A stretch of 39,556 nucleotides of DNA from a virus (Duplodnaviria; Caudoviricetes). A model generated the notes under the pieces. It was not told the origin of the DNA. It searched no databases and saw only the letters and a list, made by a program, of their open reading frames with translations. The stretch lies in the IMG/VR virus record IMGVR_UViG_3300007511_000050, positions 1 through 39,556 of that record. One strand, written 5' to 3'. The position numbers and the translations under genes were made by a program. Within the stretch, counting starts at the first letter, position 1. Each line of letters opens with the position of its first letter. Below are positions 1 to 39,556 of the stretch, one piece after another.

Positions 1-81
1 TACGCTAAGAAGATGGTACGACCTGATATGTACGGTCTTGTTGTTGTTCGTGGCCTTCTTGGCGAGGCAGGCGCTAGCTAA
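1..81 (+). CDS. Major capsid protein, 3' end (T4 gp23-like, partial)
   Basis: Frame 1 reads YAKKMVRPDMYGLVVVRGLLGEAGAS*, resembling the (TR)YAKKM..PD.YG C-terminus of gp23-like capsid proteins. It is followed by a terminator and then neck genes. Confidence 0.75.
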   Translation, partial: YAKKMVRPDMYGLVVVRGLLGEAGAS

Positions 82-114
82 TAGCTAACCGCAACACGCA
101 ATAGCGAAAGAATT

Positions 115-152
115 AAGCCCCACCATTAACTTGGTGGGGCTTTTCTTTTTTT
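115..152 (+). terminator. Rho-independent terminator after the capsid gene
   Basis: Stem AAGCCCCACCA / TGGTGGGGCTT with a 6-nt loop, followed by a T-tract. Confidence 0.9.
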
Positions 153-157
153 GAGAT

Positions 158-167
158 ACTATTTATA
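158..167 (+). promoter_or_regulatory. Candidate late promoter motif ACTATTTATA
   Basis: Recurring intergenic motif upstream of structural genes (also 705, 1119, 4522, 4787, 10895). Confidence 0.55.
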
Positions 168-218
168 ATGAAAAGGTAAGGCGAATTACCTCTAAGATTT
201 AAAAGGAGATTTTATAAA

Positions 219-638
219 ATGGCAAAATTAGGAAGATACGCGGCACAAAGAAGAAAGGTTGAAACCTTGACCGCAACTGGAAAGACTATCACAGTAGCAG
301 ACTGCGGAACGGAGTTCTTGGTAATACAAAACGGCACCGCCGCAGTTGAGCATACTTTACCCAGTGTTGCAGCTGCCGGTCAAGGATGGTGGTGTGCATT
401 TACACTAAAAACTGCTGTTGCACACGATGACGCGGATGTTAATATTGCCTCTGCAGATGGAGCCGTTATTAGCGGAGTTGAAGTATCAGACGCAGCTGCT
501 CCAATCGCTAACCAGACAAAGGTTATCATTGAGGGCAACAACGCCGCAGTCGGCACTAGAGTAGAAATTTGGACAGATGGCTCTCGTTGGTACGTGACGA
601 CAGCAGCACCAGAAGACGCTGATATCACAACATCATAA
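219..638 (+). CDS. Hypothetical virion protein (possible head decoration protein)
   Basis: AAAGGAG RBS, 139 aa rich in Ala/Thr/Val with beta-strand character, located directly after the capsid gene. Function inferred from position only. Confidence 0.55.
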   Translation: MAKLGRYAAQRRKVETLTATGKTITVADCGTEFLVIQNGTAAVEHTLPSVAAAGQGWWCAFTLKTAVAHDDADVNIASADGAVISGVEVSDAAAPIANQTKVIIEGNNAAVGTRVEIWTDGSRWYVTTAAPEDADITTS

Positions 639-664
639 TAAATAACTCGCCTTATAACAGAAAC

Positions 665-700
665 AACCCCTCTTCCAACAGGAAAGGGGTTTTTCTATTT
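665..700 (+). terminator. Rho-independent terminator
   Basis: AACCCCT-C-TTCC/AACA/GGAA-AGGGGTT bulged stem followed by TTTCTATTT. Confidence 0.75.
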
Positions 701-704
701 CTAA

Positions 705-714
705 ACTATTTATT
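705..714 (+). promoter_or_regulatory. Candidate late promoter motif ACTATTTATT
   Basis: Same motif, placed between the terminator and the AAAGGAG RBS of ORF 736. Confidence 0.55.
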
Positions 715-735
715 ACATAAACGAAAGGAGTTACC

Positions 736-1098
736 ATGGGTAAACGAAGAAAGCGCCTTACAATGGCCAAATACGCAAAGAAGTATGCAAAAAAGAGGGC
801 AGCAATAGGTTTCAGTCTCGGAAAGGTTCAAGAAACAGTAAAGGAAGCAGTATCAGATGCAGTTGAGACTGTTCTGGAAGCAGCTGTCGATGTTGCAGAG
901 AAGGTAGAAGAGGTTCTTGATCAGACTCAAGAGAAGATCAATGCTTTAAAATTCATAAATGAAGAGGAAACTGTTCAAGTCGAAGAGCCAAAGGTCGAAG
1001 AGCCAAAGCCTACAAAGAAAAAGACCGCGCCAACCAAAAAGAAAACTACTTCTACAACGCGCAGAAGACGAACCACAAAAACAAAAACAGACACCTAG
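736..1098 (+). CDS. Hypothetical protein with basic termini and acidic core
   Basis: AAAGGAG RBS. Lys/Arg-rich N-terminus, Glu/Val-rich middle, K/T/R-rich C-terminal tail. Confidence 0.65.
   Translation: MGKRRKRLTMAKYAKKYAKKRAAIGFSLGKVQETVKEAVSDAVETVLEAAVDVAEKVEEVLDQTQEKINALKFINEEETVQVEEPKVEEPKPTKKKTAPTKKKTTSTTRRRRTTKTKTDT
979..1008 (+). repeat. Perfect 15-bp tandem duplication GTCGAAGAGCCAAAG x2 (VEEPK x2)
   Basis: Read directly from the sequence. Confidence 0.9.
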
Positions 1099-1159
1099 GT
1101 GAAATGCGGTCCCAAACAACTAGTTATATTGATAAACTATAACTTGTGAGGGACCATGA

Positions 1160-2419
1160 ATGTCTTTGCCAACTTTAACACCATCCAGCACACTTTCTGC
1201 TGTGGTGCTTCCTATTACGGGTACAGCATCAAATGTAAACGCCGCTGTACCATATAAAATATACTCTGACCCACTGGCGCCTCTGTATTCTGAAGAATTC
1301 ATGACAGGAGCAGTAGATCAGGTTTCTTATGTTTACAAAAAGCTCGGCGGTGATATACTTGACATTGAAATAACCGAAGGAAACGTTTATGCAGCGTACG
1401 AAGAATCAGTACTGGAGTATTCTTACCTGGTTAATGTACACCAGGCATCAAATGTCCTATCATATACTCTTGGCAACACCACCGGTAGCTTTGATTCAAA
1501 GGGCAACATAGAGTCGGGTGATCTTTCGTCTTCACTTGGCGGCACTCACGTTGCCTTGAAGTATCCTAAGTTTGATTATAGCTTGTCTAGAAAGGTCGGA
1601 CAAGGCGCCGGCGCAGAAGTGGGTTTAAATGGTTCAGTTCAATTTTCAGCTTCAGTTAGTATAACGTCAAGCGTCCAAGATTACAATTTACAGACAATTA
1701 TAGAGAACTCAGAACAATATTCAGGATCCGTTAATGGTAAGAAGATTCTTATAAAGAAAGTCTTCTATAAGACTCCGCATGCGATGTGGAGATTTTTTGG
1801 ATATTACGGTGGTCTCAATGTTGTGGGCAATTTACATAATTATGGCCAGTTTTCAGACGACTCGACATTTCAATTGATACCGGCTTGGCACAACAAGGCT
1901 CAAGCCATGGCGTTTGAAGACGCGATATACACCAGGATGTCTCATTTTTCCTATGAGTTAAGGAATAACAACCTAAGATTACATCCGATACCCCATAAGG
2001 GCGGCCCAAGTAAAATGTGGGTAGAGTTTTCAATAGCCACAGACGCATGGGATAACACAGATACGGAAACCGATGGTATTAACAACATGAATACTCTTCC
2101 AATAGGAAATCTGCCGTTTAACAACATAAATTCAATCGGCAAACAGTGGATCCGCCGCTTTGCCTTATCACTCTCTAAGGAGACTTTGGGACAAGTAAGG
2201 TCAAAGTTCGGCTCTGTACCTATTCCTGGCGACAATGTGTCTCTAAATGGGGCAGCGCTGCTCTCCGAAGCCAAAGCAGAGCAGGATAAGTTAAGAGAAG
2301 AGTTGAAGTCCACCTTGGCAGAGATGACATACGCTAAATTGATTGAGAAAGACGGAACTATATCAGACAATACAGAAAAGGTTTTAGATAAGGTACCTAA
2401 CTTTATCTTTGTGGGGTAA
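1160..2419 (+). CDS. Neck / head-tail adaptor protein (T4 gp13-like)
   Basis: C-terminal WIRRFALSLSKETLGQVRSKFGSVPIPGDNVSLNG resembles the gp13-family W..KY..AL.K..WG....KF...LPGG..LNG motif. N-terminal KKLGG..LDIEIT motif and gene order agree. Confidence 0.75.
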   Translation: MSLPTLTPSSTLSAVVLPITGTASNVNAAVPYKIYSDPLAPLYSEEFMTGAVDQVSYVYKKLGGDILDIEITEGNVYAAYEESVLEYSYLVNVHQASNVLSYTLGNTTGSFDSKGNIESGDLSSSLGGTHVALKYPKFDYSLSRKVGQGAGAEVGLNGSVQFSASVSITSSVQDYNLQTIIENSEQYSGSVNGKKILIKKVFYKTPHAMWRFFGYYGGLNVVGNLHNYGQFSDDSTFQLIPAWHNKAQAMAFEDAIYTRMSHFSYELRNNNLRLHPIPHKGGPSKMWVEFSIATDAWDNTDTETDGINNMNTLPIGNLPFNNINSIGKQWIRRFALSLSKETLGQVRSKFGSVPIPGDNVSLNGAALLSEAKAEQDKLREELKSTLAEMTYAKLIEKDGTISDNTEKVLDKVPNFIFVG

Positions 2420-2423
2420 TTAA

Positions 2424-2912
2424 ATGTCGGATGATAACAAATGGTCACAACCTGATGCACCACCTCCACCTCTCTTTACAGGAAAGAAGGAAAAAGACTT
2501 CGTAAAACAAGTTAACGACGAAGTTATAGAAAGAGTCGTTGGTCAAACTATCGCTTATTATCCTATAAGTTTGGACCACACCAATTTTCACAACATCTAT
2601 GGAGAAGCAATAGACAAAAACTTTCTAAACCCAGTTAGAGTATATGCTATGGTCAAATATGACTCGCAAAATACCACAACAACACCTCTCGGTGTTGACA
2701 GAATAGAGAAAATAACAGTTTTTTTCCACAAGAGAAGATTAACGGAAGATCAGGACCTTTTTGTTAGAGAGGGTGACTTCATACAGTACGGTCAACATTT
2801 TTACGAGATCTTAAGTCTTGTCGAACCTAAGTGGCTTTACGGTCAAGTGGAATCAAAATTTGAAATCGGCGCTACATGCGTGAGAGCTAGAGAGGGATTA
2901 TTTAATGTCTGA
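2424..2912 (+). CDS. Neck / head closure protein (T4 gp14-like)
   Basis: IYGEA..K.F and REGDFI motifs typical of head-closure proteins. Lies between gp13-like and gp15-like genes. Confidence 0.65.
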   Translation: MSDDNKWSQPDAPPPPLFTGKKEKDFVKQVNDEVIERVVGQTIAYYPISLDHTNFHNIYGEAIDKNFLNPVRVYAMVKYDSQNTTTTPLGVDRIEKITVFFHKRRLTEDQDLFVREGDFIQYGQHFYEILSLVEPKWLYGQVESKFEIGATCVRAREGLFNV

Positions 2913-4158
2913 CGGAAAGGTACCAGTAGAGGGTTCTTTGGTAAGGAAATTACACTTTGAGCCATCTACAATTGAAACAATTGACAGTTCTGTGTTAAAA
3001 TACTTTGAAAGCCTGGACCTTTTTGCTGACACAAACGAAGGTTGGCGAAAGGTTCCTATTGTGTGGGGTACTGCAGAACGCTCTTACCAAGTAAAGAAGA
3101 ATAAAGACATAAGAGACGCTCAGGGAATGCTTAAATTTCCGATCATCTCAATAAGAAGGACATCAGTGACTAAAGACATGGCCAGTAAGGGTGTATTTCA
3201 AGGGAACGTTCCAGGCCAACCAGACGAGCAAGGAGGCTCGTTACCGGTTTCTAGAGTAGTCTACCAGGAGAAAACCACAAAGTTCGCTTCAGCCGATGCT
3301 TTAAGGCTTCATGGACAAAGTAACTATCCTAGACCAAACCCAAAGATAGTGTATAGAACTATAGCCGCACCCATGCCGGTAAATGTTACTATAAATTATG
3401 AAATTACAATAAGAACAGAATATCAGCAACAAATGAACGATTTAATCTTGCCTTTTGTGACGATGCCTGGTACAATAAATTATATAAGGCTGTTTGAAGG
3501 TGAACATCGCTATGAAGGATTTATACAAGGAGAGTTCCAAAATGGAGATAACTTGTCAAACTTTTCATCAGAAGAAAGAAAGTTCGAAACCAAGATAACG
3601 CTAAAGGTGATTGGATATTTGGTAGGACAAGAAGACAATAGAGACAAACCTCATTATTCCGTGAGGGAAAATGCAGTAGAAGTTAAGATCCCAAGAGAAA
3701 GGATATCTTTGAATGAAATTCCAGACCATGAATTCGGAGCTTATTATGGTTTAGCTGGAATCAAAGACCCTGTGATATTATCTGGCTTCCCGGCGCCGTT
3801 TATATTTTCTAACGTGCCAGCTGTTGGTAGCGGAGGGGGATCAACCGCAGCATCTTCAACGTCTGAATCTAGCGTTTCAAGTAATATTGTGACGGATGGT
3901 AACTTTTCTCAAGTTTTAGCAGATAATTTAGTAATTAGAGAAGTACTTAAAGCAGACACGGATGGTGTCCCGAGTCCTGCAAATCAATTGACTATTACTG
4001 GAGCTACAGTTAGGGCAAACACAGAATCACTTTACGTGAACGGTGTCCTTCAGTCTGTAGGGGGAAGTAACGATTACACCATAAGTGGAAACGTAATAAC
4101 ATTAACTTATAATTTGGATGCAGATGATGCTGCATTCGTGACATACATAAAACAATAA
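2905..4158 (+). CDS. Tail terminator / sheath stabiliser (T4 gp15-like) with extra C-terminal beta domain
   Basis: KVPIVWG..ER, FPIISI.R and P.PVNVTINYEITI.T...QQMN motifs. A Ser/Gly linker is followed by a ~75-aa appended domain. Confidence 0.7.
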   Translation: MSDGKVPVEGSLVRKLHFEPSTIETIDSSVLKYFESLDLFADTNEGWRKVPIVWGTAERSYQVKKNKDIRDAQGMLKFPIISIRRTSVTKDMASKGVFQGNVPGQPDEQGGSLPVSRVVYQEKTTKFASADALRLHGQSNYPRPNPKIVYRTIAAPMPVNVTINYEITIRTEYQQQMNDLILPFVTMPGTINYIRLFEGEHRYEGFIQGEFQNGDNLSNFSSEERKFETKITLKVIGYLVGQEDNRDKPHYSVRENAVEVKIPRERISLNEIPDHEFGAYYGLAGIKDPVILSGFPAPFIFSNVPAVGSGGGSTAASSTSESSVSSNIVTDGNFSQVLADNLVIREVLKADTDGVPSPANQLTITGATVRANTESLYVNGVLQSVGGSNDYTISGNVITLTYNLDADDAAFVTYIKQ

Positions 4159-4173
4159 AGAAAGGAAAAAAAC

Positions 4174-4500
4174 ATGTCAGAACAAGAAACACAAAATGAA
4201 GAAGTAACCCAAGAAGAAGAGTCACAACCGGTTGATATTGTGGAAGTTGAATGGGAAGAGGTAAAGCAAATCGTCGCAGCACGAGACCGACGAGTTGAAA
4301 TAGATAATATTTTGGCCTCCATGATGCTTGAATATGAAAAAAAGAAGCAAAGTCTTCTCATAGAATCTCTACAAGTAGGAGACTACATGTATCAGCTAGG
4401 CCAAGAATTGAAAGATAAGAAAGCCATCAACGTAGAGGTTACATATCAGTTGACTTTGCCAAAAAATCCAGGAGAAAAAGCATACTTTGTCCGAAAGTAA
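4174..4500 (+). CDS. Hypothetical protein (acidic, coiled-coil)
   Basis: AAAGGA RBS, co-oriented, fills the gap between genes. No recognised motif. Confidence 0.6.
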   Translation: MSEQETQNEEVTQEEESQPVDIVEVEWEEVKQIVAARDRRVEIDNILASMMLEYEKKKQSLLIESLQVGDYMYQLGQELKDKKAINVEVTYQLTLPKNPGEKAYFVRK

Positions 4501-4562
4501 AATGATTATGTCTTGCGCGCCACTACTTAGTTATACATGAATGAATTAGGGAGCAATAATAC

Positions 4563-4775
4563 ATGTATACTACAAGCGACATAGGAATAGCAGCATATTT
4601 ACAGTTGAAAAAGTTTAAACTATTAGAGTGCAAACGTTTGGAAACTGGAAAATTTCATTTTGCTTTTGAAGATCCCGCCGGCGAATGTGCCCCTGCAGCC
4701 TTAGAGTTTTTAGATTCAGATTTTTGCAAATTTGACAACAATGTTAGAAACTTAAAGAAAATTCTCTTCTCTTGA
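4563..4775 (+). CDS. Small DUF5659-like protein
   Basis: YTTSDIGIAAYL...F.F pattern resembles DUF5659. GGGAG RBS. Confidence 0.5.
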   Translation: MYTTSDIGIAAYLQLKKFKLLECKRLETGKFHFAFEDPAGECAPAALEFLDSDFCKFDNNVRNLKKILFS

Positions 4776-4786
4776 ACTTATAAAAA

Positions 4787-4796
4787 ACTATTTATA
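4787..4796 (+). promoter_or_regulatory. Candidate late promoter motif ACTATTTATA
   Basis: Exact copy of the motif at 158, at the start of the AT-rich region before the giant gene. Confidence 0.55.
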
Positions 4797-4938
4797 AGCA
4801 GACGTTCGTTTTATCCCATAAATTCCTATCCAATCAAATTTATAACATTTAACATTTTTTCCCATCCTATAAAATAATATCAATTTATATTCAATTATAT
4901 TTTTTTATTGTCAAATTCATATATAGGAGGAAAAATAT

Positions 4939-7900
4939 ATGGCATATGAATTAGCAAATGCTATAGCTTCCGGATCAGCTGCACAAGACGTAGCGGGTTC
5001 TTCCAATGGTCAAGCTTCTGGTGGCCGTTTTAGTCCAAATGGTTCTAAAATAGCTGTTACCACTACTAGACAAGGCGGAGCCGGCTCCACAGATCAAGGT
5101 GTAGACTTTTACGTATCTTCAAGTGCAGACGGATGGCATCTTAATGCTTCGCTTGATTCTGATAGCGGAAACGCGATTAGACAGATTGTTTGGTACGATA
5201 CAGATACTGTTTTTGTAGTAGAAGGTAACACAACAGTAGTACAGTACAATTCAGGCTCCAGCGGAGGCTGGGCGCATCAGCGCCTGTCTGCGAATGTAGG
5301 CTTTACTGTAATGGACATAGTGTTTAACCCTAGTAAAACAAGAGCCCTTGTTTATGGTGCAACAGCCAAGCTATACGCATATACTGTTTCGGATTCAGGC
5401 GCCTGGTCGCTTGAAAAGAATTTCAGTCAAGTCGGTCACAAACCGAATGCAAACATCAATGATGTATCTTGGATAGATAATGATACATTTGTTGTAGGTG
5501 AACCAACAGCAAACACCAACAGAGGTGAGTTGCAGGTCTATCACTACAATGGAAGTTGGTCTAAGACCGAACAAGTAGCTGGTAGTGCTACAACTATAAA
5601 TCACTACTATTTAGGTGATTCTGTTACTTGGCACGCTTCTAGTAGTACCATAATCGCTGGTGCAACAATCGGCGCCGGCGGATCGACTACCGAAGGTGGT
5701 TTATTAATGATACCATCCAGTAGTGGATATGGTTTCTTGCCGGCTTCAAACCCTGGCTGGCATGGATACCAAGTAAATACAGATTCACTTAGTACAAACA
5801 ATAGTGGTCAACCAAGAAGAGCCTTGCCTTACGGCCTAGGCATAAGACAGGACCCTGAAAACGATAACGCGTTTTTAGGAGGATTCCAGTCTCAGACTGG
5901 TAGCCCTTTTGATGATGGTGTTATCTACACTTTAGAGTCTGGATCTTCAGAAGGTTGGAGAGTTACTCAGTTATACAACGATCACGCACATCACGTTGCA
6001 AGTGTTAATTTTAATATTGATCTTTATGATGGTACAGCTGTCACTAATAACAATATTCTTTATAATGCAGATGCAACATTTAAGGTATGGGCAATCGCAG
6101 AGTATAATCCACCCGATAATACGGGCCCTTCAGTTTCATCGGTAGCTATTACTAGTGCAACCAATGCACAAAACAGCACACTTAATGAGGGTGATGTTGT
6201 TAGTGTTACAGTGACTATGGACGAAGCAACTGTTGTTAATACAACAGGTGGTACCCCATACATAACTTTGAGTGTTGGCGGAGTCAGCAGAAACGCTAGC
6301 TATGCTAGTGGTACTGGTACGACTGCACTTATATTTCAGTATACGATTGCAAGTAGTGAAACTACAGATTCTGATGGTATATCTATCGGATCCAACGCGA
6401 TCGCACTAAATAGTGGAACCATGCAGGATGCTGCAGGTAACAACGCGACTATTACACATAGTGCAGTTTCGGCAAATTCATCTTTTAAGGTGGACACAAC
6501 GAAACCAACAATTAGTTCACTTTCGGTAGCAGCTAATAACTCTACCGTAACTGTTACTTTTGCAGAGGCTGTTTATGCAGGTTCTAACGGCACTGGTGAT
6601 TTAGTTGCAGCAGATTTTACCTTGGGTTTATCCGGGGGTAATCAAGCTAATATTAGTTTGAACGCGACACCATCCGGTATTTCAAAAACCAGTCAGAGTA
6701 TCTGGGTATTGACCCTTAATGGAACAGACCTAGACTCTATAGCGCTAGGAACAGAAACTTTATCAGTTGATGCAGCAAATAACACATCAATCTATGATTT
6801 AGCAGGTAACGCTCACACAGCCGCCGCGAGTACTGTATCTTTAAACAATACAGCAGCTATAGATGATGCAGTTACATCAACTATAGGCTCATCCGGAGGT
6901 ACTGTTAAGGCAGGTAATACTACCGTATCACCAGATGTTACAGTTACTATCCCTTCCGACGCACTATCGGGCAATGTCTCTATAGGTGCTAGCGTTGCAA
7001 CAGCTTTTGATCCAAAAACAGCTGGAGTCACGCAGGCTGGCGGCGCGGTGGGAGAATCGCTATCAGCAGTCATTAGATTAACACCCCATGGTCAAGCATT
7101 TGACCAAGCAGTTACAGTTCAGTTTAAGTTAGAGGGTTCCGCTGCAGGATCTTGCCCAACAAATCTAGAGATTTGGAAGAGAAATTCTGCAACTGGTGTT
7201 TGGTACCAGTTACCCAGTGATCTATGGAGCTGTTCAAGCGGAACAGTTTCAATTTCTACAACTAGTTTCAGCGATTTCGCTGCTTTAGGAGGTAATAACA
7301 TGGCTAGAACAAAGATAAATAACGTACAGTTGGCGCGTTTAGCAGAGTCCAACAAGGTCTTGCCAGAGGCCATTAACATTACTGGCTCCGCGGAATCTTT
7401 AGTAACATCTGTTAATGATTCCGACGTATTCATTCTCCAGCAAGCTGGAGCGCTCGCAAAACACGTCTCAGGTTCAGTACTTAAAAGTTATTTTGCAGGT
7501 GGTGGTGTTGATGTAACTGCATCTGCGGTTAATGAAAATTACAGATTGACGTTTGTTGATCACCAAGATACGTCACAAATCGGCCTTGCGGTGGATAGTG
7601 ACCTTCTTTATAATCCAAGTACCAATACTTTGACAGCGACGAAGCTTTCGTCCACAAACGTTGACGGTATTCTTGGTGCAAATAGTGCTGCTGCAGCAAC
7701 AGTGACTACATTATCTGCAACAGGTGATGTTGATCTTGGTAACGCAACATCCGATACCATCACAGCTACAGCTCGTTTTGATTCGGATCTTGTACCAAGC
7801 ACAGACTCAGCAAGAGACCTGGGTACATCTGCACTTCAGTGGGCAGAGGCACACATTGATGCAGGTTATATCGATGCAATTACTGTAACAGGTACTTCTA

Positions 7901-10815
7901 CATTGACGACGGTTGATATCAACGGTGGTAACATTGATGGCACAGCCATCGGTGCAGCTTCCCACTCAACTGGTAAGTTTACAACTGTTGACGCTACGAC
8001 CGACTTCACTATTGATGGGTTGGTCATAACTGCAGACACTATCACAAATGATGCAGCTTTGGAAGTTGCGTCAACCGGACTGACGCTCAATGCGTCTTTA
8101 GATATAGCATTGTCCGCTGATGGCGGCAACGTCACGATGGATGATGGTACAACCACAGTCTTTGATTTTAATGTTGACGATCCGGCACTTAAAATAATGG
8201 ATGATGCGCAAGTGACAAATTATTTGTCCTTGGCTGTTGGTGCTAACGGAGCTACAACGATAGAGACAGTTGATGCTGACGCCGCTGCAGCAAATCTACA
8301 GATTACTGCAGATGGTACTGTTGATATTGACTCTGCAGGTCTTATGACACTGGATTCTGGTGGAGCAATCAACCTTGAGCCAGCTGCTGGTTCTGCCATC
8401 TTGCTTGATGGTACAATCAGTGTTGATGCGGGTGTCGTTACTGGTGCCACTTCAATAACTTCAACAGCGTTTGTTGGTGCTATTGACGGCGCCCTTGGTG
8501 GTAATACACCAGCCGCCGCCACAGTAACAACACTGTCAGCGACAGGAGACGTCGACTTGGGTGATGCAACCGGTGATACAATCACGGCGACCGGTCGTTT
8601 TGACTCGGACCTTGTTCCAAGCACAGACTCAGCAAGAGACCTGGGTACATCTGCACTTCAGTGGGCAGAGGCACACATCGATACAGGTAATATTGATACT
8701 GTTGTTGCAACTGCTATTACTGCTTCTGCAATTAGAGTTACAGAACTTGATGTTGTTACAATCAACTCAATTAACCAGACCGAAGCAACTCTGGAAATCG
8801 AAGATAAACTCATTGTTTCGGCAGTCAGCGCATCTTCTGCGAATGCAGATGGCGGTGGTTTACGAATTGGTGGAGCTGACAACCAAGCAGCAGGACACGC
8901 TTCTGTGCTTTGGAATCACGCCAGTTCTTCAATGCATCTCAATGTCGGTGGCGAAGTTCAGATACAAATAAAAGACGGCGCTCTTCTTCCAGGAAAAGAT
9001 GACAACGTTGATATAGGATCTGCAACGGATACACTGCAGTTTAAGGACCTTTATCTTGACGGAACAGCAAACGCTGATGCCTTGGCTTTGAATTCGGGCG
9101 CAACGGTTACTGCTATTCTTGACGAAGACGCCATGGGATCGGATAGTGCTACAGCGTTGGCTACACAGCAGTCAATCAAGGCTTATGTTGATGCAAACGG
9201 TGGAAACTTCTACCTAGAAGATGATGATGGTACAGAGGTTCAAATTACCAATAGCAAAGAAATGAAGTTTATTGGTTCTGGTATCACTACTAACTGGACA
9301 GATACATCCGATGGTAGTGATGGTGATCCTTATGACTTGACCTTCACAGTAGATGCTGCACAGACTGGCATTACATCTATCTTGAACAGCAGTTTGAAGC
9401 TTGGATATGGCGCATCTGATGCATATATTCTTTTTTCAACTGATAATGAAATAAACTTTGCTATCGATAACACTACTCAGGTAGTGGTTGATGATGGTAC
9501 TTTTCACCCTGAAACAGATAGTGATGTAGATTTGGGTACAACCGCTAAGCGATTCAAAACCGGTTACATAGACGATATTACTGTAACAAACCACGTTACA
9601 GCATCGTCCTTGATATCAACTGGCGACGTACACGTCGGCGCTAACGGTCACCTTGAGACAACCGACGGTGGTAATGACCACTCCATCTTCCCAACAATGA
9701 CTGGCCCAGGCCAGACATTGACACTTGGTGGTGGTTCTGCTATCAGTACAGCAGGTAGCTTTTCCGCTGCAGCTGCAACAGTAACAAGCTTGAGCGTTTC
9801 TGATGGTAACATCACAAATGTTGGAGACATAAATGCTGATAGCATTAGTGTTGACGGCGCCGCAACGGGCTTGAATATTGATGGCTCCGGTGCAGACACC
9901 ACAAAGTTCAAGGTAACCATGGCAGATAACTTGGCAGACGCTCTCAATATTAATGAGGGTGGAAACTCTTATCTTAAATTCGTTACTACGAATGGTTCTG
10001 AGCAGGTTGTGTTTGGTAAGAACTCCACTTTTGCAAGCACCACAATTGCTGACCTCGGTACTGTAACAACTGCAGACATCAACGGTGGTACAATTGATGG
10101 CGTAACATTAGGTTCAACAAATACAATTAATGTTACAGCAATCGACCTTGATGGTGCAACAGCACTTGGTGGAGCAAGCATGGCTCAGGCTGACTTGTTA
10201 CTCATCGACGATGGTGCCGGCGGTACCATGAAGTCTGTTACTTTCTCGAACTTTGAGGATTCAATTTTCGGAAATGTTTCAGGTGACGCAACAGTCGCAG
10301 CAGGTGGTGCTTTAACAATCGCCGCCACCGCGGTCGAAGGAAGTATGCTTAATAACAATATCGTTAGTGGTCTTGATGATATCAATGCTGCTATCGCAGC
10401 AACTGACGAGATGATCATCAGCGATGCTGGTACAATCAAGAGAACAGACGTTTCACGTCTTGGTACCTTCTTGGGCGGCGGCGACGGCCTTCAGGTCACA
10501 TCTGGTGTGTTGAGTATTACTCCTGTAGAAGACATTTGTTCATCAGCATCAAAGAATAGTATCCTTTCAAATGACTTGGTTACAGCTTCTTTAACGCAGG
10601 ATATGGTATCTGGTTCACTTCAAGTATTCTTGAATGGTATGCTACAGACACCTTCTGGCTCGGTTCAGGGTGGCTCTGATCACACCGCAATCTACGACTA
10701 TTTGTTGATTACTTCTTCGCATGACGGTGAGGCCTTCGCAGGTAAGCCTAAGGTTTGGTTTGCACAGGCTATTGATAGCGACGACGTCATTCAGCTCCGT
10801 TACATCAAGAAATAA
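4939..10815 (+). CDS. Giant modular fibre/adhesin-like virion protein (beta-propeller, Ig-like, ZU5-like, fibre repeats)
   Basis: TAGGAGG RBS. 1958 aa rich in T/S/A/G/D. Propeller-like blades ending ..GW, Big-like domains (DNTGPSVSSV, DTTKPTISSL), a ZU5-like segment (IRLTPHG..F...V), and repeated P..D...DLG....W/F fibre motifs. Confidence 0.7.
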   Translation: MAYELANAIASGSAAQDVAGSSNGQASGGRFSPNGSKIAVTTTRQGGAGSTDQGVDFYVSSSADGWHLNASLDSDSGNAIRQIVWYDTDTVFVVEGNTTVVQYNSGSSGGWAHQRLSANVGFTVMDIVFNPSKTRALVYGATAKLYAYTVSDSGAWSLEKNFSQVGHKPNANINDVSWIDNDTFVVGEPTANTNRGELQVYHYNGSWSKTEQVAGSATTINHYYLGDSVTWHASSSTIIAGATIGAGGSTTEGGLLMIPSSSGYGFLPASNPGWHGYQVNTDSLSTNNSGQPRRALPYGLGIRQDPENDNAFLGGFQSQTGSPFDDGVIYTLESGSSEGWRVTQLYNDHAHHVASVNFNIDLYDGTAVTNNNILYNADATFKVWAIAEYNPPDNTGPSVSSVAITSATNAQNSTLNEGDVVSVTVTMDEATVVNTTGGTPYITLSVGGVSRNASYASGTGTTALIFQYTIASSETTDSDGISIGSNAIALNSGTMQDAAGNNATITHSAVSANSSFKVDTTKPTISSLSVAANNSTVTVTFAEAVYAGSNGTGDLVAADFTLGLSGGNQANISLNATPSGISKTSQSIWVLTLNGTDLDSIALGTETLSVDAANNTSIYDLAGNAHTAAASTVSLNNTAAIDDAVTSTIGSSGGTVKAGNTTVSPDVTVTIPSDALSGNVSIGASVATAFDPKTAGVTQAGGAVGESLSAVIRLTPHGQAFDQAVTVQFKLEGSAAGSCPTNLEIWKRNSATGVWYQLPSDLWSCSSGTVSISTTSFSDFAALGGNNMARTKINNVQLARLAESNKVLPEAINITGSAESLVTSVNDSDVFILQQAGALAKHVSGSVLKSYFAGGGVDVTASAVNENYRLTFVDHQDTSQIGLAVDSDLLYNPSTNTLTATKLSSTNVDGILGANSAAAATVTTLSATGDVDLGNATSDTITATARFDSDLVPSTDSARDLGTSALQWAEAHIDAGYIDAITVTGTSTLTTVDINGGNIDGTAIGAASHSTGKFTTVDATTDFTIDGLVITADTITNDAALEVASTGLTLNASLDIALSADGGNVTMDDGTTTVFDFNVDDPALKIMDDAQVTNYLSLAVGANGATTIETVDADAAAANLQITADGTVDIDSAGLMTLDSGGAINLEPAAGSAILLDGTISVDAGVVTGATSITSTAFVGAIDGALGGNTPAAATVTTLSATGDVDLGDATGDTITATGRFDSDLVPSTDSARDLGTSALQWAEAHIDTGNIDTVVATAITASAIRVTELDVVTINSINQTEATLEIEDKLIVSAVSASSANADGGGLRIGGADNQAAGHASVLWNHASSSMHLNVGGEVQIQIKDGALLPGKDDNVDIGSATDTLQFKDLYLDGTANADALALNSGATVTAILDEDAMGSDSATALATQQSIKAYVDANGGNFYLEDDDGTEVQITNSKEMKFIGSGITTNWTDTSDGSDGDPYDLTFTVDAAQTGITSILNSSLKLGYGASDAYILFSTDNEINFAIDNTTQVVVDDGTFHPETDSDVDLGTTAKRFKTGYIDDITVTNHVTASSLISTGDVHVGANGHLETTDGGNDHSIFPTMTGPGQTLTLGGGSAISTAGSFSAAAATVTSLSVSDGNITNVGDINADSISVDGAATGLNIDGSGADTTKFKVTMADNLADALNINEGGNSYLKFVTTNGSEQVVFGKNSTFASTTIADLGTVTTADINGGTIDGVTLGSTNTINVTAIDLDGATALGGASMAQADLLLIDDGAGGTMKSVTFSNFEDSIFGNVSGDATVAAGGALTIAATAVEGSMLNNNIVSGLDDINAAIAATDEMIISDAGTIKRTDVSRLGTFLGGGDGLQVTSGVLSITPVEDICSSASKNSILSNDLVTASLTQDMVSGSLQVFLNGMLQTPSGSVQGGSDHTAIYDYLLITSSHDGEAFAGKPKVWFAQAIDSDDVIQLRYIKK
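7795..7856 (+). repeat. 62-bp perfect direct repeat, copy 1 (copy 2 at 8617-8678)
   Basis: CCAAGCACAGACTCAGCAAGAGACCTGGGTACATCTGCACTTCAGTGGGCAGAGGCACACAT is identical in both places, 822 nt apart. Confidence 0.9.
8617..8678 (+). repeat. 62-bp perfect direct repeat, copy 2
   Basis: Identical to 7795-7856, within a longer duplicated peptide of about 65 aa. Confidence 0.9.
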
Positions 10816-10839
10816 TTATTCCTACCAACTTTCCTACCC

Positions 10840-10870
10840 AAGCCCGGTTTTCACCGGGCTTTTCTTTTTC
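10840..10870 (+). terminator. Rho-independent terminator
   Basis: AAGCCCGGT-TTTC-ACCGGGCTT followed by a T-tract. Confidence 0.9.
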
Positions 10871-10894
10871 TTGTTGCCGTTGCAGGATAGAAAA

Positions 10895-10904
10895 ACTATT
10901 TAAT
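10895..10904 (+). promoter_or_regulatory. Candidate late promoter motif ACTATTTAAT
   Basis: Between the terminator and the AAGGAG RBS of the sheath gene. Confidence 0.55.
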
Positions 10905-10948
10905 AAGTAAAATAACATTTACTTTAAGTTCCTCAAGGAGATAGCAAC

Positions 10949-13900
10949 ATGGCAGCTAGAAAATTTAAGTTCGTTTCACCCGGAGTTTTTCTAAAAGAGA
11001 TTGATAACTCACAATTACCCAAATTACCTGGAAATATAGGCCCAGTAATAATCGGAAGGACCAGAAAGGGTCCAGCGTTAAATCCAGTAAAGGTAAATTC
11101 ATACGCAGAATTTGTAGAAATGTTCGGAGAGACAGTCCCCGGAAACCAAGGCGATGATGTGTGGAGAGAGGGGAACGGTCTTTTGTCCCCGGCTTACGCT
11201 CATTACGCAGCAAAAGCATATTTCGCCGCAGACATTGATTCTCCGGTAACAGTCATAAGACTCTTAGGAGCTTCAGGTGATAATGCAACCTCAGCCGCCG
11301 GCGCACAAGCAGGATGGGCAGTAGACAAAGCCTGGGCCCTTATAACTTACCCTTCGGGCTCATCTACCGCTAATGACCATACAGTTTCAGCGGTATTTTA
11401 TACGCCTGCAACGGGTACCATGGTGCGATTAGCAGGTCAAGGCGAAGGCGCCGATTTTACAAAAGACTCACCAGCTGATTTTGGAACTTCAGTGCTGACA
11501 GATACCAACGGAGATTTCAAGATTATAATCTCAAGCACAGATAGAGACACCAAGGAAGTCCCGGTAAACTTTCGCAAGGGAAGCAAAAATTACATTAGAA
11601 GCGCTTTGAATACTAACCCTGTATTAACAAACACTAGTGTATCTTATATAACATCTGGTACGTTGGCGGACAAGTACTGGCTCGGAGAAACATTTGAGGA
11701 AAGTTTAAACTCAGCTTCCGATGCCAAGAAGTGTGGATATATGGTTCAGTTGCAAGCAGAAACAACTGACTTCGAGGATTATACTCACGATGCATCTGCG
11801 GGAAGAACAGGTTGGGTATTCAGTCAACATGAAGGTACCGCCAAAGACTATACTGCCGAAGATATGCCTTTGCTATTCAGGCTGATCGCGTTGGCTGAAG
11901 GTGAAGAGCCTTCAAAGAATTTAATAGTATCAATCGAAGATATAAGAGTTCCGCAAACCGGAGACACTGATCCATATGGTTCATTCTCGGTTGTTATTAA
12001 AAAGGTTTTTGGAACAAAGCTAGAAGTAGTGGAATCTTTTGTCGGTTGTAATTTGAACCCTAATTCTCAAAATTATGTTGCGAGGCAAATCGGAGACCAA
12101 TTCTTCCAGTGGTCTTCTGCAGAAAAGAGAAATAAGGTTTACGGAAACTATCCAAACAATTCAAAGTATATCAGAATCGACATGGACTCAAATGTCGACA
12201 TGGGTGCTGTGTCACCCTCTAAGGTACCTTTCGGATTTTATGGACCGGTCATACCAAAAAGAATAGAAAAAACTGTTAGTAGCGGTGTTATCAACGAGAT
12301 AGGCGGCGCCAGCACTTTTATTGAAGAAAGTACTCGATTCAAAGCTGCGAATGTAGCAGACGCAGGTACTGTAACAATCCGTTGGCCAAGTCTAAAGACA
12401 ACAGTTAGTGCCTCCGTAAGAGGAACAGACAGCTTTGGAGCGGCAGTTTATAAATTGTCAGGAGATAATCTCACCAGCGAATTAGACACAGGCATGATAG
12501 ATTACATTAGGAAGATGCCTGCAGGCTTAGCGAAGCAACAAACTGATGGTATTTCCGACGGCTCGACAACTGAATATGCGTTCACATTCAGTTTAGATGA
12601 AATCCGTTTAGAGGGGTCAAATTTAACTGATACTTCACTTGCGAATGTAACATCTTCAGTTTTCGTTAGTGGTTCTAGAGCTTGTCAGTCATCAACAGCA
12701 ACAATTCTTGTGAAAACAACAAATCCAGCGCAACTTAGAGATATGAAATTCACACTAGTGGATACTGCAGGGGTTAGTAAAGAATATCAAACCCATGATG
12801 CTCTTCATGATGATTACGAAACAGGCGAGGTTAGTTCTAACGGCGCTTCAATTCTTGCAGACATTAAAGGTTTAAGCTCTCAAGGCACGATTGCAGCACA
12901 AATTAAGGCCGCTATAGAATCAACCCTGGGCCACAATGGTTCAATTACTTGTGCACTTAGTACGACATCAGCAACAAATGACACAATTACAATTACTCAA
13001 CTAGCTAAAGGCACCGGCGGCAACACAACTATAAGTGCCGTAACAAATGGTAACGCAACACATCTTACAATTAATGGCGCCATTACACAAACCGCTTTTG
13101 CTGGGGGCGTCGGAAACGCAGAGGGAACCTCATATACTGCTGATAATCCAACAAACGGGGTCTCAAACTTGTTAGAGCTAGGTTTCGATAAGTTCCAGAT
13201 GCCTCTCGTCGGCGGATTTGACGGAGTAGATGTCACAGAGCCGGATCCATTTGCGAATAGGTTAACATCTGGCAAGACAACTGCCAACTCGTATGCCTTC
13301 GCATCAATAGATCGAGCGATAGAGCTTGTTAAGGACCCCGAGTTGATCGAGCAGAACCTAGTTGTTATGCCGGGTATCACCACGGATGCACTGACCACAA
13401 AGCTGGTAGAGAAGTGTGAATCTAGAGCAGATTGTTTAGCAATAATTGATTTGCCTGACGTATATTTGCCGGCACATGAAAAGAAGTGCAAAGTGTTTTC
13501 TGACAGAATCGGTACAACGCCTTCAAAGGCTGCAAAAGCAATAAAAGCTAGGCAGCTAAACTCTTCTTATGGTGCGACATACTACCCATGGGTAAAGATC
13601 AAGGACACTGATTCATCAAGAGATATATGGGTTCCACCTTCAGTAGTTGCTTTGGGTGTCATGGCCTATACAGAGCAAAGAGACGAGGTTTGGTTCGCTC
13701 CTGCAGGTTTCAACCGCGGTGGCTTGAACGAAGGGAATGCTGGTGTACCGGTATTGCAAGTTTCTGAGCAGCTTTTATCCAAGCAAAGAGACACACTTTA
13801 CGAGTCTAGTGTTAATCCAATCGCTTCATTTGTAACTGAAGGTTTGGTTATATTTGGTCAGAAGACACTTCAAACAACACCTTCAGCACTGGATAGGATT

Positions 13901-14209
13901 AACGTAAGAAGATTGCTCATCTTCGTCAAAAAAGAGATTTCAAGAATCGCAAGCGGTTTACTGTTCGACCAGAACGTACCAGCTACTTGGAACAGATTCC
14001 TTGGTCAGGTTAACCCTTTCTTGCAAAGTGTTAAGACAAGACTTGGACTCTCTGATTATAAGGTTATCTTAGATAATAGCACTACAACACCAGACTTGGT
14101 GGATAGAAATATTATGTATGCGAAGATCTTCTTGAAGCCAGCTAGAGCAATTGAGTTTATTGCAGTTGATTTTGTTATAACAAATACAGGCGCTTCTTTT
14201 GATGATTAA
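10949..14209 (+). CDS. Contractile tail sheath protein (T4 gp18-like)
   Basis: N-terminal FVSPGVFLKEID. C-terminal YYPWVK, WFAPAGFNRG, FGQKTLQ, DRINVRRLL and KPARAIEFI motifs. Confidence 0.95.
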   Translation: MAARKFKFVSPGVFLKEIDNSQLPKLPGNIGPVIIGRTRKGPALNPVKVNSYAEFVEMFGETVPGNQGDDVWREGNGLLSPAYAHYAAKAYFAADIDSPVTVIRLLGASGDNATSAAGAQAGWAVDKAWALITYPSGSSTANDHTVSAVFYTPATGTMVRLAGQGEGADFTKDSPADFGTSVLTDTNGDFKIIISSTDRDTKEVPVNFRKGSKNYIRSALNTNPVLTNTSVSYITSGTLADKYWLGETFEESLNSASDAKKCGYMVQLQAETTDFEDYTHDASAGRTGWVFSQHEGTAKDYTAEDMPLLFRLIALAEGEEPSKNLIVSIEDIRVPQTGDTDPYGSFSVVIKKVFGTKLEVVESFVGCNLNPNSQNYVARQIGDQFFQWSSAEKRNKVYGNYPNNSKYIRIDMDSNVDMGAVSPSKVPFGFYGPVIPKRIEKTVSSGVINEIGGASTFIEESTRFKAANVADAGTVTIRWPSLKTTVSASVRGTDSFGAAVYKLSGDNLTSELDTGMIDYIRKMPAGLAKQQTDGISDGSTTEYAFTFSLDEIRLEGSNLTDTSLANVTSSVFVSGSRACQSSTATILVKTTNPAQLRDMKFTLVDTAGVSKEYQTHDALHDDYETGEVSSNGASILADIKGLSSQGTIAAQIKAAIESTLGHNGSITCALSTTSATNDTITITQLAKGTGGNTTISAVTNGNATHLTINGAITQTAFAGGVGNAEGTSYTADNPTNGVSNLLELGFDKFQMPLVGGFDGVDVTEPDPFANRLTSGKTTANSYAFASIDRAIELVKDPELIEQNLVVMPGITTDALTTKLVEKCESRADCLAIIDLPDVYLPAHEKKCKVFSDRIGTTPSKAAKAIKARQLNSSYGATYYPWVKIKDTDSSRDIWVPPSVVALGVMAYTEQRDEVWFAPAGFNRGGLNEGNAGVPVLQVSEQLLSKQRDTLYESSVNPIASFVTEGLVIFGQKTLQTTPSALDRINVRRLLIFVKKEISRIASGLLFDQNVPATWNRFLGQVNPFLQSVKTRLGLSDYKVILDNSTTTPDLVDRNIMYAKIFLKPARAIEFIAVDFVITNTGASFDD

Positions 14210-14257
14210 GTTAAAAAAGTGTTTGGAATCATATATAGTTATAGGAGATAATAAATA

Positions 14258-14839
14258 ATGAGTTTTTGGAACCAAGCAAGCATAGAGCCAAAGAGAGCGT
14301 TTAGATGGCTACTTTACATCTCTGGTATGCCGCAGTTTATAGTAAAGAATGTAAAGAAGCCAAGTTTTCAGGTAGCAACAACGAACCATGATTTTATAAA
14401 TTACAAGTTCTACTACCCTGGTCGAGTGACCTGGCAGCCAATCACGGTCACAATTGTTGACCCTGTGCAGCCTGACTCTACAGCTAGTTTGGTTAAGATT
14501 CTAGAAAGTGCTGGCTACGTTTTGCCTGATGAATATACTTCGCAAGCAAACGAGCCAAGAACAATCTCCAAGCAAGCGTTCGTAGATGCTCTCGGTGGAC
14601 AGATACAGCTTGTACAGTTTGGTGCAAACACAGGCGCTCAACAAGAAAACGTTTTGGAAAAGTGGTCTATCAATAATCCTTTCATTACGAGTGTTGATTT
14701 TGGGAGCCTAGACTACAGCCAAGATGAGTTGGTAAATATTTCAATAACCTTCCAGTATGATTGGGCTAATCTTGAATTGCCTGAGACAACTCCTGGTAAG
14801 ATTTGGACTCTTAACCCAACAGCAGCGACAATTGAATAA
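14258..14839 (+). CDS. Tail tube protein (T4 gp19-like)
   Basis: EPKR.FRW, YPGRVTWQPITVT..D and FGSLDYS....I..T..YD motifs. Directly follows the sheath gene. Confidence 0.85.
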   Translation: MSFWNQASIEPKRAFRWLLYISGMPQFIVKNVKKPSFQVATTNHDFINYKFYYPGRVTWQPITVTIVDPVQPDSTASLVKILESAGYVLPDEYTSQANEPRTISKQAFVDALGGQIQLVQFGANTGAQQENVLEKWSINNPFITSVDFGSLDYSQDELVNISITFQYDWANLELPETTPGKIWTLNPTAATIE

Positions 14840-14855
14840 AAGAAAAGAGGTATAA

Positions 14856-15719
14856 ATGTCAAGAAATTCAAGGAGAACGAAAGTTCGGCAGGTTAACAAG
14901 CCTGCACCGCAACCTACTCCTCCTTCTCACCTGAACGACAAATCAAATCCATTTGGTATAAGTTTTGTTGTACCTACTCACACAGTAGAGTTACCCTCTC
15001 GTGGAAACTATTATCCACAAGGGTCTACTATGGCGGGAAGAGAGAAAGTAGAAATAAAACAAATGACGGCAAAACAAGAAGAGATTCTATCGAATGCTGA
15101 TTATTTGACTGATGGCACCATGTTAGATAGACTGGTGTCAAGTATATTAACAGATAACACTATCAATGTAGAAGAGATGTTCTCCGGAGATAAGAATGCT
15201 ATTATTGTAGAAGCCAGAAGAACTTCCTATGGAAGCGAGTATAGTGTAACACAAACCTGTGAAAATTGCAAAAACAACGAAGTTTTTATATTTGATCTTT
15301 CAAAGGTCTCAATAGAAGATCAGGAAATCGAAGGAGTTACTTATTCAGAAGAAACAAACTTGTTTTCTTTTAAACTTCCTTCAACCGGTCTAGACGTCAG
15401 CATCAAAATGCTATCTTCTGCAGACCAAAGATTTTTAAATGAACAGAACGATAAAGCAAAGAAGTTAAATATTGAAAATTCAGAAACTTTAAATTTTCTT
15501 AGAAGATGTGTTGTCAGTGTAAGCAACATAGAAGACAAACAACTTTTAAATGATTTGTTTTCAGTATTGCCGGTTTTGGATATCCGGAAGATAAAGAAAG
15601 TTTCCAACAGTATTGTTCCAACTTTGAACACTAAACAAGAAGTAACATGTGGTGGCTGTGGTCATGTCACCGAAAGCGAGGTGCCCTTTTCGTTGGGCTT
15701 CTTTTGGCCTGACATCTGA
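14856..15719 (+). CDS. Baseplate hub assembly / tail assembly chaperone (T4 gp26-like)
   Basis: VELPSRG..Y, MTAKQEEIL, two CxxC pairs (CENC, CGGC) and terminal FFWP. Confidence 0.75.
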   Translation: MSRNSRRTKVRQVNKPAPQPTPPSHLNDKSNPFGISFVVPTHTVELPSRGNYYPQGSTMAGREKVEIKQMTAKQEEILSNADYLTDGTMLDRLVSSILTDNTINVEEMFSGDKNAIIVEARRTSYGSEYSVTQTCENCKNNEVFIFDLSKVSIEDQEIEGVTYSEETNLFSFKLPSTGLDVSIKMLSSADQRFLNEQNDKAKKLNIENSETLNFLRRCVVSVSNIEDKQLLNDLFSVLPVLDIRKIKKVSNSIVPTLNTKQEVTCGGCGHVTESEVPFSLGFFWPDI

Positions 15720-15873
15720 GTATGTTAAGGAGGTCACATACCAGGAAATATTCTTTCTCCAACATCACGGACGCTTCACGTTTACAGAAGCTTATAACCT
15801 ACCTATCGGACTTCGAAAGTGGTTTGTGTCGAAAAACATAGACTTAATCGAAGAGAGAAATAACAAATCTTAA
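15703..15873 (+). CDS. Short gp51-like / chaperone extension ORF, probably reached by frameshift
   Basis: +1 frame reads FGLTSEY...QEIFFLQHHGRFTFTEAYNLPIGLRKWF, resembling the small conserved domain found before tape measure genes. It has no ATG after the overlap. Confidence 0.6.
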   Translation, partial: FGLTSEYVKEVTYQEIFFLQHHGRFTFTEAYNLPIGLRKWFVSKNIDLIEERNNKS

Positions 15874-15913
15874 AAAACATCCTTAGCTGCATATTTACTA
15901 AGAGGTATTGTAA

Positions 15914-17521
15914 ATGAACTGGGAAGAAATCGCAAAGCTGGTCAAACAGGCCGAGAAAGAAAAAGACCCTGTGAAGCAGAAGGGTCTGTTCGAAAAGGTA
16001 AAAGCCGGCATTGAATCACTTAAAGAAAAAGCCACCTCCGCGGGCTTCAAGTCTTTCGGCGGCGCCTTCGATATTTTCAAAGAAGCTTCTGATGTATACA
16101 AGGCTGAAAGAGAATCAATCAAGAATACCGGATTGTTGCTCGAAGAGCTGTCTGGACCCGGTGGTTTATTTTCAAAATTTTCACAAATTGGTGAAGAAGG
16201 CGTAGGTCTCTTTGGTAGAATAGACGAGGGTGTAAAAGGTGCAGACCAGCTAGCTAAAAACATGAAAGGCCTCTTTGCTGTCTTTGATAATGTTGAGTCG
16301 CTATCTAAAACTGCCACTGTTCTTAATGAGCTTGGAGTTTCATTCGGTACTTTGGGCGATGTTTTAGACTCAGCAGTTTTAGGCTTTGGGATGTCAGGTG
16401 AAGCTGCAGAGAAACTTACAAGATCCATAGCTGGGATTGGCGAAGCAACAGGTGTGGGTATGCAAACAGCCATGGAAAACTTTTCAGCAGCCCAGAAAAG
16501 CATGGCTTATGACTCAAATACTTTAATGGAAAATTTCAAAAGCTTACAACTCACAGCTGGACAAACGGGTGTAAGCTTCAATAAGTTGACATCTGCTTTT
16601 GGTGAATCGATGGATGAGTTCGGTGGATCTGCACGGAAGGCCGGCTCTTTGAATGCGATATTAGGAAGATCCGTCTTTAATTCAATCGACTTACTTGGCA
16701 AGACGGAAGCACAAAGAGTAGAGACAATCGTGAAAGGTATCAAGGAAAGCGTAGATGTTAAAGCACTGGGTAGAAACAAGTTCCAACTAAAAGCAGTAGC
16801 GGATGGCCTGGGTTTAACTCCAGACGAAACAAGAAGATTGTTGTCAGGTCAAATGTCCGTGGATGAAGCTCTTGCTGGTAAAGAATCGGCTGATCCAAGA
16901 ATCAGAGCCAATGCAAAGATGGCGGATCTTCTTGAAAAAAGAACAAACCCAGCCCTCGCACAATTTGAGTACACAATTAGAAGAACTCGCAAAGCCATGG
17001 ACAATGTAGCAGCAAGTGCAAACAAGGTCCAACGAGATTTGATCAGGAACCTGGCTGATTCTCTTGTTAGAACTGGCCAATTTAAAGATATTTTACCGTC
17101 CACGCGCCCAGCTGAAGTGGCAAAGACTCTGGACAACATGATGAATCAGATGTCTCTTGAGCAAGTCGAGAAGATCATCGCCAAGACCAATATTGGGCTC
17201 ACCACAAAAAAGATAAAAGAAGGTGGACTGTTCGATGCCGAGTTTCTCAGAAAGGAAGGCGGTGAAGCATTTAAAAGATTTTTCATAGCTGTCAAAGAAG
17301 AGGCTGCTACAGCAGCCCAAACACCCGGAGGCACCACCGACGAAGCAACAGTTGCCAAATTTGGAAATATGAATTTTTCTCAAGAAACCTTGGACGCCAC
17401 CAGAGGCGCATTGCGCAAAGAAAACGTCGACGAGCTTCTTGACGCACTTTCGAAAGGGGCAAAACAGTTCGAGGAAATCATGGACAAAATAGCGATTGGG
17501 TTGAAGTTAAAAAGAAAGTAA
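15914..17521 (+). CDS. Putative tape measure protein
   Basis: Helical A/K/G/L-rich protein located after tube and chaperone and before the baseplate genes. KAVADGLGLTPDE motif. Confidence 0.6.
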   Translation: MNWEEIAKLVKQAEKEKDPVKQKGLFEKVKAGIESLKEKATSAGFKSFGGAFDIFKEASDVYKAERESIKNTGLLLEELSGPGGLFSKFSQIGEEGVGLFGRIDEGVKGADQLAKNMKGLFAVFDNVESLSKTATVLNELGVSFGTLGDVLDSAVLGFGMSGEAAEKLTRSIAGIGEATGVGMQTAMENFSAAQKSMAYDSNTLMENFKSLQLTAGQTGVSFNKLTSAFGESMDEFGGSARKAGSLNAILGRSVFNSIDLLGKTEAQRVETIVKGIKESVDVKALGRNKFQLKAVADGLGLTPDETRRLLSGQMSVDEALAGKESADPRIRANAKMADLLEKRTNPALAQFEYTIRRTRKAMDNVAASANKVQRDLIRNLADSLVRTGQFKDILPSTRPAEVAKTLDNMMNQMSLEQVEKIIAKTNIGLTTKKIKEGGLFDAEFLRKEGGEAFKRFFIAVKEEAATAAQTPGGTTDEATVAKFGNMNFSQETLDATRGALRKENVDELLDALSKGAKQFEEIMDKIAIGLKLKRK

Positions 17522-17535
17522 AAGGAGGATAATTT

Positions 17536-18222
17536 ATGGCATCATTTCATGACATAGCAAAAGGTAGCGATCATTTAGTTAAGTTTTTGCACGTTGCAAC
17601 GGAAACTAGGGTAGAATTCCCTGCCTTTATAAAAGAGTATTCAGATTCTTTTTCCGTATCTTGGGGGACCGAACAGATCTTTGGTCGAATGGATCCCATA
17701 AAACCCTATAGAGGCACAACAAGAAGAATCTCTATAGCTTTTGATGTTCTGGCACCAACGTTAGAAAAGGCAAAAGAAAACATGAACAACTACAGCACGC
17801 TTGTTAAAATGATGTATCCCGTTTATGGGGAACCACTCCAGGGAGGAGAGAAAGGACTGGGAAGAACCTTGAAGGCGCCACCATTATTGAGAATACAGTT
17901 TCTAAACTTAGTAAAGAATTACTCAGATGAGTCCATGGAAGAAGGTTTGCTTGGCTGCATTGGCGGTTTTAGTTTTAGGCCCAATAGGGACTCGGGATTT
18001 TTTACCCTTGATAACGAATTGTTGCCAAAGAATTTTAGCATATCTTTCACTTTTGAGCCTCAGCACGAATCACCATTAGGGTTTAGAGGAAAGAACTTCA
18101 TAAATCCATCTTTTCCTTATGGTAGACCAACAGGAGAGCCTATCGATACAGATAAGGTAGACTCAGGTACAGCCCAAGTGCAAATTAAAAGAGAAAATGA
18201 TATACTCGGAGGTCAAGAATGA
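17536..18222 (+). CDS. Baseplate / tube initiator protein
   Basis: W....IFGRMDPI..Y..T.R.ISI.F and APPLLRI motifs typical of tube-fold baseplate proteins. AAGGAGG RBS. Confidence 0.6.
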   Translation: MASFHDIAKGSDHLVKFLHVATETRVEFPAFIKEYSDSFSVSWGTEQIFGRMDPIKPYRGTTRRISIAFDVLAPTLEKAKENMNNYSTLVKMMYPVYGEPLQGGEKGLGRTLKAPPLLRIQFLNLVKNYSDESMEEGLLGCIGGFSFRPNRDSGFFTLDNELLPKNFSISFTFEPQHESPLGFRGKNFINPSFPYGRPTGEPIDTDKVDSGTAQVQIKRENDILGGQE

Positions 18223-18563
18223 TAGATAGAAACGAAAGAAGAGAAATCCTGATCAACGATCACCCTTTCTATAAGAAAAAGCTAAAGAATAGAGGCTTAA
18301 AATTTTTCAGGCATTACTCAAAGATGAAATTGTCTGAAATTTCTCAAGAAGATATGAAGGATCTAACTATTTTGGATCATGTTTATGCCACAGGAGATTC
18401 TTTGAGTAAAATAGCATACAAGCACTACGGTGACACTAGGTATTGGTGGGTGTTAGCAGCCTTTAACCAGAAGCCAATTGACAATTTAATAAAAACAGGA
18501 GATATTATACATGTACCTCTTCCTTTGAATGAGATAATGTATTTATTAACCAGAGATGAGTGA
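18219..18563 (+). CDS. LysM-containing baseplate wedge protein (gp53/Tail X-like)
   Basis: GDSLSKIAYKHYGD..YWWVLA..N.......GD.I.VP LysM signature. Confidence 0.8.
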   Translation: MIDRNERREILINDHPFYKKKLKNRGLKFFRHYSKMKLSEISQEDMKDLTILDHVYATGDSLSKIAYKHYGDTRYWWVLAAFNQKPIDNLIKTGDIIHVPLPLNEIMYLLTRDE

Positions 18564-20841
18564 CGAAAAATCAATTTCATTTAATGAACAAGGATATTTA
18601 ATCTGGGATCACTTTATAAAAGGTGCCGGAAGAAAACAAGGAAGCAAGCTGGGTCAGGGTAAGTCATCCAACAGTGGAATAACCTGTCACAAAGTTACAG
18701 GCAACTATACCAATGTAGATTTCGTCTCTAAAGTAATAAAAAAAGAAAATATTGATGTTTATAGAAATCTTATGGATCTGGAGACAAGAAAGTTGTCTTC
18801 GCTTGTTCCTGAAGTGAAGCTTTTCAAGATAAAAGATAAAAGATATATTCCTTTTTACTTTCCAGTCGCCGCAGAAAATGCTACTATAACATCTTTGCTT
18901 CAACCAGGCGCCTCCGTCGGAGGAGTTGGCATTAAAAGTTTTTCTTATCAATTTATAGGTAAAGATTTTTTTACAAGAGACAAGCAGATAGAGTGCTCGT
19001 TAGAGCTTTTCGTTGATTCAATAGAGAACGTGTTTAAAACTCCACCACCAGGCTTCGCGACACTAGCAGAATTGTTCACAATTTCTAGATCTGAGAGTGT
19101 GTCCTTGAGAGGTTCTATGTCGAAAGAAGTTTCAAGTGAGCAAGTAAACAAGCCCAGTTCACATGAAATTGGAGCATTTATAGGATACTCTGCACCAAAC
19201 ACAGAAGACCTTTTAACACAATCTGAGAGAAGAGCAATAGAAAATACTTCGATATCTTTGAGGATGACATATATAAACCACAATCTTAATGTGGCTCAAG
19301 ACGGCACGGCCACAATCAAGGTAGATTACATTGGTAGGTTGTCCGGTATTCTGGATGATCCAATGTACAACATTATATCAACACCAGAAGAAATCCTTGC
19401 ACTCGCAGATATACAGAAAGAGGTAGATGAAGCTAAACGAAGCGCAAAAGTAAATGATGTAAAACGAAAAGAGACTGAAGAGAAGATAAAAAGTATCATA
19501 AAAAAGAAAGCGAGTGAAAATTTTATTTCTGTCATGGAAATCTTGAGAAGAGAAAAGAAATTGCACGAAGAACCAATCAGGCTCATCGACTCGAAATTGT
19601 ATAATCAATATGTTGGTAGACAAGAAGATCCGACTCTTGGTGTACTCATTAAGAATCCTTCGGGAGAGGGGTCACCTACAAATGCATACGACACCGCGAA
19701 ACTATCCGCACCCGGGTCTGTTATTAGTACTGATCTTGTTACAAACTATGTGTACATGGGAGATTTTATTCAAGCGGTGATTTTCAGCACAAAAGAATCC
19801 TTAGAGAGAGCAAAAAAAGATTTAGAGAAACAGCGCCAATCTGGAGCGCTCGGAGCAAACAAGGTAGATGCAAAACTCAAACCCATTCAAAATTCTTTAG
19901 ATAATTTAGAAAGTTTCAAAGTCCTATTTGGAAAGGTCGCGATCGTTACAGGAGAGACATCAGCGATTCAGGTCAACCTAGCGGATATTCCGGTTTCCGT
20001 AAAGACTATTTCAGACTTTGTGTTTAAGAATATTGAACAGAAGTTTTCCTCAAGAAAAACTTTAAAATCATTCTTAGAAGAAGTTGTAGGTCAACTATAT
20101 CCAATGGCCACAACTAGACACCTTTATAAAGATGCTAAGACCTTGCCTTCAAACATTTCAGTAAAAGCAGTCGGCATTACAGGCGAGCGTACCGCAGTAC
20201 TTAGCGCTGGAAACTCTGAAGTCTCTATATCTAAGTTGCCCAACTTCTTAAAAAACTTTAATCAAAGAAGAAGAAAGAAGGACGATATTGATTATATGAT
20301 AATATATTCTGAGGTTTCTTCAAACAGAAACTCTGGCCTCGCGGGAGACGTAAAGAAAGATGCGGAAAAGGGTGTGTATCACTTTAACCTATCAAAAGAT
20401 AGAGGAATGGTAAAGAGTATCAACTTCAGCTTAAACAATGTAAGATTTAGAAAAGAAGCTTTAATGCTGGAATCTGTTGATTTATACGACGAACTAAAGA
20501 TGCCTTATAACGCTTCCATAGAAATGGTGGGCAACAACTTGTTCCTACCAGGATCCATGATATATATTAACCCATCCAGCATCGGCTTCGGTGACCCTAG
20601 AAACAAGCGATCAGCAGCCGCCAGGCTCGGCCTCGGCGGATATTATATTGTTATCTCTGTCAACACTGCATTCACCGCAGGTCAGATGGTCACAAAGTTA
20701 GATACTCAACACCATTCTTGGGCAGACGATGATTCCAGACTATCAACAACAGAGATGCTTCAAGAGACAGGAATCTATCAGACGGCCGTCAGAAATGTGG
20801 AAACAGGCAACACAACTAATCTTAAGGAGCTTTACAAGTAA
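18556..20841 (+). CDS. Putative baseplate hub protein (gp27/late control D-like)
   Basis: C-terminal YNASIEMVGNNLFLPG..IYI...LGGYY.V..V...F.....T.L pattern, following the LysM gene. Confidence 0.55.
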   Translation: MSDEKSISFNEQGYLIWDHFIKGAGRKQGSKLGQGKSSNSGITCHKVTGNYTNVDFVSKVIKKENIDVYRNLMDLETRKLSSLVPEVKLFKIKDKRYIPFYFPVAAENATITSLLQPGASVGGVGIKSFSYQFIGKDFFTRDKQIECSLELFVDSIENVFKTPPPGFATLAELFTISRSESVSLRGSMSKEVSSEQVNKPSSHEIGAFIGYSAPNTEDLLTQSERRAIENTSISLRMTYINHNLNVAQDGTATIKVDYIGRLSGILDDPMYNIISTPEEILALADIQKEVDEAKRSAKVNDVKRKETEEKIKSIIKKKASENFISVMEILRREKKLHEEPIRLIDSKLYNQYVGRQEDPTLGVLIKNPSGEGSPTNAYDTAKLSAPGSVISTDLVTNYVYMGDFIQAVIFSTKESLERAKKDLEKQRQSGALGANKVDAKLKPIQNSLDNLESFKVLFGKVAIVTGETSAIQVNLADIPVSVKTISDFVFKNIEQKFSSRKTLKSFLEEVVGQLYPMATTRHLYKDAKTLPSNISVKAVGITGERTAVLSAGNSEVSISKLPNFLKNFNQRRRKKDDIDYMIIYSEVSSNRNSGLAGDVKKDAEKGVYHFNLSKDRGMVKSINFSLNNVRFRKEALMLESVDLYDELKMPYNASIEMVGNNLFLPGSMIYINPSSIGFGDPRNKRSAAARLGLGGYYIVISVNTAFTAGQMVTKLDTQHHSWADDDSRLSTTEMLQETGIYQTAVRNVETGNTTNLKELYK

Positions 20842-22007
20842 TGTCTTTCTTATATAAAGATGGAAAATACAGTACGACTCGCGACAGCTTTGTGGGAAGA
20901 AAAGCTTACAAAGAAAATGCTAAGTTAGACCAGGTTCAAGTTCTGGATACATGGTATCAGTATCCAAGTTATGGACTTCTTAACAAAGATTTCGAACCCG
21001 TTATATTGAATACTGACGAAACAGGTGCTAACTTAAACATTTTTGGACAATATGCTGGAGAAGACCTGCGCGCAGCCCCCTTTGTCGCAGAGGCTTTTGA
21101 CGACTTTAGAACTTATTATGTTAACACCACATTGGAGAAAAACGTTGACTTTCCTTTATTTATAGATCAGGTCATACCAAAGGTTGCTTACTTGTCTTTC
21201 GATGAGCAATATCAAAATTATGTAGCATCAAATATGAACACTTTTGCTTCTTTGGTTTTGGAGAAAATTTCGTCAATTGATCAATTTAATGAAGAATTGT
21301 CTAAAATCATACAAGGAAATATACTTAAATTTCCAATAACTAAGTCCGGTTTCTTGCTCTCCCAACAATGTCCAATAAATGTTTCAGGTCTCTGTGTCGA
21401 GCTAGCGATTTTGGACTTTAATTCAGATACAGAAAAAGCGAAACTATTTGACACAAAGGAATTTCAGTGTTATGCTGAGGTTGCAAATGTTTACGGCTTC
21501 TATGTTGACAAGAACGCGCCATGGAGATTGATAGCTAATTTGCAGAGCCCCATAATGAAAGAATACATAGACAGGTACAGAAGAGGCACAGACACTGACA
21601 TAATTTTAGATAAAATGTTTAGAAGTAAAACACAGTACGAGGATATTTCTAGTGTTTACTATTTCCATGCAGCTGTATTCAATGAGATGTTAGATATTTT
21701 AGAATTGCAGGCATCGTATTCAATTTCGGAAGAAGATTTAATATCATCGACGTTGAGATATAGAATGTTAGAAACAGGTGTCCCTATGGATCAGTTTGAA
21801 AAAAACAGAAATAATGTTTTAGATTTACACAACATATATGCTTCTAGGCATCCTTTTGATCCGCTGAAACAAGCATCCGGAAAGATCGGAAAGATTTGTT
21901 CTGAAAAATTGAAAGAAATTTATCTTGCAAAATCAAATATAAACAGTTATAATGAGACAACATTAAAGGAATATAGTGATTTTACAGACCCTAGATATCA
22001 AAGATAA
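20841..22007 (+). CDS. Hypothetical protein
   Basis: 388-aa ORF coupled to the upstream gene by TAATG. No function recognised. Confidence 0.65.
   Translation: MSFLYKDGKYSTTRDSFVGRKAYKENAKLDQVQVLDTWYQYPSYGLLNKDFEPVILNTDETGANLNIFGQYAGEDLRAAPFVAEAFDDFRTYYVNTTLEKNVDFPLFIDQVIPKVAYLSFDEQYQNYVASNMNTFASLVLEKISSIDQFNEELSKIIQGNILKFPITKSGFLLSQQCPINVSGLCVELAILDFNSDTEKAKLFDTKEFQCYAEVANVYGFYVDKNAPWRLIANLQSPIMKEYIDRYRRGTDTDIILDKMFRSKTQYEDISSVYYFHAAVFNEMLDILELQASYSISEEDLISSTLRYRMLETGVPMDQFEKNRNNVLDLHNIYASRHPFDPLKQASGKIGKICSEKLKEIYLAKSNINSYNETTLKEYSDFTDPRYQR
21925..21953 (+). promoter_or_regulatory. Sigma70-type promoter
   Basis: TTGCAA-N17-TATAAT inside the 3' end of the upstream ORF, followed by TAAGGA and a GTG start at 21976. 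Confidence 0.65.
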
Positions 22008-23106
22008 CTGCACCGGTATTTTCCATAATGATGAATTTTTGCTCGACGGCTTTCAAGAGCTGTTAGATCAATACTCTTTAGCCTGGAAACATTCCCCAAT
22101 GTTGGATGACGAAAAGTACAAGTATTTGTATTTGCTTATAAAAGAGGAAGATCTTTCTTCGTACTGCCATGACCCGGAGCTTTTCATTACATATCGGAAA
22201 AAACTAGAAGCCCACCAAAAGGCAGCAGTTTCTGCAAAAGTTAGTTTGCAAGACACCTGTTTTTTTGATTTGCTACCTGAACATCAATTATTGAAGTGGT
22301 TCAGAGTTCGAGCTGGAGCCATGGACAATTTGCAAAAAACAGTACCCTTTCAAGAAGATTATGACATCTTACATAAGGCACATGTACTAACAACGACTAT
22401 TGCTAGACAGGATATTAACTTCGAGGGTAAAGCAGGTAGAGTTTTGTATAACATTTTCGGGTCGGCAACAGGAAGACTAACAACTCGAAGAGGCTCAGTC
22501 CCAGTTTTGACCTTAAAGAGAGAACAGAGAGAATTGATTAAGCCTCAGAACGATGTATTCGTTGAGCTAGATTTAAACGCTGCAGAAGTAAGAACGTTGA
22601 TAGCTCTTTCAGGCCGAGAGCAGCCACAGGGCGACATTCACGAGTGGGTTGTGAAGAATGTGTTTGATGGAGAGAAAGAGCGCACAAAAGCGAAGGTAGA
22701 GTTGTTTGCCTGGCTGTATAATCCTTCGAGTTCGAAAAGTCAATTTGACCAAATTTTTTCGCGGACAATTTTTCGAGATTTTTTTGCCCCTGAAGACCAA
22801 GTGCTTACAACGCCATTTGGACGAAGACTTGCCGTAGATGAAAGAAAAGCACAAAATTACTTGCTTCAATCAACAACATCCGATATAGTTATACAAAACG
22901 CGTACAAGATTATGAAGATGCTTAAAGGTAAAAAGTCTAAAATAGCGTTCACATTACACGATTCGATTATTGTTGACATGGACAAAAAAGATGCTATAAT
23001 GTTAAGAGATATAAAAGAGCAGTTTGAGGAAACACCTTGGGGTCCTTTTAGAAGTACGTGTAAAATCGGTAAAACATTTGGTGATTTAAAGGATTTGGTG
23101 ATTTGA
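21976..23106 (+). CDS. Miniature family A DNA polymerase (polymerase domain only)
   Basis: TGRLT, motif A ELDLNAAEVR, motif B RTKAKVELFAWLY, TPFGRRL, NYLLQST.SD and motif C LHDSI. Only 376 aa. Confidence 0.8.
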   Translation: MILQTLDIKDNCTGIFHNDEFLLDGFQELLDQYSLAWKHSPMLDDEKYKYLYLLIKEEDLSSYCHDPELFITYRKKLEAHQKAAVSAKVSLQDTCFFDLLPEHQLLKWFRVRAGAMDNLQKTVPFQEDYDILHKAHVLTTTIARQDINFEGKAGRVLYNIFGSATGRLTTRRGSVPVLTLKREQRELIKPQNDVFVELDLNAAEVRTLIALSGREQPQGDIHEWVVKNVFDGEKERTKAKVELFAWLYNPSSSKSQFDQIFSRTIFRDFFAPEDQVLTTPFGRRLAVDERKAQNYLLQSTTSDIVIQNAYKIMKMLKGKKSKIAFTLHDSIIVDMDKKDAIMLRDIKEQFEETPWGPFRSTCKIGKTFGDLKDLVI

Positions 23107-23942
23107 AAACAATATTGGGCATAGGTACAGCAGGCAGCAACGTTGTAAGGCAACTTGGCGAACACAAGGTGTATAAACCATACACAATTTGTACCAAAAA
23201 TCAAAAAACAACAAAATACCACTTCAACCTACCCGAACTCGACGGTCCCGAGGAATACGAGTCGATGGATATGACAAAGCTAGAGAAGTGGCTGTGCACA
23301 ATCGAAAAAAATTGCACCGTATTTCTATGCGGAGCATCCAATTCGTCGGGCATCACCCTACGAGCGCTCCACTTTCTACACCAAAGAGGTGTAAAAATGG
23401 ACATTGTGTATTTTACGCCCGAGATCGAGGTTCTTTCTGAGGAGAAAACTTTATGCGAAAGGGCTGTGAAGGGCGTTTTGCAAAATTATGCTCGAAGTGG
23501 CCTATTTGAAAAAATTTGTCTCGTATCCAACCTCCGGTTGGAGCAAATCGCGGGATCGACGAATGTGTTTGATTATTATGATCAAATAAACCGTGTATTT
23601 ACAAGTACTTACTATATGATGGATGTGTTTAAAAATACAGAACCGGTTACTTCCACCTTTAAAAGACCAAATGCTCCTTGTAGGATAACCACTATTGGCC
23701 TGGGATCATTAGAGAATGACGATTTAACGTTTTTTCCTTTCAATCAAGAGGTGGAAGTGGTATACTATTATGGTATCAATGAAGAAAAGTTAAAAACAGA
23801 AGAAAACTTGTTCAGAACAATAACAAACACAGTAAAATCAAAAATTACAGAAGAGAGAAAAGTGAGCTTTGGGATTTTTCCAACACAATATGAAGATGAC
23901 TACATTTACGTGGAATACTTTTCTCCAAAAATTCAAAAATAA
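23103..23942 (+). CDS. Divergent tubulin/FtsZ-family protein (PhuZ/TubZ-like)
   Basis: N-terminal ILGIGTAGSNVV (T1 loop), FTPEIE, LVSNLRL and YDQINRVF align by eye with FtsZ/tubulin elements. The signature loop is degenerate (CGASNSSG). Confidence 0.6.
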   Translation: MKTILGIGTAGSNVVRQLGEHKVYKPYTICTKNQKTTKYHFNLPELDGPEEYESMDMTKLEKWLCTIEKNCTVFLCGASNSSGITLRALHFLHQRGVKMDIVYFTPEIEVLSEEKTLCERAVKGVLQNYARSGLFEKICLVSNLRLEQIAGSTNVFDYYDQINRVFTSTYYMMDVFKNTEPVTSTFKRPNAPCRITTIGLGSLENDDLTFFPFNQEVEVVYYYGINEEKLKTEENLFRTITNTVKSKITEERKVSFGIFPTQYEDDYIYVEYFSPKIQK

Positions 23943-23945
23943 ATA

Positions 23946-23974
23946 TTGACACAGATTAGAAAATAAGATATTAT
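23946..23974 (+). promoter_or_regulatory. Sigma70-type promoter
   Basis: TTGACA-N17-TATTAT upstream of an AAAGGA RBS. Confidence 0.8.
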
Positions 23975-23999
23975 AAGAATATAAACTAAAAGGAACAAA

Positions 24000-25016
24000 A
24001 TGAACAGAGAACAATACGAAGACCTCAAGGTTACGATACAAAATTTTGATCAAACTTACGTGTTTGATGTAGATCCTTCGCTAGTGTATGAGGATACAGC
24101 AACTTCACAAATTAGGCAAAAAGGAGCAGTCATCAAGAAGGTTCCTGCTATGGTTGCGGATATCGAGGCAAATGGGCAAGAAATTCCCGCAGACGTAAGA
24201 GTGATGCCTGATGGAACTTTTGAGCTTAAAGATGGAATAACCAGATGGCTTTCCCAGAAGAAAATTCCAGGCGGAAAGCTCAAAGTGTCTGTATATCATG
24301 ACACAATATTTACAAATGAAGACGAGTGGACATTTCATCAAATTGAAGCAAATGAACACGAAACTGCAACATCGAATTCAAAAAAAGACATCGCTTTTCA
24401 GGTCGAAAAGCTTTGGACATCAGGCGCTCTAGAAAGAAGACTAGGGTATCGATATATAGGAAATGAAGCTCGCTTTATGAGAGAGGCACCTACGCTTTTA
24501 AAGAGTCAAACTTATAAGAGAGCTTCTGTTACCAAGAAATCACTTGAAAATTATTTAAAAAAGTGTGTCAACAGTTCATCAAAGGTAAAGAGTAGGTATC
24601 ACAATTATACAAAAGGCCCCAACGGGACTTGTTGGGAGACGTTTAGTCAACTAAACACTTTGGGGTGGTCTGGAAATAAAGCAAATGATATTTGTAACAA
24701 TATTGCAATATACGGAATGTATGACGCCGGCGAGGCAAAGGATATAGCTGGGTATGTCTGGATAAAAGCATCCAAGAATCCAAATGCGAAATATTATCTT
24801 TTAGCGTGGGTTGGCAACTTGTCCAACAAAAACAATACAGGCATCAAAAAAGAAAGACAAAGGATTTTTGATGCTTATAAAACAGAAATGCAAAATCATC
24901 CAAAGTTTAAAGTTCCTATGTTTGATGGTATCTTTTTCTTGCCACAAATTAAGACAGGCAAAGACAAGGAGATTCTACAAAAACTTTACTCGCCCCAAGA
25001 ATTAAACTTGACATAA
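24000..25016 (+). CDS. ParB/Srx N-terminal-domain protein
   Basis: QIR....MVADIEANGQEIP..V......ELKDGITRW resembles ParB boxes I and II. The C-terminal part is unrecognised. Confidence 0.55.
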   Translation: MNREQYEDLKVTIQNFDQTYVFDVDPSLVYEDTATSQIRQKGAVIKKVPAMVADIEANGQEIPADVRVMPDGTFELKDGITRWLSQKKIPGGKLKVSVYHDTIFTNEDEWTFHQIEANEHETATSNSKKDIAFQVEKLWTSGALERRLGYRYIGNEARFMREAPTLLKSQTYKRASVTKKSLENYLKKCVNSSSKVKSRYHNYTKGPNGTCWETFSQLNTLGWSGNKANDICNNIAIYGMYDAGEAKDIAGYVWIKASKNPNAKYYLLAWVGNLSNKNNTGIKKERQRIFDAYKTEMQNHPKFKVPMFDGIFFLPQIKTGKDKEILQKLYSPQELNLT

Positions 25017-25036
25017 ATAACAAAACATAGTATTAT
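25008..25036 (+). promoter_or_regulatory. Sigma70-type promoter
   Basis: TTGACA-N17-TATTAT upstream of the SSB gene. Confidence 0.8.
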
Positions 25037-25122
25037 AAGAATATGAGTTGGTCAGGATATTTGCTGACCTGCTATAGCCGAGAGTGTGCAAAAAAACAAC
25101 ATACCATAAGGAGGTAATAATA

Positions 25123-25875
25123 ATGGCACTTAATTTAGACGCAATGAAAGCGAAGTTAGATAAACTTAATGGAAAGGGTGAAGGAAAGAAGAATTTCTGG
25201 CGCCCAGAAGACGGAGAAAGCAATATTCGTATTGTTTCCACTCCAGATGGTGATCCTTTCAAGGAGAAGTTCTTCCACTATGGAATCGGTGGACAGTCTT
25301 TTCTTTGCCCGAAGCGAAACTTCGGAGATGATTGCCCAGCATGCAATTTTGCAAACAAGTTGTGGAACGAGGGTACAGAAGAGAGCAAGCGACAAGCAAA
25401 GGAAATGTTCGCAAAGCAGAGGTTCTTTTCACCGGTTCTTGTTCGAGGAGAAGAAGCTGAAGGTATCAGAGTCTGGGGCTATGGTAAGATGGCTTATGAA
25501 AAGTTGCTTACAATTGTTCTCGACCCTGATTACGGAGACATTACAGACCCCGAGACTGGCAACGATCTTAAGTTGATGTACGGCAAGCTACCCGGAGCTA
25601 GCTTTCCTCGTACTGACATTCGACCTAGGCCACGAAAGACCACCCTTTGTGACGAAGCTGTTGGTGGTGATGAAAGATGTGCGGAACTTTTGGAGACAAT
25701 TCCGAACTTTGACGAAATTTTCGAGAGAAAGACAACAGAAGAGGTGCAATCAATCATGGATCAACACCTTTCTGGGGAGTCTGGAAACGCCGAACTTGAA
25801 AAGTTCGGAAACAACACTAATACTACAACTACTGATGCAGTTGAAGATGCATTCAACGATTTGTTGAACCAGTAG
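25123..25875 (+). CDS. Single-stranded DNA-binding protein (T4 gp32-like)
   Basis: Start chosen from the AAGGAGGT RBS. FWRP..G...IR motif, His/Cys zinc ligands (HY..C...CPAC) and acidic tail DAVEDAFNDLL. Confidence 0.8.
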   Translation: MALNLDAMKAKLDKLNGKGEGKKNFWRPEDGESNIRIVSTPDGDPFKEKFFHYGIGGQSFLCPKRNFGDDCPACNFANKLWNEGTEESKRQAKEMFAKQRFFSPVLVRGEEAEGIRVWGYGKMAYEKLLTIVLDPDYGDITDPETGNDLKLMYGKLPGASFPRTDIRPRPRKTTLCDEAVGGDERCAELLETIPNFDEIFERKTTEEVQSIMDQHLSGESGNAELEKFGNNTNTTTTDAVEDAFNDLLNQ

Positions 25876-25883
25876 GATATAAT

Positions 25884-27011
25884 ATGCCTAAAATATCAAA
25901 ACTCAAAAAAGGTGCATTAGATATTGCCTCAATTCGAGGCATTATCAACAAGAAAGCTGGTAGGGAAGTGGCACATTCACTTCAGGATAATAATCCAACA
26001 GAGGTGAATGAATGGATCCCTACTGGCTCCCGATGGCTTGACGCCATCATCTGCAAAGGCAGACATGCAGGGATTCCTGTGGGTAAGATCTCAGAAATCG
26101 CTGGCCTCCCAGGTACTGGCAAGTCATTCTTGGCTGCTCAGATTGCTGGGAACGCTCAAAAGATGGGTATCGATGTGGTGTACTTTGATTCAGAGTCTGC
26201 TATCGATCCTTCCTTTATGGAGCGCGCCGGCTGTGATTTGGACAGGTTGATGTATGTTCAGGCAGCATCTGTTGAGTTTGTCCTGGAAACCATCGAAGAA
26301 TTGCTAGCTACTGGTAACAAATGGCTTTTCATTTGGGACTCCCTGGCCCTTACTCCGTCGATTTCTGATGTTGAAGGAGACTTCAATCCTCAGTCTTCTA
26401 TGGCAGTAAAGCCGAGAATCCTGGCCAAGGGAATGTCTAAACTAACCATTCCTATCGCTGATGCGAACGCTACCTTTCTAGTTCTCAATCAATTGAAGAC
26501 TAACTTGGGAGCAAGAACACCAGCCCAGGCCATGACAGAACCATATACGACCCCAGGGGGAAAGGCCATGATTTATGCTTATTCCCTTCGTGTGTGGCTC
26601 ACCGCAAGAAAAGCTAAAGCTAGTTTCATCGTAGATGACAATGGTTTCCGCATCGGATCTGAAGTGAAGGTAAAGCTAGAAAAGTCTCGTTTCGGGACCC
26701 ACGGCCGTACCTGTAACTTCAAGATCCTGTGGGGTGATGACGCCGTTGGTGTCCAAGACGAAGAAAGTTGGTTCGATGCAATCCAGATCTCTGAAAGACT
26801 TGAACAGTCTGGTGCATGGTTTACGCTAATCCACAATGATGGGTCTAAGGAAAAGTTCCAGCGCAAGCAATGGGTAACCAAACTTGAGAGTGAAAAATTC
26901 AGAGAAAGTGTCTTGACTATTATTGAAGAAGATGTTATTATGAAGTTCAAGAATAGAGAAGGCAAAGCAGACGACTTCTATGACGCGGACGATGTCCCGC
27001 CGACAGAATAG
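25884..27011 (+). CDS. recA: RecA/UvsX recombinase
   Basis: IPTGS..LD, Walker A GLPGTGKS, YFDSE.AID, WDSL, LNQL and TPGGKA motifs. Confidence 0.93.
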   Translation: MPKISKLKKGALDIASIRGIINKKAGREVAHSLQDNNPTEVNEWIPTGSRWLDAIICKGRHAGIPVGKISEIAGLPGTGKSFLAAQIAGNAQKMGIDVVYFDSESAIDPSFMERAGCDLDRLMYVQAASVEFVLETIEELLATGNKWLFIWDSLALTPSISDVEGDFNPQSSMAVKPRILAKGMSKLTIPIADANATFLVLNQLKTNLGARTPAQAMTEPYTTPGGKAMIYAYSLRVWLTARKAKASFIVDDNGFRIGSEVKVKLEKSRFGTHGRTCNFKILWGDDAVGVQDEESWFDAIQISERLEQSGAWFTLIHNDGSKEKFQRKQWVTKLESEKFRESVLTIIEEDVIMKFKNREGKADDFYDADDVPPTE

Positions 27012-27021
27012 TCACCCACAC

Positions 27022-27049
27022 AAGCCCGGCTCTTCGCCGGGCTTTTTTT
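27022..27049 (+). terminator. Rho-independent terminator
   Basis: AAGCCCGGC-TCTTC-GCCGGGCTT followed by a T-tract. Confidence 0.88.
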
Positions 27050-27062
27050 ATGGAGAATATAA

Positions 27063-28025
27063 ATGAAGAGAATGATGATAGTGGATGCGTATAACCAGTT
27101 TATCCGCGGATATATAGTAGACCCTAGCAAAAACCCAAACGGCTCTCCCATCGGCGGTATGAGGACGTTTATCAATATCCTGAACAAGCTTACAAGAGAG
27201 ATTAAACCAGATCTCATGGTTTTGGTTTGGGATGGCAAAGGCGGCAGCAAAAAGCGTCGAGCAATGAACAAAAACTACAAAGGCGGCCGCAAGCCTCCAA
27301 GGACAAACTGGTCACAAGTAGGAATGGATGAAGAAGACGTCCTAGACAACAAAGTATGGCAACAAATGAGAGTCATTCAATATCTAAATCAGACACCTGT
27401 CATCCAGTTCATGGAGAATCTAGTAGAGGCTGATGATGTCATTTCATATGTAAAGAGCAGCTCCGCTTTCACAGAATGGCAAAAAGTTATTGTGTCTGCC
27501 GACAAGGATTTTATTCAATTACTTGACGACAAGACAATTTTACACAGACCTATTCAGAAGGAATATTTGAATAAGAACTCTATAGTCGAAAAGTTTAAGA
27601 TCCATCCGACAAACTTTGCACTGGCTAGAGCTATTGTGGGAGACTCCTCGGATAATCTCCCGGGAGTCCCTCGCGTTGGTTTAGAAACTGTAGCAAAAAG
27701 ATTTCCTTTTCTAAAAGAGGAAGAGACGCACTACTTAAGTAGTATCCTAGAAGAATGTACCCGGCCAGAGAACAAACAAAAAGTTTACACAAATATTTTA
27801 GAATCAAAGGAGTTAATCGAAAACAATTATGATATTATGCAATTATCTTCGCCCATGCTATCAATTCAAGCCAAACAAGGGATTGACGATACGTTTGAGC
27901 AATATAAGCCCCACTACAATCAAACGGAAATGAGAAAACTTATGCTTCAGGATGGTGTGTTGACTGTCACTACAACAGACTTGGAACAAAGATTTAATAA
28001 CATTATCACTTCCTTTTCACAATAA
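27063..28025 (+). CDS. 5'-3' exonuclease / flap endonuclease (Pol I N-terminal, T4 RNase H-like)
   Basis: IVDAYN, VWDGKG, YKGGR, EADDVI, SADKDFIQL and GDSSDNLPGVPRVG motifs. Confidence 0.92.
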   Translation: MKRMMIVDAYNQFIRGYIVDPSKNPNGSPIGGMRTFINILNKLTREIKPDLMVLVWDGKGGSKKRRAMNKNYKGGRKPPRTNWSQVGMDEEDVLDNKVWQQMRVIQYLNQTPVIQFMENLVEADDVISYVKSSSAFTEWQKVIVSADKDFIQLLDDKTILHRPIQKEYLNKNSIVEKFKIHPTNFALARAIVGDSSDNLPGVPRVGLETVAKRFPFLKEEETHYLSSILEECTRPENKQKVYTNILESKELIENNYDIMQLSSPMLSIQAKQGIDDTFEQYKPHYNQTEMRKLMLQDGVLTVTTTDLEQRFNNIITSFSQ

Positions 28026-28061
28026 AATCTGGTATAGTATAACAAATACTAAGGAACAAGA

Positions 28062-29438
28062 ATGGAACAAGTAAATAACTTCTCAAAGTTTGGCAAATCA
28101 TTTCAAGAAGATTTGTGTCATCTGATTTTGAACGACCGAATATTTGCAGATCAGATGTTTGAAGTTTTAGATACAAGCTTTCTAGAATTAAAGCACTTAA
28201 GAGTATTTACTAGGAAAGTAAAGGAATATAGAGAAAAGTATGGAGTCCACCCCACATCTAATATCATGCATTCCATCATTCGAACAGGTTTGGATGATGA
28301 ACCAGAATCAGTCAAGGTACGAATCCGCGAGTACTATGCGAGAGTTCTTGCAAATGGAGAAGTCCCCGACGGTGCAGACTTTATTAAAGATACGGCTCTG
28401 GATTTTTGCAAAAAACAAAAACTCAAAGAAGCTCTGATTAAATCAGTTGAGCTTATTAAATCTTCTTCTTTTGATGAAGTTTCAAAAGTTATAGACAACG
28501 CCCTTAAATTGGGATCGGACAATACACTAGGTTATGATTATCTTGCAGACTTTGAAGCGCGTTTTGTTAAGAGACACCGCAACCCTATTAGTACGGGCTG
28601 GCACGACATCGATGACATTTCTAAGGGAGGTCTTGGGAAAGGGGAGCTTGGTGTTGTTGTTGCTCCTACTGGTGCTGGCAAATCAATGGTACTTGTACAT
28701 CTCGGGGCAGCGGCACTCAAGGCCGGGAAAAATGTATTACACTACACATTGGAACTTGCTGATACTGTTGTTGCTGGCCGTTACGACGCTGCTATTACTG
28801 GCGTTGAATTAAGGAACCTAACAGTATTTAAAGAAAAAATATATGACGAGATTAGAGAAATAAACGGAAAACTTATTGTTAAAGAATATCCAACTAGAAG
28901 CGCTAGTATCCAAACAATCAAAAATCACGTTGAGAAGCTAAAAAGGCGAGATTTTGTCCCAGACATGATCATCGTAGACTACGGAGACCTAATCCGACCA
29001 GAAAATAGCAGAAAAGATGAGAAAAGGCATCAACTGGAAACTATTTACGAAGAGCTTAGAGGAATAGCTCAAATTTGTGAATGTCCACTCTGGACTGCAT
29101 CGCAAACTAACAGATCTGGGTTGAACGCAGAAGTGATCACAATGGAGTCAATCTCCGAGGCGTTCAACAAATGTTTTGTAGCAGATTTCATCTTCACGGT
29201 GTCGAGAACCGTGGAGGATAAAAACACCAATCAGGGACGCATTTTTGTAGCAAAAAACAGGAATGGTCCAGATGGACTGGTGTATCCACTATTCATGGAC
29301 ACGAGCAATGTGAAGATTAAAGTCCTGCCAAAAACAGGCGAAACCGCGAATGATATTATCCAAAAATCTTCTGCAGAAAGGTTAGCAAACCTGAAAGAGA
29401 AGTACAAGATTTTTAAGAAAGAAGGAGGAAATAAATAA
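28062..29438 (+). CDS. dnaB: Replicative DnaB-like helicase (T4 gp41-like)
   Basis: Walker A APTGAGKS, TLEL, IIVDYGDLI, WTASQTNR and KNRNGP motifs. Confidence 0.92.
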   Translation: MEQVNNFSKFGKSFQEDLCHLILNDRIFADQMFEVLDTSFLELKHLRVFTRKVKEYREKYGVHPTSNIMHSIIRTGLDDEPESVKVRIREYYARVLANGEVPDGADFIKDTALDFCKKQKLKEALIKSVELIKSSSFDEVSKVIDNALKLGSDNTLGYDYLADFEARFVKRHRNPISTGWHDIDDISKGGLGKGELGVVVAPTGAGKSMVLVHLGAAALKAGKNVLHYTLELADTVVAGRYDAAITGVELRNLTVFKEKIYDEIREINGKLIVKEYPTRSASIQTIKNHVEKLKRRDFVPDMIIVDYGDLIRPENSRKDEKRHQLETIYEELRGIAQICECPLWTASQTNRSGLNAEVITMESISEAFNKCFVADFIFTVSRTVEDKNTNQGRIFVAKNRNGPDGLVYPLFMDTSNVKIKVLPKTGETANDIIQKSSAERLANLKEKYKIFKKEGGNK

Positions 29439-31300
29439 TGGAACTATCAAATCAAATCTTATCAGAAATTACAGTACACATGAAGTACGCGAGGTACCTA
29501 GAAAAAGAAAAGAGAAGAGAGACTTGGGAGGAGCTTGTTACGAGAAATATGAACATGCATCTCAAGAAGTTTCCAGAACTTGAACTTCAAATTAGAAAAG
29601 CCTATAAGATGGTTTATGATAAGAAGGTTTTACCATCCATGCGATCGATGCAGTTTGGTGGCAAACCAATTGAGGTAGCTCCAAATAGAATTTTTAACTG
29701 CGCTTTTATGCCTGCCGATGACTGGCGCTGTTTTAGTGAAGCTATGTTTCTTCTTCTTGGAGGAACAGGAGTCGGGTACTCTGTGCAAAAGCATCATGTG
29801 GAGAAGTTACCAGAGATCAGATGCCCAAACATGAAGAGAACACGACGCTTTCTTGTCAATGATTCCATTGAAGGTTGGGCTGATGCTGTTCAGGCATTAG
29901 TTAAATCTTATTTTTACGGAGGGTCCAGACTCCGATTTGATTATTCAGATATTCGCCCGACGGGCGCCGCGCTCATTACTTCTGGAGGTAAGGCCCCAGG
30001 ACCTCAGCCCCTGCGCGAGTGCTTAGTAAAGCTAGAGGGAATGCTCTCACAGAAGGACAATGGAGATAAGCTAACGCCAATCGAAGTGCACGATATGATT
30101 TGTCATATAGCAGACGCTGTGCTGGCAGGTGGCATTCGCCGCGCCGCTCTCATTTCTTTATTCTCAGCCGATGATGAAGATATGATTGCTGCAAAAACAG
30201 GTAACTGGTGGGAGACCAATCCACAACGAGGTAGAGCAAACAACTCGGTTGTCCTACTCCGACACAAGATTGATAGAGAATACTTTATGAATCTCTGGGA
30301 AAGAGTGAAGGCATCTGGAGCTGGAGAGCCTGGTTTTTATTTTTCAAATGATAAAGACTGGGGGACTAACCCTTGTTGTGAGATTGGTTTAAGACCTTAT
30401 CAGTTTTGTAATTTAACTGAAGTTAACGTGTCTAACGTGGATTCGCAAGAAGATCTCAATGACAGAGTTAAGGCAGCAGCGTTCATTGGAACTTTGCAAG
30501 CTAGTTACACAGATTTTCACTATCTTCGTGACATTTGGCGCAGAACAACTGAAAAAGATGCTCTCATTGGTGTCTCGATGACTGGTATCGCCTCAGGCGC
30601 AGTTTTGGAACTTGATATGAAAGAGGCAGCAAACTGTGTTAAACAGGAGAATACCAGAGCAGCCGAACTTCTAGGCATCCGACCTGCAGCGAGAACCACC
30701 TGTGTCAAACCCGCGGGCACAACCTCTTTGACCTTAGGGACTTCTTCCGGCATCCACGCCTGGCACAATGACTATTACATCCGCCGCGTCCGTGTAGGTA
30801 AGAACGAGCCGATTTACAGTTACTTAGCCCAAAACCATCCAGAACTTATTGAGGATGAATACTTTAGTCCTCATACCACCGCGGTGATTTCTATACCGCA
30901 AAAGGCACCAGAAGGGTCTATTTTGAGGACGGAATCAGCATTGCAATTACTTAGGAGAGTAAAACATGTTACTGATGAATGGGTCAAACCCGGCTTCCGT
31001 AAAGGCCAGAACACACACAATATTTCTGCAACTATCTCTATAAAAGATGCAGAGTGGGTAGACGTCGGTGACTGGATGTGGGAAAACAGAAACAGCTATA
31101 ATGGTTTATCGGTTCTTCCATTTTCTGATCACACCTACAAGCAAGCTCCATTTGAAGATTGTTCTAAAGAAACATATGAAGTCTTAATTGATTCTTTGAA
31201 AAGTATTGATCTAACTCAGATTAACGAAGAAGAGGATAATACAGACCTTAAAGGCGAAGTTGCATGCGCCGGCGGAGCATGCGAAGTAAAATTTGTTTAA
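29438..31300 (+). CDS. nrdJ: Class II (adenosylcobalamin-dependent) ribonucleotide reductase
   Basis: PSMRSMQFGG, NCAF, GTGVGYSV, TNPCCEI, FCNLTE, TCVKPAGT and the C-terminal CAGGAC redox pair. No adjacent beta subunit gene. Confidence 0.9.
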   Translation: MELSNQILSEITVHMKYARYLEKEKRRETWEELVTRNMNMHLKKFPELELQIRKAYKMVYDKKVLPSMRSMQFGGKPIEVAPNRIFNCAFMPADDWRCFSEAMFLLLGGTGVGYSVQKHHVEKLPEIRCPNMKRTRRFLVNDSIEGWADAVQALVKSYFYGGSRLRFDYSDIRPTGAALITSGGKAPGPQPLRECLVKLEGMLSQKDNGDKLTPIEVHDMICHIADAVLAGGIRRAALISLFSADDEDMIAAKTGNWWETNPQRGRANNSVVLLRHKIDREYFMNLWERVKASGAGEPGFYFSNDKDWGTNPCCEIGLRPYQFCNLTEVNVSNVDSQEDLNDRVKAAAFIGTLQASYTDFHYLRDIWRRTTEKDALIGVSMTGIASGAVLELDMKEAANCVKQENTRAAELLGIRPAARTTCVKPAGTTSLTLGTSSGIHAWHNDYYIRRVRVGKNEPIYSYLAQNHPELIEDEYFSPHTTAVISIPQKAPEGSILRTESALQLLRRVKHVTDEWVKPGFRKGQNTHNISATISIKDAEWVDVGDWMWENRNSYNGLSVLPFSDHTYKQAPFEDCSKETYEVLIDSLKSIDLTQINEEEDNTDLKGEVACAGGACEVKFV

Positions 31301-31306
31301 AAACTA

Positions 31307-31335
31307 TTGACAAACCTGTTAAAATATACTATTAT
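31307..31335 (+). promoter_or_regulatory. Sigma70-type promoter
   Basis: TTGACA-N17-TATTAT. Confidence 0.8.
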
Positions 31336-31366
31336 TGTAATACAACTCAACAAGAAAGGATAAATT

Positions 31367-31639
31367 ATGAGTTCTAACGACGATAAATTACTAACGAAAG
31401 AGGAGCACCTCGCAAACTATATTAAGACATTTGTTGCTATCGAGGATGCTATGGAGCCATTCAAGGAGCAGCGAAAAGACCTTCGGGAGTCCTATAACGA
31501 GAATGGTTGGCTCTCCAAGGAAGAAATGAGATTGGCTGTAAAGGCCTACAGATTATATAAGTCCGAGACTGACATGGAGATCTTAACAGACTATGTAAAC
31601 AAGTGTCAGCGCTCAGTTGGGAGGATCAATGGTCTCTAA
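31367..31639 (+). CDS. Small dsDNA-binding protein (T4 DsbA / GapR DUF2312-like)
   Basis: L.NYI..F..IED.....KEQRKDL..SY...G helical pattern resembles GapR/DsbA. Confidence 0.45.
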   Translation: MSSNDDKLLTKEEHLANYIKTFVAIEDAMEPFKEQRKDLRESYNENGWLSKEEMRLAVKAYRLYKSETDMEILTDYVNKCQRSVGRINGL

Positions 31640-31952
31640 AATAGAAATGTTGAAACCTGTTAACAGGCACCTTTTGATTGTTCCACATGTTCAAAAGAAC
31701 GAAACAAATTCTGGAGTTTTACTACCAGAAGATTACAAACCAGAAGAAAATCAGTATATTGAAGCGTCAGTTATTGATATTGCTTCAGACTGTAGTAAAC
31801 AGTTTAGCCATTTGAAATATAACAATATTGACAACAACAAGATTGTTGTAGATAGATCTATGATTCAAGAAGTTACGTTAAAAGAAAAAACCCACTATAT
31901 GATTCTGGAGAACTATGTAGTGGGTGTCTATAGGAGGCCCAGTGAGAATTGA
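31629..31952 (+). CDS. groES: GroES-like co-chaperonin
   Basis: LKPVNRHLLI, mobile loop TNSGVLLP and terminal ILENYVVG. Start chosen from the GGGAGG RBS. Confidence 0.75.
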   Translation: MVSKIEMLKPVNRHLLIVPHVQKNETNSGVLLPEDYKPEENQYIEASVIDIASDCSKQFSHLKYNNIDNNKIVVDRSMIQEVTLKEKTHYMILENYVVGVYRRPSEN

Positions 31953-32646
31953 TCTCTTTGGTGACAAAGTAGGTGCGGTTGAGTACATTTCACATATGGG
32001 TTCGGATTTGTCGGTTGTTAATGCTGCAAGAGTCTCGTTCGGCTCAGAGAAGGAAGAAGTAGATGAAAAAGATATTAAACTTATTAACTACCTTATGGCC
32101 CACAATCACTCATCGCCATTTGAACATTGCACTATCACATTTCGTTTTACCGTTCCTTTGTTTATTAGGAGCCAGCATCACAGGCATCGCACTTGGGCTT
32201 ATAATGAGATATCTCGCAGGTATACTTCTGTAGACATTCAGTTTTATGAACCTAGTGAGTTCCGGACACAACACAAGTCGAATAGGCAAGCAAGCACAGA
32301 AAACCTGATAGATCCGATATTGGAATCAAACAGGGACGGCTCACCTACTTTGTCGTCAGCGTCCAGCCAAATTAGGGCTCACCACAAGGAGAGCATGAGA
32401 TTGTTTGAAGCACTACTGGAGTCAGGAGTCTGCAGAGAACAAGCGAGAGGTGTTCTACCTCAAAATCTTTACACTCAATATTATGGCACCGTTAATTTGC
32501 ATAATTTGCTAAAGTTTATCTCACTTAGGTCTCATGAAGGGGCCCAATGGGAGATACAACAAGTTGCCGAATCGTGTCTGGAGATAGCAGAAGAACTATT
32601 CCCCCACTCAGTTCAGGCATTTATACAAAAGAAAATGGAGAAGTAA
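31942..32646 (+). CDS. thyX: Flavin-dependent thymidylate synthase
   Basis: VNAARVSF, HSSPFEH, RHR-X7-S motif (RHRTWAYNEISRRY), EQARGVLP and AQWEI. GTG start after AGGAGG. Confidence 0.95.
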   Translation: MRIDLFGDKVGAVEYISHMGSDLSVVNAARVSFGSEKEEVDEKDIKLINYLMAHNHSSPFEHCTITFRFTVPLFIRSQHHRHRTWAYNEISRRYTSVDIQFYEPSEFRTQHKSNRQASTENLIDPILESNRDGSPTLSSASSQIRAHHKESMRLFEALLESGVCREQARGVLPQNLYTQYYGTVNLHNLLKFISLRSHEGAQWEIQQVAESCLEIAEELFPHSVQAFIQKKMEK

Positions 32647-33122
32647 TGGCGTTCTTGTTGTCTCTCTGCTTGTTGTCGAATCAGCATATGGATCTAACAG
32701 ATTATCAACACAGTAATCTATGTAAGTATGAAGATCACATTAGAACAGAAGCAGAAAAAAACGGCATTAAACCAGCACTTTTAGCAGCACTTATATATGT
32801 TGAGAGTGGTTTTTATAGGAACGTAGTCAGTGAAGCAAACGCTTGTGGTCTAACACAGGTTATTCCAAAGTGGACAGGGGGCCCAGAAACCAGAGGTGTT
32901 AAGTACACTTGCAAACAACTAAAAAACCCCACAACCTCGATAAGGGTCGGCGCGCAAATACTCTCCTACAACATCAAGGTCTATGCCAAGGGCAATGTGG
33001 ACAAAGGGCTGTGCTTCTACAACGCAGGCACAAAATGTATTACAAGAAAAGGATTTTACAAAAGGTTAGGTTATGTTAAAAAAGTTAAGCGTATATACAG
33101 TTTGCTTTCTGACGATTGTTAG
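32646..33122 (+). CDS. Lytic transglycosylase (SLT family)
   Basis: IYVESGF (catalytic Glu), ACGLTQV and YNAG motifs. TAATG coupling to thyX and a short hydrophobic N-terminus. Confidence 0.85.
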   Translation: MAFLLSLCLLSNQHMDLTDYQHSNLCKYEDHIRTEAEKNGIKPALLAALIYVESGFYRNVVSEANACGLTQVIPKWTGGPETRGVKYTCKQLKNPTTSIRVGAQILSYNIKVYAKGNVDKGLCFYNAGTKCITRKGFYKRLGYVKKVKRIYSLLSDDC

Positions 33123-35142
33123 TTGCAACGACGAAACTACAACTAGGTATGGTAGCGTAGACAGTTCTCAGCGAACTGTGAGTGTTGATCTTGTTTCACC
33201 AGACATTCAAGTCGTAGAGATACCTGATATTACAGTTGATACGTGGGTAAATCCATGCGAAAATATCCCTAATACACATGTTAGGTTTTGTGATTGTAAC
33301 CCAAGTTGTTGTCAACAACAGACCTGGTACTGTCCACCAACTGGGACAGAAATACAAGCAAAGTATGCAGTGTTGGATATTTGCGACGAGACCTTGACCC
33401 CCTGCGACAGAAATAGGGATCCCACTTGTCCGCCTGCAGAAATAATTGAAGAGACAGATTGTCAGCATGCTTTTGACTGTCCTCCTGGGATAAATGAGGA
33501 CTTCACAATGTATTATGATTGTGAAGTGGATGGGAATCAGGGCCGTCAAGAAGTAAAGTGCGATAAGGGAAGATTGTATTACGGTGAGTGCATCACTTGT
33601 TTTGAAGAAGAGGAGATCTGCGATTTCCAAGACAATGACTGTGATGGAGACATAGATGAAGGGCAAAGAAATGCATGCGATGGATGCGGGACAGTACCAG
33701 AGGATATTTGTGACGGCCTCGACAATGACTGTGATGGAACTAGTGACGAACAACTCATTAGAGAGTGTACTACGATATGCAATTCTGGATTGGAGATCTG
33801 CGCAGCAGGTAATTGGGTAGGGTGTACGGCACAGAGACCAGAGGACGAGCAGTGCGACGGCGAAGACAACGACTGCGACGACCTAGTGGATGAAGGACTA
33901 AATTGTCAGTGCCCCCCATCGATGGTCGGCGCTTTGATACCCTGTATGGAGCCACCTCTTCTTTGTGGTTTAGGGTTTAAGACATGTGAGTGTGTAGACG
34001 AAGAGTGTGCAGTAACGCAAATGACTGAGTGTTTTGCTGCATGCCACTGGGTACCAGAACTTGCACAAACGGGTCAATGTGATCAGCTGATGGGGCTTGC
34101 TACAGACCCAGAGATATGTAATAACTTTGACGAAGATTGTGACTTGCTCATCGACGAACGTCTGACTAGAGAGTGTTACACAGGACCAGAGGGTACATTA
34201 AATGTCGGCGTGTGCATACCAGGAACTCAGGTTTGTAACAATGGTCAGTGGTACGGTAGACGTGAAACGGGCAACTATACGGTCGGTATTTGCTCAGGTG
34301 AAATTCTACCATCTGAAGAGATCTGCGACGGCGCCGACAACGACTGTGATGGCATTGTAGACTTTGGAGAAGAGATTCCAGAGACGGACATCTTGTTCTT
34401 GATAGACTGGTCAGGATCTATGGAGAATTATATTAACGCAGTCAGGATGGCCATGAACCGATTTGCCCAAACCTTTGAAGCAGAGGATAAATTAAAGTGG
34501 GGACTCATCGTCGGACCAAGACTTTTGCCAAACGAACTAGACAATTACGGGAGAATGAAGGAGGGTTTGATACTACAATCTGACATCGCTAGTTTTGAAG
34601 ATTTCCTAACAGCGTTTGCAAATGTTGGACAGTTTGATAATCAAACTGGAAACGAGATGTTTAAAGATGCATTACTCTTGGCAGTTAGGAGTATATCAGG
34701 GAACGTTGATTACGATTTTAATACTGCGATTTGGTCTAACAGAACAGGGTCAGTCCCAGCGCTTCAGGATTTCAAAATTAATTGGCGCCCAAATGCAGAC
34801 CGCATCATTGTACTTTTCACGGACGAGCATGATCAAACATATCTGGTACCGACGGTCTCTGACAGGGTTTTATTGCAAGCGCTTGTAACAACACCCAGCT
34901 TGAAGACTTACATATTTGCAGATGGATTTTTTCCTTGGGAAGATTATGCAATAGAGACAGGTGGAAGGATGTTTGATCTTTCTTCAAACCAAGAGCAAAT
35001 GTACAGTGATTTGATGTCTATATTGGATGAAATATGCTTAGGCCCTCAACCTGAACAGGGAACAATGAATAGAACACCAGCCGGCTTCTTCCCAGCGTCT
35101 TTGCGTACCAGATATGACTATAGATTAGGCATATGTTATTGA
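33073..35142 (+). CDS. Putative lipoprotein with Cys/Asp-rich repeats and C-terminal vWA domain
   Basis: Signal and lipobox MLKKLSVYTVCFLTIVSC, five E.CD..DNDCD...DE-type repeats, MIDAS DWSGS and LFTDE. Confidence 0.8.
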   Translation: MLKKLSVYTVCFLTIVSCNDETTTRYGSVDSSQRTVSVDLVSPDIQVVEIPDITVDTWVNPCENIPNTHVRFCDCNPSCCQQQTWYCPPTGTEIQAKYAVLDICDETLTPCDRNRDPTCPPAEIIEETDCQHAFDCPPGINEDFTMYYDCEVDGNQGRQEVKCDKGRLYYGECITCFEEEEICDFQDNDCDGDIDEGQRNACDGCGTVPEDICDGLDNDCDGTSDEQLIRECTTICNSGLEICAAGNWVGCTAQRPEDEQCDGEDNDCDDLVDEGLNCQCPPSMVGALIPCMEPPLLCGLGFKTCECVDEECAVTQMTECFAACHWVPELAQTGQCDQLMGLATDPEICNNFDEDCDLLIDERLTRECYTGPEGTLNVGVCIPGTQVCNNGQWYGRRETGNYTVGICSGEILPSEEICDGADNDCDGIVDFGEEIPETDILFLIDWSGSMENYINAVRMAMNRFAQTFEAEDKLKWGLIVGPRLLPNELDNYGRMKEGLILQSDIASFEDFLTAFANVGQFDNQTGNEMFKDALLLAVRSISGNVDYDFNTAIWSNRTGSVPALQDFKINWRPNADRIIVLFTDEHDQTYLVPTVSDRVLLQALVTTPSLKTYIFADGFFPWEDYAIETGGRMFDLSSNQEQMYSDLMSILDEICLGPQPEQGTMNRTPAGFFPASLRTRYDYRLGICY

Positions 35143-35915
35143 CTGGGGTTGTGATAGGCTCCACCGTGGAAGCCGCATATTACGCCCTAGTAAACGAATA
35201 TCACTTCACAACTACTCGGAAGACACCCCCAATGTTTTACGAGCGCTTAGACGTTTCTTTGTTTGGAAAAACAAGTACAGCTGAGGCTTGGACGAAACTA
35301 AACATAATGTTGGGTTTGTTGTCGAAGAGATTACCAACCAAACCAAACACGAGTATTAGAATTTCAGATCAACAAATCAGAATTACATCAGATAACGTCA
35401 CTTTTAAATATAATTTTGATAAGTTGTTTGTTTTCGACCCATCAGGAATTCAATTAGATAACGAGATAAAACAGGTAAAAGAAAAAACGTTTATTGTCTT
35501 GGATGATTTTGAGTTGTCAGTCCTCGGGCCTAAAAGATATTCTTTGCCACCTATAACAGGCTCTCAAGGGGTGTGTAGAGAATTGCATTTTTATTCATCT
35601 GACAGGGTCGACGGAGCGGACTATATCACAGATTGTGTTGTCGAGTCAGAGCTAACGATGGATCAGTTAAAGTCATTTGATTATTCAGATTCAATGATCA
35701 GGTTCTTAGTTAAAAGGCACTTGACATCAATAAATGTAAATGGTAGACTTATGAAGCACTACAAAAATGGTAATCCAAAATATCGTAAACCCAACGTAGT
35801 ACATGTTAAAAGATTATTGCAAGAAAAGGATAATAACATATACAAAGATACAAAACACGTAAAGTTTATGAATCCGTCACTGGGGGAAATAATTGAACAA
35901 AGCACCAAAAGGTAG
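35133..35915 (+). CDS. Hypothetical protein (weak Rossmann-like N-terminus)
   Basis: Coupled 260-aa ORF. VVIGSTVEAAYYA loosely resembles a dinucleotide-binding beta-alpha start. Confidence 0.55.
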   Translation: MLLTGVVIGSTVEAAYYALVNEYHFTTTRKTPPMFYERLDVSLFGKTSTAEAWTKLNIMLGLLSKRLPTKPNTSIRISDQQIRITSDNVTFKYNFDKLFVFDPSGIQLDNEIKQVKEKTFIVLDDFELSVLGPKRYSLPPITGSQGVCRELHFYSSDRVDGADYITDCVVESELTMDQLKSFDYSDSMIRFLVKRHLTSINVNGRLMKHYKNGNPKYRKPNVVHVKRLLQEKDNNIYKDTKHVKFMNPSLGEIIEQSTKR

Positions 35916-36753
35916 AAACCTAGCAGGTATCATACCGTTGACCGGGTGGCACAAATCGTTCGATTTCCCATGGCCAGATTATTTGCAGCCTTTGAGAGAG
36001 GGATTTTTGGCAGTTGAAAGGTCTGTTTATGAGTGTGCATATGCTGGCTGCGATAGTATTTGGATTGTATGCGGAGACGATGTTGCACCTCTTGTTAAGA
36101 GCCGTCTGGGAGACTATGTAATGTCTCCTCGATATTTTGAGGAAAAAAACTTTGTCAAGAGCAGAGAGTATCATGAAAAGTGGATTCCGATATTTTACAC
36201 TCCCATGACACAAAAGGATATCGACAGAAGAGATAGTCTTGGCTGGTCCGCATTACATGGAGCGCTCATGGCATTTCAAATATCGGACAAGATGAGTAGG
36301 TGGGTGTTGCCTACCAAATATTATGTATCCTTTCCGTATGGAATATATAATCCGTCTATAGTGAGAGATTACAGGGATATGATTAGAGGTTCAGAATCTT
36401 TTTTCTTATCGAGACAGGATAAGACAGTCAGAGATAACCTCTATTTAGGATTCACTTTCTTTCCAGATGACTGGCCCAAATTCAAGCATCATATAAAAGA
36501 CCAGTGCTCTGGAGGCACCCGGGCGATACCGGCTGCAGAAAGATGGTCAAGTAAGAACTTTACACTTGACAAAATATTCGATATTGATGTAATATCAATA
36601 GATAACAAGGTTGATGTATTTGAGTACTATAGTTTAGATACATGGGATGAATTACAAACATACTACGCCTCAGATATGAAGATACCTAGACCAACAAGAA
36701 AATTTATGAAACCATATTATCACAGGAGAATGATAGAAGATGAAGAATATTGA
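35893..36753 (+). CDS. Divergent nucleotidyltransferase-like (GT-A fold) protein
   Basis: LAGIIPLTG....P..LQPL.....VERSVYEC..AGCDSIWIV resembles the N-terminus of sugar-phosphate NTP transferases. The canonical GxGTR/PK motif is absent. Confidence 0.5.
   Translation: MNKAPKGRNLAGIIPLTGWHKSFDFPWPDYLQPLREGFLAVERSVYECAYAGCDSIWIVCGDDVAPLVKSRLGDYVMSPRYFEEKNFVKSREYHEKWIPIFYTPMTQKDIDRRDSLGWSALHGALMAFQISDKMSRWVLPTKYYVSFPYGIYNPSIVRDYRDMIRGSESFFLSRQDKTVRDNLYLGFTFFPDDWPKFKHHIKDQCSGGTRAIPAAERWSSKNFTLDKIFDIDVISIDNKVDVFEYYSLDTWDELQTYYASDMKIPRPTRKFMKPYYHRRMIEDEEY
36566..36595 (+). promoter_or_regulatory. Possible internal sigma70-type promoter for dnaE
   Basis: TTGACA-N18-TAATAT inside the coding sequence, about 150 nt upstream of ORF 36740. 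Confidence 0.35.
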
Positions 36754-36937
36754 AGAAACTTATGACATTATGCCATCTATTGTTAAGAAACACGCCGGCA
36801 TGCCAGACAATTATAAAGACTTGACAACTGACCAGGAAAGGTTTATAATAGAGATGTTCCAAATTGATAGAGAAGCAATAAAAACAACGTTATTAGAAAC
36901 AGTAGAAGAAATGAAAGAATTAGTGAATGACATCTAA
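36740..36937 (+). CDS. Small hypothetical protein
   Basis: 65-aa ORF overlapping both neighbours in operon style. Confidence 0.5.
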   Translation: MKNIEETYDIMPSIVKKHAGMPDNYKDLTTDQERFIIEMFQIDREAIKTTLLETVEEMKELVNDI

Positions 36938-39556
36938 GAAAAACAACAATATCCCATTCGTAGGTTTACATGCCCATTCAGTTGCGGGATCCCCATTTGA
37001 CGCCCTAGGGTACCCGCCAGAGCACATGGACTTTGCCTATGAGAATGGTATGGATGCCCTTGCACTTACGGACCATGGCAATATGAATGGTCTAGCTTGG
37101 CAGGTTCTGCATGCCAAGAAAATGAAAAAGGCCGCCAAAGAGTTTAAGCCTATTTTTGGTTGTGAAGCATACTTTATTCCATCAGTTGCAAAGTGGAAAG
37201 AGGAGTATGAAGAAATCAAAGCAGCCTCGAAGAAGAAGTCTGATTATGAGGCCGGCAATTCGGGCACCACTGTGGAGGATGAAGGCGCATCCAAAAAGCG
37301 TATAAAATCCGTCCTAAACAGAAGAAGGCACCTTATCTTGCTGGCTATGAACCAGACGGGTTTGCAAAACATTTTCAAGATGATCTCAAGGTCTTATAGT
37401 GGGGATAATTTTTACCGATATCCACGCGTTGATTACGCACTTCTTAAGAAACACAATGAGGGCGTAATCGCAGCCTCAGCATGCTTGGGTGGCGTTTACG
37501 CTGGCAACTATTGGGAAAACAGAGAAACAGGCCCAGACGCCGTTCTTGGCGCTATGAGAGAAACCACAGCAAAGATGCAGTCGATCTTTGGCGACCGCTG
37601 GTATGGAGAGCTTCAATGGAACAACATACCAGAACAGCATGAACTTAATCAATACATTATTCAGATGCACCAGGAATTCGGTATTGACCTGATTTCAACC
37701 GCTGACTCTCATTATTATAATGCGGATGTTTGGAAGGATCGAGAACTATATAAGAGACTAGGATGGCTAGGAAAGGGTAAGCCTGATTATTTATCAGACG
37801 AACTGCCCGTTTCAGTTGAGGAGATTGGTTATGAACTTTACCCCAAGAATGGTGAGCAGATGTTTGAGTCTTATAAAAAATACTCAAAGGAGTGTGGGGT
37901 AGAATATGATGAAAGCCTGGTCCTCAATTCAATTACGAAAACGCACCAGATTGCGCATGAACGTATTGAGACGTTCTTGCCCGACAATACCGTTCGCCTC
38001 CCGGACTTCGTTGTCCCCGAGGGTTCAACTGCTGGCCAAACCCTGGCTGCCCTTTGTGTTGAGGGTCTTCGCACCCTTGGGCTCCACGAAAACCAAGAAT
38101 ATGTGGCGCGCCTCAAGCATGAGGTCAATGTTATTGAAGATCGCGGGTTTTCGAAGTATTTTCTAACTATGAAATCTATTGCAGACGTCGCCGCCGATCG
38201 ACAACTTGTGGGAGCAGGTCGAGGTTCTGCAGCAGGATCCCTCGTTGCATACGTTTTGAACATTACTCAGGTTGATCCCATCAAGTACGGCCTTCAGTTT
38301 GAGAGATTCTTAACCAAGGGCGGATCGGGTTACCCAGATATTGACTATGATGTATCAGACCCAATGGTCCTCAAGGAAGTCCTAATTGACCAGTGGGGTG
38401 ATAACTCTGTGGTTCCTATTACCAACTGGAACACGCTTCAGTTGCGCTCACTCATCAAGGACATCTCTAAGTTCTACGGTATCGAGTTCACGGAAGTAAA
38501 CAACGTAACAAGTAAGATGGTCTACGAGGCAACACCTCGGGCCAAGGCGAAGCATGGCATCACGGCTGGTGTATATGCTCCCACGTTTGAAGAATTGATG
38601 GAGTTCTCAGAGTCCTTGCAAGCATTTCTGGAGAAGTACCCACACATCAAGACTCACATTGAGAAACTGTATGGGCAGACACGTTCAGCTTCACGTCATG
38701 CTGGTGGTGTTGTTGTAGGTGAAAATCTAGATCAGTGGATGCCGCTTATCAACTCAGGAGGAGTTCGACAAACACCTTGGTCCGAGGGTATGAACGTAAG
38801 GCACCTTGAACCCATGGGCTTCATCAAGTTTGACATCCTGGGTCTTGCTTCACTTCGTATGTTGGAAGGCGCCATCGAGCGCATTCTCAAGCGCCATCAC
38901 GGAATGGAGGACCCTACTTTTGCAGATATCAAGGCATTCTATGACGAAAATCTACACCCAGAGAAGATTGATTTGGAAGATCGAGCAGTCTGGGAGAATA
39001 TCTTCCACAAGGGAAAGTGGGCAGGAATCTTCCAGTTCACAGAGTCTGGGGCCCAATCGTTCTGCAAGAATGCGAAACCAGACAACATCATTGACTTGTC
39101 GGCTATCACTTCTATCTACAGACCAGGCCCCCTATCAGCAGGTGTTGACAGAAAGTACATCGGCGCAAAGAAGGCACCGCAAGAAGTAGAATACATCAAC
39201 AAGCAGGTTCGTGAAGTAACGGAGGAGACTTATGGGTTCCTCATCTTCCAGGAACAAATCGCTATGTTGGCTCACAAACTGGGTAAGGATCTATCTCTAG
39301 ATGAAGGTAACAAGCTCAGGAAACTACTTACTAAGAAGGGTACTGATGGAATTCAGGCTGAGAAAGACAAAATCTTCGACAAGTTCAAAAAGGGTTGTGT
39401 CGAGAAAGGAATGAAAGAATATGAAGCAAGAGAATTGTGGGAAACCTTTGAGTACTTTTCCGGTTACGGCTTTAACAAGTCTCACGCTGTGTCCTACTGT
39501 GTCTTATCTTATCAGTGTGCTTATTTACTTAATTATTACCCAGCAGAGTGGCTAGC
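36927..39556 (+). CDS. dnaE: DNA polymerase III alpha subunit (family C), 3'-truncated by the window end
   Basis: Missing from the ORF track, presumably because it has no stop in the window. Segments translated by hand, all in one frame: MTSKKNNNIPFVGLHAHS..., ALTDHGNM, GCEAY, GRGSAAGSLVAY, YPDIDYD, KFDILGL, GIFQF, YRPGP, YGFNKSHA. Confidence 0.95.
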   Translation, partial: MTSKKNNNIPFVGLHAHSVAGSPFDALGYPPEHMDFAYENGMDALALTDHGNMNGLAWQVLHAKKMKKAAKEFKPIFGCEAYFIPSVAKWKEEYEEIKAASKKKSDYEAGNSGTTVEDEGASKKRIKSVLNRRRHLILLAMNQTGLQNIFKMISRSYSGDNFYRYPRVDYALLKKHNEGVIAASACLGGVYAGNYWENRETGPDAVLGAMRETTAKMQSIFGDRWYGELQWNNIPEQHELNQYIIQMHQEFGIDLISTADSHYYNADVWKDRELYKRLGWLGKGKPDYLSDELPVSVEEIGYELYPKNGEQMFESYKKYSKECGVEYDESLVLNSITKTHQIAHERIETFLPDNTVRLPDFVVPEGSTAGQTLAALCVEGLRTLGLHENQEYVARLKHEVNVIEDRGFSKYFLTMKSIADVAADRQLVGAGRGSAAGSLVAYVLNITQVDPIKYGLQFERFLTKGGSGYPDIDYDVSDPMVLKEVLIDQWGDNSVVPITNWNTLQLRSLIKDISKFYGIEFTEVNNVTSKMVYEATPRAKAKHGITAGVYAPTFEELMEFSESLQAFLEKYPHIKTHIEKLYGQTRSASRHAGGVVVGENLDQWMPLINSGGVRQTPWSEGMNVRHLEPMGFIKFDILGLASLRMLEGAIERILKRHHGMEDPTFADIKAFYDENLHPEKIDLEDRAVWENIFHKGKWAGIFQFTESGAQSFCKNAKPDNIIDLSAITSIYRPGPLSAGVDRKYIGAKKAPQEVEYINKQVREVTEETYGFLIFQEQIAMLAHKLGKDLSLDEGNKLRKLLTKKGTDGIQAEKDKIFDKFKKGCVEKGMKEYEARELWETFEYFSGYGFNKSHAVSYCVLSYQCAYLLNYYPAEWL

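What the first reader, a model, noticed from the sequence alone, without database searches (positions are those of the whole stretch)
21925..23942. Two-gene operon: minimal PolA translationally coupled to a degenerate tubulin
Seen: a sigma70 promoter (21925-21953) precedes the mini-polA, whose TGA overlaps the TTG start of the tubulin-like gene. A new promoter follows immediately, so the pair appears to be a separate unit at the boundary of the structural and replication modules. Both proteins look reduced relative to their families. Inference: they may form a functional complex, for example a filament- or GTP-regulated polymerase or a way to localise replication. I do not know of a described system like this, and it is the best candidate for a new one here.
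Basis: inference. Interest (0 to 1): 0.75.

Follow-up and report, generated by a model that had tools for sequence, protein, structure and literature searches.

The report
Phage mini-polymerase beside stripped-down tubulin
An uncultured marine phage carries a small second DNA polymerase of a type described in 2024 directly in front of a gene predicted to fold like tubulin/FtsZ but lacking the loop that splits GTP, and that protein likely acts as a static helper of phage DNA replication rather than as a moving filament.

Summary
In detail: promoter-like site, 376-aa PolA gene, 4-base overlap, 279-aa gene, new promoter. The polymerase is divPolA1 (Yutin 2024): catalytic residues invariant in 160 relatives, thumb almost gone, exonuclease domain vestigial. 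The window also encodes DnaE, the likely replicase. The second protein has a confident tubulin/FtsZ fold (Z 24 to CetZ) and heads a large phage family I found in no paper; it lacks T3, the T7/H8 catalytic segment and any PhuZ/TubZ tail, so GTP-driven filament control is unlikely. Within this lineage the genes always co-occur (79 of 79 polymerase-anchored loci) and flanking promoters are conserved. But 69 of 175 loci have genes inserted between them, the window's subclade hides a perfect separate promoter for the tubulin inside polA, and the Immutovirus sister lineage has divPolA1 with an unrelated 151-aa protein in the same slot. Best reading: an early replication unit with a gap-filling second polymerase and a non-hydrolysing tubulin-fold accessory; physical binding is an open question. 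The scan reported this pair on at least ten other genomes.

The parts
21925..21953 (+). sigma70-type promoter-like site for the polA-tubulin unit, inside the 3' end of the upstream gene
   Evidence: 10/12 match; equivalent site in 97 of 147 relatives vs 6.3 expected
21976..23106 (+). divPolA1: minimal family A DNA polymerase, 376 aa; vestigial exonuclease domain, thumb reduced to a hairpin, intact palm and fingers motifs
   Evidence: PF00476 E 8.8e-12; model pLDDT 91 aligned to Bst Pol I 316-876, Z 25.3, rmsd 4.4, 353 aligned; D199, R206, R236, K240, Y248, Q298, H328, D329 in 160 of 160, E204 in 159 of 160; hhalign to immuto divPolA1 prob 97.4
22973..23000 (+). perfect internal promoter-like site (TTGACA-16-TATAAT) in polA codons, about 100 nt before the tubulin start
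   Evidence: 12/12, best site in 12 kb; 12/12 in 14 and 11/12 in 2 of 144 loci scanned, the 12/12 ones all in the window's subclade, kept while intervening residues change
23103..23942 (+). minimal tubulin/FtsZ-fold protein, 279 aa, without T3, T7/H8 or C-terminal tail
   Evidence: model pLDDT 97; VIA-align CetZ Z 24.2 rmsd 3.0 257 aligned, TubZ 22.4, first non-tubulin 8.6; Foldseek FtsZ E 1.8e-12; column profile of 143 homologues
23946..23974 (+). promoter-like site after the pair; here it serves a non-conserved 338-aa gene, in most relatives the equivalent site serves ssb
   Evidence: 11/12
25084..29438 (+). conserved downstream block: gp32-like SSB, UvsX/RecA, stand-alone 5'-3' exonuclease, DnaB helicase
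   Evidence: Pfam and PHROG hits; same order in related loci
36927..39554 (+). DnaE (Pol III alpha), cut by the window end; the likely replicative polymerase
   Evidence: PF07733 E 7.4e-55

Best explanation
The pair is a likely early transcription unit at the head of the replication block of a large T4-like phage that also encodes DnaE: divPolA1 is a predicted active, short-patch gap-filling polymerase, and the tubulin-fold protein is likely a non-hydrolysing, static accessory of that replication step rather than a dynamic filament. Shown: the genes, the conserved motifs, the neighbours, DnaE. Inferred: with no thumb and no proofreading the polymerase would make short patches, for example filling Okazaki-primer gaps with the stand-alone 5'-3' exonuclease (a split Pol I) or extending UvsX-made joints. 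The tubulin keeps part of the guanine pocket but lacks the loop that triggers hydrolysis, so it would be a nucleotide-stabilised scaffold whose conserved surface (Y24, E50/Y52, Q127-R131-S132, Q278) holds a partner, most plausibly the polymerase or another replisome part. The sister lineage fills the same gene slot with an unrelated protein, as expected if an accessory role was swapped.
For: Catalytic residues invariant in 160 of 160 full-length relatives; thumb region 16 residues here, 34-39 in most relatives, and 353 of 376 residues span 560 of Bst Pol I. DnaE in the window and in 8 of 9 long relatives; primase and late sigma factor elsewhere in G002. No helix between H7 (155-177) and strand 195-201 in a pLDDT-97 model and no Asp above 29 of 143 in 177-194. 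Tubulin follows polA in 79 of 79 countable polA-anchored loci; polA precedes it in 139 of 155 tubulin-anchored loci, the 16 others having 2 kb or less upstream. Conserved promoters on both sides. Branch-rate correlation polA-tubulin 0.43, second to ssb-uvsX 0.59 among 10 pairs. Slot held by an unrelated 151-aa protein in 73 of 79 immuto-type loci (six end too soon) and 78 of 80 loci anchored on that protein, with no tubulin in any.
Against: 69 of 175 loci have one or more unrelated genes between the two. The tubulin has its own perfect promoter-like site in the window's subclade, which points to expression apart from polA. The whole block from the baseplate genes to dnaB is equally syntenic, so adjacency alone says little. 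The rate correlation with the upstream gene (0.37 for tubulin, 0.33 for polA) is not far below 0.43. divPolA1 works without the tubulin in Immutovirus-type phages.
Confidence: 0.42

Rival explanations
1. The tubulin-fold protein is a host-division inhibitor: an FtsZ mimic without T7/H8 that would cap host protofilaments early in infection; it shares a promoter with polA only because both are early genes.
For: FtsZ-like fold over the whole length; missing bottom-face catalytic segment with a partly kept nucleotide face is what a capper would look like (inference); own strong promoter in the subclade; phage proteins that target FtsZ are known (lambda Kil PMC3961180, T7 Gp0.4 PMC13423816; search listings only).
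Against: T3, part of the face that would receive host T7, is lost; early host-takeover genes are usually mobile (general knowledge), whereas this gene keeps one slot across 25-100% identity.
Confidence: 0.2
2. It forms an atypical filament that positions replicating phage DNA, working like PhuZ or TubZ but with a different interface.
For: Closest structures are CetZ and TubZ; genome size 160-190 kb overlaps that of phages with tubulins, 186-316 kb (PMC7950403 passage); invariant I277/Q278 and the QxYxRS patch could be a mini-knuckle and its pocket (inference).
Against: PhuZ needs its C-terminal tail to polymerise and T7 for dynamics (PMC7950403); both are absent here. Non-ATG starts in 51 of 175 fit a modestly expressed protein.
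Confidence: 0.18
3. The two are unrelated lineage-core genes held side by side by conserved gene order, and the tubulin does something outside replication.
For: Whole-block synteny; insertions between the genes in 69 of 175 loci; separate promoter; polA without tubulin in the sister lineage.
Against: Promoters bound the pair on both sides in most loci; mutually exclusive occupant of the same slot; highest rate correlation for each gene is with the other.
Confidence: 0.2

Closest known systems
divPolA1 (Yutin et al. 2024, Virol J 21:200, PMC11348598; Flavobacterium phage vB_FspM_immuto and GOV bins)
   Same: Intact palm, truncated thumb, dead exonuclease, second polymerase beside a regular one, upstream of gp32, RecA, 5'-3' exonuclease, DnaB; 155-190 kb genomes; hhalign prob 97.4 to the immuto protein.
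   Different: This subtype is shorter (370-400 vs 441 aa), keeps the steric-gate Glu (159 of 160) where the immuto type has His (116 of 118), and is followed by the tubulin. The paper's text and searchable supplements never mention tubulin or FtsZ.
TubZ (Bacillus plasmids, phage c-st) and PhuZ (Chimalliviridae)
   Same: Phage-encoded tubulin/FtsZ fold: TubZ Z 22.4 and 19.4, PhuZ Z 15-16.
   Different: 11-16% identity; no C-terminal tail, no T7/H8, eroded T4; sits in a replication block, not a partition cassette.
CetZ / FtsZ
   Same: Best structural matches (CetZ Z 24.2; FtsZ Foldseek E 1.8e-12); T1 glycines, T6 Asn (N143) and H7 guanine-pocket positions (Y159, N163) align with E. coli FtsZ (the sequence alignment itself is weak, prob 7).
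   Different: No GLGAGA T3 loop, GGGTGTG reduced to G-x-G/S-x-x-S-G, no T7 aspartates, no linker or C-terminal peptide.
Bacterial Pol I plus Pol III division of labour
   Same: DnaE, a Klenow-like polymerase and a 5'-3' exonuclease in one genome.
   Different: Pol I is split into two genes and has lost thumb and proofreading.

Membership tests
divPolA1 | Palm catalytic residues conserved | tested here: met
   D199, D329, H328, R236, K240, Y248 in 160 of 160
divPolA1 | Truncated thumb | tested here: met
   Only a two-strand hairpin (146-155) between helix 129-143 and the TGRL motif
divPolA1 | Inactivated 3'-5' exonuclease domain | tested here: inconclusive
   N-terminal domain aligns structurally with the Bst vestigial domain; no exonuclease family hit; one Asp (D7) is kept in 149 of 160; residue-level mapping to ExoI-III was by eye only
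divPolA1 | Second, regular DNA polymerase in a 155-190 kb genome | tested here: met
   DnaE in window and 8 of 9 long relatives of 144-190 kb
divPolA1 | Upstream of gp32, RecA, 5'-3' exonuclease, DnaB; homology to type member | tested here: met
Tubulin/FtsZ superfamily | Two-domain fold with core helix H7 | tested here: met
   17 top VIA-align rows are tubulin-superfamily (Z 24.2 to 11.4), next 8.6
Tubulin/FtsZ superfamily | T1 glycine loop and T6/H7 nucleotide-pocket residues | tested here: met
   G8 142, G11 115, N143 115, N163 120 of 143; mapping and recalled FtsZ structure
Tubulin/FtsZ superfamily | Signature GGGTG(T/S)G (T4) and T3 loop | tested here: not met
   G77 136, G79 73, S82 100, G83 85 of 143; window has CGASNSSG; no T3 glycines
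PhuZ/TubZ/FtsZ polymerising GTPases | Catalytic T7 loop and helix H8 | tested here: not met
   No helix in 178-194; no conserved Asp
PhuZ/TubZ | C-terminal tail needed for assembly | tested here: not met
   Protein ends five residues after the last strand; requirement from PMC7950403
PhuZ/TubZ | GTP-dependent filament formation | not testable with these tools
   needs purified protein
TubZ partition system / nucleus-forming phages | TubR plus centromere, or chimallin | not tested
   No dedicated search; conserved neighbours are polA and ssb

The most novel reading that the evidence does not exclude
A tubulin/FtsZ homologue has been converted into a polymerase subunit: it docks on the thumbless divPolA1 and supplies the missing DNA grip or a tether to the replisome, and Immutovirus-type phages use an unrelated 151-aa protein for the same job. 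This would be the first tubulin-fold subunit of a DNA polymerase that I know of.
Probability: 0.17. Interest if true: 0.88.

Novelty: new variant of a known kind. Interest (0 to 1): 0.5.

Why it matters
The polymerase is published. The tubulin family is large (809 clusters at 50% identity pass E 0.001; about 1300 IMG/VR stretches), phage-only where tested, and appears to have dropped the GTPase switch that defines the superfamily. It would add a branch to tubulin/FtsZ evolution and give a small, testable partner for divPolA1, whose role is unknown. The mutually exclusive slot occupants and the Glu/His split at the steric gate give concrete pairs to test.

Tried and rejected
Complex prediction of polA with the tubulin returned no answer (score 0.00 in two runs, mark 0.32; the tool says this is no evidence either way). 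Inter-protein mutual information gave top z 6.0 for polA-tubulin and 5.2-6.7 for four control pairs: uninformative. No fused form among 551-2000-aa proteins, a weak search. Sequence searches did not detect the tubulin fold: Pfam, PHROG and PDB blank for the window protein, 1 of 143 members hit PF00091 at E 6e-4, PF00091 rang in 0 of 5 relatives. Primase role for divPolA1 rejected: G002 has a DnaG-type primase (phrog_47, E 1e-35), although Toprim_2 rang in only 1 of 5 genomes, and the steric-gate Glu is kept. RNA polymerase role rejected for this subtype on the same Glu (established PolA motif A knowledge). Cellular origin or host: 4 hits in GTDB, all phage-type gene blocks in MAGs, one joined across an N gap; host not determined. 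No RNA holder listed. No Rfam hit. Atlas gave no usable hit for the 151-aa protein. PolB and a second PolA were not found in five partial relatives. MK892584 and LR796625 were not in the annotated collections, so the GOV members of divPolA1 were not compared directly.

Full report
What is there. The window is a 39.6-kb fragment, 22% complete by CheckV, of a T4-like myophage: sheath, tube and baseplate genes, then the two genes in question, then gp32-like SSB, UvsX, a stand-alone 5'-3' exonuclease, DnaB, class II RNR, GroES, ThyX and DnaE running off the end. Long relatives are 144-190 kb; G002 has T4-type capsid, portal and prohead protease genes, a primase and a late sigma factor (106 and 58 of its ORFs of 130 aa or more were scanned, eight ORFs spanning stretch borders were not). 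Close homologues come from Tara and similar sources, hence marine.

The polymerase. The 376-aa protein hits PF00476. Its model (pLDDT 91) aligns over 353 residues with Bst Pol I 316-876 (Z 25.3, rmsd 4.4), so it is a shrunken Klenow fragment. In 160 distinct full-length relatives D199, R206, R236, K240, Y248, Q298, H328 and D329 are invariant and E204 is kept in 159. By established PolA numbering these are motifs A, B and C and the steric gate, so it is predicted to be an active DNA polymerase. The thumb segment is 16 residues in 37 relatives including this one and 34-39 in 121 others. I checked it: PMC11348598 section 13 (read in full) describes exactly this anatomy and context in 14 phages, the only INPHARED hits are the immuto phages, and the profile matches the immuto protein at 97.4% probability. 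The polymerase is therefore already known. DnaE is in the window and in 8 of 9 long relatives, the miss being 82% complete.

The tubulin. Sequence libraries barely see it, but a model from 143 homologues (pLDDT 97) matches CetZ (Z 24.2), TubZ (22.4), tubulins and FtsZ (about 20) and PhuZ (15-16), with the first unrelated fold at 8.6; Foldseek agrees. The Atlas's nearest cluster is viral and automatically named a tubulin/FtsZ GTPase-domain protein, so databases have labelled some members. T1 glycines, N143 and N163 are mostly kept and line up with E. coli FtsZ T1, N165 and N186 in a weak alignment (prob 7); their role in guanine-nucleotide binding is recalled from FtsZ structures. T3 is gone, T4 is eroded, there is no helix H8 and no conserved Asp between H7 and the next strand, and the chain ends five residues after the last strand. 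PhuZ needs its tail to assemble and T7 for dynamics (PMC7950403 passages). The most conserved polar residues are instead Q127 (142 of 143), R131 (142), S132 (137), Q278 (140), Y24 (133) and E50 (131). I could not map them on coordinates; they may be a partner surface or an internal clasp. The family is large: 809 clusters at 50% identity.

Is it a unit? For: the tubulin follows polA in 79 of 79 countable polA-anchored loci (one of 80 ended too soon), and polA precedes it in 139 of 155 tubulin-anchored loci, the other 16 having at most 2 kb upstream. Promoter-like sites of at least 10/12 lie before polA in 97 of 147 and before ssb in 108 of 164 loci, against 6.3 and 9.6 expected from base shuffles, and before the upstream gene in 1 of 121. 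On 163 branches of an 85-locus tree the polA-tubulin rate residuals correlate at 0.43, below ssb-uvsX (0.59) and above the other eight pairs (at most 0.37); similar rate classes could inflate this. Against: of 175 distinct loci 105 abut, 1 has a short gap and 69 carry inserted genes (the first search oversampled one clade with an insert), and the inserts are of several unrelated kinds. The whole block is syntenic. In the window's subclade a perfect TTGACA-16-TATAAT is written into polA codons about 100 nt before the tubulin start: 12/12 in 14 and 11/12 in 2 of 144 loci, kept across V/I/L-D-M and x-I-M codons while the residues between change. The tubulin can thus likely be transcribed alone here.

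The sister lineage. Immuto-type divPolA1 (441 aa) is followed not by the tubulin but by an unrelated 151-aa protein, in 73 of 79 loci (six end too soon; these loci are 58-100% alike) and in 78 of 80 loci anchored on that protein; none of these loci has the tubulin. The tubulin profile rang in 0 of 6 such genomes and in 4 of 4 controls; the 151-aa protein rang in 0 of 5 tubulin genomes (single-sequence query, no positive control in that call). The two polymerase subtypes also differ at the steric gate: His in 116 of 118 immuto-type, Glu in 159 of 160 tubulin-type. So divPolA1 does not need the tubulin in general, but each subtype keeps its own fixed neighbour in the same slot, which is what a swapped accessory would look like and also what lineage-specific core genes would look like.

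Mechanism. Shown: genes, motifs, context. Inferred: DnaE replicates; divPolA1 makes short patches with the separate 5'-3' exonuclease or after UvsX strand invasion; the tubulin-fold protein is a static accessory of this module (0.42). Rivals: host FtsZ capper (0.2), atypical positioning filament (0.18), unrelated neighbour (0.2).

Literature. PMC11348598: passages, section 13 whole, and a term search of three supplementary files (file 1 cut when stored; figures not held, so Fig. 4B labels were not seen) gave no 'tubulin' or 'FtsZ'. PMC7950403 and PMC12926913: passages only. Others: search listings only. Seven searches of the open-access library showed no description of this tubulin family or of the pairing; subscription papers are not covered. 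The scan itself holds at least ten earlier notes on the same pair in other genomes; they are not independent evidence.

Verdict. A real, conserved neighbourhood of a published polymerase type and an apparently undescribed, catalytically stripped tubulin family. New variant of a known kind; interest 0.5, rising to about 0.9 if the two prove to be one enzyme.

Noticed in passing
window about 25048-25070, between the promoter-like site 25008-25036 and ssb: Six-pair hairpin with an 8-nt loop in the ssb leader, all pairs kept in 15 of 15 loci aligned, two pairs with changes on both sides; no Rfam match. Possibly an autoregulatory element as for T4 gene 32 (recalled).
   Followed up: partly
window 24000-25016: 338-aa gene with its own promoter-like site, present only in the four near-identical loci L001-L004 among the first 79; its N-terminal part resembles a ParB/Srx motif by eye (recalled), no Pfam or PHROG hit.
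   Followed up: no
L263-L341, L348-L427; NC_055915.1 1346-1801: Highly conserved 151-aa protein of no known family that follows immuto-type divPolA1; about 1300 IMG/VR stretches. Those polymerases have His at the steric-gate position, which may change sugar selectivity.
   Followed up: partly
L044:7687-8007 and similar loci: About 105-aa gene often inserted between polA and the tubulin; looks like a MazG-type pyrophosphatase by recalled motif, not confirmed by Pfam.
   Followed up: partly
L131:7204-9132, L175:1466-3391; window 33073-35142: A Cys-rich repeat plus VWA protein like the window's 689-aa gene sits between polA and the tubulin in two relatives.
   Followed up: no
L344-L347: The phage block appears in four GTDB MAG records; in L346 it is joined to bacterial genes across an N gap, likely mis-scaffolding.
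   Followed up: partly
polA starts across loci: Non-ATG start in 91 of 150 polA genes versus 2 of 164 ssb genes (automatic start picking), suggesting low polA expression.
   Followed up: partly
G002 (L093-L094): Large cluster of glycosyltransferases and nucleotide-sugar enzymes, plus GAPDH, IMPDH/GMPR, PurA, ClpP, GroEL and UvdE.
   Followed up: no
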